This document shows, one piece after another, positions 1 to 64,000 of a stretch of DNA of 64,000 nt (positions within the stretch are counted from its first letter, which is position 1; every line of letters starts with the position of its first letter). The translations under genes were made by a program, and so were the position numbers. The notes below the pieces were generated by a model. That model had not been told where the DNA came from. It was given only the letters and a program-made list of their open reading frames with translations, and ran no database searches. Origin of the DNA: an uncultured Clostridium sp. GTDB taxonomy: Bacteria > Bacillota > Clostridia > TANB77 > CAG-508. The stretch lies in assembly GCA_964369695.1 (NCBI GenBank), contig CAYJGL010000001.1, positions 123,450 through 187,449 on the forward strand. Reading direction: 5' to 3'.

Positions 1-1086
1 ATATTCAGATAATAAATTATAAAAGTCCCTTTCAGAAATCAAATTATTTCTATTTCTAATAAAATTTATAATAGAAGTTCTAAGATCTTTTCCCTCTAAA
101 GCATCTGTTCCACCATCAGCATATGTTATTTCTGCTTTTACCAAATCATTAAGTGGAATTGTATATGCTCCTATCTGTTCTTGTGTATCCAAAGATGATA
201 AGAATATACGAGCTCTTCCGCCTGTTACTTTAAGATTTTGTTGGGATATATTTCCTAAAGTACCAGCAGTATATTTGATAATTGCTTTAACAACTGTATT
301 TGGAATATGTTTTCCATGTATGCCTGAACCTAATTCTAAAAATACTTTTCCGTTAGGTAAATATTTTATAAAAACAACATTCTCATCTCCTTGAGTAAAA
401 TAATCGACGAGCCTTGTTTCATATTTTATAAATTCACCATCTGTTTCTTCTTGTATAAATACTTCAACAGAACTGATTTTAGAATCATTATTTCCATTTG
501 ATAATTCTAAAATTTTAGAATAATATGAACCATATGAATAAAATGGAAGAGTGAATTGTTTGATTTCGAAATCATATTGAATTAAATCTATAATCGGTAC
601 TTTAGGATTAGCTGTTGAAAAAGGTATATAAGTTACTTTTCCTCCAGAATCTGTAATTTGACAAGAAGAACCTTTAAATATATATTTTGAATCTAATAAA
701 AATTTCAGTCCATTGATTATAATTTCTAAATTTTCTATCAATATAGTCATTTCAACATTATTTGAGGAAGCTGGTATAGCTCTATAATCTAATTCAAAAT
801 TTCCAACAGCAGAGGATGGAGTCGATAATAATGGAAAATATCCATAAACGGAACCATGCATAATTAAATTTTCATAATTATCAGCAGTCCCAACAAAAGC
901 TTCTCTAAATAAAGTATCATAATATTGTTTTATATCTTGTTGAGTAAATCCAAGAATATGTAATAATAATCCTATAATACCTACTTTTGATACTTGTAAT
1001 CCTCTAGCATTTAATTCTTTTTTCAATTCATTATAATAATGATCTATATATTCAGAAGCAGATGTTAAATTTTGAATAGAATCCAT
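1..1086 (-). CDS. Baseplate wedge protein, Baseplate_J / T4 gp6-like (first 362 codons; gene runs off left edge)
   Basis: Not in supplied track because truncated. ATG at 1086-1084 preceded by GGAGA (rc of 1091-1095); open on minus strand to position 1. Translation MDSIQNLTSASEYIDHYYNEL... ends ...ITYADGGTDALEGKDLRTSIINFIRNRNNLISERDFYNLL. That tail resembles the GG.D.E...LR.R......(S/T)..DY signature of Baseplate_J proteins. Confidence 0.5.
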   Translation of the reverse strand, partial: MDSIQNLTSASEYIDHYYNELKKELNARGLQVSKVGIIGLLLHILGFTQQDIKQYYDTLFREAFVGTADNYENLIMHGSVYGYFPLLSTPSSAVGNFELDYRAIPASSNNVEMTILIENLEIIINGLKFLLDSKYIFKGSSCQITDSGGKVTYIPFSTANPKVPIIDLIQYDFEIKQFTLPFYSYGSYYSKILELSNGNNDSKISSVEVFIQEETDGEFIKYETRLVDYFTQGDENVVFIKYLPNGKVFLELGSGIHGKHIPNTVVKAIIKYTAGTLGNISQQNLKVTGGRARIFLSSLDTQEQIGAYTIPLNDLVKAEITYADGGTDALEGKDLRTSIINFIRNRNNLISERDFYNLLSEY

Positions 1087-1098
1087 AAATTCTCCTAA

Positions 1099-1938
1099 TT
1101 ATTTGAATAAAGTAGTAAAAGATCCTCCATCAGAATATAGGGCTGATATTTTGCTATAAAATTCTGATAAAATAAAAGAATCTTTATCTAGTCCAACTGT
1201 ATTTGTTAAACCTCCAGTATATTGTCTAAACCAAGAACAAGCATATGAGACTGGTAGCATAACAAGTTCATTTGAATCTCTTCTACCTATTATTTCTTTA
1301 TCTGGTATATTTAACGGAAATATTCCAGTAGCTTTTCCAACATAGTTTATATCACCAAAATATAATCCTCTAGTTGGTTTTGTTCTAACAACATATGCAG
1401 ATGACATATAATCTATTTGACCAAATTTACTATTAGGATCATCATTAGGTGTATAATATGCAGCGTCTGGTTTTATTTGACTATTATCAGATGTCTTTTT
1501 TCCTCTTAAAATATCTTCAATATAATTTACCCATATTTTATGAAAGGCAAACATATGATTATCTTTATTATCAATATAAACAATATTTAATTGTCCTGTT
1601 GGATTTACTTGAGCACCAAAAGGTAAAGCACCAGTATGAGCTGGTAATTCGGATGCAGTTACTTGTATGTTTGGAGGAGTAAAATCCATAGCTAAAAAAC
1701 AAGCTAATTTACAATGTTTTCCTAAAGGACTTATATCTCCTTCTGCTAATCCATATCCAGATAAATGAGGAGGCATTATAAATATTAATGTATAACCACT
1801 AATATCTGGATGAAATTGTCCCATTTCATTTGGTAAACCATACAACATACTAGTAAAATAATATAATGGACCATTAACTCCACCTAATGATCCATTTAAC
1901 ATTTCTCTTATTAAAAATGAATATTGAGGATCTTCCAC
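1099..1938 (-). CDS. T4 gp19/gp54-family tail tube or baseplate-tube junction protein (tentative)
   Basis: 279 aa. Segment CFLAMDFTPPNIQVTASELPAHTGALPFGAQVNPTGQLNIVYIDNKDNHMFAFHKIWVNYI resembles by eye the core of the Phage_T4_gp19 family. Lies directly upstream of the baseplate J-like gene. Confidence 0.4.
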   Translation of the reverse strand: MEDPQYSFLIREMLNGSLGGVNGPLYYFTSMLYGLPNEMGQFHPDISGYTLIFIMPPHLSGYGLAEGDISPLGKHCKLACFLAMDFTPPNIQVTASELPAHTGALPFGAQVNPTGQLNIVYIDNKDNHMFAFHKIWVNYIEDILRGKKTSDNSQIKPDAAYYTPNDDPNSKFGQIDYMSSAYVVRTKPTRGLYFGDINYVGKATGIFPLNIPDKEIIGRRDSNELVMLPVSYACSWFRQYTGGLTNTVGLDKDSFILSEFYSKISALYSDGGSFTTLFK

Positions 1939-1950
1939 TATTACCTCTTT

Positions 1951-3213
1951 TTAATATATTGTTTTTCCACTACAAAGAACTTTTTGTAAATTATATGCAA
2001 AACCATATAGAATAACTTTACGAATATGTCCTTGTCTTGGGGTTGAATAACTTGAATATTTAACATATTTTATTTTTTCATCAAATATAATTTCTAATAA
2101 ATGATCTATTATTTTTTTCAATTGAACAATTACAGGAGAGTGTTTAGATGATATAAATTTGCGTTTAACAGTATCATTTATAAAGGATGGATTACAAATA
2201 TCATTTTTCGAAGTTATTTGTAATTGTTTAAACATAAGTTCTAAAATATCTCTAATATGATCAGTATATCTAGTATCATGAAGTCCTTTCAATATCATAT
2301 CGATTGCTTGTGCATTAACCGTAGATGTTTTAATTACAAAATTTAAAAAGACAGAATCATAATTCGGATTAATATTCATAACAATATAATTAACTGCTTC
2401 GTTTATAACATCATCAAATTCATAATTGCTATAATGATCTGTATTATTTGTATTATTATCTGAATCATATGGGTTTGATGTTGATTTTGGTTTAGATATT
2501 TTAAGTCCTTTTTCAGAAGCATCATAATATGCGGCAGCTATACCACTTCTTGCTTTGTTATTTCCGGTAGCAAGATCTATTCCTATATTTGAAACAAATA
2601 ATTGCCTTAATCTTCCCCAGGATTGATCAAATAATCTTTTTGTTTTCAAAACATCTTTACCAATATCATTACTGTATTTTTTTAATAAAGTTGGTGTAAA
2701 ATATTGAATAATCATAGTTATAGGAATGTCATATTTTCTAGCAACATATTTACCACTTAAATTTGCAATAACATATCTCATAATATCTGGATTGCACCAC
2801 TTAATATATGTCATTCTGCGCCCATTCCATAATTTACACATCATCAATGAATGGGCTGATTTAGCTATAGATTCATTTCTATGTCTTATTCCATAAATTA
2901 TCAACAAGCAAAGAATATGATAATACGGATTATTGGCCATAAATGCAGATTGAGGTATTTTCCATCCAGATGTAAATGATTGTTGAATTTTATTTATATC
3001 AATATCTATTAATTGAGCTATATTTAAAATGTCTTTTTCTGGTATTTTAAAAGTCATGCAATATCCAGTATTTTGACCTATAGCATCAGAATATAATTTT
3101 CTAAGATTTTTTTCTAATTCTATTTGTATTTTGAGTTCTATATTATCTTTTGAAGTTTCTATTTTATTTTTTAATTCAATATAAACAGATTCAATGGGGT
3201 TGGTATTAATCAT
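1951..3213 (-). CDS. Hypothetical protein (virion-module context)
   Basis: 420-aa ORF, AAGGAG SD before ATG, 9-12 nt spacing to neighbours in a co-directional block. No motif recognised. Confidence 0.8.
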   Translation of the reverse strand: MINTNPIESVYIELKNKIETSKDNIELKIQIELEKNLRKLYSDAIGQNTGYCMTFKIPEKDILNIAQLIDIDINKIQQSFTSGWKIPQSAFMANNPYYHILCLLIIYGIRHRNESIAKSAHSLMMCKLWNGRRMTYIKWCNPDIMRYVIANLSGKYVARKYDIPITMIIQYFTPTLLKKYSNDIGKDVLKTKRLFDQSWGRLRQLFVSNIGIDLATGNNKARSGIAAAYYDASEKGLKISKPKSTSNPYDSDNNTNNTDHYSNYEFDDVINEAVNYIVMNINPNYDSVFLNFVIKTSTVNAQAIDMILKGLHDTRYTDHIRDILELMFKQLQITSKNDICNPSFINDTVKRKFISSKHSPVIVQLKKIIDHLLEIIFDEKIKYVKYSSYSTPRQGHIRKVILYGFAYNLQKVLCSGKTIY

Positions 3214-3222
3214 ATCTGCTCC

Positions 3223-3924
3223 TTAAATTATAGTAGCTAATATTTTGGAAATATCATAAGATTGTTCTTGAAATAATTCCCATATTTCTCCTAATTTATT
3301 TTGCTCAAATATCTTACCATAATTTTCATCTGATAATAAATCTTCAACATTTGAACGTATAGCTAATGGGAAATTTATATGTTCTATTAATTGATGCATA
3401 ATAATAGTTTTAGTTCCAAAAACAATAGCTTCTTCTTCATTAACAGATTCAGAGATAATGATATCACCTGCTATTTGTCTTACTGATGATAAATATTTAT
3501 TTTCTCGTTGTTCTTGAGTTAAAGAATAATAATTATTATTAATAAATTCATTAATTATTCTTTTTGCAGAATTATATAAAAAATCATCACTCTCATTTAA
3601 AGAGTTCTCTTGAAATCCATATAACTTAGGTTTTATATTTAAATGTTCATATAATTGTTTCGTTGTAGTTAACATATTTGCTAATAAATGATTAATAGAA
3701 TCTTTATATTCTTCATTTAAATTTTCAAACATAACTTTATAAAACATTGTATCTAATTTTATTTTATTTTCAAAAAAATCATCATGATATTCTTCAAATA
3801 TTTGTTTTTGAAAATGCCGTTTATAATCTATATTCTCTTCAACCACTTTATTATTATCATTTATTCTTTGCAATGCCCCTTGGGCTGTTGATGCTAATTT
3901 TATTCTATTTTGCAAATCAAACAT
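3223..3924 (-). CDS. Hypothetical protein
   Basis: 233-aa ORF tightly packed in the minus-strand block. No motif recognised. Confidence 0.75.
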   Translation of the reverse strand: MFDLQNRIKLASTAQGALQRINDNNKVVEENIDYKRHFQKQIFEEYHDDFFENKIKLDTMFYKVMFENLNEEYKDSINHLLANMLTTTKQLYEHLNIKPKLYGFQENSLNESDDFLYNSAKRIINEFINNNYYSLTQEQRENKYLSSVRQIAGDIIISESVNEEEAIVFGTKTIIMHQLIEHINFPLAIRSNVEDLLSDENYGKIFEQNKLGEIWELFQEQSYDISKILATII

Positions 3925-3934
3925 TTGATCCTCC

Positions 3935-5998
3935 TTAAAATCCAGGAATAATATCCTTTTGATGTTTTATATAATTATCTAAATTTTGTAAAGATATTTT
4001 ATTAGGCCAAGACATATGCATAAATTGATAATATACCATATTTTTATAATTATCTATAACCATTAAATTAGGAACTTTTAATTGATCATTAATTATATTT
4101 ATCATTTTATTAATATTATTTAAATTTGGATTAACATAATCATATTTTTTTAATAGATCTAATTCAGGATCTTTATCAGGATTTTTAGATTTTAATAATT
4201 GTTGTAAATTTCTAGAATTATATATAGTATATAAATATTTAAAAATATCTAATGGAATAACCATGCAATAATTTGGAAAATCTAAAACATCTTTTCTTTG
4301 TATATCAATATCAATCTCAATATCATTAATATATTCACACATATATGAAAAGAAATTCCATATAAAGAAAAACCATAATAATTCAGAAATAGAATTTGAT
4401 ATATTATTTATTGTTCTTATAAAAAATTTTAAACATTTAAGATCATCATTTCTTCCACAAACAAGTCTGTGGAAATTACCATATCTATTTCTAAATAAAT
4501 TTAAATCTCCATTATCAATATTATCATCATATAAACTATATTGTTCCCCTTTATAAAAAAATGTTTCTACATTGTTTTTAAATCTATTTTTAATATTGGT
4601 AAACATATTTTCTAATTGAGTTTCTCCTACTACAAAATCTAATAAAAAATTCTCTATAGAAATATAATAAGGTTTTATAGAATATGCTGTTTCTGATATT
4701 GATTTACTAAAATTAATAATGTCATCTGTATGAAATCTGATAGGTATTCTAATATTTTGTTCTAATATATTTAACTGTTTTTCTATTGCTTGAGTATTTG
4801 TTTTATTATTATGACACATATTTCTTAATTCATCAATTTTGACTTGAGCATTATCTAATCGAATATGTGTATCTTTAGTATAATCTATTAAACTAGATGT
4901 TAAATGAGTAGTCACATCATTAAATATTTGAGACATTGAATGGCATGTATGTTCTGTAAATGTATTTATTTTTTGATTAAAATCTATTTCAGAAGGAATA
5001 GGACCCATTAAACTTTCTAAACTATGTAGAGCAGGAATAATAAAAGAACTAACATATGCAGAAAAACTATTCATAGCATTATCAAAATGTTTCTTTTGAT
5101 TTTTTGTTTGAATAACAGGAACACTTTCACTTGTAGATGATGATGTTGTTCCTAAGTTATGAGTTTCTACATTCCATTTATTAATATTTAGCATTTTCTT
5201 TAAAGATATGCATGCTTTTTTCGTTTCATCACTAACATATGAATTAATACGATTCATCCAATAATCTTTATCATTTATTTTTCTATCAGGAGTTCCGTAA
5301 CCTACTTTAAATTTATCTTTTTTCAAATTATTTCTATATTTATCATCAAATAACATAGTTAATAATTTTTTAGAATCTGCATTTTTTATAATATCCATTA
5401 TTTTATCTAAAGAACTTTCTTTATTTAACGGCAAATTTCCATACAATATAGAAATAGATAATATTAAATACAATGCATTCGCATTTATAGTTGTATGTTT
5501 TGTTCCTAATATTAATGGGATTTGTAATAAATTTTCTTGAACTGATATAGATGAGATGATAGGTCTAAATACATTATATCTTGAATCATATTTTAATTGA
5601 TTTTTTATAAAATGAATTAATTCATGAATTCTTCTTTGATATTCAGCAAGGGTGTATTCATTGTCATATGATTTATAATTACCAAAATCTGGTATAGAAT
5701 CATCATTCATATGGTTTAATGATTTTAATATTTGCTGAGTTGGATTAGTATATTTATTATTTGATGTAGTTGTATTAAAATTAACAGCATCTGAAATTAC
5801 AGAGTTAATGTTTGATAATTTTATTTGACTTATAAAATCAATACACATAAAATCTCTAAGATCATTTGCATATTTTTGTAATTGTGAATCAAACAACATA
5901 GGATATAAAAAAACTAATCTTTGTCCTTCTTGACTAGAATGTTTCATATTTGTTGGTTGTCTTATATTTCTTAGAGAATTTGATCCTATTAATTGCAT
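3935..5998 (-). CDS. Hypothetical large protein (687 aa)
   Basis: Long ORF; AAGGAG 7 nt before ATG. No motif recognised. Confidence 0.85.
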   Translation of the reverse strand: MQLIGSNSLRNIRQPTNMKHSSQEGQRLVFLYPMLFDSQLQKYANDLRDFMCIDFISQIKLSNINSVISDAVNFNTTTSNNKYTNPTQQILKSLNHMNDDSIPDFGNYKSYDNEYTLAEYQRRIHELIHFIKNQLKYDSRYNVFRPIISSISVQENLLQIPLILGTKHTTINANALYLILSISILYGNLPLNKESSLDKIMDIIKNADSKKLLTMLFDDKYRNNLKKDKFKVGYGTPDRKINDKDYWMNRINSYVSDETKKACISLKKMLNINKWNVETHNLGTTSSSTSESVPVIQTKNQKKHFDNAMNSFSAYVSSFIIPALHSLESLMGPIPSEIDFNQKINTFTEHTCHSMSQIFNDVTTHLTSSLIDYTKDTHIRLDNAQVKIDELRNMCHNNKTNTQAIEKQLNILEQNIRIPIRFHTDDIINFSKSISETAYSIKPYYISIENFLLDFVVGETQLENMFTNIKNRFKNNVETFFYKGEQYSLYDDNIDNGDLNLFRNRYGNFHRLVCGRNDDLKCLKFFIRTINNISNSISELLWFFFIWNFFSYMCEYINDIEIDIDIQRKDVLDFPNYCMVIPLDIFKYLYTIYNSRNLQQLLKSKNPDKDPELDLLKKYDYVNPNLNNINKMINIINDQLKVPNLMVIDNYKNMVYYQFMHMSWPNKISLQNLDNYIKHQKDIIPGF

Positions 5999-6009
5999 TC
6001 ATCATCTCC

Positions 6010-6825
6010 TTACGAATATGTTTTATCTAAAATTTCTTTTATTCTACTATTTTTATATTCATTTGCATATTCGTTTTTAATCATTGTTATTATTTTTTTT
6101 ATTCTTCTTTCTGAATTTGGGTGAGTACTTCCATAAATAAAATCTCTAATAATATATAATGTTCTTAAAAATTTCCCATGACTTTCTATTTCTTTATTTT
6201 TAAAAATTTTAAATGCATGTATTAATTCATCACCATATCCATATTCAACTGCTAATTTATCAGCATTATATTCTGACATGTGTTGAGTAAAATATAATGA
6301 TCTGCCTACTAAAAATAAAATTCCAAAAACACTTTGTCCAATTATAGGTATCTTTGATAATAAAGTTATAAATTTAGTAGACAATTCACTTATTTCATTT
6401 AAAACTTTTAAACCACCAGTTAAATGATTTACAATATGTCCTATTTCATGAAGTAATATGGCTGTAATTTCTCTAGGATTTAATTCATCTAATAATTCTT
6501 TACCATAAACAAGATGTAACCTTTCTATATTGCCTAATTCTATTTTCTTTTTATTTTTATTTATCTTTCCAAATTTATAAATAGGAATAACACAAAAATT
6601 AAAAGCACCTGAGCCTAAATAGTCAGTATATATTTCAACCTTGCAACTTAATAATTTAGATAAGTAAATTTCTAATTTTTTATTTAACTTTGCAATATCC
6701 AATTTATCTTTACATGCTTTTAATTGTTTAAAAATTAAATCAACTTGTTGCAATCCTTGCAATCTATTAGTTCCAATTTCTAATAAAACTTGTTGAGATA
6801 TAGATATATTATTTTGTTTGCACAT
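6010..6825 (-). CDS. M48 (HtpX/Ste24)-like zinc metallopeptidase
   Basis: HEIGH (HExxH) in ILLHEIGHIVNH; downstream EYNADKLAVEYG (E..AD..A); C-terminal THPNSERRIKKI like the M48 HP...eRI motif; hydrophobic segment IPIIGQSVFGILFLVG. Track start 6846 is GTG; ATG at 6825 has GGAGG 5 nt upstream. Confidence 0.75.
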   Translation of the reverse strand: MCKQNNISISQQVLLEIGTNRLQGLQQVDLIFKQLKACKDKLDIAKLNKKLEIYLSKLLSCKVEIYTDYLGSGAFNFCVIPIYKFGKINKNKKKIELGNIERLHLVYGKELLDELNPREITAILLHEIGHIVNHLTGGLKVLNEISELSTKFITLLSKIPIIGQSVFGILFLVGRSLYFTQHMSEYNADKLAVEYGYGDELIHAFKIFKNKEIESHGKFLRTLYIIRDFIYGSTHPNSERRIKKIITMIKNEYANEYKNSRIKEILDKTYS

Positions 6826-7771
6826 TATTTCCTCCATATTGTCCACATAATTGTTTATATAAGCAAAAGAAACAACCTTTCGTTAAGATATATTCATCAT
6901 TCATTGGAGGTATAATTTGATTATCAATATAATAATTAATTCTTTTAATTTTATTCAATAACCAATTCATATGTTCTGTTATATCCAATTTTGTTAAATT
7001 TAAATCTATAGATGTTATAAAATGAAATTGATTTTGTCTGGATTGTAATAATTGTTTGACTTGTTTTGCATTATTTTGAGCTTCACTAAATGATTTTACA
7101 TCAGATGACATTATATCATGAGCAACATATATTAATTGAATTAACTCAATATTGTAATGATCTAATTTTGGAGGAGGAGTTCTAGTATTTTGTTGAGATT
7201 GTATTTCTTGTAAATGATTTTCTAACAAATATTTATATAATAATGTTTGGTAAAAATCTTCATCTCTGGGTCTTTTACTTTTTATAATTTTATAATAATC
7301 AGTATATGTACAACTTTTAATTTCAACTAAAACATTATTATTGATTAAGCAGTCAATTCTTGTAGAACATTTTATAGAAGGAACTTTCATAGAGACTTCT
7401 TGTTCCGTAAATCCAGTATATGTTGATTGTATAAAATCATGTATTGCATTTCCTATATTCGCTCTCAATGATATAGGCAACCAAACATCATGATAATCAG
7501 CAATAGGATAATGTAATAATTTAAAAACAACATCTCTTATACAATTATGTGCAATATCATAAGAATTAATCAACTGAGCATTATTTCTATATTCTTTATT
7601 TTTATTATGTGACTTATCATTTAAATCGTCTATAAAATCCTGAACATGAAATAATTTAGGAGCAGGATTATTTTGAATTTGTAAATCTTGAGTTTGAGGG
7701 TTATTATCGTTATTGATATTTTGATTAGTAGTTTTATCATTTATATTATTTAAAAGATTTGTATAACTCAT
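6809..7771 (-). CDS. Cas4/RecB-family PD-(D/E)XK nuclease with Fe-S cysteine cluster
   Basis: RIDCLINNNVLVEIKSC (D...E-x-K), QTLLY (QxxxY motif), C-terminal C-x2-C-x5-C (CFFCLYKQLC), as in Cas4/AddB-type nucleases. Confidence 0.7.
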   Translation of the reverse strand: MSYTNLLNNINDKTTNQNINNDNNPQTQDLQIQNNPAPKLFHVQDFIDDLNDKSHNKNKEYRNNAQLINSYDIAHNCIRDVVFKLLHYPIADYHDVWLPISLRANIGNAIHDFIQSTYTGFTEQEVSMKVPSIKCSTRIDCLINNNVLVEIKSCTYTDYYKIIKSKRPRDEDFYQTLLYKYLLENHLQEIQSQQNTRTPPPKLDHYNIELIQLIYVAHDIMSSDVKSFSEAQNNAKQVKQLLQSRQNQFHFITSIDLNLTKLDITEHMNWLLNKIKRINYYIDNQIIPPMNDEYILTKGCFFCLYKQLCGQYGGNNVQTK

Positions 7772-7793
7772 TAAAATCTTGCTCCATTATTAA

Positions 7794-8012
7794 TTATTTT
7801 GGATGAAATGCTTTTTTGGCTTTATCCATAGCTTTTACTCTATACTTCTCAAATAACATAGCTTTAAACTGCATATGTTTAGATTTAGCACCATGATATT
7901 TTTTATATAATGGGTCTTTAGCTTGAACTGCTAAATCTATAGCAAATTTATGAGCTAATGCATTTATTTTAGAAGACCTATCTTTTCGTATAAAAGATGT
8001 GTTTGTTGACAT
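7794..8012 (-). CDS. Small basic helical protein (72 aa)
   Basis: Lys-rich ORF in an operon-like position. No motif. Confidence 0.6.
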   Translation of the reverse strand: MSTNTSFIRKDRSSKINALAHKFAIDLAVQAKDPLYKKYHGAKSKHMQFKAMLFEKYRVKAMDKAKKAFHPK

Positions 8013-8015
8013 ATT

Positions 8016-9047
8016 TTATCTCCTATTTTTATCAAATGGTTTTTTATCAAATGGTTTTTTATCAAATGGTTTTTTATCAAATGGTTTTTTATCATATTGT
8101 TTATTGCTGAATCCATTATTAATAGTTCCTAGTTTCAATTGTTGACTTAAAACACTTTTATATTTTTGATTCCATTCATCTCTTTTTTGAGGATCTTCAA
8201 ATAAAACTTCAACAGCTTCTCTAAAAACAACATAATGTTCTTTTAATAATTTAAAATACGGCTTACATATTCCTTCAGAAGAAACTGGAGATAATAATAA
8301 CATAATATCATTAATGTCTTTTCCTCTTTCTCCACTACCTTTTAAACAATTAGAATAAGATTCGCATAAAAATTCAATATTTTGCAACATAGTAAGCAAG
8401 TAACATTCTATCAAACAATCAACTTGTTTTGCAGCATATGTTGGAACTAAAGAATTACTATTTAAAGATATACCAGCCCATGCCGTTACTTCTGAATCTT
8501 TAACATTACATTTCTTATAACATGTTTGAGTATTATTATTAAAAACTGCTTGTTTAACTTTTCCAGATAATGTTTTTTTATTTATAAATGTAGCAACTTT
8601 TTTATTTAAATCATTTAATTTAGTAAGAATGTGCCATTGAACTTTTGATAATTTTTTATAATTTGCAATTCCTATTAATATAGATAATAAACCACCAACA
8701 GCTGCACCCAACATAACACCTTCAGAATAATTTAATAAAAACTCTTCGCTTGTTTTGTATTTTGTTAAATCATCAAATTCAAGTATATCTGAATTTATAT
8801 TATATATTTCTGATAAATAATTATCTAATAGATTATATAAAACTTTTTGATTGAATCCCATGTCTGAATTTTCATGCAACTCAATATATAAATTTTCATC
8901 TTCGAGTTTTAAATTATTCATTAAACCAATCAATTCATTAGATAACTCATTAATAGCCTGTTGTTTAGTTTTCCAAATATTTAATGAATTTAAATTAAAA
9001 TCATTATAATAAGCTTCTGACATACTTTTTATAAACGGATGATTCAT
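8016..9047 (-). CDS. Membrane-type protein with glycine-zipper segment and C-terminal (KKPFD)n repeat
   Basis: 343 aa. GVMLGAAVGGLLSILIGIANY hydrophobic Gly-zipper; C-terminus DKKPFDKKPFDKKPFDKKPFDKNRR encoded by a 15-bp tandem repeat. Promoter-like motif and SD upstream. Confidence 0.8.
   Translation of the reverse strand: MNHPFIKSMSEAYYNDFNLNSLNIWKTKQQAINELSNELIGLMNNLKLEDENLYIELHENSDMGFNQKVLYNLLDNYLSEIYNINSDILEFDDLTKYKTSEEFLLNYSEGVMLGAAVGGLLSILIGIANYKKLSKVQWHILTKLNDLNKKVATFINKKTLSGKVKQAVFNNNTQTCYKKCNVKDSEVTAWAGISLNSNSLVPTYAAKQVDCLIECYLLTMLQNIEFLCESYSNCLKGSGERGKDINDIMLLLSPVSSEGICKPYFKLLKEHYVVFREAVEVLFEDPQKRDEWNQKYKSVLSQQLKLGTINNGFSNKQYDKKPFDKKPFDKKPFDKKPFDKNRR
8031..8090. repeat. 15-bp tandem repeat x4 (ATCAAATGGTTTTTT), in frame = (KKPFD)n
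   Basis: Four perfect copies read directly, with partial copies flanking. Confidence 0.9.
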
Positions 9048-9074
9048 AAATTATTCTCCTTCTATGTATATTCT

Positions 9075-9092
9075 TTATATCTATATTTTTTT
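9075..9092 (-). promoter_or_regulatory. Promoter-like motif AAAAAAATATAGATATAA
   Basis: Read on the minus strand. Lies 27 nt upstream of ATG 9047, directly after the terminator hairpin. Confidence 0.4.
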
Positions 9093-9094
9093 GT

Positions 9095-9140
9095 TTCAAA
9101 AATAAGAATGAGAATAACTTAAAAAAATATTCTCATTCTT
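9095..9140 (-). terminator. Rho-independent terminator
   Basis: 13-bp perfect stem AAGAATGAGAATA (9104-9116) / TATTCTCATTCTT (9128-9140), enclosing the TGA of gene 9133-9696. Followed on the minus strand by ATTTTTG. Confidence 0.65.
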
Positions 9141-9696
9141 TCTTATTAATCCACCGATAAGGAAATAACCAAGTTTCTATTTCTTTTCCATATTTTTTAG
9201 TAGTTATTAATGGTTTAAATTTTATAGATTTTGAATTTTTATTATTATGTATTTTTATTTTACCAATATAATTCATATCAATAGGTTTAGTTATCCAAGT
9301 TTCATCAGTAACATCAGCATCAAATACTAATCTTCGTTTTACAATTTCTTTATTAGAAATAATATGATTTGGACTTATTTTATTTTGTTTAATAGCATAA
9401 ACATATCCTACGGCTACTCTACTTCTAAATCCTTCGTGTCGAAATTTTTTAGCTTTATCAGCTCTTACAAATACATATGGAGAACCTAAAATACACCCAT
9501 CTATACTAGTCGATACACATATTCTAGGAATATGCCCGTCTTCTAATGATTTAATATTTACTTGAGGAACTCTTGGAATTAATTTTATTTTTTCTCCATA
9601 ATATTTCATAGATAAGTGATAATAATATATATTATCATTATCAACATCATCAATATAATCAGATAAAGATTCATATACTAACATATTGATATTCAT
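9133..9696 (-). CDS. N-terminally tagged protein (MNINMLVYESL...), function unknown
   Basis: 187 aa, AAGGA SD. Carries the shared tag. Contains YYYHLS...LIPRVP, similar to the YLYHIS...LLSPRG segment of ORF 32222-32797. Confidence 0.8.
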   Translation of the reverse strand: MNINMLVYESLSDYIDDVDNDNIYYYHLSMKYYGEKIKLIPRVPQVNIKSLEDGHIPRICVSTSIDGCILGSPYVFVRADKAKKFRHEGFRSRVAVGYVYAIKQNKISPNHIISNKEIVKRRLVFDADVTDETWITKPIDMNYIGKIKIHNNKNSKSIKFKPLITTKKYGKEIETWLFPYRWINKKE

Positions 9697-9708
9697 ATTA
9701 AATCCTTA

Positions 9709-9741
9709 AATGGGAAGATTAATGATTATAATCTTCCCATT
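9709..9741 (-). terminator. 12-bp hairpin between genes (weak terminator or attenuator)
   Basis: AATGGGAAGATT (9709-9720) / AATCTTCCCATT (9730-9741). Only a short T-run on the minus strand. Confidence 0.35.
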
Positions 9742-9744
9742 ATT

Positions 9745-9939
9745 TTATTTTTTATACTTTCTTTTATTTTGTCTTCTTATTTTATTTTTTAAACGCCTTT
9801 TTATCTTTTCTTTTTGATTGATATATTTATTTTTAACATTATCATTTTTCCATAACAGATAATAAATATATGATGAACTATTAAGAAATTCAGATGCATT
9901 TGGTATATTTAAAATATCTGAATTTGGACTTATTTTCAT
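9745..9939 (-). CDS. Small highly basic protein (64 aa)
   Basis: C-terminus KEKIKRRLKNKIRRQNKRKYKK. Start abuts the recombinase stop. Confidence 0.5.
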   Translation of the reverse strand: MKISPNSDILNIPNASEFLNSSSYIYYLLWKNDNVKNKYINQKEKIKRRLKNKIRRQNKRKYKK

Positions 9940-11412
9940 TTAATATTCTTCATCTGGTGAATATGTTTCTGGTGAATATGTTTCTGTCGAATATGTTTCT
10001 GAAGAAGTTTCTGGGAAATAAGTCCCATACGATTCTGTATTTTCATTATCTGGTACTGTATTTTCTGCAGAAGTGAAATTTTCTGAAATAGTATTTTGGG
10101 ATTCATATTGTTGATTTTCTATAATTGGATTTTGATATGTTTCATTTTCTATAATTGGATTTTGATATATTTCATTTTCTATAACGACATTTGTATTATC
10201 ATTATCTTTACTATCTGCTAAATTTTGTTCATATAATGTTCTAAATAACATTACTCCAATTCTTTGTTGAGCAGAAACCGTTGCAGCATAATCAAACCAT
10301 TGTTTAAAATTAAGATCACTATTGTATTTTTTTATAAAATCTCGTTCATTAAATTTTTCACTAGAATACATCAATTCACCAGTATTAGGATCTATTACTT
10401 CTAAATGTCTAGCATTTGTTGCTCCATTTATTAGTAAAGGATATGGCATTTTCTTTTTATCTGGCCAAAATTTCTTTTCTGTCTTAGTTTTATTTGCCAT
10501 AAAATAATATTCACTTAAAACAGGAATAATCCCATATTTTTTATCAAAAACTAAGGGAATAGAATATTGTGAAGGAGCTAATTTATTCTTTTCAGTAAAT
10601 ACATTTAAAACCCAACCATCAACACCAAGTGGGTCAGTTGGCTTGAGTTGAACTCCTTTAGATAACCACAACCATTGTCTAACATTGTGTTGAAGAGCAC
10701 TCACATTAGTTGCAGATTTAAAATTACCAAAAGTACCAACAGTCTTTTCATCTGTAGCTGCTTGCCATGGTGCTTTAATTTGCATATTTGCTCTGACTTG
10801 ATCTATGACTATGAAAGTAATTCTATGCATTGCTAAAAATTGTTTAGCCTTTGTTAACTGAAATGTTAATTCTCTTGCTTTATATCCTATAACTTCATTT
10901 GGGTCTTCGGCATTTAAATCTTTACTCGATGGAGTAGCAGCAATAGAATCCCAAACTACCAGAATATCATATTCTTTCTGAGTTTTAACTTCCATTTGTT
11001 TCTTTAAATCAGCAAGTTGTTCTATTACTTCAAATATTTCTTTAACATTCATAACAAAAGGTTTATATAAAAATCTTTCTCTATCAATACCAAAAGTTTC
11101 AATACGATCTTCAATATCTTTACTTTCGCCACCAGCTGCAGATTCTGTATCTAAATAAATAACACATGAATTTTCATGTATTTTTAAAAACTGAGAACAT
11201 AAATATAATGAACATGTTGATTTCCCAGTTTCTGGAGTACTAGAAAATGCAACAGGACAACTAGATGTTATTCCTCCACCTAATAGAGCATCTAAATGTT
11301 TAATTCCTAATGGAGTTATGCATGGATTAGGAGGTATATAACTTCCATATTTTTTTTGTAAAGTAATATCAAATGCTTTTGTGAGTATGGCGGCATGATT
11401 TTTTTCAGACAT
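9940..11412 (-). CDS. RecA/UvsX-family recombinase with repetitive acidic C-terminal tail
   Basis: LDALLGGG...STPETGKST (Walker A), ILVVWDSIAA (Walker B), FIVIDQVRANM (RecA INQIR-like). The tail has ENE(I/T)YQNPII and ETYSP repeats. Confidence 0.75.
   Translation of the reverse strand: MSEKNHAAILTKAFDITLQKKYGSYIPPNPCITPLGIKHLDALLGGGITSSCPVAFSSTPETGKSTCSLYLCSQFLKIHENSCVIYLDTESAAGGESKDIEDRIETFGIDRERFLYKPFVMNVKEIFEVIEQLADLKKQMEVKTQKEYDILVVWDSIAATPSSKDLNAEDPNEVIGYKARELTFQLTKAKQFLAMHRITFIVIDQVRANMQIKAPWQAATDEKTVGTFGNFKSATNVSALQHNVRQWLWLSKGVQLKPTDPLGVDGWVLNVFTEKNKLAPSQYSIPLVFDKKYGIIPVLSEYYFMANKTKTEKKFWPDKKKMPYPLLINGATNARHLEVIDPNTGELMYSSEKFNERDFIKKYNSDLNFKQWFDYAATVSAQQRIGVMLFRTLYEQNLADSKDNDNTNVVIENEIYQNPIIENETYQNPIIENQQYESQNTISENFTSAENTVPDNENTESYGTYFPETSSETYSTETYSPETYSPDEEY
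9956..10000. repeat. 15-bp tandem repeat x3 in the recombinase 3' end (ETYSP)n
   Basis: GGTGAATATGTTTCT x2, then GTCGAATATGTTTCT. Confidence 0.85.
10114..10185. repeat. 30-bp tandem repeat about x2.4 in the recombinase tail (ENE(I/T)YQNPII)
   Basis: ATTTTCTATAATTGGATTTTGATAT(G/A)TTTC repeated. Confidence 0.85.
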
Positions 11413-11437
11413 TTAAAGTATTCCTTTTTTGTTAAAA

Positions 11438-12010
11438 TTATAGTCTATACTTATCATCATCTTCTATTCTTGTCATAATATTTGATAATGAATTATTTTT
11501 AATTTCATTTTCAGTTTCATTTTTTAAACTTGATTTTTCTAGATTATTTAACATTTCAACTAGTCTTGCTGTATTTACCTCTTGAGATTTATCTTCTAAT
11601 CCTAATTTTGCTAATTCAATTTCAATATATCTTGCTTTTCTACAGATAAAATCAGACTGTTCTTTTCTATATCTAAATTTAACTTCCATAGCTTTAAGAT
11701 ATAAGCTTTCAAAAGTGGCTATTAATTCTAAACATTCATTTAATATTTGATAAAATTTTCCTCTCTGCCCAGGATTAGTTTCATTATTTATTAAATTTTT
11801 TAAATTATTAACTTGAGTTTGTAAACTAGAAATATAATCTTGTATTTGTATTAATCTTGTATCAACATGATTAATATCATTATTATAATTTGTTTTAATT
11901 TCAATGAAATCTTTACGATCATCACCAGGAGATTCTACAGTTGGTGTTTGAGTTATAAGATTATCTATCTGATTTTTATTATAACTTTTACTATAATTTT
12001 TATTATTCAT
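11438..12010 (-). CDS. Coiled-coil protein (190 aa)
   Basis: Heptad-rich sequence (LQTQVNNLKNLINNE...). No enzymatic motif. Confidence 0.7.
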   Translation of the reverse strand: MNNKNYSKSYNKNQIDNLITQTPTVESPGDDRKDFIEIKTNYNNDINHVDTRLIQIQDYISSLQTQVNNLKNLINNETNPGQRGKFYQILNECLELIATFESLYLKAMEVKFRYRKEQSDFICRKARYIEIELAKLGLEDKSQEVNTARLVEMLNNLEKSSLKNETENEIKNNSLSNIMTRIEDDDKYRL

Positions 12011-13271
12011 TATATTCTCCTAAGCCAGATAAAACTATTTTTAAAAATTCTTTTAATTGTTCAACAAATTTTACACCAGATAAATTAACAGAAGTTAGAG
12101 TTAACATATCAATGAACTCTCCTTTTGTTAATGAATTTGTAAATGTTATAGAAATATTATTCACAACATCATATAATATATCTTTATTCAAAACATTTTT
12201 AAATTTAAGATATAGTACATCTTTTACAGCTTCTTTTATCATTATTATATCATTGTCTAAAAAAGTTTTATTATCTGATATTATCTGAACAGATCTTAAT
12301 AATCTATATATTTGTGGTAACTTATATTTTATATTAGACATTTCTTTCATATCTGTATGGATTTTTAATAAAGAAATTTTATTATTATTAATATTAAAAT
12401 TACCATCTGTAATAGAATATAAATATAAGCGTTGTAATTCATTTGGGATTATCATATTTTTTATCATGTCATATTGATTATTTATCCGATTAAGAGCACC
12501 AGATTCACTACACATACTTTGTATTTGACTTAAATATAATGCTTCTTCATAAATTTTATATCGTTCGGACAATACTATATTATTATCATCAAGTATATTT
12601 GGATCTATATCACAATTTTTAACTCCTGAAATCTTATGTTTTAAATAAAAATATAAGATTTTACTAAACAGAGCTTCATAAAATTGATCAATATCTTCCA
12701 TTTCAAAAGGATTGAATTTGTATATTAAGTTATTAAAAAACATTTGCATAACATCATTTTTAATAATCATATTATCAGATTCATATAAATCTTTGTAAAA
12801 ATCTATAGCATGTGATACTTTATGTTCTATCTTAACATATGCATTTTTTAAATATCGATATATCAATCTCCTAGCTTTTATTAAGTGTTTTGAACATAAA
12901 TTTATTATATTTATAAAATAAATTCTTTCAATATATTCATTTTCTTTTAAATCAAGATGTTTCACATTATATCTTAAAAATAAATTAGAAACAATATACA
13001 ATATATATAATTGTTGTTCTGAAGTTGTTAATTTTAAAATATTAGGACAACTATAATTATATATTTTATCCAAAAAAGGACCCATAATTTCTTTAGATAT
13101 AGAATATTGTCCTTTTGTTTGAAATTTAACTTGTAATTTTATTATTTTTTGAATATGCGGTCCTATTTCAGATTCAAATAACTCATCTAGTGGTATAAAA
13201 TTAAATTTAATACAAATATCATTATTGTCTAATAAGGTGTTGTCAAAAATTTCATCAAATACATTTGACAT
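12003..13271 (-). CDS. Hypothetical protein (422 aa)
   Basis: Long ORF with GGAGGA SD; the SD and start lie inside a 10-bp inverted repeat (13272-13316). Confidence 0.8.
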   Translation of the reverse strand: MSNVFDEIFDNTLLDNNDICIKFNFIPLDELFESEIGPHIQKIIKLQVKFQTKGQYSISKEIMGPFLDKIYNYSCPNILKLTTSEQQLYILYIVSNLFLRYNVKHLDLKENEYIERIYFINIINLCSKHLIKARRLIYRYLKNAYVKIEHKVSHAIDFYKDLYESDNMIIKNDVMQMFFNNLIYKFNPFEMEDIDQFYEALFSKILYFYLKHKISGVKNCDIDPNILDDNNIVLSERYKIYEEALYLSQIQSMCSESGALNRINNQYDMIKNMIIPNELQRLYLYSITDGNFNINNNKISLLKIHTDMKEMSNIKYKLPQIYRLLRSVQIISDNKTFLDNDIIMIKEAVKDVLYLKFKNVLNKDILYDVVNNISITFTNSLTKGEFIDMLTLTSVNLSGVKFVEQLKEFLKIVLSGLGEYNE

Positions 13272-13316
13272 ATAAGATCCTCCATATAATAGTTAAATCC
13301 TTATGAAGGATCTTAT
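13272..13316 (-). promoter_or_regulatory. 10-bp perfect inverted repeat sequestering the SD/start of gene 12003-13271
   Basis: ATAAGATCCT (13272-13281) pairs with AGGATCTTAT (13307-13316). On the minus-strand RNA the downstream arm covers AGGA of the GGAGGA SD and runs up to the ATG at 13271. Confidence 0.45.
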
Positions 13317-13340
13317 ATCTTTATACTCTTGTTTATAAAT

Positions 13341-13628
13341 TTATGACTTAAATCGCAAAACAGATTTTCCATTAGGAGAGTTTAATGAATCATCTCTGGC
13401 AAACGAAGATTGATTTCCAAATCTCAAAACACTTCCACTATTTGAATTAAGATTACTTGAAACATCAAAATTTTTTGAAGTCCCATAATTTAAAACAGAA
13501 CCAGAACGAGTATTTATTTCACGACCACCATCATCTTGGTAAGATGGATATTTATCATTATACATTTCTGCACCATGAAAACCTTGCTGTTCAGTTAAAG
13601 CATCCATAACTAATTGATTAATGTCCAT
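13341..13628 (-). CDS. N-terminally tagged small protein (MDINQLVMDAL...)
   Basis: Track start 13637 sits directly on the SD; ATG at 13628 is 9 nt after GAGG. Three internal repeats: GSVLNYG / GSVLRFG / KSVLRFK. Confidence 0.7.
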   Translation of the reverse strand: MDINQLVMDALTEQQGFHGAEMYNDKYPSYQDDGGREINTRSGSVLNYGTSKNFDVSSNLNSNSGSVLRFGNQSSFARDDSLNSPNGKSVLRFKS

Positions 13629-13666
13629 AATTTTCATCCTCTAATGATATTATTGTTATTTTTTAT

Positions 13667-14566
13667 TTATTTTTTTAAATATAAATCTAATTTTTTCAAA
13701 ATAAATTTAGAACCTATATTTAAATCAATCACTCTTTGATTAATATTTGTGGGTAACTTCCAATATCTTAATATAGGACCACTACATAATCTTCCTATCA
13801 ATTCATATATTTTATCAATATAAACATCAGTATTTGTATCTCCAATTATACAAACATGGATAGCATCTGAAATATCAAATGGTTTTGTTTTAAAAAAAGA
13901 ATTATCTGATTTTTTGAGTTTTAAGTTATTTGAATTTATTAATTCTAATGCTTTATTTGTATTTATAGGATATTTCATATCTAATGGTCTTGTATTAAAT
14001 ATATAATATTGTCCTTCTATAATCTCAATACAATAATGCCATGGTAAAAAATCTACAATTCCCTTAGTATATATATTTTTATAATGATATTTTATTAAAG
14101 GTAAATTAAATTTAGAATTATCTAATTTAGGTTCAGGCATTGGAAATATAAGATTATTATAAGTATCTTCTATTATAATACCTTCTGGTTTTATTTGTAT
14201 CTTATTTGAACTATTAGAAGTATCAGATGCTGCTAATTCTGCTGGAGTTGGTTTTATTCTATTATATAATTCATCTTTATCTCTATTAAAAAGTTTATCT
14301 TTGACTGATTTTTTTACAATATCAGTTGTTATTTTTTTAGCTATGATAGTTGCACCAGCAGCAGCTATCATAGCTTCTGGAGAAGATGCTACAGTACTTG
14401 CAACTTTACCTGGAAGAGTCAATGCTGGTATAGTTGATTTTTTTCCAATATAATAAGCAGCTGATAATCCTAAACCACCAACAGTAGCAGCAACTGCATT
14501 TTGTTCTAATAGTACATTAGTTTCTTCAAAATCAAAAATAGATTTTTGTATTTTTGGAGTAGACAT
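13667..14566 (-). CDS. Membrane-associated protein with glycine-zipper N-terminal region (299 aa)
   Basis: AVAATVGGLGLSAAYYIG and AAAGATIIAKK segments. Lies directly downstream of the MreB-like gene. Confidence 0.75.
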   Translation of the reverse strand: MSTPKIQKSIFDFEETNVLLEQNAVAATVGGLGLSAAYYIGKKSTIPALTLPGKVASTVASSPEAMIAAAGATIIAKKITTDIVKKSVKDKLFNRDKDELYNRIKPTPAELAASDTSNSSNKIQIKPEGIIIEDTYNNLIFPMPEPKLDNSKFNLPLIKYHYKNIYTKGIVDFLPWHYCIEIIEGQYYIFNTRPLDMKYPINTNKALELINSNNLKLKKSDNSFFKTKPFDISDAIHVCIIGDTNTDVYIDKIYELIGRLCSGPILRYWKLPTNINQRVIDLNIGSKFILKKLDLYLKK

Positions 14567-14582
14567 TTTCTCTCCAATTAAT

Positions 14583-15686
14583 TTAATGTTTTAATGCTCT
14601 AATTAAACATCCTTCAGATACTGCTGTTAATGGATTATTAGCATGTCGTATTTCTGAAATTTCGAATGGAAATTCATATGAATTAAATTCATTTATAAAT
14701 ATGTCTAAAAATCCTTTAGCTTTTGATGTTCCACCACTAATAATGACTGGGATTTTGTCAGGAAAAGCTATATCTATCTTCTCTAATTTTTTAACTATAT
14801 GATCTATTGTATACTTTATTAAATCATTATAATAATAAGATAGTGCTTCTCTTATTCTTCTTTCTTTTTTATTAGAAGTTATAAAATTAGAAATATCAAA
14901 ATCATCTTTCTCTTTAACCAAAGTAACCCGATTACTGACTAATCCAGCAATATGAGATGACGTTTGTTCATCTATCCAATCACCTCCTCTAGCTAAAGAA
15001 AAATTAGAAACTTCTACTCCTTTAAATACGATTGCTATATTTGTCATACCAGCACCAAATGATATTCCAATACCAGTAAAATCTGAATTTTGACATTCAG
15101 AATAAATCAAAGAAACAGCTTCATATAATGGTAGAGGTTTATAATTTAATTGTTCAATTATTCTACTAAATACATTTTTATGAAATAAAACATTCATATC
15201 AACATCTATAGGATTAGCAGGTATACTATAACAACAAATAGAATTAGGATTAGTAGAATTTCCTATTAAAGCTCCTATAATAACTGATAATATATCTATA
15301 GAATCTATTTCTGAATTACTAATCATTCCTTTAGACATTGGTCTAGAAACTTGTTGTCCGAATATATTACCAAATATATAAGCATCTTCTGATAAAATAT
15401 ATGTACTGTCATCAATAACGGTATGAGAAATAGTACTCAAATCTCTTGTTCCTAACGAATCTGTATCTACTTTTAAAAAAACATTTCTAAAACTATGAGT
15501 AGATATTTTATTATCAGCTAAATTTTTTGCCATAACGATATTCATAGTTCCTATATCTAAACCTATATTATTAGATATAACAGAAGTATCTTCAACAGAC
15601 ATAAAATCAATCTCCTTTAATGATGTTATTAAACTCTCAACTACTAATCCTATTGAATATTCAAATTGATCATAATCCATATTCAT
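14583..15686 (-). CDS. MreB-like actin-fold (ASKHA) ATPase
   Basis: Phosphate-1 GLDIGTMNIV; phosphate-2 GISFGAGMTNIAIV followed by ARGGDWIDEQ (compare MreB RIGGDRFDEA); adenosine motif VIISGGTSKAKGF; C-terminal ANNPLTAVSEGC (compare MreB AEDPLTCVARG). Confidence 0.75.
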   Translation of the reverse strand: MNMDYDQFEYSIGLVVESLITSLKEIDFMSVEDTSVISNNIGLDIGTMNIVMAKNLADNKISTHSFRNVFLKVDTDSLGTRDLSTISHTVIDDSTYILSEDAYIFGNIFGQQVSRPMSKGMISNSEIDSIDILSVIIGALIGNSTNPNSICCYSIPANPIDVDMNVLFHKNVFSRIIEQLNYKPLPLYEAVSLIYSECQNSDFTGIGISFGAGMTNIAIVFKGVEVSNFSLARGGDWIDEQTSSHIAGLVSNRVTLVKEKDDFDISNFITSNKKERRIREALSYYYNDLIKYTIDHIVKKLEKIDIAFPDKIPVIISGGTSKAKGFLDIFINEFNSYEFPFEISEIRHANNPLTAVSEGCLIRALKH

Positions 15687-16189
15687 GTACTAATATTTAA
15701 ATGTTCGATTATTTCCTGTGTGTTTTTATGACATTGTGCTGATTTGATATCAACTATAACGGCTGTAGATATTTGATTTATATTTGGTATAAAACAATTT
15801 TCTTCTTTGATAGTCTTTTTAATTATATGATGTTTTGTTGGCACAACACAAGATGTAGTATCATATTCATTTTGATTAGAATGACATTCACATTCATGAT
15901 GAGGATGATGAGGATGATGATGAGGATGGTGAGAATGGTGATGGTGATGATATGGTGAAGTATGATGATGTAGATGATGATATGGTCTTGGGTGGTATAT
16001 ACCAGTAATATTTTCAACTATAAGTAATCTATTATTAAGCTCTGATAATTGACAAAGTATTCTTTCCATCAATTCTTGATTCTGTTGTCTATGTAAAATA
16101 TCATAGTGAAATTTACAATAACCATTTAATACGGATGGACTATCACAGTTTTTAAACTTGCATATACCTGCAGGGCATGCTTTGTTCAT
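15683..16189 (-). CDS. Cys-rich zinc-ribbon-like N-terminus plus histidine-rich tract protein
   Basis: CPAGICKFKNCDSPSVLNGYCKFH at the N-terminus, then HPRPYHHLHHHTSPYHHHHHSHHPHHHPHHPHHECECH. ATGA overlap with the MreB-like gene. Confidence 0.7.
   Translation of the reverse strand: MNKACPAGICKFKNCDSPSVLNGYCKFHYDILHRQQNQELMERILCQLSELNNRLLIVENITGIYHPRPYHHLHHHTSPYHHHHHSHHPHHHPHHPHHECECHSNQNEYDTTSCVVPTKHHIIKKTIKEENCFIPNINQISTAVIVDIKSAQCHKNTQEIIEHLNIST
15895..15985. repeat. Imperfect ATGATG/GTGATG microrepeats encoding a His tract
   Basis: GATGAGGATGATGAGGATGATGATGAGGATGGTGAGAATGGTGATGGTGATGA... Confidence 0.8.
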
Positions 16190-16446
16190 TATTCCCTCCT
16201 AGGTTGATTATATTTTCCTTCTTTTTTGGCTTTTCTTTCCATTTTATTAAGACGAGTATAGTAATCTGGTATTTCTGCTAAATGATCTTTTGCTATTTCG
16301 TCTGCTTTTTTAGGATCATTTGTATGTTCTTTTTCTACAGATCTTCCTATTTTCATTTGATTATTATTAAAAAATTTAGAATCAATATGTTGGTGTTTTC
16401 CTATACCTAAACTTTCTATAACTAAATTATTAATACTCATATTCAT
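16189..16446 (-). CDS. N-terminally tagged small protein (MNMSINNLVIESL...)
   Basis: 85 aa, AAGGA 7 nt before ATG, promoter-like motif about 50 nt upstream. Contains EKEHTNDPKKADEIAKDHLAEIPDYY. Confidence 0.7.
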   Translation of the reverse strand: MNMSINNLVIESLGIGKHQHIDSKFFNNNQMKIGRSVEKEHTNDPKKADEIAKDHLAEIPDYYTRLNKMERKAKKEGKYNQPRRE

Positions 16447-16497
16447 AATTATATCCTTAGTTCACTTTTTAAATATCTTAATTATCTTATATTTCAT

Positions 16498-16515
16498 TTA
16501 TATCTATATTTTTTT
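16498..16515 (-). promoter_or_regulatory. Promoter-like motif AAAAAAATATAGATATAA
   Basis: Identical 18-mer to the copy at 9075-9092, about 50 nt upstream of ATG 16446 in an 84-nt gap. Confidence 0.4.
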
Positions 16516-16530
16516 GTTTTATTTTAAAGA

Positions 16531-16755
16531 TCAATATTTATTTAAAATAGACTTATAATTTTGAACAGTATCTTCATCTTCATCTCTTTTAAAGCTAGGC
16601 ATATTATACTTTTTTTTAAAAAAACGATTAGAAGATTTTATTTTTTTACAATAATTATCAATATCAGTAAACGTTCCATTTATTTCTCCATCATATGCAT
16701 TGTCAAATACATATGATGGACTTATAGATTCATAAACTAATAAGTTTATATTCAT
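16531..16755 (-). CDS. N-terminally tagged small protein (MNINLLVYESI...)
   Basis: Track start 16767 is TTG and overlaps the upstream stop; ATG at 16755 yields the tag exactly at the N-terminus. Confidence 0.65.
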   Translation of the reverse strand: MNINLLVYESISPSYVFDNAYDGEINGTFTDIDNYCKKIKSSNRFFKKKYNMPSFKRDEDEDTVQNYKSILNKY

Positions 16756-16763
16756 AATACAAC

Positions 16764-17021
16764 TCAAACAAAGAAATCAGATGAATAATATGTAGGATGT
16801 CTTGATGACATATCTTTATTATACCTAAAACCAAAATCTTCAGAATTATCATCTTCTTGTATATTGTCAATTTCATCTAAATTTATATTTTCAATCATTT
16901 TTTTAAATTTATTAAATTCATTTAATGGTATTAAACAATGTTCATTTCCATTATAATAATGAGGTGGATTTGTTACTGTTTTTTGTATTAATATCTTGCT
17001 TATTTCTAGTAACTTTTGCAT
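16764..17021 (-). CDS. Hypothetical small protein (85 aa)
   Basis: ORF in tight operon spacing. Confidence 0.55.
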   Translation of the reverse strand: MQKLLEISKILIQKTVTNPPHYYNGNEHCLIPLNEFNKFKKMIENINLDEIDNIQEDDNSEDFGFRYNKDMSSRHPTYYSSDFFV

Positions 17022-17030
17022 ATTGAATCC

Positions 17031-17312
17031 TTATATTTGTAAATGTTGTTTTTCTAATTTTGTTCTATCAATATCATCATAAATAAATAAAAATTCAGTA
17101 CGTTCATTAGGATTTTCTTCATCTTCAAACATACCATATGGTTTTACACCCTTAAATGGACCTATATTTATTTTAAAATCTTTATGATTCATAAACCAAT
17201 CTTCAAGAATCTTATAATTATTGCTACTATTTTCTACTACAATGTAAGCATCGTCTTGATTAGGTTTCCAATATGTATTCATAAATGTTAAAATATCATT
17301 ATTCACAGTCAT
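17031..17312 (-). CDS. Hypothetical small protein (93 aa)
   Basis: ORF overlapping the end of the fibre gene by 14 nt. Confidence 0.55.
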   Translation of the reverse strand: MTVNNDILTFMNTYWKPNQDDAYIVVENSSNNYKILEDWFMNHKDFKINIGPFKGVKPYGMFEDEENPNERTEFLFIYDDIDRTKLEKQHLQI

Positions 17313-20300
17313 CTTTAGGTTCCTCGGTTATATCTATAATTTTTGGATTAGATACGTCGAAATCCATTCTAAGACTCAACATATGATTATTATTTGTATT
17401 AATTGTTTCATAATCATGATATAAACTACCATGACCTATCTTTTGAATTTGACTTGTTTCTTTTAATTCATTGAATTGCATAAGTTCTCCTGGAATAGTA
17501 TCTGAAACATATAATGAATTTAAAATACCATAAATAGTAAATTCAGAAAGGTGTATATTTCTACTAGTATGAATATTATCGTCTGTTATTTCTAATCGTA
17601 CTCTATTATATATATTCTCACTTTCTACATTTATCATTCTAACAAAACGATAATTATTAACATCACTATTATAATAATTAGAATCAGATATATGACTTAT
17701 TAATTCCCAATTAACTCCATTATCTGGAGAAGCAAATATTTTCCATTTTTGTATATTTGGAGAACATAAAAAATATTTATATATTCTCATACGAATATTC
17801 ATTTGATAATCGACGAATACCTTATAATTCTCCATAGTTGTAGTATTGCCTATTACCCAACCTTGAGAAGAATTATATTCTGCTTCTGATAAAAATAACC
17901 ATTCATTATTATTATGTGTTGGAAATATCTCATATTCATATCCAGATGGTGCTTCAGCAGATATCCAATTAGGTAATATTTTATTATCATTTTCATCATA
18001 AAAAGTAACTCTTTTCATAGAAATCATACTGATATCATATATCCATATTTCATCAAATTCAAGATTATCTGGATTATTAAATTCATAATATCGTACTTCT
18101 AAATCAATCCAAGGAGTATATTCTATATTATCATTACTCATAAAATCATTAAATGGTACTTCAGTATAAAGACGATAAAATTTATCAGTTCCTTTTATTT
18201 TGCCTTTTACTGAAAAACCTTTAATTCCTTCTGACCACGCATTAACTCCCCTTGATTGAAAACTCATTCTTTTAAATATAGCCGATTTTGGCATTTTGAT
18301 CCACATATAACACAATTCATTATATGTTAAAGTTCCATTTAAATTAATATTTCCTGGAGTTGCAAAACTATTATTTCTAAATGATTTAATTCCTATACTA
18401 TTATAATTTGTAATAGAAGATAATTTGATATACGAGCTGTTCTTAAAAAATTTAAAACCTAAATCTATATTAAATTCTTTACGAATATTAGTATGAGTAT
18501 TAATAGTTGAACTATTACCAAGTTCTTGATATGTATAATATGGAGTTATATCCTCATTATAACATTCTTCTACATTAATTTCTATATATCCTAATGAACT
18601 TCCACTTCCATGTTCATATGGATTATATCTTCTAAATCTAAACCTATTATATTCTTTTTTTATATTTTTAAATATAAATGTCTTTGATGAATGAAGAGGT
18701 ATAACAACATCAGAATTGACATCATAAATAAGATCCCAATTAATACCATGATCATCTGAAGCAAATACTCTCCATTTGTTAAACATAACAATATAACTAT
18801 TAGTATTAGTAACAGTGAATGAATGAGGTTTAAAAGGCTTATTAAACATTATATCTAAAAAAGGAGATTTATGGATACTTCCAATAATATTACTAGCATC
18901 CCAACCATTTGAAGAATAACGTGACTCTTTATTTAAACAATACCAAGCATTATCATAAGAATTTGGGTAAAATTCTGCAGAAAATCCTTTTGGTGGTATT
19001 ATACTTGACCAAGAAGGTAAAAATGAGATATCATTCTCATCATATAATTCTATTTTATTAATGGCATAAAGGGACATATCATATAATTGTAATTCTTCAA
19101 ATTCTAAATTATCTGGATTATTTAATTCAAAATATTTAATTTCATTAGAAGAAATCCAATCAATATCATATGATAATTTTGCACTTCGATGTTCTGCCCT
19201 AAACACATCATCCGTAGTATAAGGATCTGTATAATAATTATCAGGATATGAACTGTACAATAATATCCATTTTCCATTTTTTATTTTTCCTTTAACGGAA
19301 AATCGTCTAAGTTGATAACTTAGATGGCTTAATTGTATACTTATTTTTTTAACTATTTTTGGAGTTTGCATAATTATATTACAATATGCAAGTTCAGTCC
19401 ATGCAACATAATTATCTCCATTACTCATATGATCAAAATGACTAGTATGATGATGTGTATTTAATAAAGAAAAATTTCCTATTCCATTAAACTCACCATC
19501 ACGATAAATAGGAAATCGCATTCTTTGCATAAAAAATTCTTTTTTTAGTTCATCATAATAATATATTAATGGAGTATAATTCATGTTTTGTATATAATTA
19601 GTTATTTTCTTATTTTCAAATGGTACTATAACATCATCATAAAAATCTAAATCTGTAAAGTGATCACCCTCACCTCCTTCAGAACTACAATATCTTCTTA
19701 ATCGAAATCTATTATATCTTACAGTCGAATATTTTAATTTATAATAATTAAATCCAGAATTAAATGGAACATATTTCTGATCAGTAGACACATCATCTAA
19801 TAATTCCCAATTAATACCATTATCTTCAGAAGCCCATAGTCTCCATTTATTAAATGTATTTACATCTGGATGTAATATAACACTATATGATTTTGGTGAT
19901 ATTTTAGAATCAATATATAATTCTAAAAAAGGTGAATGTCCTTCATATCGATCAATTAACCAACAATATTGTCGATTTCTACTACCATTTGATTTATCAG
20001 TTTTACTCAATATGTTCCAATAATTTAAAGTATCATCATCATGGATATAATCTGGATAAGCATTTACAGAATAACCTTCTGGAGGAATGATACTATCCCA
20101 AACTGGTAAAATATCATTATCATTTTCATCATAAAAAAATATATTTTTTATATATTCCTTTGCTGATATATTGTATACACATATTTCTTCAAATTCTAAA
20201 TTAAGATCATTCATCAGATCACATTCATAATGTCCGTCATCAGCATATGTTGATGTTGTTATATCTCCTAAAAATACATATTTATCAGAATCTTTTTCTC

Positions 20301-20841
20301 TTCCTTTTATACTAAATTCATATAATCCAAAAGTACTTCCTATAGTCGGAGTATACATTCTAAATTTTTTAAATATTCTAGGAGTAGGTAATTTTATAGA
20401 AATATACATTAATTCCCTAATAGCATATGATGTACTTCCGATACGAAGAGCACTTGGACTTTTATCAAAAAAGATATTTGGAACATATTTATTACTAGTT
20501 AAAAGAGTACTAGTAGCATATGCAATTTGTCCATTTATATCTAACATATTTTGTTGAGTCATCTGTTCTATTAAACTTGTTTTTTTATAATTTCGAAAAT
20601 ATAAATATAATTCACCATCAGAATTTGCAGCAATATCATTAACGGCAATGGCTCGACAAGGCATTTTATTAGGATCAGATGATAAAGCCTTCATATACTT
20701 TTTCAGATTATCATCATAATATAATAAATCCCCTTTTTTAACGTCTTCTCCAACAAATGCTAATATAATATTTTCTTTTAAAGGATTAGTATATGGTCCA
20801 GGATAATATAATGAGTTTATTGGTAAATTTTGAAATCTCAT
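17299..20841 (-). CDS. Giant tail fibre / receptor-binding protein with three double discoidin (F5/8 type C, CBM32-like) units
   Basis: 1180 aa. Motif FNKWRLWASEDNGINWELL / FNKWRVFASDDHGINWDLI / IQKWKIFASPDNGVNWELI recurs, each followed by (E)YNR(F/V)R(F/L)RRY. N-terminal domain is shared with 21257-25888 and 25891-26340. Confidence 0.55.
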   Translation of the reverse strand: MRFQNLPINSLYYPGPYTNPLKENIILAFVGEDVKKGDLLYYDDNLKKYMKALSSDPNKMPCRAIAVNDIAANSDGELYLYFRNYKKTSLIEQMTQQNMLDINGQIAYATSTLLTSNKYVPNIFFDKSPSALRIGSTSYAIRELMYISIKLPTPRIFKKFRMYTPTIGSTFGLYEFSIKGREKDSDKYVFLGDITTSTYADDGHYECDLMNDLNLEFEEICVYNISAKEYIKNIFFYDENDNDILPVWDSIIPPEGYSVNAYPDYIHDDDTLNYWNILSKTDKSNGSRNRQYCWLIDRYEGHSPFLELYIDSKISPKSYSVILHPDVNTFNKWRLWASEDNGINWELLDDVSTDQKYVPFNSGFNYYKLKYSTVRYNRFRLRRYCSSEGGEGDHFTDLDFYDDVIVPFENKKITNYIQNMNYTPLIYYYDELKKEFFMQRMRFPIYRDGEFNGIGNFSLLNTHHHTSHFDHMSNGDNYVAWTELAYCNIIMQTPKIVKKISIQLSHLSYQLRRFSVKGKIKNGKWILLYSSYPDNYYTDPYTTDDVFRAEHRSAKLSYDIDWISSNEIKYFELNNPDNLEFEELQLYDMSLYAINKIELYDENDISFLPSWSSIIPPKGFSAEFYPNSYDNAWYCLNKESRYSSNGWDASNIIGSIHKSPFLDIMFNKPFKPHSFTVTNTNSYIVMFNKWRVFASDDHGINWDLIYDVNSDVVIPLHSSKTFIFKNIKKEYNRFRFRRYNPYEHGSGSSLGYIEINVEECYNEDITPYYTYQELGNSSTINTHTNIRKEFNIDLGFKFFKNSSYIKLSSITNYNSIGIKSFRNNSFATPGNINLNGTLTYNELCYMWIKMPKSAIFKRMSFQSRGVNAWSEGIKGFSVKGKIKGTDKFYRLYTEVPFNDFMSNDNIEYTPWIDLEVRYYEFNNPDNLEFDEIWIYDISMISMKRVTFYDENDNKILPNWISAEAPSGYEYEIFPTHNNNEWLFLSEAEYNSSQGWVIGNTTTMENYKVFVDYQMNIRMRIYKYFLCSPNIQKWKIFASPDNGVNWELISHISDSNYYNSDVNNYRFVRMINVESENIYNRVRLEITDDNIHTSRNIHLSEFTIYGILNSLYVSDTIPGELMQFNELKETSQIQKIGHGSLYHDYETINTNNNHMLSLRMDFDVSNPKIIDITEEPKDDCE

Positions 20842-20853
20842 AAATCCTCTCTA

Positions 20854-21240
20854 TTATTCAACAAAATAACTTCCATTAGTTAAACCAAACCAACTTTTAC
20901 CAGCATCCATACTAACAAATGTCATAAATGTTGGTTGATCTTTTGTTGTACTTATTAATGGTTTTACTCCCATAGCCCATCTAATTTTATCATTATATTC
21001 TAATTTATGTTCTCCAATTTCATCTTGTAAAACGATTAAAGTTATATTTATCCAAGAATTTTCAGGAACAGTATATTTGTTTTTATCATAAAATAATGTA
21101 ATAAACGTATCCCCAGATAAAATTATTTTATGAACAGTTGATTTAGAAATATCTAATATAATTTCTCCAATAGTATTTTCTTGTATTTCTATATATTCAT
21201 GAAATGCTATTTGATTTTGCAAAGTTCTAGTAACAGACAT
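20854..21240 (-). CDS. Hypothetical protein between fibre genes (128 aa)
   Basis: ORF with SD. The position suggests a fibre accessory or chaperone protein, but there is no motif. Confidence 0.65.
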   Translation of the reverse strand: MSVTRTLQNQIAFHEYIEIQENTIGEIILDISKSTVHKIILSGDTFITLFYDKNKYTVPENSWINITLIVLQDEIGEHKLEYNDKIRWAMGVKPLISTTKDQPTFMTFVSMDAGKSWFGLTNGSYFVE

Positions 21241-21256
21241 GTTTGATTATCCTCTT

Positions 21257-24200
21257 TTATTTTATTTGTTTAGTATATATTTTCCATTCACCAATCGAAT
21301 GACCAGTTCCTCCTTCAGTTATAGAAGAATATCTACAAAGTCTATATCTATTATATTCATTGGTTATATTTTCTAAAGTAAATTCTTTAAGTACTAAATT
21401 TCCCCAAGTTTGAGGATCTGAAACATCATGAATTAAGTCCCAATTAACTCCATTATCTGGAGATGCATATAATCTCCACTTATTAAAACAAGGATGATTA
21501 TAATTGATTTGTTGAATAGAATATGAATATGGTTTAAACCGTATACTAAATTGAATATCTATGAATGGAGTATCCTTAATATTTGTCGGAGTATCCATAT
21601 GCCAACAATATGTATTTGATGTTGCTGTGTCAAATTTCTGTAAACTCCGATAAACCATATGTTGAGGATGTCCATGTTCAGCATTATATTCATACGTATA
21701 ACCATTTGGAGGAGTTTGTCCAGTCCAGGCAGGTAATATATCTTCTCCATTTTTATCATAAAAGAATATACTACCAAGAGTCTGACCTTCAATATCATAT
21801 ATCCAAATTTCATCATATTCAAAATCATAATCAAAATCTAATATCATTGAATGAGTTGCATCCCATTCTAATGAAGGTGCTATATTTAAAATTCCATCAG
21901 ATCCATCTCTTGTATAAGAATCATATAACAATACATATGTGTTTGTATTTGCAATTCTAGCTTTTAACTTATATTGATTGATAGTTTGTGCCAAATAACT
22001 CCCTCTTCTACAAATTTTAGCACTTTTAATAGATCTTGGGGATGGTATTGTTATTTTAAGAAATACAGTTTCTGAATTAAGACAGTTTCCTTGTTCATAC
22101 CAATCTTGATGATATGAACTAACATCTTTATTAAATGCTTTAAATGGATAATAATCAGTATTATACATGCTTGAAGCAGTTGCTCGTTGATAAATTTTCT
22201 GATCATTCCATTTTCCAGGAAGAGTATATGATAAAGTTTTATTAGTCATTTGACCTATAATATCATAAGCTTCATCCTGATATTCTGGTAATGGAACACC
22301 TTTAAATTCTAAAAATTTAGATTTTGATTGTTTTGTAAATATATTCCATTGACCAATAGCATGCCCTTCTCCACCTTCTAATGATGAATATCTTCTTAAT
22401 CTATACCTATTATATATATTTGTTATATTTTCTAATACAAAATTTTTAACTTCTAAATAATTCCAAGTTTGATGGTCAGAAACATCATGTATTAAGTCCC
22501 AATTAACTCCATTATCTGGAGATGCATATAATCTCCACTTATTAAAATTAGGATAATTTAAATCAGACTGTTGTAACGTATAAGAATACGGTTTAAATAA
22601 AGCATTAAAAATAATATCAATAAAAGGACTATATTCTGGCATTTTATCTTCTGAGTATGTTTTTGATCTTGTTGGTAATTGCCAAGATCTATTCGTTATA
22701 TGACCATCAGACAATATTCTCCAAGGTTTGAAATTAATATGATTTTGATAAGGATAACCTTCACATTCATATCCTTCTTCTAATTCCTCAGTAGTAAATC
22801 TTGGAAATATAGCCTTTCCATTATTATCATAAATATATATTCTGCTGATTAAACTGGTAGATATATCATATATATATATTTCATCAAATAATAAATCAGT
22901 AGGATTATACAATTCAAACTCTAAAGAGTCTTGGTTCCAAACTAAGTTTGAAGTTGTATTATTAAGTCCTTGATTTTCATAATTATTATATGTATCATAT
23001 AATAATATAAATTTAGAATATCCTAATGGTTTAGCTTTTACTCTAAATTGTCTTGGACTTCTATTATAATATGTTGATATTGTTGTTATCTTTAATTTTT
23101 TCAATATTTTAGGAATTGGTATTTTTAATCTAAAATAAGTGCAAGAATTATAAGTACCTAAACCATTTGCAGACCATAATGTATTATCATTATTATCAAA
23201 TGATTTAAATGGGGCAAAATCAATAAGATTAGCACCATCAATACTAGATGCTATAGTCTTTTGTTGAATAGGTAAATTTTCAAAATGACCATCAATAGTA
23301 TGTTCTAAAATATTAGAAAACATCATACCAATCATATTATAAATCTCTATAATAACTTCTGTACTTGGTGCTTTTGGATTAATATTTATTTGTTTAGTAA
23401 AAATCTTCCATTCACCAATAGAGAGATTAGAACCTCCTTCAGAAGTTGCATATCTTCTAAGTCTATATCTATTATACTCATTTGTTATATTTTCTAATAC
23501 AAATGTTTTTTCTACTAAATTTCCCCAAGTTTGAGGTTCTGAAACATCATGAATTAAGTCCCAATTAACTCCATTATCTGGAGATGCATATAATCTCCAC
23601 TTATTAAAACAAGGATGATTATAATTGATTTGTTGAATAGAATATGAATATGGTTTAAATCTTATATTAAATAAAATTTCTAGAAATGGTTCTACTTGAG
23701 AATTATGTGCATACCAACCACTATAAGATCCTGCGTTTGTAATTTTATTTAGAACGTTCCAAGTTTGCCAACCACTAGAACTGTACCATGGAAATATTTC
23801 ATATTCGTATCCAGATGGAGCAGATGAACTTGTCCATATAGGCAATATATCTTCATTATTTTCATCATAAAACCAAACACCAGTCATATGAGTAAATGAG
23901 ATGTCATAAAACCATATTTCATTAAATGATAAATCATATTCATTATCTAAATCAAATATTTTAAATGCTTCAGAATTTTCCCAAATTATACTAGGAGATA
24001 TTTCCAAAATACCATCCGAACCATCTGAAGTATATGAATCATACAATAGCACGAATTTATCTAAATCTGGACTAAATCCTTTAACTCTAAACTGAAGTAT
24101 TCCATCTTCAGAATAATTTGCTAATTGCTGTATTTTTATTTTTTTAAATATTTTTGGATTAGGCAATTTAACCCACATATATGCCGTTTCTTGAAAATGA

Positions 24201-25888
24201 CTTCCATTTCCAACATACCAATTTTGATAATAACTACTGACATCTTTATTAAATGCCTTAAACGATGCATAATTTGAATTATAAATACCAGAAGATAATG
24301 CTCTTTGGTGAATTTTTTCATTATTCCATTTCCCAGAAATATTATAAGAATGAGTATTTGAAGACATTTTTCCAATAATATCATAAGCATCTTCTATAAA
24401 TAATAAAACATCAACAGATATTGTAAAAGGATTGAAATTATAATAATATTTAATAAAATTAGAAATTAGACATTGTCCAATATATTGTATTATATGATCT
24501 TTTTCTCTTGGTTCTTTATACATAACTTTACCAGATTCTATATTAGAAACATATATATTAGAAGAAACGGCATTACTATTTGTTTGTTTAGTATATATTT
24601 TCCATTCACCAATCGAATGACCAGTTCCTCCTTCAGTTATAGAAGAATATCTACAAAGTCTATATCTATTATATTCATTGGTTATATTTTCTAAAGTAAA
24701 TTCTTTAAGTACTAAATTTCCCCAAGTTTGAGGATCTGAAACATCATGTATTAAGTCCCAATTAACTCCATTATCTGGAGATGCATATAGTCTCCACTTA
24801 TTAAAACAAGGATGATTATGATTAACTTGTTGAATTGAATAAGAATGTGGTTTAAACATTATACTAAATTGAATATCTAGGAATGGAGTATTCTTAATAT
24901 TTGTTGGAGTATCCATATGCCAACAATATGTATTTGATGTTGCTGTGTCAAATTTCTGTAAACTCCGATAAACCATATGTTGAGGATGTCCATGTTCAGC
25001 ATTATATTCATACGTATAACCATTTGGAGGAGTTTGTCCAGTCCAGGCAGGTAATATATCTTCTCCATTTTTATCATAAAAGAATATACTACCAAGAGTC
25101 TGACCTTCAATATCATATATCCAAATTTCATCATATTCAAAATCATAATCAAAATCTAATATCATTGAATGAGTTGCATCCCATTCTAATGAAGGTGCTA
25201 TATTTAAAATTCCATCAGATCCATCTCTTGTATAAGAATCATATAACAATACATATGTGTTTGTATTTGCAATTCTAGCTTTTAACTTATATTGATTGAT
25301 AGTTTGTGCCAAATAACTCCCTCTTCTACAAATTTTAGCACTTTTAATAGATCTTGGGGATGGTATTGTTATTTTAAGAAATACAGTTTCTGAATTAAGA
25401 CAGTTTCCTTGTTCATACCAATCTTGATGATATGAACTGACATCTTTATTAAATGCTTTAAATGGATAATAATTAGTACTATACATACTTGAAGCAGTTG
25501 CTCGTTGATAAATTTTCCGATCATCCCATTTTCCAGAAATAGTATGTTCTAAAGTTTTATTAGTCATTTGACCTATAATATCATACTCTTCTTCTGATTC
25601 TGGAGGTGTTCCCTCTTCAGTAGTAACAATATATCCAAATAATAGCAAGTCACAACGACTATTTGAAGATTTATTTTCTAAAGAAACAGCTCGTGCTGGC
25701 ATTTTTTCTGGATCAGATGATAATGCTTTCATCCATCGATTCAAAGGTATATCAAAATATAATATATCTCCTATAATAACAGATTCTCCAACTACACCAT
25801 GTGTATATAATCCTGAAGTATCATTTTCTGCTGTTATATTAAAATAATTATTGGACCCTTTTGTTAAAATATCAGAAATAAATTTCAT
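21257..25888 (-). CDS. Giant tail fibre / receptor-binding protein with four double discoidin-like units
   Basis: About 1543 aa. FNKWRLYASPDNGVNWDLIHDVS occurs four times, each followed by NEYNRYRL(R/C)RY...GG.G..IGEWKI(Y/F)TKQ. First and fourth units are nearly identical. Track start 25894 is TTG; ATG at 25888 follows GAGGA. Confidence 0.55.
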   Translation of the reverse strand: MKFISDILTKGSNNYFNITAENDTSGLYTHGVVGESVIIGDILYFDIPLNRWMKALSSDPEKMPARAVSLENKSSNSRCDLLLFGYIVTTEEGTPPESEEEYDIIGQMTNKTLEHTISGKWDDRKIYQRATASSMYSTNYYPFKAFNKDVSSYHQDWYEQGNCLNSETVFLKITIPSPRSIKSAKICRRGSYLAQTINQYKLKARIANTNTYVLLYDSYTRDGSDGILNIAPSLEWDATHSMILDFDYDFEYDEIWIYDIEGQTLGSIFFYDKNGEDILPAWTGQTPPNGYTYEYNAEHGHPQHMVYRSLQKFDTATSNTYCWHMDTPTNIKNTPFLDIQFSIMFKPHSYSIQQVNHNHPCFNKWRLYASPDNGVNWDLIHDVSDPQTWGNLVLKEFTLENITNEYNRYRLCRYSSITEGGTGHSIGEWKIYTKQTNSNAVSSNIYVSNIESGKVMYKEPREKDHIIQYIGQCLISNFIKYYYNFNPFTISVDVLLFIEDAYDIIGKMSSNTHSYNISGKWNNEKIHQRALSSGIYNSNYASFKAFNKDVSSYYQNWYVGNGSHFQETAYMWVKLPNPKIFKKIKIQQLANYSEDGILQFRVKGFSPDLDKFVLLYDSYTSDGSDGILEISPSIIWENSEAFKIFDLDNEYDLSFNEIWFYDISFTHMTGVWFYDENNEDILPIWTSSSAPSGYEYEIFPWYSSSGWQTWNVLNKITNAGSYSGWYAHNSQVEPFLEILFNIRFKPYSYSIQQINYNHPCFNKWRLYASPDNGVNWDLIHDVSEPQTWGNLVEKTFVLENITNEYNRYRLRRYATSEGGSNLSIGEWKIFTKQININPKAPSTEVIIEIYNMIGMMFSNILEHTIDGHFENLPIQQKTIASSIDGANLIDFAPFKSFDNNDNTLWSANGLGTYNSCTYFRLKIPIPKILKKLKITTISTYYNRSPRQFRVKAKPLGYSKFILLYDTYNNYENQGLNNTTSNLVWNQDSLEFELYNPTDLLFDEIYIYDISTSLISRIYIYDNNGKAIFPRFTTEELEEGYECEGYPYQNHINFKPWRILSDGHITNRSWQLPTRSKTYSEDKMPEYSPFIDIIFNALFKPYSYTLQQSDLNYPNFNKWRLYASPDNGVNWDLIHDVSDHQTWNYLEVKNFVLENITNIYNRYRLRRYSSLEGGEGHAIGQWNIFTKQSKSKFLEFKGVPLPEYQDEAYDIIGQMTNKTLSYTLPGKWNDQKIYQRATASSMYNTDYYPFKAFNKDVSSYHQDWYEQGNCLNSETVFLKITIPSPRSIKSAKICRRGSYLAQTINQYKLKARIANTNTYVLLYDSYTRDGSDGILNIAPSLEWDATHSMILDFDYDFEYDEIWIYDIEGQTLGSIFFYDKNGEDILPAWTGQTPPNGYTYEYNAEHGHPQHMVYRSLQKFDTATSNTYCWHMDTPTNIKDTPFIDIQFSIRFKPYSYSIQQINYNHPCFNKWRLYASPDNGVNWDLIHDVSDPQTWGNLVLKEFTLENITNEYNRYRLCRYSSITEGGTGHSIGEWKIYTKQIK
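21268..22275. repeat. About 1-kb intragenic direct repeat, copy 1 (fourth fibre unit)
   Basis: Near-identical to 24586-25593 at a constant offset of 3318 nt. The track shadow ORFs at 21559/24877 and 21583/24901 are almost identical. Confidence 0.85.
24586..25593. repeat. About 1-kb intragenic direct repeat, copy 2 (first fibre unit)
   Basis: See copy 1 (21268-22275). Confidence 0.85.
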
Positions 25889-25890
25889 AA

Positions 25891-26340
25891 TCAATCCTCA
25901 ATCATCTGTAAAACAAGTGGACTAAAATCAAAATATCCAACATTAGTTCCTAATGCTGTTCCTATTACTTGTTTAAATGAATTAGTAACAGGAACAATAT
26001 CTGTAGCTAAACCCAATTCAGTATCAGAAACGTAAATATAATTAGATGTAAAATTCCAATTATCATTTCTTATTGTTCCATTTTGTAATAATTTAATTGT
26101 AGAATCTACTAAACCATTTTCACAGGATATTGCTTTACAAGGTAATGTTTCTTGAATATTTGATTTAGCTAATTTCCATTTATTTAATTTAAAATCAAAA
26201 TATAAACATTGTCCAAAATAAACATCTTCTCCTAATAAGCCATCAACTATAAATCCACTATATTCAAGATTATTTGGAGCAACATTTACTCTTATTTTTG
26301 AATTAGGACCTAATGATTGTAAACTTCCTATTACTTTCAT
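25891..26340 (-). CDS. Small fibre-module protein sharing the fibre N-terminal anchor domain
   Basis: 149 aa. GEDVYFGQCLYFDFKLNKWKLAKSN..LPCKAIS aligns with GESVIIGDILYFDIPLNRWMKALSS..MPARAVS and GEDVKKGDLLYYDDNLKKYMKALSS..MPCRAIA of the two giant genes. Confidence 0.7.
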   Translation of the reverse strand: MKVIGSLQSLGPNSKIRVNVAPNNLEYSGFIVDGLLGEDVYFGQCLYFDFKLNKWKLAKSNIQETLPCKAISCENGLVDSTIKLLQNGTIRNDNWNFTSNYIYVSDTELGLATDIVPVTNSFKQVIGTALGTNVGYFDFSPLVLQMIED

Positions 26341-26387
26341 AATTTATCCTATTATTTTTATTAATTTCTTAAGTTCTTTTTATAATC

Positions 26388-26400
26388 AATATATAGATAT
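26388..26400 (+). promoter_or_regulatory. Promoter-like motif AATATATAGATAT
   Basis: About 75 nt upstream of ATG 26476 of the GC-rich island, oriented with the plus-strand genes. Confidence 0.35.
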
Positions 26401-26475
26401 TGTTTATAAAGGTATTAAGGTGGGATATTCCTATCTGAAGCATTTTGTGATATCTTAATTCTTTTGGAGGAACAT

Positions 26476-26670
26476 ATGTTCGGAAAGAAGAAGACGGATA
26501 CCAAGGATTTACTTCTTGGTGTGGCCGGCGGAGTTGCCGGCACTTTATTGGCCGTATGTGCGGCTGTCTTTTGGCAGGATGTTATTCCTACTGAAAGACA
26601 ACAATCACGGCAATCACGGCGGGAACGCCGCCGTGCAAATGGTAATGGCAACAACAGCAATACCCCATAG
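26476..26670 (+). CDS. Small single-pass membrane protein, YtxH-like N-terminus (tentative), in GC-rich island
   Basis: GGAGG 5 nt before ATG (track start 26464 is TTG). MFGKKKTDTKDLLLGVAGGVAGTLLAVCAAVFW followed by an Arg-rich tail RQQSRQSRRERRRAN. About 50 percent G+C against an AT-rich background. Confidence 0.65.
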   Translation: MFGKKKTDTKDLLLGVAGGVAGTLLAVCAAVFWQDVIPTERQQSRQSRRERRRANGNGNNSNTP

Positions 26671-26707
26671 TTGCCAAGGGAACGTCAACATCCCTCAATT
26701 TGTTGAC

Positions 26708-26745
26708 AAGAGGGGGACGTAAAACTCTCCCTTCTTTTATTCATT
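26708..26745 (+). terminator. Terminator/attenuator-like hairpin between the two island ORFs
   Basis: AAGAGGGGG (26708-26716) pairs with CTCCCTTCTT-type arm (26728-26736), including two G-U pairs. Followed by TTTAT. Confidence 0.35.
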
Positions 26746-26758
26746 TTAGGAGTCAAAT

Positions 26759-26863
26759 ATGCAAATCTATATCATTTATGCCTTATTTGCAGCGGCTGGG
26801 TCGGCTGCAACTGCTGGAATATTCAAGATATTCCGGCCAAAAAAGAGATGCTTCTTCTTTTAA
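26759..26863 (+). CDS. 34-aa hydrophobic peptide (MQIYIIYALFAAAGSAATAGIFKIFRPKKRCFFF)
   Basis: Not in track (too short). TAGGAG 6 nt before ATG at 26759, TAA at 26861-26863, followed by a strong terminator. One TM-like helix plus a basic tail. Confidence 0.5.
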   Translation: MQIYIIYALFAAAGSAATAGIFKIFRPKKRCFFF

Positions 26864-26875
26864 AAATATCAGAAA

Positions 26876-26916
26876 AAAGAGGAGATTTAAAAAAAAACCT
26901 CCTCTTTATTTTTTAT
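26876..26916. terminator. Bidirectional rho-independent terminator at a convergent junction
   Basis: 9-bp stem AAAGAGGAG (26876-26884) / CTCCTCTTT (26899-26907). T-runs follow on both strands. Confidence 0.7.
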
Positions 26917-36459: not shown

Positions 36460-37572
36460 TTATTTAATATATTTTTTTAATAATGGTATTAAATAATCTG
36501 TATAATATTTTGGTAAAGTATAGTTATTATAATTTTTCAATCCATTCAAATAAATGGTATATAAGTTTTCATCATTCAAATATTTATCTAACATAAGTTT
36601 AGAGTTTTCTATATCTATCATAGGAAATTCATATTTTCTATCTTCTTCTATTTCTTTATGCATTTCATCATATTTTGAAGTATATTTTTGTATATAAGGA
36701 AGTATTAAACAATTATCTCCATGAATCCAAGGATAAGTCCATTTCATATCTAAACCATCTTTTAACATAATAGCATTTTTAGATACCTCAAGATGCCTCA
36801 TGCATTTAGGATTAGTACCTTCTAAACTTACACATAATTTTGATTTATAACCAATATCTAGAGCTTCTGATATTGCCATATTATTGTGTTTATTAGTTAT
36901 ACGATCTAAGATAACTATATTATTCTTTGATTTTAATTTTTTTAAATCATTTTTATTTGTTATAATATTAAAATCTGAGAACTTATCATTTAAAAAATCT
37001 ATAAATCTCATTCTTGCTGGTATATTGTTCAAATTACCAAACATGAAGATATCAATTGGTCGATTATCAAATTCTTGTTTTGTGTGGATAGGATAATCTT
37101 TTTGAAGAATATTCAGATTACAAAATCTAGATTGAGGAAATAATTCAAAGGGATATATGTCTATATCAGATGCCATATATTCTTTTGTAGTTTTCCATGA
37201 ACCATCAATATAATTATAATAATTACTTTTAAATACAGCTTTTAAATTATTACCTAATTTTTCTTCAAATAAATATTTATTATTAAATTGTTGAACTTTT
37301 GATTTTATATCTCTTGTGCCTCCAAAATCTCGACGTTCACTACAATCAATATAAATAATTGGTTTATTTGAATTTGATAATAAAATAGCTTCTTGCTCAA
37401 TGCCGGTACCTTCAATACTACACCTATCATTATAAACAACAATAACGATATCAGAGTCTTTTATATTATTAACAATTTGAATTTCTGGAATAGTATCATT
37501 TAATAATTTTTTATGATACGATGCATTTAATGAATCTAATGCAGTATGAAGTGTTGTCCAATAAATTTTCAT
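36460..37572 (-). CDS. Hypothetical protein in glycan-modification cluster (370 aa)
   Basis: Long ORF flanked by glycosyltransferase and methyltransferase genes. No motif recognised. Confidence 0.8.
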   Translation of the reverse strand: MKIYWTTLHTALDSLNASYHKKLLNDTIPEIQIVNNIKDSDIVIVVYNDRCSIEGTGIEQEAILLSNSNKPIIYIDCSERRDFGGTRDIKSKVQQFNNKYLFEEKLGNNLKAVFKSNYYNYIDGSWKTTKEYMASDIDIYPFELFPQSRFCNLNILQKDYPIHTKQEFDNRPIDIFMFGNLNNIPARMRFIDFLNDKFSDFNIITNKNDLKKLKSKNNIVILDRITNKHNNMAISEALDIGYKSKLCVSLEGTNPKCMRHLEVSKNAIMLKDGLDMKWTYPWIHGDNCLILPYIQKYTSKYDEMHKEIEEDRKYEFPMIDIENSKLMLDKYLNDENLYTIYLNGLKNYNNYTLPKYYTDYLIPLLKKYIK

Positions 37573-37574
37573 AA

Positions 37575-38210
37575 TTATTTCCTTGATAAAATAAGTTGAT
37601 AAATATCTCGTTCTTTAATATCTTCATCTTTAATTAAACTTTGAGGAATTATAGAATATCCATTATTCAACATATATGGAATCAACTGTTTTCCTTTACC
37701 TTCATATGTATTAGTATTCAACACATCATCTATAATTATTAAAGAGTCCTTATTTAAATATTTTTCCATATAAAGAAATGCATTTAAATGATTTTTTTCA
37801 GAGTTTATATTTATTTCATCATCTAAATATAAACCATATTCAGGAACATGTATTGTATAATCCCATGCATCCAAATATAAAATATCAATATTTTGTTTAT
37901 TATCATAGTCATATTTAAAAATATCACAACATATTAATTCACTTCTTTTTTGAGATGCAGAATATTCTTCTAATAATAATTTGCAATTTTTCAATGCATT
38001 TAAATCTATATCAACAGATATTATTTTTCCTTTATTATTTTCTTCTAAATACCAATTCATAATCAGAGTAAAATAACCATCATGCATCCATGCCCATGGA
38101 TGTAAATTTCGAGTCATTCCAACTTCAAATATTAAAGGTTCTTTTATATTGTCTAAATAATTAAAAATATATTCTATATTTTGTTTACGACCATATGGTG
38201 GCTTTATCAT
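37575..38210 (-). CDS. Class I SAM-dependent methyltransferase (TylF/Methyltransf_24-like)
   Basis: IFEVGMTRN..., ISVDID, ILYLDAWDY, SLIIIDDV: the spacing pattern of O-methyltransferases in this family. Confidence 0.5.
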   Translation of the reverse strand: MIKPPYGRKQNIEYIFNYLDNIKEPLIFEVGMTRNLHPWAWMHDGYFTLIMNWYLEENNKGKIISVDIDLNALKNCKLLLEEYSASQKRSELICCDIFKYDYDNKQNIDILYLDAWDYTIHVPEYGLYLDDEININSEKNHLNAFLYMEKYLNKDSLIIIDDVLNTNTYEGKGKQLIPYMLNNGYSIIPQSLIKDEDIKERDIYQLILSRK

Positions 38211-38220
38211 AAATTTAACC

Positions 38221-38790
38221 TTATATCTTTTTCAAAATAATTTCAAAATGACAACATACATTTTGATTATAATCTAAAGTTTGATCAATTGAGGTTCCTA
38301 AAGAAAAATCATAATTTTGTAAATTTTCAAATATATCAATTATCTTAATTTTCGAATTAAACTTTTTCAAAAAATCAGTTATAACAACATTTTTAGGAAG
38401 TTCTGACTTTTCATTTAAAGTAAAAGACCATTTATGATCAGCATTCCATAATGAAGGCCATGATTTTTTTTCATAATACACTTCATGTGGGAGTACTATA
38501 TAAATATAACCACCAGGTTTACATATTCTAATCCAATTATCAAGAGCCATACACAAATCAGACATATGTTCTAAACAATGAGATGAATAGACGAAATCAT
38601 ATATATCATCTTCAATATTTGATAATGTTTGTGCATTACCTTGTTCTTTATCATAACAAAAAACAGTTCCATTTGGAATAACAAGAGGATCATCTCCTCC
38701 ACCAATATCAATACCATTACCTTTTAAATATTTATCAAAATATCCTTTTGAAAGTCTCATATCATAACATTTTGAAGTTTCTTTTGTCAT
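38221..38790 (-). CDS. Class I SAM-dependent methyltransferase (type 11-like)
   Basis: GIDIGGGDDPL (motif I), YDFVYSSHCLEHM, ICKPGGYIYIVLPH. Track start 38805 is TTG; ATG at 38790 follows GGGGAG. Confidence 0.65.
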   Translation of the reverse strand: MTKETSKCYDMRLSKGYFDKYLKGNGIDIGGGDDPLVIPNGTVFCYDKEQGNAQTLSNIEDDIYDFVYSSHCLEHMSDLCMALDNWIRICKPGGYIYIVLPHEVYYEKKSWPSLWNADHKWSFTLNEKSELPKNVVITDFLKKFNSKIKIIDIFENLQNYDFSLGTSIDQTLDYNQNVCCHFEIILKKI

Positions 38791-38792
38791 AA

Positions 38793-39659
38793 TCATTCTC
38801 CCCAATACTTATTTTTAATAGATGATATATCTTCAAAAAGAGTATCCATATATTTTAAATTATTACAAGAATATACTTTCATATTTTTTGAAAGTTTCCA
38901 ATTTGTATTTAAATTATTAACATCATTAGGATCAGATAATACTAGAGTTGGACATATGAATTGAGTCCATACATATAAAAAAGTTGCAGGAGTTATACAA
39001 ATAGCAGCATCTTTTGTATATTCTAAAACTTGACGAACAGATAATTGATTTCTTAAATCAATACATCTATTTTTATTTGGAAAATTATCTTCTATTCCTA
39101 TTATTGATACTTCAAATCTATTTCTTATTAATTCTTGTTCTATACGACACCATTCCATATAAGATCTATTTCTTTTTGGAAAATGCGAATGCCATGCAGA
39201 TCTTCTTAAAATAATTGCCTTTTTGGAGTTTTGAGGTTTTGGAAGTATACCTAATAACGGCATAGTCATATTATCATATCTTTTTGTATTAACCGCTCCA
39301 TCAATAAAAGGTATATCTTCCGATAAATGTTTTTTAGCTTTCATTATTTCTGGTATTTGACAAGCTATATCTCCCCCACGTCCAGATGAATCATAAAAAT
39401 AATGAGCTATTCTTCCATTATCAAACCAATATGATAATAAATTATCTACAACTACTCGTATTTTCGGTTCAATATTTCCTTGAATAGGATATGAATGAAT
39501 TATAATCCATCTATGATCCGGATATTTGTCTAATATATAATTAAATTTAGTACTAGCATGTATAGTATCACCTAATAGTCCAGTCAAACGAATACAAACA
39601 TATTTTCCTAATAAATCAATATCATAGATAGAAGAAAGAGGTTTTATTTTATATCTCAT
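38793..39659 (-). CDS. GT9 (heptosyltransferase)-like glycosyltransferase, divergent
   Basis: N-terminus CIRLTGLLGDTIHASTKFNYILDKYPD (GT9: ilvi....lGDvl...p.l..lk..yP). Overall layout aligns by eye with WaaC, but the DTG..H segment is not conserved. Confidence 0.4.
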   Translation of the reverse strand: MRYKIKPLSSIYDIDLLGKYVCIRLTGLLGDTIHASTKFNYILDKYPDHRWIIIHSYPIQGNIEPKIRVVVDNLLSYWFDNGRIAHYFYDSSGRGGDIACQIPEIMKAKKHLSEDIPFIDGAVNTKRYDNMTMPLLGILPKPQNSKKAIILRRSAWHSHFPKRNRSYMEWCRIEQELIRNRFEVSIIGIEDNFPNKNRCIDLRNQLSVRQVLEYTKDAAICITPATFLYVWTQFICPTLVLSDPNDVNNLNTNWKLSKNMKVYSCNNLKYMDTLFEDISSIKNKYWGE

Positions 39660-40035
39660 CTTTTATTCCTTCTATATTATATTTAATAATATCTTTAATT
39701 TTTTGTTTATCTTTATAATGTATACAGACCAATGAAATTCCATTTTCTATAGCAAATTTATTTTTTATTTTATCATGAAGTACAGTCTTCTCATGAACTC
39801 TTTTAGATCTATATGATTTATTAATTGGTTGATAATGATGTATCCCTTGAAATTCAATCAATATATTATATTCTGGTAAATAAAAATCAAATCTCAAGGG
39901 ATAGTTTTTAGGACTTTTGCAAGTAGAAAATGTCTTTTCTCGAATATACTGTATATTATTTTCTTGAAGATATAATAATATATCTCTCTCACCAGTACTT
40001 CTACAAGATTTTTTCCTTTTAAAATATTTATGCAT
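39649..40035 (-). CDS. PD-(D/E)XK-fold endonuclease-like protein (DUF559/Vsr-like; possible homing endonuclease)
   Basis: 128 aa. GERDILLYLQENNIQYIREKTF...PLRFDFYLPEYNILIEFQGIHHY matches the E..l...L....f......r.DF.l....l.IE.dG..H pattern. Confidence 0.4.
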   Translation of the reverse strand: MHKYFKRKKSCRSTGERDILLYLQENNIQYIREKTFSTCKSPKNYPLRFDFYLPEYNILIEFQGIHHYQPINKSYRSKRVHEKTVLHDKIKNKFAIENGISLVCIHYKDKQKIKDIIKYNIEGIKDEI

Positions 40036-40622
40036 TATTGTATTGCTTTAGTTATTATAAATGAAATTATACCCCACCCAATTAAAGATAGAGTAAATGT
40101 AACAGAAATTACAGATAATACTAAACCAAGTTTAGTACTTAATTTCATCATATCATCTTTTAAAGATCGTATACTTTCTTCAACATCTTCTAATTTATTT
40201 TCTGAATCACCATGATTTTCTTTATTTGAACTTAATAATTCAGCAACAGTTTTATCTAATCTTCTTGATATTTCTATTAAAGAACTGGATATTTTTCTAT
40301 TTTCGGTATTTATTAAATTTAATTCAGTTATTTTATTTTGTGTTTTATTATCATGTTCTTGTATTTTTTCTGCTAAGAAAATTTTTAAATCTTTACGACT
40401 TTCTATATTCACTTTTTCTGTTTTATCTAATGCAAATAATATTTTATCCAACAATTCTGCTCTTGAAGGAGGCAATGAATTTAAATGTGCCAATTCTTTT
40501 ATATGATTTGTTGTGTCATTAATAATTGATGTTATTGTTATTAAACTTTCTTTAATTGGCGTAAATATAAGTTTTACCATCTCTTCAGAGATCATTCTTT
40601 CATTATTAGAAATTATAGACAT
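40035..40622 (-). CDS. Coiled-coil protein with C-terminal transmembrane anchor
   Basis: 195 aa. C-terminus LGLVLSVISVTFTLSLIGWGIISFIITKAIQ. GAGGGA SD. Confidence 0.7.
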   Translation of the reverse strand: MSIISNNERMISEEMVKLIFTPIKESLITITSIINDTTNHIKELAHLNSLPPSRAELLDKILFALDKTEKVNIESRKDLKIFLAEKIQEHDNKTQNKITELNLINTENRKISSSLIEISRRLDKTVAELLSSNKENHGDSENKLEDVEESIRSLKDDMMKLSTKLGLVLSVISVTFTLSLIGWGIISFIITKAIQ

Positions 40623-41034
40623 CAGTATCCCTCGTGTGATTAAGGATGTTAGATATTTCTTTCAAATTATTTACTGCTTGTTGACTTAACACTGTTATTT
40701 CTTCTTTTAATTTTAACATATCACAGTTTATAATATTTTTAGATATAGGTATCTCACTACTTAATACTAATAAAAAATAATCATCATCTAAAAAATAAGC
40801 AGCAAGTACTCCTTCTATTAAAACGTTTTTCTTTTTTCGTTTCTTTTGTTTTACTAAAAAATTACAAGTACTATTAATTATTTTTATTACATTTGAATCA
40901 GATATTAAATGAGATGCAGAATTATTATAATTCATTATTTCTAAAGTATGTGTTTTTATAATAAAAATAGGATGAGGAGATAAATCAAAACCTTTTTTAT
41001 ATATATTAATAGGTATATTCATAGGTATATTCAT
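40606..41034 (-). CDS. Hypothetical protein (142 aa; MNIPMNIPINIY...)
   Basis: The track start 41085 overlaps the upstream gene. ATG at 41034 has AAGGAG 6 nt upstream. Confidence 0.65.
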   Translation of the reverse strand: MNIPMNIPINIYKKGFDLSPHPIFIIKTHTLEIMNYNNSASHLISDSNVIKIINSTCNFLVKQKKRKKKNVLIEGVLAAYFLDDDYFLLVLSSEIPISKNIINCDMLKLKEEITVLSQQAVNNLKEISNILNHTRDTDVYNF

Positions 41035-41044
41035 AATATCTCCT

Positions 41045-41482
41045 TTATAACTTAATAAGGCGTATTCTAGAACCTGGCATTCCATTTGGTTCTAATAAAT
41101 TATATCGATCATCACAAGTGTTCATTTTAAATATAAAATCAATTCCATTCTCATATGTTAAAGATCCTCCCCCAACATAAGTCGTTCTTTCTTTTTTAAA
41201 ATCTTCAAATTTTAAATTTTTAGGACCTTCTAAAACTCCAATTATTTCTTCTCCTTTATTCAATTCATTCAAATTGATTAAAGGAAATGTAAATTCAAGA
41301 TAATCGCTATGTGAAAATTCTTTATTTACTTCAAATATTAATTTAATATCATCATTATCTTCAAAAATAATCATATTTCCTTTTTGATTTGACATTGAAT
41401 TTTCTTCTAATTCTGTAGGAGTATAATTTTCTAATACAATATTATAAAATGACTCATATACAAGATCATTTATATTTTTCAT
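41045..41482 (-). CDS. N-terminally tagged protein (MKNINDLVYESF...)
   Basis: 145 aa, GGAGAAAAT before ATG. Tag at the N-terminus. Confidence 0.75.
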   Translation of the reverse strand: MKNINDLVYESFYNIVLENYTPTELEENSMSNQKGNMIIFEDNDDIKLIFEVNKEFSHSDYLEFTFPLINLNELNKGEEIIGVLEGPKNLKFEDFKKERTTYVGGGSLTYENGIDFIFKMNTCDDRYNLLEPNGMPGSRIRLIKL

Positions 41483-41498
41483 ATTTTCTCCAAAATAT

Positions 41499-42047
41499 TT
41501 AAATTATTTTATTTAGATTGTTTTTATTTAAATTCCAATTGAATTCTGGAGAACAACTATTTAAATATTCATTCCAAGTCAATATCGAGATATTATATAT
41601 TTTAACATTACTTTGTAGTCTTTTAATTTCAAGTGGAACATTTATATCATCATAATTAAACAAAAAATCTTTTCCAAAAATTAGATTATTCATATCATAA
41701 TCAATCCAATCTTCAAATTCTTTTATTAAAACAGAAAATGCAGTTAAAGGTGTATCTGGATCTATAAATATAGGATATATTGGCATGTTCTTTTGACATA
41801 ATATTTCTAAATTATCATCTTCTTTAAAGGAATGACATTTTCCATGACAATGTTCGATATGATAATGATTATCAACATAATTAAAAATATTAGTTGAAAT
41901 TGTATTTAGTTCTATTATATTATTTTTAATATCTTCTATTGGAATGTTTTTTATAATATTTGCAAGTACTGAAATTTGTTTACCAGCATCTGTTAAAGTT
42001 GTTTCTAAATTATCTATTAAAAGTTTAGTTTCTATATAAATAGACAT
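41499..42047 (-). CDS. EF-hand/dockerin-like loop family member 3 (degenerate loop)
   Basis: HYHIEHCHGKCH; DYDMNNLIFGKDFLFNYDDINVP...WNEY parallels the modules in 42055-42513 and 32790-33779. Confidence 0.75.
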   Translation of the reverse strand: MSIYIETKLLIDNLETTLTDAGKQISVLANIIKNIPIEDIKNNIIELNTISTNIFNYVDNHYHIEHCHGKCHSFKEDDNLEILCQKNMPIYPIFIDPDTPLTAFSVLIKEFEDWIDYDMNNLIFGKDFLFNYDDINVPLEIKRLQSNVKIYNISILTWNEYLNSCSPEFNWNLNKNNLNKII

Positions 42048-42054
42048 AGATTTC

Positions 42055-42513
42055 TCACTTAAGGTAATCTGGTAATGTTTGTTTATATGAATCCCAACTT
42101 ATTTGATTATAATTGAAATCTATTATTTCTAATAATTCATTTATTTGAGGAGGAGCATTCTTATCATTAGGGATTATTACAAAATCTTTACCATATATTA
42201 ATCCATTTCCATCACAATCAACATTATGTTGAAATTCTCTAATTAATAAATCAGAGAGACTCAATGAACTATCTAATAACGGACTTCCAGGTTTTGCTTC
42301 AAATTTATCTGAACATAAATGAGGTGAATTATGCAAATGAGAATTATGTATATGTATTAAACAATCTTTTAATTCTTTTGTATTTGTAGAAATAGATGAT
42401 AACATTGTTTGTACTTCATTCAAGTTATTAGAAAGGAAATTTATAGATTCTGCAGTTAGTTTTAATGGATTTAATAATTTGGAAACGTCTACATTAATTA
42501 TAGTATTTGACAT
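42055..42513 (-). CDS. EF-hand/dockerin-like loop family member 2
   Basis: IHIHNSHLHNSPH; DCDGNGLIYGKDFVIIPNDKNAP...ISWDSY. Confidence 0.75.
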   Translation of the reverse strand: MSNTIINVDVSKLLNPLKLTAESINFLSNNLNEVQTMLSSISTNTKELKDCLIHIHNSHLHNSPHLCSDKFEAKPGSPLLDSSLSLSDLLIREFQHNVDCDGNGLIYGKDFVIIPNDKNAPPQINELLEIIDFNYNQISWDSYKQTLPDYLK

Positions 42514-42522
42514 AAATATCTC

Positions 42523-42720
42523 TTATTTTAAATCATTAATTGATTGTTTTAGTCCATGTTTTAAACCTAATTCATATGCTTTTACATTACTTTTAACATT
42601 TGCTATTCCTCTAACTCTTCCAGATTTTGTAGTTCCATATTTCTTAAAACGTTTACTAAAATGATCTCGAGGATTGAACGATTCAGACAATATGTTATAA
42701 ATCATATTATTAATATTCAT
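42523..42720 (-). CDS. N-terminally tagged small basic protein (MNINNMIYNILSESF...)
   Basis: 65 aa. Tag variant with LSES. Confidence 0.6.
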   Translation of the reverse strand: MNINNMIYNILSESFNPRDHFSKRFKKYGTTKSGRVRGIANVKSNVKAYELGLKHGLKQSINDLK

Positions 42721-42731
42721 AATACAACTCT

Positions 42732-43490
42732 TTAGTATTTTAAAAAAGAAGGAGCATGTCCTAAAAGTTGGTTTCCTATAAATTTTAAACGATTAACCCA
42801 ACCTTTCCAAAATTTTTGTTGTGTTGGTTTTTTTATTATAATTTGTTTATAAAATTTATATCTTAATTCTATATATTTATTTATAATTTCAATTTCAGAT
42901 TTATAATTCATTATGGAAGATAATGCTGTTAATGTTTTTGGTCCTATTTTACCATCTTCTGAAATTTTATTAGATAAGAATTCGTTTAATGTTCTTTGTA
43001 AATATTTTTGACCAACACTTACACCTGAATTAATATTCATATCATATACTAGAATAGCTATATTTTCTGGTAAGTCATCACAACTCGAATTATCCCAAAA
43101 CTGAGATTTAAAATATAATATAGATTGATATTTAAGATTAATATCATTATCTACTTTTTCTATAAATTTTGAACTTCCTCTACCAAATTGATTAGCCATT
43201 TCATCAACAAAAACCCACCCATTCCAATTTGGATGAAAATTTCTAGCAACACCAAAAATAGTTTCACCTCCTCTATCATGAGTAACATCATTCCATCCAC
43301 CTTCATTTATCGAAACTATCGAAACTGCTTTTTGAAATGGTTTTGTAAAATTCAATAATAATTGTTCTAAAGAATTATTATTAACTTCTTTTTCAATATT
43401 AGAATTATCAGTTTCAATTAATAAATCATCAATATTTATTAAAATAGTTTCTTTTATAAGACTTAATAATTTATCAACATCTATCTTCAT
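42732..43490 (-). CDS. GH108 lysozyme with PG_binding_3-type peptidoglycan-binding domain (endolysin or virion lysin)
   Basis: NEGGWNDVTHDRGGETIFGVAR (GH108 EGGy.ndp.D.GG.T..GI), then FWDNSSCDDLPENIAILVYDMNINSG and DGKIGPKTLTAL. Confidence 0.85.
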   Translation of the reverse strand: MKIDVDKLLSLIKETILINIDDLLIETDNSNIEKEVNNNSLEQLLLNFTKPFQKAVSIVSINEGGWNDVTHDRGGETIFGVARNFHPNWNGWVFVDEMANQFGRGSSKFIEKVDNDINLKYQSILYFKSQFWDNSSCDDLPENIAILVYDMNINSGVSVGQKYLQRTLNEFLSNKISEDGKIGPKTLTALSSIMNYKSEIEIINKYIELRYKFYKQIIIKKPTQQKFWKGWVNRLKFIGNQLLGHAPSFLKY

Positions 43491-43491
43491 A

Positions 43492-43851
43492 TTATCCTCT
43501 TTTTCTATAAAAATATAAATTTTCTAAAGATACTTTTCTTATTTTTGGGTTACAAGATATAAGTCCATCTCCTATAATTGATGGTTGTATAAAAGCTTCA
43601 CATTCATTAAGATCAACTATATTAAAAACACCAGGAATATCATATGATTGCACGATATCTCCAATTTTAAATTTTCGTTTAAAGATAACTGGAATGTCTT
43701 TATATTTCAAATCTATATTTTTCAAAAAATGTTTAACAACATCTACATCTTCTGGAAATTCTACAACTATAACATCTCCTGGTTTTATTTTCATCGCTAT
43801 CTTATGAAGGTGAAACATCACATCACAACCTTTAATAAAAGGATATTCCAT
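43492..43851 (-). CDS. Hypothetical protein (119 aa)
   Basis: ORF ends 1 nt before the lysin start. Confidence 0.65.
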   Translation of the reverse strand: MEYPFIKGCDVMFHLHKIAMKIKPGDVIVVEFPEDVDVVKHFLKNIDLKYKDIPVIFKRKFKIGDIVQSYDIPGVFNIVDLNECEAFIQPSIIGDGLISCNPKIRKVSLENLYFYRKRG

Positions 43852-43860
43852 ATAAAATCC

Positions 43861-44496
43861 TTATACGAATAATTTTATTAAACGAAATAATACATCTGTT
43901 ATGCTTTTTGTTTCTTTAGAAGTATATTTTAATCTAGTTAAAAATCGATCAATTAATTTAGTTATCAAATATATACTTCCACTAGTTAATGCTTGATTTC
44001 CTATTCTAGAAACATTTGAATATAATTGTTGATAACGAACATCTTCTCCGACCATATATTTTTGAAATTTAGAAGGTAAATCATATTTATTAGCATAATG
44101 TAATATTGTTTCTGCTTTTTGATTAACATTAGAATCATTAGGATGTGCTTTTTTATAATTATTAACAACGTATCTGATTGTTGAAGAACCATGTCCTATA
44201 ATTGATCCTATCAATACCAATCCTAATAACAATAATAATTTATTAAGTTCAGTATCCATACTTGAATTGTCTAAATTGTCATTTCTATGATTATTATGTT
44301 GATGGTGTTGATGATGTTGATGACGATGTTGATTATGATGTTGATTATGATGTTGATTATGATGTTGATGACGATGTCGATTATGATGTTGATTATGGTA
44401 TTGATGATTTCTATTATATTGATTATAATAATTTCGATTATCAATACTTTCAGATATATAATCTAAAGAATATAATAATTGATGAATATCCCTCAT
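43861..44496 (-). CDS. His/Gln-rich protein with one TM segment; weak version of the N-terminal tag
   Basis: MRDIHQLLYSLDYISES..., then HQYHNQHHNRHRHQHHNQHHNQHHNQHRHQHHQHHQHNNH, then LLLLLGLVLIGSIIG. Confidence 0.7.
   Translation of the reverse strand: MRDIHQLLYSLDYISESIDNRNYYNQYNRNHQYHNQHHNRHRHQHHNQHHNQHHNQHRHQHHQHHQHNNHRNDNLDNSSMDTELNKLLLLLGLVLIGSIIGHGSSTIRYVVNNYKKAHPNDSNVNQKAETILHYANKYDLPSKFQKYMVGEDVRYQQLYSNVSRIGNQALTSGSIYLITKLIDRFLTRLKYTSKETKSITDVLFRLIKLFV
44290..44410. repeat. 12-bp-unit imperfect tandem repeat (GATGTTGATTAT) encoding a His/Gln/Asn tract
   Basis: Read directly. Also generates the shadow ORFs in the track. Confidence 0.8.
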
Positions 44497-44523
44497 GAAT
44501 AAATCCTTTAATTATTTTTTAAT

Positions 44524-45456
44524 TTATCCTATTGTCTCATTTAAATATTTGAAATTATAAGATAGATAATTATTAATATAATCATAAATACTTTCATTCA
44601 AATCAAGACAAACATGATCACTATATTGATTAAGTTTAGACACATCTGCTTTAATATAATGTGGATAATTATTATGCAATTTAATAGGAAGGTATGTTAA
44701 TTGAATATTATATTCTCGTATATTCAAAGTTAAAGAAATATAATTCACAAGATCTTTGAAAGATTTTGCTACACCACTTCCTATATTAATTATTCCATGT
44801 GCATCATCATTATTCATAATATTGAATAAATGTTGATTAAAGTCTTTAATATAAATATAATCTCGACATTGATCTCCATCTTTAAAATTATGATCAATTG
44901 ATTGATATAATGAGACCATATTTTTGTCTTTTAAACTTCGATATATTTTAAATATAATACTAATATAATCTTGTTTATGATATTCATTAGGTCCAAACAC
45001 ATTAAATGGTTTTATGTTTATAACTTTATCTAAATATCCTTTTCGAAATAACCAATTATCAAATAAATTTTTATTATATGCATAGTAATTTAAAGGTTTT
45101 AATTTTGGTGGCATAATATCATCACTAAAACCATTCTCACCATTTCCATATGTTGAAAATGAAGATATATTTATAAATTTAATATTTTTATCATAACATG
45201 CTGAACATAAATTTTTTGAAAATTGCATATCATTATTATTTTCAGAATTTATGTTTATAACACATTTAATATCATCATTCAATTCAGTAAAATGATCTTT
45301 GGAATAAACATCTATAAATTGTTGTTTATTCAAATTCTTCCAATTCTTTTCTGTTATTGTATCAATGCCTATGATGTCTGTTATGTTTTCTTGATTTAAT
45401 TTTGTTAAAAAAGAGCTTCCTAAAAAACTACATATTCCATTTATTAAAATAGACAT
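44524..45456 (-). CDS. ADP-L-glycero-D-manno-heptose 6-epimerase (HldD)-like SDR
   Basis: Aligns by eye along the whole length with HldD: ITDIIGID, ISSFSTYG, PLNYYAYNK (YxxxK), FNVFGPNEYHK, CRDYIYIKD, GIINIGSGVAKSF, YIKADVSKL. The Rossmann motif is altered (NGICSFLGS versus GGAGFIGS). Confidence 0.6.
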   Translation of the reverse strand: MSILINGICSFLGSSFLTKLNQENITDIIGIDTITEKNWKNLNKQQFIDVYSKDHFTELNDDIKCVININSENNNDMQFSKNLCSACYDKNIKFINISSFSTYGNGENGFSDDIMPPKLKPLNYYAYNKNLFDNWLFRKGYLDKVINIKPFNVFGPNEYHKQDYISIIFKIYRSLKDKNMVSLYQSIDHNFKDGDQCRDYIYIKDFNQHLFNIMNNDDAHGIINIGSGVAKSFKDLVNYISLTLNIREYNIQLTYLPIKLHNNYPHYIKADVSKLNQYSDHVCLDLNESIYDYINNYLSYNFKYLNETIG

Positions 45457-45472
45457 AGTATAATTTTCCTTA

Positions 45473-46504
45473 TTATTTATAAAAATAATTTTCTAATATA
45501 TCATCATCCCACATATTTATCTGACATGTATATGGTCCGTAACCAATATGAGTTGGTTTTCTCAAATCAGGATTATTTTTAAATAAATATAAATCTTCTT
45601 CTCTCATGTAATTTATAAAATTTAAAAATATATAATCTGGTTCTAAAAATTCTATCATTCTTTTATATTGCATTTTACTAAATGTAAAAATTCTTCTAAC
45701 TTTATTAGTAACAGTAGTATATTCTTTTTCTAATTTCAAATCATCCCAAGATAATTCTATACTATCATCATAAGTTGGGCCACTCGTTCCTATAATTTTA
45801 CCATTTTTATCTGTAGGATTAGCAACTCTAATAGGATATGTTCGAACTGTTGTTATACACGATCCCATATATTTTGGATGCAAACACAAATCTGCCAATA
45901 CAGCACTTGGTATAACATCAACAGAAGTGCAATATGGATAAGATAATCCACTATTAATACCCAAATCAAATCCTTGACCAGTTTCAACTAATATATTTAA
46001 ATCTAAATCTAAATATTCTTTTAAATTAAATGATTTTTGTATAAATCTTTTTAAAGCTGGAGTATTCTCTGCTAATGGATTGGTTCTTAAAATTTTACTT
46101 GAACGAGCAGAACCACTACCAGATAATGTACTTCCAATATTTGTAAGAATATTATTTTCTGCTAGTTTATCATTATTTTCAATAACGGCAATTCTTGGAT
46201 GAAGTATGATTCTATCTTCATCTATATCAAATTTTTTAATTTCATGGAGAAATAAATCAACATCAATAACACATCCAGCAGACATGTATATTGTTGATCT
46301 TGGTTGTATAATTGCAGTTACTGGAATTAGTTTTGTTATATATTTTATATCATTATAATAAAAAGTATGTCCAGCATTTGGAGATAATCTTCCTACAACA
46401 ATATCAATATGATAATTTTCAGCTATATATGCTGCCATTAAACCTTTTCCTGTACTTCCAAATTGGCCATCAATAATCATATTTGCTTTGCCTGATTGGA
46501 TCAT
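45473..46504 (-). CDS. Adenylosuccinate synthetase family protein, short archaeal/PurZ-like form
   Basis: DGQFGSTGKG (PurA GTQWGDEGKG), SPNAGHT (NAGHT), GSTLSGSGSARSSK (GTTGRGIGPAYEDK), VETGQGFDLGINSGLSYPYCTS ([22 protein letters not shown]), TTVTNKVRR (GATTGRRRR). 343 aa. Track start 46528 is TTG; ATG at 46504. Confidence 0.7.
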   Translation of the reverse strand: MIQSGKANMIIDGQFGSTGKGLMAAYIAENYHIDIVVGRLSPNAGHTFYYNDIKYITKLIPVTAIIQPRSTIYMSAGCVIDVDLFLHEIKKFDIDEDRIILHPRIAVIENNDKLAENNILTNIGSTLSGSGSARSSKILRTNPLAENTPALKRFIQKSFNLKEYLDLDLNILVETGQGFDLGINSGLSYPYCTSVDVIPSAVLADLCLHPKYMGSCITTVRTYPIRVANPTDKNGKIIGTSGPTYDDSIELSWDDLKLEKEYTTVTNKVRRIFTFSKMQYKRMIEFLEPDYIFLNFINYMREEDLYLFKNNPDLRKPTHIGYGPYTCQINMWDDDILENYFYK

Positions 46505-46528
46505 TGATTTATTTCTCCATTTGATCAA

Positions 46529-46966
46529 TTAACTTAAAGATTCTTCTGGAAATGAAACGCCTATATTATTTTGAGAAACTCTTACAGTTAATCCATTCAC
46601 CTCAATATGCATTTTTAATGGAAAATGATTAAGAGTCAAATCTTCTTCTATAATATCAGATATTTCTTTTAATTCTTTTGGTAATTCATATTCAAAAAAT
46701 AATTTACGATTATGCGGATCATTAATAAATAATTGTTTATACAATAATTGTTCAAACAATTGTATTTTATCTTCACTTAAATTATTTGTTAAATATGCAC
46801 TATTCAAAATTTGATTAGTTTCATTCAATGAATATGTTCTAAATTGATTAGTTAGTGTTGATTTTTTTCTTAAACAATCTCCTATAAAATAGGAACTGAT
46901 CATACAACCATAATGATTTTGAGTTGCATTAGTTAAACCTGAACCTAATTGTTCACTCCAAGACAT
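46529..46966 (-). CDS. Hypothetical protein (145 aa) immediately upstream of the PurA-like gene
   Basis: ORF abutting the next gene. No motif recognised. Confidence 0.7.
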   Translation of the reverse strand: MSWSEQLGSGLTNATQNHYGCMISSYFIGDCLRKKSTLTNQFRTYSLNETNQILNSAYLTNNLSEDKIQLFEQLLYKQLFINDPHNRKLFFEYELPKELKEISDIIEEDLTLNHFPLKMHIEVNGLTVRVSQNNIGVSFPEESLS

Positions 46967-46978
46967 ATTTTCTTCTCC

Positions 46979-49900
46979 TTATTTATAAATTTCTTCAAAT
47001 ATTTTTTCTATTTTGGATATATATGAATAATGAATTCTACGACCTAAAATATAATTTGCTACTGAATCAGAAAAACCATCATCAAACAATGCTTGTATTA
47101 TTTCTGTCCATATGTTAATATAATTTTCATCATTTACAGATACAGCATAATTGCTATATGGTAATCCCAACTTATGAATAATATCATTAGTACATGATCC
47201 ATTAATGTCAAATTCAATTAATATTTCTTTAAAATCATCTATTGTTATATATGTTGGAACCCAAATTTGATAATATTGTAATAAAACATGATATTGTAAA
47301 GTTGCATTTTTAAGACCATATGATATACCATCATGATATGATAAAATAAATGGTAAATGATTAGTAGCATGTTTTATTAAAGTATGATCTATAGTTGTAC
47401 TATCTATTAGAGACATGTCCATCTGTTCAACACAATATTGTAATTCTTCTTCTGTTGAATTAACGTCTTTTAATACATCATATATTCCACCCAAATCTAC
47501 AGTTACGTCTAAAACATCATCATAACTGGCTTTTGAATATTTTAAAAGAATTTGATCAAACATATCTGCATCAATATTACTTTCAAGTATAACTTCTTTA
47601 ACTAATTCTTTATTTGATTCAAGAGGTGATCTCACTAAAAAAGTAAGATAACCATTTTGTAATAATATATCTGGCATAAATGATTGAGCTAATTTTATTA
47701 ATAAAATATCTATAACTTTAGCTTCAATTCGTTTAGATTTTAATAAAGATATTAATGCTGATATATCATCAAGTTCACTTTCCGGATTAGATAAAATGGA
47801 AATTGTCCATGCAAGTTCTTCTGATATATCTAATATATGTTCATGCAGATTTATATGATTATATATTAAATTATCAAATACTTTAATATGAGCATTATTT
47901 GTTTTTAATTTATTTAATATTGTTTTTAATTCATCAATCTCTAGTTCTTTTATTAATTGACCATATAATCCATCTGTTCCAACTCGTGAATAAACTGATA
48001 GATAAAGTTCTCCAGTATAATATATTAAAACATCATCTATTTTATCAAACGGAGTATTATGTGACTTCATAATTGAAATTATTGAATTTATCGTAGTTAC
48101 TGTCAATTTATCATCAGATAATTTATTATAAAAATTACTAATAATTCCAATTTTTTCAAAAATCCTTGGGAAATGAATAGAACCATACTTTGATAAAATA
48201 ACATCAATAACATCACTACTAAGTCCATCATTATATGCGTCAGTTAAAGATCTTATGACATGATCTTCTTTGTTAACATCATTTAAAGAATTATAAACAT
48301 TAGACGTAAATTCTAATAATACTGGTAAATGGCTTCTTGCATATTTAAATATTATTTTGTCTATCATGTCTGGATGAACTTCAAATTGAGTCAATTTATC
48401 CAATGCATATTGCATTTCATCTACTTTAGTAGATGATGTTTTTAAACTTTTATAAATACCATCAGTATATTCAAGAACATGTGGTAAATGAACTTTACCA
48501 TATGTTAAAACAATATCATCAATCAAATCATCAGAAAGGTTTGCTGTTTTTAATTTATTTATAACATATTCTAATTCTTCTAAAGTGCTATTTTCATTTT
48601 GTAGAGTTTCAGATATTTCAGATTTAATTTCAAATATATTTGGTAAATATTTTACTCCATATTCTAAAATAATATCATCTATTTGATATGAAGGTATATT
48701 TTTACTAACAATATAATCAACAATAGAAGTTGCATCTTCTAATCTTGAATTTTCACTTATAAGACGGGAATATACTCCATTTGTTAGCGTTAATATAGAT
48801 GGTAAAAATGAATTAGCATATTCAAAAACAATTTCATCAATTAAATGATCATTTACTTTATATTCTTGTATTTTTTTAATATCTGCTGTAATTATTTCAA
48901 AATCTGTTTCCGAATTATTAAAATGATTATAAATTTCACTTATATTATTTGCTATTCCAAATATATTTAAATAATTTTCATGACCATATGTTAATAAAAT
49001 ATCATCGACTAATTCAGGTTCGATAGTTTCTAATCTAATCTTTTCTATATTTGATGTTAATTCATCTAAAGAACTTTCATTATTCTTAAGAACATCAGCT
49101 AAACCAGTTATATTATAAGATAATAATTCTGGCATTAAATGTTGACCATATTTTAATAAAATAGTATCTATAACATCAATAGGAACTTCATGCAATTTAA
49201 GATAATAATATGTGTTCAATCCCTGTTCTAATGTTGTTGCTTTTTCTAAAGGTTCTTTAATATATGGTTTATAAGCCCATAAATAATCACTAAATCTAGA
49301 GGCATATCTCAATAAGATTTTATCAACAGTTAATGGATCAATCGGACAAGAAGCTATATAATTCATTATAACACTAGCTCTTTCTAATGTCAAATCTGGA
49401 TCTATTAATTCTAAAGATAAACCAAGATTATAATCTAAAGCTTCTGGTAAAAATCTTTCACCATAGTGTAAAAAAATATCATCAATAATTTCTGGACAAA
49501 GATTATGTTGATCCAAATAATCAATTAAAGAAGTAGTATCTTCTAAAGTTGTCATAGGATTGATCATATCATTATAAAATAAAGATTTTTCACTAAATAA
49601 ATTATTGATTTGATTTTTACCATAACGGAAAATAATATCATCATATAGTGCTGGTGTTATATTATCAATATTAGTTAAAGTATCTCTTACTGAAAAAATT
49701 TCATCATCTTTGGCATCATAATCACAAGCTACTGTAACTAAACCATCAGGAACATACTCTAATAAAGTTGGTAGAAATTTATTATAATATATTAATGTTT
49801 GATCAATTTTATCAGAAGGTACCCCAATACTATGCAAATAATCAACTCGAGATAATGCAGTATCAAAAGAAGTTGTATCAATTAATAATTCATAATTTTG

Positions 49901-50752
49901 AGGAGTTTCTTGGATTATAGTTGGCAAGAACTGTGAACCCCATCTTAAAATACTTCTTTCTAAGAAATAATATTTATCAAAATCATCTTTATCTTTATTA
50001 ATTTCATCAGCAAATGTATAAATAAATTGAGGAACGTCCATTGCTTGCTCTAATGTCGTAGTTCCATTATGATTTAATAAAATATCTCTATATCCTGGTA
50101 GAGTACATAAACATATATTTTTTTCATGTTTAATACCAGTAAAAGTTTTAGGTGGCCAATGTTCCCAATAATCTGTATATGACCAATCAAAATCAGTATA
50201 GTTAAATAACGGAGCATCTGGTTTTTCACCTATATCAATATTTGGTTCTCTTATTAAATTAGGAATTACTGGCTTGTTTATTCCTTGTTTGGTATATTCC
50301 CCACTTAAAAGACGACCACTCATATCTTTCCAATTACCAAGATATGCATCTATACAATATTCTATCTCAATAGGTTTTTCTTCAAGAGTTTCATAATCTG
50401 TTAATGGAGGTCTAGAACAATAACCATCTTGCCAACGATCTTCCATTTGAGAATTAGTATTTAATCTCTTTAATTTAGTTTCTGAATGATCTGATCTTTG
50501 TTCCCAGTCTCCTTTATCCTCTTCCCATTTTTCTACAGGAGTTACTAATTTACCCTGATCATTGAAAAAAGTAGGATCATCTTGTCTGTAATAAGTAGCA
50601 TCTGGAGGTTGAACTCTTGTTGGGGATAATTGATCATCATCATTATCATGAATACTTTTTAATATTAATGGATCGATATAAGGTTCTTCTGAATTTTTTT
50701 CTATATTCTCAAAATTTTCATTTGTTTGACACATGAAGTTTAACTCCTTCAA
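46979..50752 (-). CDS. 1257-aa protein with about 16 tandem ~55-residue helical-type repeats
   Basis: Repeat core (I/V)D(D/x)I(L/I/V)(L/F)xYGxxxLPxxL preceded by (T/S)LE(E/D)xxxxIxxL. Examples: IDDIFLHYGERFLPEAL, IDTILLKYGQHLMPELL, IDDIILEYGVKYLPNIF, IDDIVLTYGKVHLPHVL, IDKIIFKYARSHLPVLL. Confidence 0.85.
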   Translation of the reverse strand: MKELNFMCQTNENFENIEKNSEEPYIDPLILKSIHDNDDDQLSPTRVQPPDATYYRQDDPTFFNDQGKLVTPVEKWEEDKGDWEQRSDHSETKLKRLNTNSQMEDRWQDGYCSRPPLTDYETLEEKPIEIEYCIDAYLGNWKDMSGRLLSGEYTKQGINKPVIPNLIREPNIDIGEKPDAPLFNYTDFDWSYTDYWEHWPPKTFTGIKHEKNICLCTLPGYRDILLNHNGTTTLEQAMDVPQFIYTFADEINKDKDDFDKYYFLERSILRWGSQFLPTIIQETPQNYELLIDTTSFDTALSRVDYLHSIGVPSDKIDQTLIYYNKFLPTLLEYVPDGLVTVACDYDAKDDEIFSVRDTLTNIDNITPALYDDIIFRYGKNQINNLFSEKSLFYNDMINPMTTLEDTTSLIDYLDQHNLCPEIIDDIFLHYGERFLPEALDYNLGLSLELIDPDLTLERASVIMNYIASCPIDPLTVDKILLRYASRFSDYLWAYKPYIKEPLEKATTLEQGLNTYYYLKLHEVPIDVIDTILLKYGQHLMPELLSYNITGLADVLKNNESSLDELTSNIEKIRLETIEPELVDDILLTYGHENYLNIFGIANNISEIYNHFNNSETDFEIITADIKKIQEYKVNDHLIDEIVFEYANSFLPSILTLTNGVYSRLISENSRLEDATSIVDYIVSKNIPSYQIDDIILEYGVKYLPNIFEIKSEISETLQNENSTLEELEYVINKLKTANLSDDLIDDIVLTYGKVHLPHVLEYTDGIYKSLKTSSTKVDEMQYALDKLTQFEVHPDMIDKIIFKYARSHLPVLLEFTSNVYNSLNDVNKEDHVIRSLTDAYNDGLSSDVIDVILSKYGSIHFPRIFEKIGIISNFYNKLSDDKLTVTTINSIISIMKSHNTPFDKIDDVLIYYTGELYLSVYSRVGTDGLYGQLIKELEIDELKTILNKLKTNNAHIKVFDNLIYNHINLHEHILDISEELAWTISILSNPESELDDISALISLLKSKRIEAKVIDILLIKLAQSFMPDILLQNGYLTFLVRSPLESNKELVKEVILESNIDADMFDQILLKYSKASYDDVLDVTVDLGGIYDVLKDVNSTEEELQYCVEQMDMSLIDSTTIDHTLIKHATNHLPFILSYHDGISYGLKNATLQYHVLLQYYQIWVPTYITIDDFKEILIEFDINGSCTNDIIHKLGLPYSNYAVSVNDENYINIWTEIIQALFDDGFSDSVANYILGRRIHYSYISKIEKIFEEIYK
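47150..49850. repeat. Coding tandem array of ~165-nt (~55-aa) repeat units, about 16 copies, diverged
   Basis: Periodic recurrence of the ID.I...YG...LP motif in the translated protein. Coordinates are approximate. Confidence 0.7.
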
Positions 50753-50786
50753 TTTATATAAAATAGTTTATTCTTTTATTTTATTT

Positions 50787-50800
50787 TATAGAGATATAAT
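50787..50800 (+). promoter_or_regulatory. Promoter-like motif variant TATAGAGATATAAT
   Basis: 38 nt upstream of helicase ATG 50839, in a divergent intergenic region. Confidence 0.3.
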
Positions 50801-50838
50801 ATAAAATAAATAATTTTTTGTTTGACAAAGGAGGAAAA

Positions 50839-52584
50839 ATGTCAGATAATACTAATTTAGATGATAATATTAAAATTTATTTTCCATTTAAAGAATTCAG
50901 AACTGATCAATATGAAACTATAAAAACGATACTTGAAAGTTTTATAGATAAGAATAATGACAAGTTTATTTTAGAAGCTCCAACCGGAACAGGAAAATCA
51001 GTAATCGGATATACTGTTGGAAAAGTTCTTCATGATTACTATAAAAAGAACGATGATAAATATGAATTTAAACCTTCCAGTCCTCCAATCATAATATGCA
51101 CTTCAACAAAACAATTACAACAACAATATGCTGATACATTCAAAAGATTTAATGTTAGAAGCATATGGTCATCGCAAAATTATAATTGTGCAAATCCTCA
51201 AAACAAAGGAGATGATGTTAAATATGGACAAAATAATTGTCTTGGAACAAAATGTCCATTTCTATCAAAATGTACATATTATATAGATCTTAAAAAATTT
51301 AATAAGGCGGATGTTGGTATTTGTAATTACCACTATTTTTTAAATAAAAAAACTTTAAGTTCGAAAATATTAATTTTAGATGAAGCACATAATCTACAAA
51401 ACATATTATGTGATTATTCATCTTTAAAATTATCAAAATGGTTTTTCGACAGAATAACTTCTCAAATAAAAAAATATTCTGTTAAAGTAAAATTAAAAGA
51501 AACTGAATTATTTGAATCTTTTCAAAAATTATTTTTCATTCCAATTGATAAATTAGAGAATGGAGTATTTTATGAATATGCAGAGGAACTTTTAACAAAA
51601 TTAAAAGATATAAATAAAAAATTATCAGCAGAATATGAAGAGATTAGAAATCAATTTAATGATGAAGAGGATTTAGAAAATAATAAATTATTACACAGCC
51701 AATTAAAAAATATTGGAATAATTTTAGATTCTTTAAAATCAACTATAAATAAATTAAAGAATTATTTAAAATCAATAGTCAAATGGGTTGTATCAGAATT
51801 AGATATAACAAAATATAAAATTACAATTAAACCTTTAGAAATTTCAGAATGTATGAAATTGTTTGAGAATAATGGTACTAAAATATTATTCATGTCTGCA
51901 ACAATATGTGGACACAAACAATATATTCAAGAATTAGGATTAGACGGATTAGTAGATACATTATCTACGAAATGTTTATTTCCAATTCAAAACAGAAAGG
52001 TATACAATCTTCAATCTGCTTTTTTAAATTATAAAAACAAAAAAGAAGTTTTGCCAGTAATGGTTAAAGAGATTGATAAAATCATTAACTGGATGACCTC
52101 GAATTGGACAAAACCAATAGGAGGAGTAATTCATACTGTTAGTTTTGAAAATGCTCATTTTATAAAACAACATTCTCAATACAAAGATGTTTTATTTACT
52201 CCTGATAAAAATGAAATGCTAAATTTGAACAATATATTAAAAGAGAGAGGCCCTACTATTCTAAATTCTCCTTCTATTTTAGAAGGAGTTGATTTAATGG
52301 ACGATTTATCTCGTTTTCAAATATTTATGAAAGTTCCTTATGCACATTTAGGAGACAGATGGGTTAATCTAAAAAAAGAATTAGATCCTATTTGGTACTC
52401 AAGAGATACAATTATTAAAATAGTTCAAGGAAGTGGACGTTCTATTCGTTCCATGGAAGATTGGGCTTGGACATTTATATTAGATTCAAATTTTAATATA
52501 TTACTTAATCGAAATAGTCAATTATTTCCAACATGGTTTAAAGAATCTATTATAGGAAATTGTCAAGAGGAGAATTTTAAATGA
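50839..52584 (+). CDS. DinG/XPD (Rad3)-family Fe-S DNA helicase
   Basis: LEAPTGTGKS (motif I), ILILDEAHNL (DEAH). Cys cluster CANPQ...CLGTKCPFLSKC lies between them. C-terminal GSGRSIRSMEDWAWTFILDSNF (motif VI). Track start 50818 is TTG; ATG at 50839 follows AAAGGAGG. Confidence 0.8.
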   Translation: MSDNTNLDDNIKIYFPFKEFRTDQYETIKTILESFIDKNNDKFILEAPTGTGKSVIGYTVGKVLHDYYKKNDDKYEFKPSSPPIIICTSTKQLQQQYADTFKRFNVRSIWSSQNYNCANPQNKGDDVKYGQNNCLGTKCPFLSKCTYYIDLKKFNKADVGICNYHYFLNKKTLSSKILILDEAHNLQNILCDYSSLKLSKWFFDRITSQIKKYSVKVKLKETELFESFQKLFFIPIDKLENGVFYEYAEELLTKLKDINKKLSAEYEEIRNQFNDEEDLENNKLLHSQLKNIGIILDSLKSTINKLKNYLKSIVKWVVSELDITKYKITIKPLEISECMKLFENNGTKILFMSATICGHKQYIQELGLDGLVDTLSTKCLFPIQNRKVYNLQSAFLNYKNKKEVLPVMVKEIDKIINWMTSNWTKPIGGVIHTVSFENAHFIKQHSQYKDVLFTPDKNEMLNLNNILKERGPTILNSPSILEGVDLMDDLSRFQIFMKVPYAHLGDRWVNLKKELDPIWYSRDTIIKIVQGSGRSIRSMEDWAWTFILDSNFNILLNRNSQLFPTWFKESIIGNCQEENFK

Positions 52585-52769
52585 ATAATATAATCAATAT
52601 ACTATTTATAATGTTTTATTTTATAATATATGGTTGTTTATTATTAATCATATATGTAACAAATCCATTATATCGAATTTTAGAACATTTATCTAAAATA
52701 GGAATTAAAAGAGGCATATCCAAAGAATACTTTTTATTAACCAAAATAAATTCTAAAAAACCAAAATAA
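52581..52769 (+). CDS. Small membrane protein (62 aa)
   Basis: IINILFIMFYFIIYGCLLLIIYV TM segment. ATGA overlap with the helicase stop; terminator follows. Confidence 0.55.
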   Translation: MNNIINILFIMFYFIIYGCLLLIIYVTNPLYRILEHLSKIGIKRGISKEYFLLTKINSKKPK

Positions 52770-52780
52770 AAAAATAATAT

Positions 52781-52816
52781 AAAGTGGGTTCTATAATAGA
52801 ACCCACTTTTTTTATT
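52781..52816. terminator. Bidirectional rho-independent terminator at a convergent junction
   Basis: 13-bp perfect stem AAAGTGGGTTCTA (52781-52793) / TAGAACCCACTTT (52797-52809), followed by TTTTTTATT. Confidence 0.8.
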
Positions 52817-53450
52817 TATAAATTAATGGCAATTTAAGATGAAATGGAAAATGATTATAATCATGATATATTTTATAACAATAATGAGAACATGAAATTA
52901 TTAAATTATTGCCTTCTAAACTATAATTATTGTAAAATCCTATTTCTTTAAATAAATTTAAATTAAGGTTATTATCAAATTCAAAATAACCTATTATTTT
53001 TTTAGACATTATATTATTTTTTTCTAATATACAATGTAATACTTCGATTCTATTATCACAAATAACACACAATGTGTAAATTATATTTTTTTTAGTGTTA
53101 TAATGAGGATTGCCGCTAAGTATATAAACTTCTTTTTCATTACATTTATATATCCCACTACCATACAATCCATCTTGTCTAATAATAGGTATAATTTTAT
53201 TTTGATTTAAACAATCAGTATTGAATAAAAAATCATAAGTATAATAATCATGATATACAACATCTTCATCATCTTCATAATCAAAATCAAAATATTTAAC
53301 ATAACATATATTATTTGGATATTGTAATGATAAATCTAGAACATCATCATCTGATATTGTTCTTTCTAAATGATCTTCATATTCATTAAAATCTATTTCT
53401 TTTAAAGTTAATTTAGATATATAATTATCATAGATATATTCTGAAATCAT
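52812..53450 (-). CDS. Hypothetical protein (212 aa)
   Basis: ORF in a short minus block. No motif. Confidence 0.7.
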   Translation of the reverse strand: MISEYIYDNYISKLTLKEIDFNEYEDHLERTISDDDVLDLSLQYPNNICYVKYFDFDYEDDEDVVYHDYYTYDFLFNTDCLNQNKIIPIIRQDGLYGSGIYKCNEKEVYILSGNPHYNTKKNIIYTLCVICDNRIEVLHCILEKNNIMSKKIIGYFEFDNNLNLNLFKEIGFYNNYSLEGNNLIISCSHYCYKIYHDYNHFPFHLKLPLIYK

Positions 53451-53468
53451 AATTATTTAATCCTAAAA

Positions 53469-53834
53469 TTAAAATAAAAAAGTTATATTTTGATATACTT
53501 TTAATTGATATATGTTTGGTTGTATTATTTTTTCAAAAATATTATATTTATTAGCTAATCCTGCTCCTAATTTTGATATTAAAAAAGTATTATTTTGTTT
53601 TGTTTTAATTTCTAATATTAATTTATTCAATTCATTTATAAATACAGGATAGTATTCATCTGGTTTATAAAAACTAGAAGGATTATTATTTGGATATTTC
53701 TTTGTTATAAAACCAAAAGTATTAGGTTCATCTCTTAATTTAGCAGCTCCCCCTTTTCCTTTACGTAATAAATTATCACCATAAACAAATATTAAATTTG
53801 GATATTTTTTTAAATAATCGGATGTTATATACAT
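53469..53834 (-). CDS. Hypothetical protein (121 aa) with N-terminal IFVYGDNLLRKGKGGAA motif
   Basis: The motif resembles a conserved viral/phage small-protein family (ifvfG.N..g..G.GaA) whose name I cannot place. Confidence 0.65.
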   Translation of the reverse strand: MYITSDYLKKYPNLIFVYGDNLLRKGKGGAAKLRDEPNTFGFITKKYPNNNPSSFYKPDEYYPVFINELNKLILEIKTKQNNTFLISKLGAGLANKYNIFEKIIQPNIYQLKVYQNITFLF

Positions 53835-55072
53835 TATATATCCTTTTTATTTTCTTCTAATTCCAATTTAGAACCATTCATCATCAAAGATAAAGAATAT
53901 TCTTCAGCGAATTTTCTTATTTTATCTTGAGATAAATATGATAATTCTTTTGCAAATTCTAAAACTATAGCATTGAAAAATTGAGAGTATTGATTTAATA
54001 AAGATTCATAATTTTTATTTATAGTACTTAAAATATTCTTTTCTGTACTGTTGATTTTTCTCGAACGTATTAATTTTAATAATTCTTGATTTGTATTTTC
54101 ATAAGAATATTCATTTATAAGTTTTAAAGTTCTACTTTTATCTAGATGTTCTATAATAGGATTTTGTTGAATAGGACAATTTTCTATATTATTTCCTTCA
54201 ATCGCAGATATAGTACAACAAGATCCATAACCTACATTTGGATTAAATAAAAATGAACTCCACTGTTCAAACGTCATAAATATATCATATAACGGAGCTT
54301 TATTTGGTATTGGTATGAATTTAGAAATGTTGTCTTTAATTATTTCTACAGCTTCATATATTTGTAAGTTTACAATATTGATAGGAGTATATGAAACACC
54401 ATAAATATTTATTTTATCATTTTTTATATTATTTACTTTTATAACTCCAAATTTATTATTTCTATTAATATCGAGTTGATCTTCTATATTAACGTCTTTT
54501 ATATTATAACTATTTAACTTTGCAAAATTATTTACTTCCATCATTATATCAAAACAAATTTTTTCAAATATCTCATACAATTCACATTCAACATAAACTG
54601 AATTGCTTTTTAATAAATTAATATTATCTTTAATATTATTAAATATTTTATTTTTTAATTTAACATCAATATTCATATTCCCTAATTCTTGAAAAAATGA
54701 ACTATCTATTTGTGCTATTTTTTTGAAATATTCTGATATTTGTTTATACATTGATATTTTAGATTTTTTGGAAGATTGATCTTCTTGTGTTTCTATTTTA
54801 TTTCCATTCACATCAACATAAAACAATAAAGCACATGGAATATAAGTATCTGTATTAATAGAAGATACTAATAAAGCTAACTGTGAAGGATGCATATTTA
54901 AACTGAATAACTTTTGAGTAGGATGATAATGAGGATAACAATATTCGGATTGGTTTAATGAAATTTGACAAACCATATGAGAAGATTTACTTTCTATTCC
55001 AACAAAAATAGGTTTATTATAAATGGTATTGATTAAATTTAACATCCCATATGATGGATGATTTGTAAGCAT
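53834..55072 (-). CDS. Hypothetical protein (412 aa)
   Basis: Long ORF with a 1-nt overlap with the downstream gene. Confidence 0.8.
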   Translation of the reverse strand: MLTNHPSYGMLNLINTIYNKPIFVGIESKSSHMVCQISLNQSEYCYPHYHPTQKLFSLNMHPSQLALLVSSINTDTYIPCALLFYVDVNGNKIETQEDQSSKKSKISMYKQISEYFKKIAQIDSSFFQELGNMNIDVKLKNKIFNNIKDNINLLKSNSVYVECELYEIFEKICFDIMMEVNNFAKLNSYNIKDVNIEDQLDINRNNKFGVIKVNNIKNDKINIYGVSYTPINIVNLQIYEAVEIIKDNISKFIPIPNKAPLYDIFMTFEQWSSFLFNPNVGYGSCCTISAIEGNNIENCPIQQNPIIEHLDKSRTLKLINEYSYENTNQELLKLIRSRKINSTEKNILSTINKNYESLLNQYSQFFNAIVLEFAKELSYLSQDKIRKFAEEYSLSLMMNGSKLELEENKKDI

Positions 55073-55105
55073 GATATATCTCCTTTAAAATTTTATTATT
55101 AATAT

Positions 55106-55696
55106 CTATATTATTTTTTTATATAATAAATCTAGTTTAATAAATATTTTCTTAAGAGTATACCATGTGTGATATAATTGTTTATCTAAAAGTTTATAAT
55201 GACGCCAAAAACCATTTCTTATAAATTCAAATTCTTCTTTTTTTACATTTTTATATAATAATTTAAATTCGTTAAATGTTATCACTAAATTTAAATAATA
55301 TTCATCTATATCTTTCCATTTATCTTTTGTCATTTTTATTTTCTTACTTAATATAGATTCCATCTCTAATAATCCTGGATGATTATGAAAATGGTGATAT
55401 AATTGAAATTGTATTAATTTTGATAATAATAAAAGATACCTATCTTTTTCATTCATATAATATGATGTTGTAGAAAAAGTTATTATAGGTATAGCTTTAT
55501 CCAAATCTCTAGAATTTATGATTATATTATTTTGTACTAACGGCAGAAATGTATATTTTTTATATAAAAATTCTATATTTTGTTTAATTTCTAATTCATA
55601 TATATTATCTGGATTAGCAACAATTACATCAACATCTGGTTTTAAATAAGATTTACAAATATCATAAGCTTCAGATTCATAATTATTAGAAGACAT
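55106..55696 (-). CDS. Hypothetical protein (196 aa)
   Basis: First gene of the short minus block. Confidence 0.7.
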   Translation of the reverse strand: MSSNNYESEAYDICKSYLKPDVDVIVANPDNIYELEIKQNIEFLYKKYTFLPLVQNNIIINSRDLDKAIPIITFSTTSYYMNEKDRYLLLLSKLIQFQLYHHFHNHPGLLEMESILSKKIKMTKDKWKDIDEYYLNLVITFNEFKLLYKNVKKEEFEFIRNGFWRHYKLLDKQLYHTWYTLKKIFIKLDLLYKKII

Positions 55697-55726
55697 TTTA
55701 AAATCCTTATGTTTTTTTGATATTCA

Positions 55727-55740
55727 ATATATAGATATAT
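55727..55740 (+). promoter_or_regulatory. Promoter-like motif ATATATAGATATAT
   Basis: 33 nt upstream of ATG 55774. Confidence 0.35.
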
Positions 55741-55773
55741 GATATAAACATTTAACCCACAAAGGAGGCACTT

Positions 55774-55977
55774 ATGTGGGATTGGTTTAAAAATCTTGGT
55801 CGGCCTAAAAAGCCGACAAACATTGATTACCTGAACGCAATATTAGATCGCGTTCAGGTAGAAATGACAGTAGACCAACATGGATTAGTTGGTCCAGTCA
55901 AAATAGTTATAGGAAAAAAAGATGTTACAACCAACACCGTTGATACAACAATATCAACGGAAGCAACGGAAGATTAA
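55774..55977 (+). CDS. 67-aa ORF in GC-richer island; may be coding, a structured RNA, or both
   Basis: AAAGGAGG 5 nt before ATG and a promoter-like motif upstream support coding. Four strong hairpins inside the ORF argue for RNA/DNA structure (see the hairpin-cluster feature at 55799-55960). Confidence 0.45.
   Translation: MWDWFKNLGRPKKPTNIDYLNAILDRVQVEMTVDQHGLVGPVKIVIGKKDVTTNTVDTTISTEATED
55799..55960 (+). other. Cluster of four consecutive hairpins (possible structured RNA or protein-binding palindromes)
   Basis: H1: GTCGGC/GCCGAC, 55799-55817. H2: TACCTGAACGC/GCGTTCAGGTA, 55828-55860, 11 bp perfect. H3: GACCAAC/GTTGGTC, 55873-55894. H4: CCGTTGATA/TATCAACGG, 55937-55960, 9 bp perfect. 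Confidence 0.6.
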
Positions 55978-55979
55978 AC

Positions 55980-56031
55980 TTTTTAGAAGATGAAAAATAT
56001 ATTATAATTTTTTCATCTTCTAAAAATTTTT
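55980..56031. terminator. Bidirectional rho-independent terminator at a convergent junction
   Basis: 18-bp stem TTTTTAGAAGATGAAAAA (55980-55997) / TTTTTCATCTTCTAAAAA (56009-56026), followed by TTTTTATTT. Confidence 0.8.
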
Positions 56032-56257
56032 ATTTCATTCTAAATCCCATTTGAGGAAGTTGTCCAGTTGGAGTAGGAGATGCTGCTGGATTTCTATAAA
56101 TATTTTGAGTCTGTGACCTTTGATTTATATTTGATGGTCTTTGAGTTGGCGATCCACTTCTTGCTACTTGAGAATATCCTCCACCAGCAGAAGGTTGCCA
56201 TAATCTTTCAAATAATTCAGTAGAAAAACTTTCAAAAACCAAATCATTAATAGTCAT
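56030..56257 (-). CDS. N-terminally tagged small protein (MTINDLVFESF...)
   Basis: 75 aa, Pro/Gln/Ser-rich remainder. Confidence 0.65.
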   Translation of the reverse strand: MTINDLVFESFSTELFERLWQPSAGGGYSQVARSGSPTQRPSNINQRSQTQNIYRNPAASPTPTGQLPQMGFRMK

Positions 56258-56271
56258 ATTTTACTCCTTTA

Positions 56272-56724
56272 TTAATATTGTCTATTTGAATCATATTCTT
56301 TATTCTTAAAAAAATCAGAAATACCATTTTTAGCGTTAGTCCCTTTATTATACAAACGTTGAGCACCATAATGAGCTCCACCAGTTATAGCTCCTCCAAC
56401 TCCTGCTCCAACCATCATTGATTTTTTAAATGAATTTTTAGAATTTAGATCATTTAATCTATCCCTAAAGTAATTTTGAGCTTCGCCGGATTGAGCTGAA
56501 TTCAATTTATTTTCTAAACTTCTCCTTCTAAAAAAATTAACAACTTTACTTCCTATTCCAAAAGTAAGCCCAGATGCTAGTCCTCCTAATCCAGCACCTA
56601 CCATTGCTGTCTTAGAAGTTGCAGCATTAGCAGCAGAACCTAATCTACTTGTTCCTCCAGAAGATTGTGGAGGAGATTGTTCATTTTCAGTAAATGAATT
56701 TAGAACTAATAAATTTATATTCAT
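56272..56724 (-). CDS. N-terminally tagged glycine-zipper protein (MNINLLVLNSF...)
   Basis: 150 aa, GGAGAATTAA before ATG. Two internal repeats: MVGAGLGGLASGLTFGIG and MVGAGVGGAITGGAHYG. Confidence 0.75.
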   Translation of the reverse strand: MNINLLVLNSFTENEQSPPQSSGGTSRLGSAANAATSKTAMVGAGLGGLASGLTFGIGSKVVNFFRRRSLENKLNSAQSGEAQNYFRDRLNDLNSKNSFKKSMMVGAGVGGAITGGAHYGAQRLYNKGTNAKNGISDFFKNKEYDSNRQY

Positions 56725-56749
56725 TTAATTCTCCTTTCTTTTATATTTA

Positions 56750-56767
56750 TTATATCTATTTTATTTT
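56750..56767 (-). promoter_or_regulatory. Promoter-like motif AAAATAAAATAGATATAA
   Basis: Read on the minus strand, 25 nt upstream of ATG 56724. Confidence 0.35.
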
Positions 56768-56812
56768 GTATAATTTTAAAGGATATAATTAAGATAAAAA
56801 TTTATTTTATAT

Positions 56813-56834
56813 AAAAATAATATAGATATAAAAT
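56813..56834 (+). promoter_or_regulatory. Promoter-like motif AAAATAATATAGATATAAAAT
   Basis: 31 nt upstream of ATG 56863. Second, oppositely oriented copy in the same divergent gap. Confidence 0.4.
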
Positions 56835-56862
56835 ATAAAATAAAATTAGAAAGGATAATTTG

Positions 56863-57660
56863 ATGAATATGACTACTATTAAAAATTCAACTATTTCTTA
56901 TTTAAATCATAATTTAAAAAATTCTAAAATAATAGATTTTAGAAATATTAAATATGATGAATACAACATTATAACAGAAGATAATATCGAAGGAGATATT
57001 AAACGTTTATTAAATTTATTATATGGAAATACATTTACTGAAAATTATTTGAAAAATGAAGATTTTTTTGTTTCATATACAGATAAACTTCATAATAATC
57101 AAAAAAAGAATTTAGGAAAAAATAATTATCATAATATGGATAGTGATTTTTTTAAAGTACTTCCTATTTATAAATTTAATAATACTATGATAGACAATAT
57201 AGTATTAATGGATAATGATGATTGTTATTGGATAGTTAAAGAATATAGATTTGAATCAAACTATGATCAATTTATTTTATTTGATTTAAATCAAGATAAC
57301 AGACAGTTAATGTTTCAAAGAGGAGTATATTGGTTACAAGAAAATACAAATGATGAATTTATGTTTTATCCTTTAAATATCACATTTCATAATACTTACA
57401 AATACGAATTACACCCATATCCATTTAAAACATTATTATGGATGTTAAATAGAGTTATAAAAGCATATAATCAAATAAATATATTTAATAGTAATCAAAA
57501 AGTATTAGATAAAGATAATGACATCATTATAGTAAATAATAAATTAAAAGATGTTTTAGAAGAAACAGAGGTTATATCTGTATCTGGTCATTGGAGAACT
57601 ATTCAAAATGAAAATGTTTGGATAGATAAACACACAAGAAGTAAAGCTTTAAAAAAATAA
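56863..57660 (+). CDS. Hypothetical protein (265 aa)
   Basis: First gene of the plus block, with a promoter-like motif upstream and a terminator downstream. The track start is TTG 56860. Confidence 0.75.
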   Translation: MNMTTIKNSTISYLNHNLKNSKIIDFRNIKYDEYNIITEDNIEGDIKRLLNLLYGNTFTENYLKNEDFFVSYTDKLHNNQKKNLGKNNYHNMDSDFFKVLPIYKFNNTMIDNIVLMDNDDCYWIVKEYRFESNYDQFILFDLNQDNRQLMFQRGVYWLQENTNDEFMFYPLNITFHNTYKYELHPYPFKTLLWMLNRVIKAYNQINIFNSNQKVLDKDNDIIIVNNKLKDVLEETEVISVSGHWRTIQNENVWIDKHTRSKALKK

Positions 57661-57664
57661 AAAA

Positions 57665-57700
57665 ATAACAGGCTATTTAAAAAATAGTCTGTTATTTTTA
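57665..57700 (+). terminator. Rho-independent terminator
   Basis: 13-bp stem ATAACAGGCTATT (57665-57677) / AATAGTCTGTTAT (57684-57696) with one G-U pair, then TTTT. Confidence 0.7.
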
Positions 57701-57709
57701 AAGGAGATT

Positions 57710-58063
57710 ATGAAAATTATAACAGATATATTTGAAGGAATAATATATGATGAATTGGAATATTCTAAATTAATTTCTAAAAGAATCATTCATTCAACAT
57801 TATATCATAATATAACTTTAAAAAGTCTTAAATTTAAATTAGGACTTTTTAATTTTATTATTGAAATAGATTATATAATAATAGCAGAAAAGTCTTATAT
57901 TTCAAAGATAAAAACTATAAATATTGATTTAAACATTATTAAAAATCATAATTTAAAAAATGATAAATATATAAAAAAACTAATAACTATAAGATTTAAT
58001 CAAATTTTACAACAACGACTAGATTTAATTCAAATATATGAATTATGTAAATTAGAAAGATAA
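57710..58063 (+). CDS. Tandem paralog family member A
   Basis: AAAGGAG SD. C-terminus ...QQRLDLIQIYELCKLER (divergent family motif). Confidence 0.7.
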   Translation: MKIITDIFEGIIYDELEYSKLISKRIIHSTLYHNITLKSLKFKLGLFNFIIEIDYIIIAEKSYISKIKTINIDLNIIKNHNLKNDKYIKKLITIRFNQILQQRLDLIQIYELCKLER

Positions 58064-58073
58064 GGATTATTTT

Positions 58074-58472
58074 ATGATATTACCATTGTTAAAAGACTGT
58101 ATAATGAAAGATGTTGATTATAAAAAATATTTTTTAGAATTTAAATTAAGAAAAATAATGGACAATACGTATGCTGTACAGTTCTCTCTTTACCCAATAT
58201 ATTATAAGAATGATTTTATAATAACGACTATAATTGTTCATTATTTTTTAATATCAAATGTGTTAGCTATCGAAAATGTTTATTCATCTAATCAAACAAG
58301 ACATATAAAACTAGAGGATGAAATCAGTTCTTGTTTTAAGTCAAATCATATAGATATTAAAACTAAAAAAGAAATGGTTTTAAAATTGATAGAAGACAGA
58401 ATTCTTTATTATTTAATAATAAATGATAAAGTAACTTATGAAATAACTAAATTATCTTATAATATAGATTAG
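58074..58472 (+). CDS. Tandem paralog family member B
   Basis: C-terminus ...ILYYLIINDKVTYEITKLSYNID. Confidence 0.7.
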   Translation: MILPLLKDCIMKDVDYKKYFLEFKLRKIMDNTYAVQFSLYPIYYKNDFIITTIIVHYFLISNVLAIENVYSSNQTRHIKLEDEISSCFKSNHIDIKTKKEMVLKLIEDRILYYLIINDKVTYEITKLSYNID

Positions 58473-58482
58473 GAGGTATTAA

Positions 58483-58887
58483 TTGGAATTTAATATAAAT
58501 GAATTATTACATATGATAATATATTCTAAAAAATTCAATTTACCTATTATAAAAATTATTCGTGTTCAAATATTTAGTAATTTAGATCATATCATTTTTG
58601 AAATACATGAAGAGAATCTAATAACAAAATTCAATATATATTATTCTTTACAAGATACTAAAATAATAAGTTATCTTAACGTATTATCAGAATGCAAAAA
58701 TGTTAATTTTTTCTCAAAATATGAAAATGCTTTTCAAAAACATTCTTCAAAAGAATTTCTATTCAATAAAGAGGGTATAAATGAAAGAACAATAGAAATC
58801 AATAATGTGATTAATGAAACTATTGAAAATTATTTCAAGAATAATATGGAGAAATATGAAACTTTAAAATTATTATGGAAAATATAA
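58483..58887 (+). CDS. Tandem paralog family member C
   Basis: TTG start 6 nt after AGGAGG. C-terminus ...IENYFKNNMEKYETLKLLWKI. Confidence 0.7.
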   Translation: MEFNINELLHMIIYSKKFNLPIIKIIRVQIFSNLDHIIFEIHEENLITKFNIYYSLQDTKIISYLNVLSECKNVNFFSKYENAFQKHSSKEFLFNKEGINERTIEINNVINETIENYFKNNMEKYETLKLLWKI

Positions 58888-58888
58888 T

Positions 58889-59296
58889 ATGTTTTTTACA
58901 CATTTGTATAATGAATTTTTAAATTTGCATTTTGATTTTCAAAAAATATTCAAACAACACTTGCATACAACAACGAAATTAAAGAATAATGAAACAGTGT
59001 ATAGTATTAAAGGATTTACAAAAAAATTAAGAAATAAATCTTATTATATATGTGCATATGGCTTTAAAGGACATATAAAAGAGCACTATTATTTTGATAA
59101 ATGTTTTAGTTTTCCATTTCATGATATAACAGAAGAAATATATATATTATTTAGTGAAGATATATTATCTCCTAAATTTATTTTGAAAGGTCACCAGGTA
59201 CCTCTATCAAAAATCAAAAATATAATTACAGAACTAATAAAATTATATGATGAACAAAATTATTATAAATTCAAATTATTAGAATGGATTGATTAA
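58889..59296 (+). CDS. Tandem paralog family member D
   Basis: C-terminus ...ELIKLYDEQNYYKFKLLEWID. Confidence 0.7.
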   Translation: MFFTHLYNEFLNLHFDFQKIFKQHLHTTTKLKNNETVYSIKGFTKKLRNKSYYICAYGFKGHIKEHYYFDKCFSFPFHDITEEIYILFSEDILSPKFILKGHQVPLSKIKNIITELIKLYDEQNYYKFKLLEWID

Positions 59297-59703
59297 TGGA
59301 AATTCCCTTGACTTTTTTCAGACTATATTTCGATAATTTACATGAAAATCCAATAGATATTAAAAGTTTATTTAAAAGAATTGTGCGCTATGATATGAAA
59401 CCATATAATAAACACTTTATATATATATTCTTAAGCCATAAATTAAAAAATGATAATTTATTAAGAATTAAAGTTTTTGTATCAAAAAGAAATAATCAAC
59501 CTGAATTTATTAATTGTTATGAAGTTGATAAAAAATTAAAAATTGGAAAAAATAATAAATCAACAATACATAATTTAAAGAAACTGAATATACCAAAAGA
59601 ATATGAAAAAATGATTATATTAAGAAATGAAGATATTATATTAGATTTAATCAAATTATATAATCCTAAAATATATGAAGAAATAATACTATTAACATGT
59701 TGA
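59296..59703 (+). CDS. Tandem paralog family member E
   Basis: TAATG overlap. Internal LKIGKNNKSTIHNLKKLNIP. C-terminus ...ILDLIKLYNPKIYEEIILLTC. Confidence 0.7.
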   Translation: MEIPLTFFRLYFDNLHENPIDIKSLFKRIVRYDMKPYNKHFIYIFLSHKLKNDNLLRIKVFVSKRNNQPEFINCYEVDKKLKIGKNNKSTIHNLKKLNIPKEYEKMIILRNEDIILDLIKLYNPKIYEEIILLTC

Positions 59704-60053
59704 TTGATTTATTAAAAGCTATTGTATTTCAAAACTATAGAGATAATTGCATAATCATTAAAAATTTATATGTTAAAGATAAATATATAGACAATAATTC
59801 TGGATATATTTATTTAATACTAAAAAACAAAACTATAGATTTAAATATTCAAATAAATTTTCGAGTTTTTGGAACAAGTATAACTATAATATCTTATAAA
59901 TGGATTAGATTAAAAAGAAAAGGACAAATAGTATTTGAAACTAAAAAAATAATTGGACCTAATAAAAAAGGAAACATGTCCCTTGAATTAAATAAAATAA
60001 TAGATTCTGAATTTAGTAATATTAGTGAAATGATCAAATTATTAAACACATAG
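59697..60053 (+). CDS. Tandem paralog family member F (most divergent)
   Basis: C-terminus ...EFSNISEMIKLLNT. Same size class and position. Confidence 0.6.
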   Translation: MLIDLLKAIVFQNYRDNCIIIKNLYVKDKYIDNNSGYIYLILKNKTIDLNIQINFRVFGTSITIISYKWIRLKRKGQIVFETKKIIGPNKKGNMSLELNKIIDSEFSNISEMIKLLNT

Positions 60054-60065
60054 TAGGATTTTATA

Positions 60066-60446
60066 ATGATACATAAACTATTTGAATTATACTTTGAAAA
60101 TCCAGATGTATATAAATCTGTATTTCAATCTGTATTTCAAAATATATTAAAACATGATGAAAGAGAATATCTTTTCATAATCAATGATATAAAAACTAAT
60201 GGAACTGTGCGTATAAAAGCAAATATAAGGTTTCAAAATACAATCTCATTAAATGGGAAATGGGTATCGAATGATTTAAAAATAGGAAAAACAAATAAAT
60301 CAACTCAAAGATATCTAAAGAAGTGGGATTTGCCAGATCATATTAATAAAGATATTAAATCAATAAACATATACTCTTTTTTAATGAATTATCTTTCAGA
60401 AAATCATATTGAAATATATGAGACTTTAAAATTACAATTAAGCTAA
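60066..60446 (+). CDS. Tandem paralog family member G
   Basis: Internal LKIGKTNKSTQRYLKKWDLP. C-terminus ...YLSENHIEIYETLKLQLS. Lies directly upstream of the Doc-like gene. Confidence 0.7.
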   Translation: MIHKLFELYFENPDVYKSVFQSVFQNILKHDEREYLFIINDIKTNGTVRIKANIRFQNTISLNGKWVSNDLKIGKTNKSTQRYLKKWDLPDHINKDIKSINIYSFLMNYLSENHIEIYETLKLQLS

Positions 60447-60465
60447 TTTAATTAAGGATTATTAA

Positions 60466-60933
60466 ATGTATAAATTTATAAATTCACATAAGATCGGTTT
60501 AGATTATCTATCAAAGTATGATGCAAGGTTAATAGAAGAACCGACAAAAGAAATTAAATTAGAATACCCAAATAGCAACAAATATATAAAATATAAAGAT
60601 CTTCAATTTATAAATTTCGATATGATTTTTCAATTATATTATAATTTATTTCATATTAGGCTAAATGATAATAATAATAAAATACATTGTTGTTTAAATA
60701 GACCTTTATGTTTATTATCATATTCAGAAATGGATATAGATGAAATATCTAGAATTGTAGGAGAAAGTATAACTATGATTCATCCATTTCCAGATGGTAA
60801 TAAAAGAATGGCATATTTATGTACAAATTTATTTCTTAAAATAAATAATTTAAATTTATATAAAGATCATATAAAATTGTGCAATATGATAATTTATTAT
60901 TCATCAAATCAACGCGAAAAAATCAGGAATTAA
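60466..60933 (+). CDS. Doc-type Fic-fold protein (death-on-curing toxin-like kinase)
   Basis: HPFPDGNKRMAYLCTNLFL matches the Doc variant of the Fic motif H-x-F-x-(D/N)-(A/G)-N-K-R (P1 Doc HIFNDANKRTAL). 155 aa, AAGGA SD. Confidence 0.7.
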   Translation: MYKFINSHKIGLDYLSKYDARLIEEPTKEIKLEYPNSNKYIKYKDLQFINFDMIFQLYYNLFHIRLNDNNNKIHCCLNRPLCLLSYSEMDIDEISRIVGESITMIHPFPDGNKRMAYLCTNLFLKINNLNLYKDHIKLCNMIIYYSSNQREKIRN

Positions 60934-60934
60934 T

Positions 60935-61348
60935 ATGTATAACTACACAAATCATAAAAGACATGTTCAATTAAATATATTAATAAAACAATGTATGTTT
61001 GAAGAATATAATTATAAAGATATGTTTGAAACATTTGAAAGAATGGATAGCTTTAATGGAAATAACATTATTCGAATAAAATTATTGCCAGTTTTTATAA
61101 AACATTTAAACTGTACTGTTCAAACAATTGTTCAAGGAATATATGAACGAAAAACTATAAAATTTTATCAGATAAAGTCTTATAATGTCAAAGATTTAAA
61201 AACAGAAATAGATGATATACATAAAGCAAATAATAAAAAATTATTTGGGACTAAAATTACCAATGAAAAAGTATGGTTAAGAATATTAGACATACTTAAA
61301 ATAACAAATCATGAAAAATATGAATATTTTAAGATATTAACATTATAA
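60935..61348 (+). CDS. Tandem paralog family member H
   Basis: Starts 1 nt after the Doc stop. C-terminus ...LRILDILKITNHEKYEYFKILTL. Terminator follows. Confidence 0.7.
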   Translation: MYNYTNHKRHVQLNILIKQCMFEEYNYKDMFETFERMDSFNGNNIIRIKLLPVFIKHLNCTVQTIVQGIYERKTIKFYQIKSYNVKDLKTEIDDIHKANNKKLFGTKITNEKVWLRILDILKITNHEKYEYFKILTL

Positions 61349-61361
61349 TTTTAATTATAAA

Positions 61362-61400
61362 AATTGTTCTGAATATAATTTATTCAGAACAATTTTATTT
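61362..61400 (+). terminator. Rho-independent terminator inside the paralog array
   Basis: 14-bp perfect stem AATTGTTCTGAATA (61362-61375) / TATTCAGAACAATT (61381-61394), then TTATTT. Confidence 0.75.
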
Positions 61401-61415
61401 AAGAAGGTCAGAAAA

Positions 61416-61940
61416 ATGAAATATTCTTATTTTATATTAGGAGAGATGGTTGAAAAAGATAGTACTCTTAATATATTTGAAAAAGTAGAAAATATATCTT
61501 CAAATGTAAAACATGAAATATATTCAGACATCAATTATCAAACATATAAAATTATTACTAAACGAATAGATAATACAGAAATAATAATAACTCTTAATTA
61601 TTCAAATGATCCAGAAAGTATGGTGATATTGAGTATGAAGACAAATCAGAATATCTTTAAAAGATTTTTTTCTCTTTTTAAAAAAGAAGATAAATTAACT
61701 ATACTTGAAAAAATATTTAAATTAGAATATAAAATATATATTAAGAAATTAGAAGATAAGTATCCTAAAATATATAAAATGTTATTTAAAAAATATAAGA
61801 ACAGAGATAATTATAATAAACGCGAATCATATTATGATCTTAGATTTAAACGGATTATTATATTTAATAATATTATAGTAACTTTATTAAAACAATATGA
61901 TCCAGCACAATATGAAATAATATGTTTATTAGATTGTTAG
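61416..61940 (+). CDS. Tandem paralog family member I
   Basis: TLNIFEKVENIS near the N-terminus. C-terminus ...IVTLLKQYDPAQYEIICLLDC. Confidence 0.7.
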   Translation: MKYSYFILGEMVEKDSTLNIFEKVENISSNVKHEIYSDINYQTYKIITKRIDNTEIIITLNYSNDPESMVILSMKTNQNIFKRFFSLFKKEDKLTILEKIFKLEYKIYIKKLEDKYPKIYKMLFKKYKNRDNYNKRESYYDLRFKRIIIFNNIIVTLLKQYDPAQYEIICLLDC

Positions 61941-61953
61941 ACAAGGACATTAT

Positions 61954-62418
61954 ATGAATTTTCTATATTTAAAACAAATTATTGATTTATCAATAAATAG
62001 AAACTTAAACATATTTGAAAATATTTCAATTGATAAAAATGAAGATATATATACATTAAATATAGTTACAAAAAAATTAGACGATGATTTTATAAAACTA
62101 ATTATTTGTCGAAACTATATTGAAGATATCATATATGTTAAATCATTCAAAAATAATACAAATATTATAAAAAGAATAATCAGAAATGTATTTAAATATG
62201 AAATGAATAAAGATATTCAAAAGTTATTATCATATACTCCTCAATTTAATTATATTACAAAAGAAGCAGAAAATTTTATTTATCCATTTTTAACAAAAAA
62301 AATGATTTACAAAAAGACACATCAAAATATTCTAATACAATTAGAAATCATTTTAAAAAATCTTTTAAAAAAATATAATGTAGTAGAATTTGAAAAATTA
62401 AATTTACTATATTCATAA
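61954..62418 (+). CDS. Tandem paralog family member J
   Basis: NLNIFENIS. C-terminus ...LKNLLKKYNVVEFEKLNLLYS. Confidence 0.7.
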   Translation: MNFLYLKQIIDLSINRNLNIFENISIDKNEDIYTLNIVTKKLDDDFIKLIICRNYIEDIIYVKSFKNNTNIIKRIIRNVFKYEMNKDIQKLLSYTPQFNYITKEAENFIYPFLTKKMIYKKTHQNILIQLEIILKNLLKKYNVVEFEKLNLLYS

Positions 62419-62428
62419 TAGGCAAAAT

Positions 62429-62857
62429 ATGAAATCAGGAGACTATACTGGTATAATATTAAATAAATATAATAATGGTATTGATTTAAATATTTTTAAG
62501 AAATTTAAACAAACTACTATAAATGATTGGTATGAATGTTCAATTATAACAAAACAAATAAACAATTATGAATTAAAAATTAAATGTGATGTTCATAATC
62601 AACACCATTGGGTTATATTAAAAAGTGTAAAATATAATAATTTTATAATAACAATACTTAAAAAATTATATCAAAATCATAAATGGACATATGAAGATAA
62701 TCTTATAGAATTTTTTAAATCAGAAAGTATTTTAACAAAATACAAATATAGAACAATATTTGAAGATGCCTTATATAGTCATTTAGATATTATTTTATTA
62801 GATCTATTAAAGATATATAATCCTATAGAGTTTAAAAAAATAAAATCATTACAATAA
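62429..62857 (+). CDS. Tandem paralog family member K
   Basis: DLNIFKKFK. C-terminus ...LLDLLKIYNPIEFKKIKSLQ. Confidence 0.7.
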   Translation: MKSGDYTGIILNKYNNGIDLNIFKKFKQTTINDWYECSIITKQINNYELKIKCDVHNQHHWVILKSVKYNNFIITILKKLYQNHKWTYEDNLIEFFKSESILTKYKYRTIFEDALYSHLDIILLDLLKIYNPIEFKKIKSLQ

Positions 62858-62865
62858 AGGACATC

Positions 62866-63378
62866 ATGTTTAAATTCATAAATATAATCCACAAATCTAT
62901 ACCAAATTCAGACAATGTTTATAATTTAAATTTATTCGAATATATTAAATTTACTAAAATTAACACATTTAATAAAATATATAAAACATATGAAACATAT
63001 GAAGTTTCATTAGTAACAAAACAAATATATAGAAAAAAATTAAAATTAGAATATTATATTCTTTTAAATGATTTTAATATATTAAGAATTACGGATGTTG
63101 AAATTATAAATGGACATTCTTTATTTTTAAAAATTGTCAATTTATTTAAAAAAAAGAAATATGATAATATTGACTACATATATTCACATTTTAAATTATA
63201 TAATCAGATTAATAAATTATCCAATTTAAATAAAAAATTAAATATTAAAGATCAAAATGCAACAAATATAAATTTAAGTACTATAGATGAATTAATAAAA
63301 AAAGATTATAACAATATTCTTGAAGAATTGTTAATAAGATATAATCCTATTGAATATGAAATTTTAAAATTAAGTTAA
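62866..63378 (+). CDS. Tandem paralog family member L
   Basis: NLNLFEYIK. C-terminus ...LEELLIRYNPIEYEILKLS. Confidence 0.7.
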   Translation: MFKFINIIHKSIPNSDNVYNLNLFEYIKFTKINTFNKIYKTYETYEVSLVTKQIYRKKLKLEYYILLNDFNILRITDVEIINGHSLFLKIVNLFKKKKYDNIDYIYSHFKLYNQINKLSNLNKKLNIKDQNATNINLSTIDELIKKDYNNILEELLIRYNPIEYEILKLS

Positions 63379-63390
63379 AGGACTAGTTAT

Positions 63391-63942
63391 ATGAAAACAT
63401 TGGATTTTGAAAATAAAAGATCTTCTACTCTTGAAATATTTGAACATATTAGTTTAAATATAATAAATAATAATGGTATTAATCTAAATTTATTTGAAGA
63501 AATAAAATATTCAAAAGGAACAACCAATTGGTTTATTATCGATTTTAAAACAAAGAGATTATATGAAAAACAAATATTATTAAATTATCATTTTAATGCA
63601 TTAAAACCAAGCATTGCATTATACAATATAAAAGTAATATATAAAAATCACAGTTTATATAAAATTAAAAGATTATTATTTCAAAAAGAATGGGATATAA
63701 TAGATTATGCAGAACATCACTTTAATGCATATTCTAGATTAATATCATTAACACCTCTAGAAAGTATGGTTACACCATCATTTAAATTTAAACAAAATAT
63801 CAACGGAATACAAAAAACAGTATATTATGAAAACCCAGACAATGCATTGGAACTAACTATGGAAAACATAAATCTTATTTTAATAGAATTATTAAAACAA
63901 TACAATCCTATAGAATATGAAATTTTAAAATTATCAAATTAA
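63391..63942 (+). CDS. Tandem paralog family member M
   Basis: NLNLFEEIK. C-terminus ...LIELLKQYNPIEYEILKLSN. Confidence 0.7.
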   Translation: MKTLDFENKRSSTLEIFEHISLNIINNNGINLNLFEEIKYSKGTTNWFIIDFKTKRLYEKQILLNYHFNALKPSIALYNIKVIYKNHSLYKIKRLLFQKEWDIIDYAEHHFNAYSRLISLTPLESMVTPSFKFKQNINGIQKTVYYENPDNALELTMENINLILIELLKQYNPIEYEILKLSN

Positions 63943-63959
63943 ATAATTAAGATAAACAT

Positions 63960-64000
63960 ATGAAACTAATTTATACGTATAATATAATCCAATTATTACT
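63960..64000 (+). CDS. Start of a further ORF (MKLIYTYNIIQLL...), probably the next array member; truncated by window edge
   Basis: ATG at 63960, open to the window end, with the same spacing as the preceding array genes. Confidence 0.4.
   Translation, partial: MKLIYTYNIIQLL

Follow-up and report, generated by a model that had tools for sequence, protein, structure and literature searches.

Why should a very AT-rich genome keep, between two genes of the opposite strand, a short piece of DNA that is GC-richer than its surroundings and folds into one hairpin after another? The question is raised by a small cassette (55727-56031) in a stretch of 64,000 nucleotides, hereafter the window, from a phage-like genome of about 264 kb with a GC content of 24%. 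The preliminary description of this DNA had left open whether the cassette is a structured regulatory or decoy RNA, a set of protein-binding palindromes, or a small protein gene whose mRNA is heavily structured. Our analysis revealed that the last of these is best supported, by the length of the open reading frame (ORF), its GC periodicity, the Shine-Dalgarno (SD) sequence, the promoter core and the terminator; what is established below from the DNA itself comprises the elements, the degree to which they exceed chance, and the tuning at synonymous positions. More specifically, we tentatively read the locus as an armoured accessory gene cassette, in which a small orphan protein would be controlled at the RNA level. 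This is the best of the readings weighed here, although we put its probability somewhat under one half.

Table 1. Coordinates of the features of the cassette and of its sister in the window (energies in kcal/mol)
Feature	Position	Strand	Remarks
Putative promoter module	55694-55748	+	recognised by recurrence of the motif; promoter function predicted
Exact 15-mer TCAATATATAGATAT	55724-55738	+	contains core TATAGATAT at 55730-55738
-10-like TATAAA	55743-55748	+	4-nt spacer after core TATAGATAT
5' hairpin, CCCACAAAG with CTT.TGTGGG	55756-55780	+	-10.2; pair probability 0.99
SD AAAGGAGG	55761-55768	+	N5 before ATG at 55774; read directly
ORF67	55774-55977	+	67 codons; 67-aa orphan protein MWDWFKNLGRPKKPTNIDYLNAILDRVQVEMTVDQHGLVGPVKIVIGKKDVTTNTVDTTISTEATED
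Long-range helix around H1-H3	arms 55782-55797 / 55919-55934	both	16 nt, 81%
H1, 6-bp perfect stem GTCGGC/GCCGAC	55799-55804/55812-55817	both	-10.1 plus, -11.3 minus
H2, 11-bp perfect stem TACCTGAACGC/GCGTTCAGGTA	55828-55838/55850-55860	both	-17.7 plus, -20.9 minus
H3, 7-bp perfect stem GACCAAC/GTTGGTC	55873-55879/55888-55894	both	-10.1 plus, -13.0 minus
H4, 9-bp perfect stem CCGTTGATA/TATCAACGG	55937-55945/55952-55960	both	-11.5 plus, -13.1 minus
Tandem 9-nt duplication, two copies of CAACGGAAG	55954-55971	+	in frame; read from sequence
Terminator, 18-bp stem, 11-nt loop	55980-55997/56009-56026	both	-18.9 plus, -18.0 minus
Sister promoter module (putative)	26356-26410	+	exact 15-mer 26386-26400, TATAAA 26405-26410
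Sister 5' hairpin, 8 bp	26418-26436	+	begins 7 nt past TATAAA; from folding
Sister ORF A1	26476-26670	+	64-aa single-pass membrane peptide; SD GGAGG-N5-ATG
Sister ORF A2	26759-26863	+	34-aa membrane peptide; SD AGGAG
Sister terminator AAAGAGGAG/CTCCTCTTT, then T-run	26876-26914	+	read from sequence; present in fold

The cassette had been described as oriented against its flanking genes, and in fact both of these (55106-55696 and 56030-56257) lie on the minus strand while the cassette lies on the plus strand; a switch of gene orientation is found at 56725-56860, about 0.8-1 kb away. Its GC excess had been noted as well, and this stands for the cassette (0.35-0.385, where the window averages 0.243 with an sd of 0.047), but the cassette is not alone in it: the genes beside it on the minus strand, as far as 56700, have a raised GC content too, though from a different cause, solely through their amino-acid composition, with a GC content at third codon positions (GC3) of 0.11.

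Is the frame within the cassette, ORF67, a gene? The perfect SD with its five-nucleotide spacing to the ATG was found just as described, and neighbouring phage genes have SDs of this type. An ATG-initiated frame of at least 67 codons appeared in 27 of 5000 shuffles (0.5%), and the GC content of the three codon positions (.51/.34/.30) follows the periodicity GC1 > GC2 > GC3. The codon usage is aberrant, with a mean log synonymous frequency of -1.14 versus -0.61 +/- 0.066. The product would be a hydrophilic protein whose sequence has no hydrophobic segment, and its AlphaFold model is poor (pLDDT 59, pTM 0.25). The direct repeat noticed before is present as a tandem, with whose second copy the 5' arm of hairpin H4 may pair instead.

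These observations bear on the possibility that the cassette specifies a structured non-coding RNA, with a regulatory, decoy or anti-defence role, and that the frame is untranslated or incidental, which we consider quite unlikely. The structure by itself would suit such an RNA well: in genomes of about 25% GC, islands that are GC-rich and fold strongly are the classic signature of structured RNA (PMC6429828), the folding z-scores lie at -6 to -9, the SD and AUG are partly buried, and the protein, an orphan, has a predicted fold of low confidence. Of the earlier proposal of a purely non-coding structured or decoy RNA the strong structure thus stands, but the proposal as a whole has become less likely by the evidence for the ORF and by the outcome of the suggested Rfam/Infernal check, in which no family matched the window at gathering thresholds and only sub-threshold noise was seen at E <= 10. 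The frame runs from the SD to a stop codon 2 nt before the start of the terminator, as in 0.5% of shuffles, its codon-position GC is periodic, its unpaired wobble positions keep the native GC3 of the genome, and the sister cassette (Table 1) plainly codes for two SD-led membrane peptides. Moreover, about a quarter of the GC-IGR islands proved to be short ORFs (PMC6429828).

Within ORF67 four successive inverted repeats (H1-H4), with stems of 6, 11, 7 and 9 bp, had been reported and were all recovered; in H2 both arms are codon-aligned, and on the minus strand its stem becomes 14 bp with one G.U. That such stems are very unlikely by chance was borne out by 5000 dinucleotide shuffles of ORF67: a longest stem of at least 11 bp has P = 0.0006, a second stem of at least 9 bp never occurred (0/5000), four stems of at least 6 bp have P = 0.0014, and the summed stem length is 33, where the shuffles average 2.7 and reach 28 at most. 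The comparison of folding energies with shuffled controls, which the preliminary description had suggested, gave a minimum free energy (MFE) for ORF67 of -60.2 kcal/mol against -35.2 +/- 4.0 for dinucleotide shuffles (z -6.3), none of which matched it (0/200), and for the whole cassette the z-score reaches -8.8. The five hairpins of the mRNA, namely the one at the 5' end and H1-H4, have pair probabilities of at least 0.87 with means of 0.98-1.00, and the long-range helix spanning 55782-55934 is found on both strands, in the MFE as well as in the centroid structure. Corrected for GC, the MFE ranks the region with the top four or five outliers in the window (-2.9 to -3.7 sd), though it is not unique there, as the intragenic segments 33601 and 14301 fold comparably. 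The terminator scan found no U-run after any plus-strand intragenic hairpin, and therefore none of them should terminate the mRNA prematurely.

Palindromes of this kind may also act at the level of DNA, as protein sites or as single-stranded hairpins for priming or initiation, packaging or a fork barrier, overlapping a small gene. The perfect stems consist of Watson-Crick pairs only and both strands fold, and the switch of gene orientation lies near; we nevertheless hold this to be the least probable of the alternatives. The four stems have no common sequence, which makes one sequence-specific binder unlikely and tells against the set of palindromes for a single binding protein that had been proposed; a repeated recognition site of the operator, parS, origin or iteron type was not found, the stems being unrelated and without further copies in the window, and the hairpins of the sister cassette are different again. 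When copies or antisense targets of either cassette were sought in the window, the best matches were exact but no longer than 14 nt, and lay in AT-rich parts. Besides, the enrichment of G-C pairs suits RNA stability and would matter less for DNA if the phage DNA carried 2-aminoadenine, at which a PurZ-like gene only hints.

At which codon positions, then, is the structure made? ORF67 folds far better than its synonymous variants, with z -5.2 against permutation of synonymous codons (0/1000) and z -4.8 against GC-matched synonymous resampling (0/735). Its GC3 is 0.48 at paired and 0.11 at unpaired positions, the genome having 0.106 +/- 0.023, and this gap is larger than a circularity control in 391 of 400 permutations; expressed by stems, GC3 is 11/21 in the perfect stems and 8/45 outside. 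Rare codons (CGG, CCG, TAC, CTG, AAC, CGC, CAG, GAC, ACC, ACG) lie in the hairpin arms, for example CGG, AAG and CCG in H1 and TAC, CTG, AAC, CGC and CAG in H2, while the rare Thr codons ACC and ACG form a wobble-wobble C-G pair in H4. Since the GC-ending wobble bases are gathered in the stems, the structure is made at synonymous sites.

The same distribution bears on whether the structure has any present function. It might instead belong to a recently acquired foreign gene, or be the relic of palindromic selfish insertions comparable to the Rickettsia palindromic elements or the GC clusters of yeast mitochondria. Composition and codon usage do deviate from the genome, and in the sister ORF A1 the GC3 is raised even at unpaired positions (0.24); moreover the layout is moron-like by the usual definition (PMC4378225). 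However, we find such an origin very unlikely, since a uniformly foreign composition would differ at unpaired sites too, whereas the GC3 excess of ORF67 sits in the stems alone and its unpaired positions equal the genome. In addition, the window holds no repeat family, protein searches found no donor homologue, and under AT pressure perfect GC-containing stems that are not selected would be expected to decay fast.

How would such a gene be transcribed? The promoter-like motif upstream had been called rightly. Other genes, too, have its core TATAGATAT in front of them at a fixed spacing, namely 27-35 nt upstream of the SD-led starts at 9077, 55102, 56752 and 56821. The exact 15-mer around this core occurs twice in the window, each time upstream of a plus-strand GC-richer cassette, and the two modules (55694-55748 and 26356-26410) are identical at 41 of 55 positions; in their upstream 30 nt the match is 20/30 (P = 5e-5). 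The module can also be read as an extended -10, TGATATAAA. It is quasi-palindromic and may also fire leftward into the gene 55106-55696.

Beginning 7 nt past the TATAAA, a hairpin takes half of the SD into its loop and the AUG into its 3' arm, and from the putative transcription start it is predicted to form the very 5' end of the mRNA. The start region of ORF67 (-30..+30) has an MFE of -12.9, which ranks 2 among 82 ORF starts (mean -5.1, sd 2.8), and the two most structured start regions of these 82 are those of ORF67 and of the sister ORF A1. At the other end of the cassette the 18-bp terminator stem is present as had been proposed, with the U-run AUUUUUAUUU behind it on the plus strand and a weaker U-run on the minus strand, and it probably serves both ORF67 and the convergent gene 56030-56257. 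The loop limit of the terminator scan is less than 11 nt, and hence this terminator does not stand in its list.

Is the design repeated? A second cassette at about 26356-26914, on the plus strand and likewise oriented against its neighbours, has in common with the first the promoter module, a hairpin after the TATAAA, elevated GC3, excess structure and a terminator. ORF A1 has GC1/2/3 values of.59/.51/.44 and a synonymous-permutation z of -3.2, and homologue and family searches with it found neither a homologue nor a family; ORF A2 has a GC3 of.42 and a z of -2.4. Two cassettes of one design point to a small regulatory class in this phage.

A model of selection on the mRNA only, however, does not predict one further property of the locus, namely that it folds better on the opposite strand. 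The minus-strand MFE of the ORF67 region is -71.6 (z -9.3) versus -60.2 (z -6.3) on the plus strand, the difference of -11.4 compares with a null of 0.5 +/- 4.0 (z about -3.0), and each of H1-H4 is 1.2-3.2 kcal/mol stabler on the minus strand. G.U pairs number 0 of 48 in the plus-strand MFE structure and 5 of 59 in that of the minus strand; beside every one of the perfect stems H1-H4 the first non-Watson-Crick position is an A.C on the plus strand, which is a G.U on the minus, and in three of the four hairpins pairs continue beyond it. Moreover, the terminator scan found three of the four intragenic hairpins terminator-like on the minus strand only, the terminator-like sites of that strand in the region numbering 5 against 0.4 +/- 0.9 expected. 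This better folding of the opposite strand was absent from the preliminary description, as were the hairpin over SD and AUG, the sister cassette and the separate cause of the GC content of the neighbouring genes.

From this asymmetry, from the A.C positions that become G.U beside all four stems and from the surplus of terminator-like sites, it may be argued that the hairpins act on the minus strand, ORF67 possibly still being coding. They could be back-up terminators, roadblocks or 3'-end protectors for an operon (56724->56030) leaking past the bidirectional terminator, or else stem-loops through which an antisense RNA and the ORF67 mRNA, as its sense partner, form a kissing-loop control pair. 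We judge this unlikely, though it keeps an appreciable share of our belief, for the U-tails on that strand are weak and interrupted, and the 18-bp bidirectional terminator already stands ahead of the hairpins. The gene 55106-55696 may own a leftward promoter in the quasi-palindromic module, a signal of weak specificity, in which case read-through would be unneeded. Furthermore, the sister cassette has no strand asymmetry in folding (z -1.2 to +1.5), and the excess of 4 A.C against 0-1 G.U has by our estimate a p of only about 0.06-0.19 under a simple transition-decay null. It could also be that we deal with an undescribed class of phage 'armoured mini-genes', whose hairpin arrays, symmetric between the two strands, are the functional product, with the ORF secondary or dual-function and the minus-strand structure equally read, be it as bidirectional insulators between head-on units or as decoy or anti-defence RNAs; with these forms taken jointly, we regard it as improbable to the same degree as the non-coding RNA above.

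Does the cassette have relatives elsewhere? A word-indexed search of ORF67 against 5.8 billion proteins returned the query itself only, and an exhaustive HMMER search over 1.84 billion representatives yielded, apart from the query, one K/E/P-rich repeat protein of 2433 aa; its score adds up 10 repeats with no more than 31 bits apiece, was judged to be repeat- and composition-driven, and the protein was rejected as a homologue. Nothing was found for ORF67 in Pfam, PHROGs, NCBIfam, PADLOC or the PDB sequences, or by an exact-protein contig look-up, and viral-contig scans with ORF67, the neighbouring ORF412 and the H2 pattern gave zero related loci. A homologue search for ORF412 returned itself only, tblastn with three neighbour proteins against 50,697 phage records gave none, and a DNA search with the cassette region gave one chance match of 65 nt. 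The 25-nt promoter pattern had 0 viral and 13 metagenome loci, all single matches without a cassette; the 13 were rejected as relatives, 7 of them being the promoter of one bacterial PadR-like gene at about 42% GC. No anti-SD motif of the aapA3 type was seen inside ORF67 when its sequence was read by eye. A resemblance of the N-terminus of ORF67 to MinE was considered and dropped, there being no Pfam match, and a retron, a CRISPR-repeat mimic, a tRNA-like element and an integron attC site were rejected as their defining neighbours or motifs are missing.

Returning to the armoured accessory gene cassette, the following picture may be drawn. ORF67 would be an independently transcribed, moron-like unit with its own promoter, SD, 67-codon frame and intrinsic terminator, and its transcript would be 'armoured', in that rare GC-ending codons are placed where they complete four stem-loops in the coding sequence, while at the predicted 5' end the SD and AUG are half-buried in a fifth hairpin and the 18-bp terminator hairpin caps the 3' end. 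Such an mRNA may be long-lived because both ends would be protected and little single-stranded AU-rich RNA would be left for endonucleases, and its translation would be weak or conditional, since rare codons and an SD/AUG hairpin of -10 kcal/mol would hinder it, a mode of control known from type I toxin and phage lysis-type mRNAs. The start and end of transcription, translation and the stabilising and throttling roles we infer here from the sequence. If the picture is true, the cassette is an unusually clean natural case of a tiny gene whose synonymous sites are spent almost wholly on RNA architecture, with a wobble composition that is native outside the stems and roughly fivefold GC-enriched inside. 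It would also give an experimental handle on how very AT-rich phages stabilise or silence selected transcripts, and could indicate tightly throttled small proteins (toxin-like, lysis-timing or host-takeover) in an unexplored jumbo-phage lineage. Moreover, the common 55-nt promoter module offers a route to defining a regulon.

How does the cassette compare with systems already known? Like the GC-IGR candidates (PMC6429828), it is a GC-richer, strongly folding island at about 24% GC which that screen would detect, but unlike them it has an SD-led ORF with coding periodicity and no Rfam family. A moron is a single ORF with its own promoter and terminator between two phage genes and with deviant composition (PMC4378225). 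The cassette resembles it in consisting of one small ORF, a predicted promoter and a factor-independent terminator, all recognised from sequence; ORF67 sits between two genes that belong to the transcription units around it, and its GC (0.38 versus 0.24), GC3 (0.30 versus 0.106) and codon usage are unlike those of its neighbours. It differs from a moron in that it has as promoter a motif recurrent in the phage itself and not a host-type lysogenic one, that the deviant GC3 is limited to the stems, which argues for structural selection rather than foreign origin, and that morons are not marked by dense arrays of hairpins inside the gene.

In toxin mRNAs, hairpins sequestering the SD occur in the UTR and within the ORF (PMC6733600). 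The cassette is like the type I toxin mRNAs hok and aapA3 in its small ORF on a short, structured, terminator-capped transcript (predicted here), in the stable hairpin over the SD and start codon (-10.2 kcal/mol), and in the structure that lies in the coding sequence; the products of the sister cassette are short membrane peptides, as type I toxins are. However, ORF67 is hydrophilic with 67 aa, whereas the toxins are small hydrophobic membrane proteins usually under 60 aa, and it has neither an internal anti-SD nor a sequence or Rfam relationship with them, and no antitoxin RNA was identified. As to a promoter for such an antisense RNA, the minus strand inside and 3' of ORF67 showed none of the TATAGATAT type, and generic sigma-70-like matches at background frequency only. 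In mRNAs of the ompA 5' UTR type, a 5'-terminal stem-loop together with a 3' hairpin acts as a stabiliser. Both cassettes likewise have a hairpin predicted 0-2 nt from the 5' end and a strong terminator hairpin at the 3' end, though here the transcription start is a predicted one, the 5' hairpin includes the SD and AUG, and four more hairpins lie inside the ORF. Late promoters of phage T4 have the form TATAAATA. The present motif differs from these in sequence, having G as its fifth base, and a second box, TATAAA-like, follows it 4 nt downstream. It is, as they are, a short AT-rich box, TATAGATAT, at a fixed distance upstream of many genes and without a -35 element, and the recurrent TATAGATAT-N4-TATAAA offers a route to the general promoter of the phage.

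At a GC content of 24.3%, the window looks like a section of a large and highly divergent phage-like genome, with genes for a UvsX-like recombinase, a phage-type helicase, PKD-domain and F5/8-type-C structural proteins and a PurZ-like enzyme. The last scores 230 bits against the PurZ model, below the curated cut-off of 300 and well above the PurA models, and also matches PHROG 1211; the phage DNA may carry 2-aminoadenine in place of adenine. Elsewhere, the 320-aa product of 6809-7771 (minus), possibly a Cas4/RecB-like nuclease, matches PHROG 1706 (E 9.6e-15), whose label is 'CRISPR/Cas system associated'. Near-identical segments of at least 70 nt (...AATAGATATAGACTTTGTAGATATTCTTCTATAACTGAAGGAGGAACTGG) recur on the minus strand within the 1545-aa ORF 21257-25894 (21329-21352, 23465-23473, 24647-24670), which indicates that its product, a large fibre-like structural protein bearing an F5/8 type C domain, contains internal domain repeats.

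The plus-strand cassette at 55727-56031 is flanked by two minus-strand genes, 55106-55696 and 56030-56257, and its SD, its 67-aa ORF (ORF67), the perfect stems of 6, 11, 7 and 9 bp (hairpins H1-H4), the tandem repeat and the terminator are all present as the preliminary description had stated. In the 5' hairpin half of the SD is in the stem and the AUG in the 3' arm; a long-range helix (I3) encloses the four body stem-loops; and the terminator stem begins 2 nt after the ORF67 stop codon, and no plus-strand hairpin inside ORF67 is followed by a U-run. As shown below, this cassette is a genuine feature with robust statistics and a deliberate structure.

Coordinates of the features discussed in the text
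Feature	Position	Strand	Remark
SD of ORF67	55761-55768	+	AAAGGAGG, 5 nt, then ATG at 55774
5' hairpin	55756-55780	+	-10.2 kcal/mol
ORF67	55774-55977	+	67 codons
In-frame tandem	55954-55971	+	CAACGGAAG x2
Terminator stem	55980-55997/56009-56026	+	18 bp; U-run next
A.C (plus)/G.U (minus) positions	55805/55811, 55839/55849, 55872/55895, 55946/55951
A1	26476-26670	+	SD-led, 64-aa membrane peptide
A2	26759-26863	+	SD-led, 34-aa membrane peptide
Core TATAGATAT	9077-9085	-	27-35 nt upstream of SD-led start
Core TATAGATAT	55102-55110	-	27-35 nt upstream of SD-led start
Core TATAGATAT	56752-56760	-	27-35 nt upstream of SD-led start; AATAGATAT
Core TATAGATAT	56821-56829	+	27-35 nt upstream of SD-led start
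Core TATAGATAT	16500-16508	-	further motif site
Core TATAGATAT	50787-50797	+	further motif site
PurZ-like protein	45473-46528	-	351 aa; best match NCBIfam PurZ model (succino-amino-deoxyadenylate synthase)

In 5000 dinucleotide shuffles of ORF67, a stem of at least 11 bp arose with P = 0.0006, four stems of at least 6 bp with P = 0.0014, and a second stem of at least 9 bp never. The native energy, for which such a control had been proposed, was unmatched by the shuffles (MFE -60.2 kcal/mol vs -35.2 +/- 4.0; z -6.3), the whole cassette reaches z = -8.8, and in the predicted fold of the full-length mRNA pair probabilities are 0.98-1.00 for every hairpin. When MFE was regressed on GC over all 200-nt windows of the 64 kb, the region lay at -2.9 to -3.7 sd, among the top four or five outliers together with 33601, 26401 and 14301; its folding is thus exceptional, yet not unique in the window. 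The top outlier on both strands (-3.8, -4.0 sd) consists of two strong inverted repeats (33622-33666 and 33686-33745) in the minus-strand ORF 32790-33779, both within its 5' part, one with 19-nt arms at 89% complementarity and the other with perfect 16-nt arms 28 nt apart; another, 14201-14500 within the minus-strand ORF 13667-14566, reaches about -3 sd on the plus strand.

The structure of ORF67 is encoded at synonymous sites. With the protein and codon set kept, permutation of synonymous codons gave -38.6 +/- 4.2 (native z -5.2, 0/1000), and GC-matched synonymous resampling put the native sequence at z -4.8. GC at wobble positions (GC3) is 0.30, vs 0.106 +/- 0.023 and a maximum of 0.172 in the 48 long ORFs of the window, and the mean log synonymous-codon frequency is 8 sd below theirs, the rare codons CGG, CCG, TAC, CTG, AAC, CGC, CAG, GAC, ACC and ACG being held in the stem arms. 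Paired wobble positions have a GC3 of 0.48 and unpaired ones 0.11, the genome value; since MFE prediction itself favours GC, this difference of 0.37 was compared with synonymous permutations, which gave 0.15 +/- 0.11 (9/400 as large). Because the wobble composition outside the stems is native, a recent foreign origin of ORF67 is argued against. The minus-strand neighbours 56030-56257 and 56272-56724 are also GC-richer but have normal GC3 (0.11); their GC stems purely from proteins rich in Gly, Ala, Ser and Pro, a cause unlike that in ORF67. These two neighbours are orphans; one product, of 150 aa, carries a pair of glycine-zipper-like segments, MVGAGLGGLASGLTFGIG and MMVGAGVGGAITGG, and the other, of 75 aa, is Ser-, Pro- and Gln-rich and looks disordered.

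That the cassette is a non-coding structured RNA is a weakened reading, as a plus-strand ATG-ORF of at least 67 codons occurred in only 27/5000 shuffles of the region and short ORFs account for about a quarter of the GC-rich islands of AT-rich genomes (PMC6429828). Moreover, the SD is of the type found before neighbouring genes, and GC1 0.51 > GC2 0.34 > GC3 0.30 follows the genome's own coding periodicity (0.35/0.30/0.11). The product is an orphan: among 5.8 billion proteins only the query itself, whose sole database copy is on a 263,784-bp contig, was recovered, and one extra match among 1.84 billion representatives was discounted, its score being inflated by repeats. ORF67 had no match in Pfam, PHROG, NCBIfam, PADLOC or PDB, its single-sequence AlphaFold model is poor (pLDDT 59), the proposed Rfam search gave no match, and no relatives of phage or cassette were found in the phage, viral-contig, metagenome and protein collections searched.

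The suggestion that the hairpins are a set of protein-binding palindromes is not supported, because the four stems share no common sequence. A different possibility, that H1-H4 may work in minus-strand RNA, arising by leak-through or as antisense, or else in single-stranded DNA, draws on the better folding of the reverse complement of ORF67 (MFE -71.6 kcal/mol, z -9.3; strand difference -11.4 kcal/mol in favour of minus, z -3.0 vs shuffles). G.U pairs number 0/48 on the plus strand and 5/59 on the minus, the position next to the perfect stem at which Watson-Crick pairing first fails is A.C on plus and G.U on minus in 4/4 hairpins, G.U pairs lengthen all four on the minus strand alone, each hairpin is 1.2-3.2 kcal/mol stabler on the minus strand, and three of them are terminator-like there only; the 5' hairpin and the terminator have a slight advantage on the plus strand. 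However, the asymmetry is absent from the sister cassette described below, and because the A.C/G.U pattern has p ~0.06-0.19 (our own estimate) under a simple transition-decay null, we keep it as an unexplained lead.

The putative promoter region carries a 15-mer, TCAATATATAGATAT, found at exactly two places in the 64 kb (55724 and 26386). Together with the sequence around it, the loci agree at 41/55 positions; the 30 nt upstream match at 20/30 positions vs a null of 9.5 +/- 2.6 (P = 5e-5), and past the common TATAAA identity is random. Four nt past the core TATAGATAT comes an A/T hexamer ((T/A)ATAAA-like), an A-run usually precedes the core, and 5/11 exact core copies are intergenic, intergenic DNA being 5% of the sequence. 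Judged from these occurrences, the motif is probably the phage's own general promoter, with a loose resemblance to the T4 late box TATAAATA. The module is quasi-palindromic, its reverse complement reading TCTATATAT-N4-TATCAA at 55717-55735 and TCTATATAT-N4-TATAAA at the sister locus, both at the right distance from a divergent minus-strand start, which suggests a bidirectional promoter, though the relaxed reverse-complement pattern is unspecific (42 matches in the window). In seven unrelated metagenome contigs of ~42% GC, the 25-nt promoter pattern is also found immediately before a PadR-like regulator gene (MSNIDKTLLSGSMGTMLLKLLSEKDMYGYEMIE...), within a larger AT-rich palindromic block; as relatives of the cassette these loci were rejected, the element probably being a bacterial operator or promoter that matches by coincidence.

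The second copy of the 15-mer, at 26386, belongs to the sister cassette (26356-26912, plus strand), which has the highest GC (42-52%) and the most stable folding in the window. Its design is the same: it is likewise flanked by minus-strand genes and closed by an intrinsic terminator. The promoter modules are homologous, and in both cassettes a hairpin begins 7 nt past TATAAA (26418, 55756). The sister ORFs A1 and A2 have raised GC3 (0.44, 0.42) and structure above synonymous permutations (z -3.2, -2.4), and the whole sister cassette folds at z = -7.6; the translation-start regions of A1 (MFE -14.3) and ORF67 (-12.9) rank first and second in structure among 82 ORF starts (mean -5.1 +/- 2.8). 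No homologues of the sister-cassette peptides were found; their function may be toxin-, holin- or exclusion-like.

The reading with the best support is a stand-alone gene for a small protein, with a transcript built for compactness; most likely it is a small hairpin-armoured orphan gene, a type of cassette of which the phage has at least two. With a stem-loop at or adjoining its 5' end, a body of four stem-loops inside a long-range helix and a strong 3' hairpin as a cap, the transcript would be shielded from 5'-end-dependent and single-strand-specific decay in an AU-rich transcriptome, since ompA-type 5' hairpins and 3' terminator hairpins protect RNA from decay. The SD/AUG hairpin and the rare codons would keep translation low or conditional. 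By analogy, the cassette may be regarded as an accessory gene akin to morons, with RNA control resembling that of toxin mRNAs: its layout is like that of a moron (as defined in PMC4378225), and its SD/AUG hairpin is like the control in type I toxin mRNAs, where SD-sequestering hairpins in UTR and ORF hold translation down or conditional (PMC6733600).

Follow-up and report, generated by a model that had tools for sequence, protein, structure and literature searches.

A Doc-family gene of a rare N-terminally extended clade without a recognisable adjacent antitoxin in a probable AT-rich giant phage

The window, by which we mean the whole 64-kb stretch of DNA analysed here, is part of a 263,784-bp contig and carries a gene for a Doc-family (Fic-fold) kinase-like protein on its forward strand (Table 1). 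The translated open reading frame contains the peptide HPFPDGNKRMAYLCTNLFL. The gene is the penultimate member of a compact ten-gene unit of small genes, next to a strand-switch region, and is preceded by a Shine–Dalgarno-like site. GGA-containing sites likewise precede the neighbouring array genes. Intergenic gaps within the unit range from -7 to 19 nt, all of its genes belong to one strand-run, and two terminator-like hairpins bracket array genes A–G, Doc and H as one likely transcription unit, in agreement with the original prediction, which had Doc co-transcribed with the array and had placed it correctly at 19 nt after G and 1 nt before H. The downstream hairpin had been missed by a simple consensus terminator scan.

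Table 1. Coordinates of the Doc gene, its flanking genes and the associated features within the window.
Feature	Position	Strand	Details
Terminator-like hairpin with U-run	57661-57699	+	upstream unit boundary; -18.2 kcal/mol, z -5.3, 0/200 shuffles as stable
Probable transcription unit	57710-61348	+	ten small, closely spaced genes (A-G, Doc, H), bracketed by two hairpins
Array gene G	60066-60446	+	126 aa; stop 19 nt before Doc start; paralog of E
Shine–Dalgarno-like AAGGA	60454-60458	+	about 7-8 nt 5' of the Doc ATG
Doc-family (Fic-fold) kinase-like gene, N-extended clade	60466-60933	+	ATG start, TAA stop, 155 aa
Clade-specific N-terminal extension	60466-60546	+	aa 1-27 (extra segment of about 35-40 residues across the clade); two predicted helices, 2-7 and 9-19
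Catalytic motif	60781-60807	+	H106-P-F-P-D-G-N-K-R114, read directly from the sequence
Array gene H	60935-61348	+	137 aa; start 1 nt after Doc stop; family-like by motifs only
Terminator-like hairpin with U-run	61360-61396	+	directly after H, downstream boundary; -19.6 kcal/mol, z -5.2, 0/200 shuffles as stable

The GC content of the Doc gene is 20.5% (13.5% at third codon positions), the same as that of the neighbouring genes, and because its composition is indistinguishable from theirs, the gene is not a recent unadapted insert. Its 155-codon frame stays open in DNA of ~20% GC, where stop codons are frequent. With a long open frame in such stop-rich, AT-rich DNA and a neighbour-like composition, the gene is maintained.

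The catalytic motif, HPFPDGNKR, fits the Doc pattern HxFx(D/N)(A/G)NKR, as quoted in PMC13034048, at every specified position. Across all six reading frames of the window, the pattern H.F.[DN][AG]NKR occurs at this one site, against 1.4e-4 expected from composition. Two further details had been predicted correctly, namely that lysine replaces the second glycine of the AMPylating Fic motif and that its terminal arginine is missing: Lys113 occupies the former position, and the residues following R114 are M-A-Y, which places Tyr117 at the latter. Judged from this lysine-containing motif, protein kinase activity of the P1 Doc type is the most likely activity of the window protein.

Profile searches agreed with the motif. 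The Pfam Fic/Doc family PF02661 matched with 35.7 bits (cut-off 24) over profile positions 2-93 of 93, and PHROG 577 ("Doc-like toxin") matched residues 39-146 with an E-value of 2.8e-11. The NCBIfam model TIGR01550 (DOC_P1) scored 34.6 bits (E 1.8e-8), just below its cut-off of 38.65, which fits a divergent member of the Doc family. Among solved structures, the Doc chain 9vzc_A was found with an E-value of 7e-4 from the single sequence and 2.3e-11 from a profile of the clade described below, the latter also recovering P1 Doc (3k33_A, E 1.9e-8). The AlphaFold2 model was confident (pLDDT 87.7, pTM 0.85), and the fold it predicts is all-alpha and of the Doc type. P1 Doc chains were its best Foldseek matches in the PDB (probability 1.00, TM 0.69-0.73, rmsd 2.2-2.8 Å), led by 3kh2_A (TM 0.72 normalised to Doc, rmsd 2.7 Å over 109 columns). 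Profiles, motif and predicted fold thus concur on a Fic-fold protein of the Doc subclass whose catalytic motif is intact, as originally proposed, and a fortuitous motif match is excluded by the above-cut-off Pfam score, the PHROG and PDB chain matches and the structural identification of P1 Doc. Against BFVD, the fold search gave a small number of viral Fido-domain matches to the model, the best with a TM of 0.59, and nothing informative on the N-terminal extension described below. PADLOC yielded weak partial matches centred on the Fic motif, SoFic among them, and no evidence of a defence-system context for the gene.

The protein differs from canonical Docs at its N-terminus, where an extension carries the residues G11, L12, L15, Y18 and D19 (G-L-x-x-L-x-x-Y-D), invariant in alignments of the clade and located about 85 residues before the catalytic histidine. 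The histidine itself lies at about position 101-106 in this N-extended clade versus about 66-72 in canonical Docs. Single-sequence HMMER alignments to three relatives (P0002, P0014 and P0017), obtained from a search of 1.84 billion representatives, begin at residues 4-9 of the window Doc. In a leave-one-out test, the profile of the 10 remaining clade members scored 12.2 bits on residues 6-27, a value reached by none of 2000 shuffles, and the model is confident at residues 1-20 (pLDDT 92-95). As a canonical comparison set we took the best 80 Doc loci from a scan of GTDB representative genomes, a set in which the N-extended clade is absent; the G-L-x-x-L-x-x-Y-D segment occurred in 0 of these 80. 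A PDB sequence search with the extension found no match, comparison with antitoxin C-termini found no similarity, and the Fic inhibitory motif (S/T)xxxE(G/N) is absent from it. The H, P, D, G, N and K of the catalytic motif are invariant across the clade alignment. At the other end, the window Doc lacks the last C-terminal helix present in most clade members; the bacterial members P0018, P0050 and P0052 are comparably short. By its sequence the window protein is a member of a rare N-extended Doc clade, not a standard Doc that lost Phd, a point that the original prediction had missed.

A search for antitoxins showed that the claimed absence of a Phd/YefM-like ORF holds for the window. Pfam searches for the Phd/YefM, MazE/AbrB, Xre, RHH/RelB and YhfG families found none in any array protein (E<=0.1-1), nor in another 37 small window ORFs (E<=0.01). 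Near the Doc gene there was no plausible hidden small ORF on either strand, no ToxI-type tandem repeat and no Rfam match. The canonical loci served as a positive control: a recognisable antitoxin (MazE, RelB, RHH or similar) lay directly upstream in 58 of 78 of them, mostly as an ORF of about 75 aa overlapping Doc by 4 nt. By contrast, none of the six bacterial contexts of the N-extended clade (L001-L006) had an adjacent antitoxin recognisable by Pfam. Upstream of Doc they carried an RF-1-domain gene (twice), a Band_7 gene, ORFs without a family assignment, or nothing. The difference between 0/6 and 58/78 corresponds to a Fisher p of 6e-4 (2e-4 when the window is counted), to be read with an effective sample of about four independent contexts, as the six are short contigs of 1.1-7.6 kb of which three are related and come from one ENA study. 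The bacterial clade members come from samples that include ERZ27247129, ERZ27247138 and SRR30592934. In two of the contexts an unassigned upstream ORF may encode an unrecognised antitoxin: ORF 2-331 of L005 runs 8 nt past the Doc start, and ORF 149-328 of L001 stops 2 nt short of it. What is new here is a clade with a conserved N-terminal extension whose other examined contexts are also without a recognisable antitoxin.

Solitary occurrence of this kind would be easier to tolerate if the protein were non-toxic, and the bacterial clade members do stand singly among housekeeping genes with no antidote. The Doc fold could then have been repurposed, as a regulatory enzyme with another substrate or chemistry, as a decoy titrating host Doc antitoxins or defence toxin–antitoxin systems, or as a catalytically quiet scaffold. 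Its divergence points the same way, the best relative being 31% identical and one of 49 matches at E<=1e-3 among the 1.84 billion representatives searched with HMMER, as does the score under the TIGR01550 cut-off. We nevertheless regard repurposing as rather unlikely, since no specified position of the motif is altered, the catalytic histidine and the Doc-specific lysine included. Outside the motif the protein departs from the canonical Doc consensus, for example with K72, I73, C75 and C76 in place of LLxSA, but P1 Doc deviates at these upstream positions too, so the changes do not count as a sign of inactivity.

The genes around Doc had been described as a paralog array, one neighbour of which, G or H, might neutralise Doc and thereby give the whole family a function. 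Paralogy is statistically supported for E (59296-59703) with G (phmmer E 1e-10) and for I, J, K, L and M, whereas A–D, F and H are linked to the rest by no more than short motifs at the two termini; H in particular had no significant family match by phmmer or hmmsearch. The AlphaFold2 model of H is poor (pLDDT 57, pTM 0.32) and confident only at a C-terminal helical hairpin (residues 107-136), a confidently predicted element common to all array members. A new two-gene toxin–antitoxin pair would place the antidote either in H, which starts 1 nt downstream and would be translationally coupled, or in G, at the canonical upstream position. The tight spacing on both sides is compatible with this, the unit ends with Doc and H at a strong terminator-like hairpin, the predicted C-terminal hairpin could be a binding module, and known Doc partners already span several unrelated antitoxin families, including AbrB/MazE, Xre, YhfG and PHD (PMC2701414). 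The coupling to Doc is not special, however, because gaps are equally tight throughout the array, with comparable values of -7 to 13 nt across the ten-gene unit. G clearly has a paralog in E, a gene that is not beside any Doc, and the array holds at least 13 genes against a single Doc. At 126 and 137 aa and with slightly more basic than acidic residues, G and H give no hint of a typical small antitoxin; G had no antitoxin match in Pfam, PHROG or PADLOC, and hhalign of the array-family profile against the MazE-type antitoxins flanking canonical Docs gave a probability of 0.1%. A search of 5.8 billion proteins recovered only the proteins of the same contig as homologues of the array family, and an IMG/VR scan with the array profile was also empty, so there is no co-occurrence evidence linking the family to Doc. 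Docs of the same clade elsewhere lack such a neighbour as well. We therefore consider a new-type antidote in G or H very unlikely, and the proposal of a dedicated neutraliser explaining the whole family found no support in these comparisons.

Matches in the window to a virion structural protein, a tail protein, an endolysin, a UvsX-like recombinase and a phage-type helicase support the identity of the DNA as that of a phage, a very AT-rich giant (jumbo) one. On the 64 kb covered here the phage may be lytic, as one of the two original readings had it. Close relatives did not emerge from the databases searched: megablast of positions 56000-64000 against GenBank phages found none, tblastn of the window Doc protein against 50,697 GenBank phage records gave no match, and neither did IMG/VR scans with the Doc protein and the helicase. 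With a clade member as the tblastn query, 34 GenBank phage records were recovered, mostly Streptococcus and Mycobacterium prophages together with Gordonia and Pseudomonas phages; none of these matches covers the extension, and no record exceeds 111 kb.

This predominance of temperate Streptococcus and Mycobacterium prophages is compatible with a conventional toxin whose antidote is encoded elsewhere on the 264-kb genome and which would serve plasmid-like or pseudolysogenic maintenance or superinfection exclusion. Doc serves maintenance in the type case, P1, which is likewise a phage (PMC2686095), and the window covers 64 of the 264 kb, so that the ~200 kb of the contig outside it could encode an antitoxin in trans. 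Against a distant antidote stand the control loci, in which the antitoxin directly adjoins the toxin in most cases, and the window itself, which holds no lysogeny or partition gene. The N-extended clade is, moreover, without recognisable partners in bacterial chromosomes too, and we judge this explanation improbable.

The reading we prefer, to which we assign about an even chance of being correct, is that of a phage-delivered, host-modifying Doc-type kinase, acting on EF-Tu by analogy, for which no separate antidote is needed. The layout of the unit is that of an accessory or host-takeover cluster, and PHROGs places Doc-like toxins in the category "moron, auxiliary metabolic gene and host takeover". 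The phage would make the enzyme during infection, the enzyme would phosphorylate a host protein, possibly EF-Tu as P1 Doc does, and host translation would be damped as a result. A separate antidote might be dispensable in two ways: the infected cell may be expendable, or the N-terminal extension may provide in cis the two core helices that Phd-type antitoxins provide in trans. Two core helices of the Fic fold are missing from Doc and are contributed by Phd through fold complementation (PMC2686095). Phosphorylation of EF-Tu at the Doc site (TufA T383) can be detected in lytic infection by P1vir (PMC13645617). The actual substrate or dosage may differ in the present phage, because a global block of EF-Tu would harm phage protein synthesis too.

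The second of these ways can be generalised. N-extended Docs might form a distinct group of antitoxin-independent Fic-fold kinases in which an N-terminal helix pair in cis replaces the C-terminal helix that Phd or MazE contributes in trans, through either fold completion or active-site gating, and one such kinase might have been recruited by a jumbo phage as an early host-modifying enzyme. We offer this broader scheme as speculative and on balance doubtful. A bolder extension of it would make the neighbouring ORFan proteins, with their conserved C-terminal hairpin and variable bodies, interchangeable partners or adaptors of the kinase.

Doc is a textbook toxin, one that needs a partner to restrain it and to complete its fold. 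A consistently solo clade with N-terminal helices of its own would represent another way to build or regulate a Doc kinase and would provide a naturally single-chain Doc for structural and biochemical studies. A Fic-fold kinase would also join the short list of host-rewiring enzymes of large phages, of which the T7 kinase is the classic example, and would provide one functional foothold among otherwise unassignable small genes. An ordinary toxin with a distant antidote would make the finding routine.

Among known systems, P1 Doc (PDB 3K33, 3KH2 and 3DD7) shares with the window protein the motif, the all-helical core and encoding by a phage, although the two are only about 18% identical. The N-terminal segment and a loop insert of 18 residues put the catalytic histidine of the window protein at position 106, versus 66 in P1 Doc, and the window protein lacks both the last C-terminal helix and an adjacent phd gene; P1 Doc belongs to a two-gene autoregulated operon, whereas the window Doc sits among ORFan genes in an operon of ten. 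Among solved structures, the Doc of Enterococcus faecalis (PDB 9VZC) matches best in sequence, with an alignment over residues 40-148. That protein is chromosomal, and an adjacent AbrB/MazE-like "Phd" inserts a C-terminal helix into it and drives its dimerisation (PMC13034048). It has no N-terminal extension, while the window Doc has no recognisable AbrB/MazE-like partner. The profile match to PHROG 577 similarly leaves out the extension. Class II/III Fic proteins (for example C. difficile Fic, 4X2C, and FICD) offer a conceptual parallel, as a regulatory helix is fused in cis to the Fic core; they were secondary and poor Foldseek matches of the Doc model (TM 0.40-0.43, rmsd 6-7 Å), and they carry (S/T)xxxE(G/N) and the AMPylase-type NGRxxR where the window protein has G-L-x-x-L-x-x-Y-D and the Doc-type NKR. 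The Gp0.7 kinase of T7 has an unrelated fold and is a functional analogy only, as a phage kinase that acts on host proteins and is made during infection without an antidote; P1 Doc is reported to be much less promiscuous than the T7 enzyme (PMC13645617).

On both its sequence and its predicted structure, the window protein, the product of the Doc-family gene listed in the table, is identified as a Doc. Residues 106-114 read H-P-F-P-D-G-N-K-R and fill all specified positions of the Doc motif HxFx(D/N)(A/G)NKR (definition quoted from PMC13034048), with Lys113 at the position of a Gly in AMPylating Fic proteins and Tyr117 at that of their trailing Arg. Across all six reading frames of the window this pattern occurred a single time, against 1.4e-4 occurrences expected from composition. 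The Pfam Fic/Doc profile was covered in full at 35.7 bits (curated cut-off 24), and PHROG 577 "Doc-like toxin" matched with E 2.8e-11; the NCBIfam subfamily model TIGR01550 reached 34.6 bits, just under its cut-off of 38.65, which fits the divergence of the protein. When 1.84 billion cluster representatives were scanned exhaustively with HMMER, just 49 proteins passed E<=1e-3, the best of them 31% identical. The closest solved relative was Enterococcus faecalis Doc (9VZC, E 7e-4), and the profile of the clade described below matched both 9VZC (E 2.3e-11) and P1 Doc (3K33, E 1.9e-8). An AlphaFold2 model built on a 77-sequence alignment (pLDDT 87.7, pTM 0.85) had P1 Doc chains as its top Foldseek matches in the PDB (probability 1.00, TM 0.72 normalised to Doc, rmsd 2.2-2.8 A over ~109 columns). 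The Doc-subclass motif of the original prediction and, on the structure model, its Fic fold were thus borne out, the motif match not being fortuitous.

The gene starts 19 nt past array gene G and ends 1 nt ahead of gene H, as originally read. Its extreme composition (GC 20.5%, GC3 13.5%) equals that of its neighbours, and the 155-codon frame stays open in stop-rich DNA, which itself points to maintenance of the gene.

Features of the window and gene contexts of the N-extended Doc clade
Feature	Position	Strand	Remarks
1545-aa ORF	21257-25894	-	tandem repeats
APS (adenylylsulphate) kinase ORF	33796-34317	-	full-length PF01583 match, E 2.8e-26
Adenylosuccinate-synthetase-like ORF	45473-46528	-	PF00709, 1.2e-22; best PHROG phrog_1211 (PurZ-type family), 6e-55
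Small ORF	56030-56257	-	
Small ORF	56272-56724	-	Gly/Ala/Ser-rich, repeated GAGxGG-like stretches; no family assignment
Strand-switch region	near 56725-56860		
Hairpin and U-run	57661-57699	+	z -5.3
Gene G	60066-60446	+	
Tandem duplication in gene G	60107-60140	+	in frame, 12 nt, 2.8 copies; encodes SVFQSVFQ
Doc-family gene	60466-60933	+	155 aa; ATG start, AAGGA before start, TAA stop
Gene H	60935-61348	+	
Hairpin and U-run	61360-61396	+	z -5.2
Clade context L001			housekeeping genes beside Doc-like gene; 59-aa ORF without family assignment ends 2 nt upstream
Clade context L002			Doc-like gene after Band_7 gene
Clade context L003	47-637 (RF-1-domain gene)		Doc-like gene after RF-1-domain gene, gap 61 nt
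Clade context L004	3-188 (RF-1-domain gene)		Doc-like gene after RF-1-domain gene
Clade context L005			ORF without family assignment overlaps Doc-like gene by 8 nt
Clade context L006			Doc-like gene without credible neighbour

Sequence comparison places the window protein in a rare, N-terminally extended Doc clade. Its best relatives (P0002, P0014, P0017 and others) align with it from residue 4-9 onward, through a segment common to 11 proteins with invariant G11, L12, L15, Y18 and D19 (G-L-x-x-L-x-x-Y-D) that was found in none of 80 canonical Doc loci. The catalytic His lies at ~101-106 in the clade versus 66-72 in canonical Docs. In a leave-one-out test, a profile of the other ten members scored 12.2 bits against residues 6-27 of the window protein, a value reached by none of 2000 shuffles. 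AlphaFold predicts the extension as two helices (2-7 and 9-19, pLDDT 92-95). The phage Doc further carries a low-confidence loop insert of ~18 residues (~28-45); its short C-terminus recurs in three bacterial clade members.

No Phd/YefM, MazE/AbrB, Xre, RHH/RelB or YhfG domain was detected in any array protein or in 37 other small ORFs of the window, in line with the original observation that a Phd/YefM-like ORF is absent, and searches near the Doc gene for a hidden small ORF, a ToxI-like repeat array or an Rfam match were negative. As a positive control we used the 80 canonical Doc loci, taken from representative bacterial genomes. Nearly all carried an upstream ORF of ~75-120 aa, mostly with a 4-nt overlap of the Doc start; MazE/AbrB-type partners were the commonest (55 of 78), three more were RelB, RHH or Rv0623-like, and no Phd/YefM-type partner was detected in this sample. 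The method therefore detects antitoxins where they are present. Upstream ORFs in the six clade contexts, all bacterial, gave no antitoxin match, so that a recognisable upstream antitoxin was seen in 0/6 clade versus 58/78 canonical contexts (Fisher p = 6e-4), although the contigs are short and, as three of them (L001, L003 and L004) stem from genomes related to each other, the effective clade sample is nearer four. The clade thus appears to be free of antitoxins. In the related contigs L003 and L004, a release-factor or ArfB-like (RF-1-domain) gene lies directly upstream of the solitary Doc, which may represent a translation-related association.

The small plus-strand genes run from the strand-switch region, preceded by two small minus-strand ORFs, to the window end. 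The paralog array originally proposed held up in part: pairwise and profile tests supported true paralogy for E~G (E 1e-10; E, 59296-59703) and for I-J-K-L-M, while the remaining members, including H, share two short motifs only, an N-terminal NxFE-like and a C-terminal [IL]LxxLLKxYNPxxYExxKL-like one. No member had a Pfam match of note, and the family had no homologue beyond its own contig among 5.8 billion proteins or in IMG/VR. The AlphaFold model of H was poor (pLDDT 57), a C-terminal helical hairpin being its sole confident part. The duplication within G suggests that array genes are still undergoing slippage or divergence.

The array has just two long intergenic gaps (49 and 67 nt), and each holds an AT-rich, very stable hairpin; a consensus terminator scan called neither hairpin, their stems being GC-poor. 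The two hairpins probably divide the array into separate transcription units, with A-G, Doc and H as a probable ten-gene unit. Since the hairpins bracket these genes, the proposed co-transcription of Doc with the array is plausible. Such tight spacing, together with the promiscuity of Doc pairings (PMC2701414), could suggest that G or H encodes the Doc antidote, as originally suggested. However, spacing is just as tight across the whole operon, G has a paralog elsewhere in the array, there are at least 13 array genes to one Doc, the clade relatives are solitary, and no antitoxin signal whatever was obtained; hhalign of a MazE-type Doc antitoxin profile against the array family gave a probability of 0.1%, no relation. 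We therefore regard a flanking antidote as quite improbable.

The window (~24% GC throughout) lies on a 263,784-bp phage contig. It encodes matches to a virion structural protein, a tail protein, an endolysin, a UvsX-like recombinase and a phage-type helicase whose nearest GenBank relatives belong to jumbo Rhizobium phages (35% identity). From these matches, the genome is assigned to a large phage; no close sequenced relative of it was found, and the 64-kb window gave no indication of a lytic or temperate lifestyle. An antidote acting in trans from the other ~200 kb of the contig, with a P1-like maintenance role for the pair, is rather improbable in our estimate. Elsewhere in the window, the ORF matching APS kinase, an unusual auxiliary gene for a phage, adjoins a 462-aa ORF whose PHROG match is methyltransferase-like, and the ORF with the PurZ-type match may hint at a modified adenine or purine pathway in this 76% A+T genome. 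Within the 1545-aa ORF lie four tandem repeats of ~1.06-1.2 kb each (69-96% identical over 300 nt) and a second, three-copy repeat family, which suggests a modular, recently duplicated large protein.

In the simplest reading, the phage Doc would be a kinase that modifies the host and whose gene is expressed as part of an accessory operon; as the phage has no need to spare the infected cell, no antidote would be required. Lytic infection by P1vir is accompanied by detectable phosphorylation of EF-Tu at its known Doc site, and T7 uses a kinase unrelated to Doc for host takeover (PMC13645617). Because a complete EF-Tu block would also halt phage translation, dosage, timing or substrate may differ; that the protein is instead a repurposed or non-toxic enzyme seems unlikely. 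In the Garcia-Pino structure, as summarised by Kinch et al. (PMC2686095), the Fic core of Doc is missing its first and permuted helices, which Phd provides by "fold complementation". Since clade members have two additional conserved helices at the N-terminus and no recognisable partner gene, their extension may play in cis the part that the antitoxin helix plays in trans, and would then complete the Doc fold or gate the active site. The extension lacks the Fic inhibitory motif (S/T)xxxE(G/N) and gave no match in the PDB, and a profile of MazE-type Doc antitoxins showed no relation to it (hhalign probability 0.7%).

A tblastn search of GenBank phage records with the window protein gave no match; a clade member matched 34, with the extension covered in none. 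Most of the 34 were prophages of Streptococcus and Mycobacterium, and phages of Gordonia and Pseudomonas were also among them. No description of such a clade was found in the literature searched. Phage Doc-like genes are already an annotated category (PHROG 577), and solitary toxins and non-Phd Doc partners are well known; what goes beyond them, besides the lack of a match to the window protein in the GenBank phage records, is a rare, N-extended and apparently antitoxin-free Doc clade.
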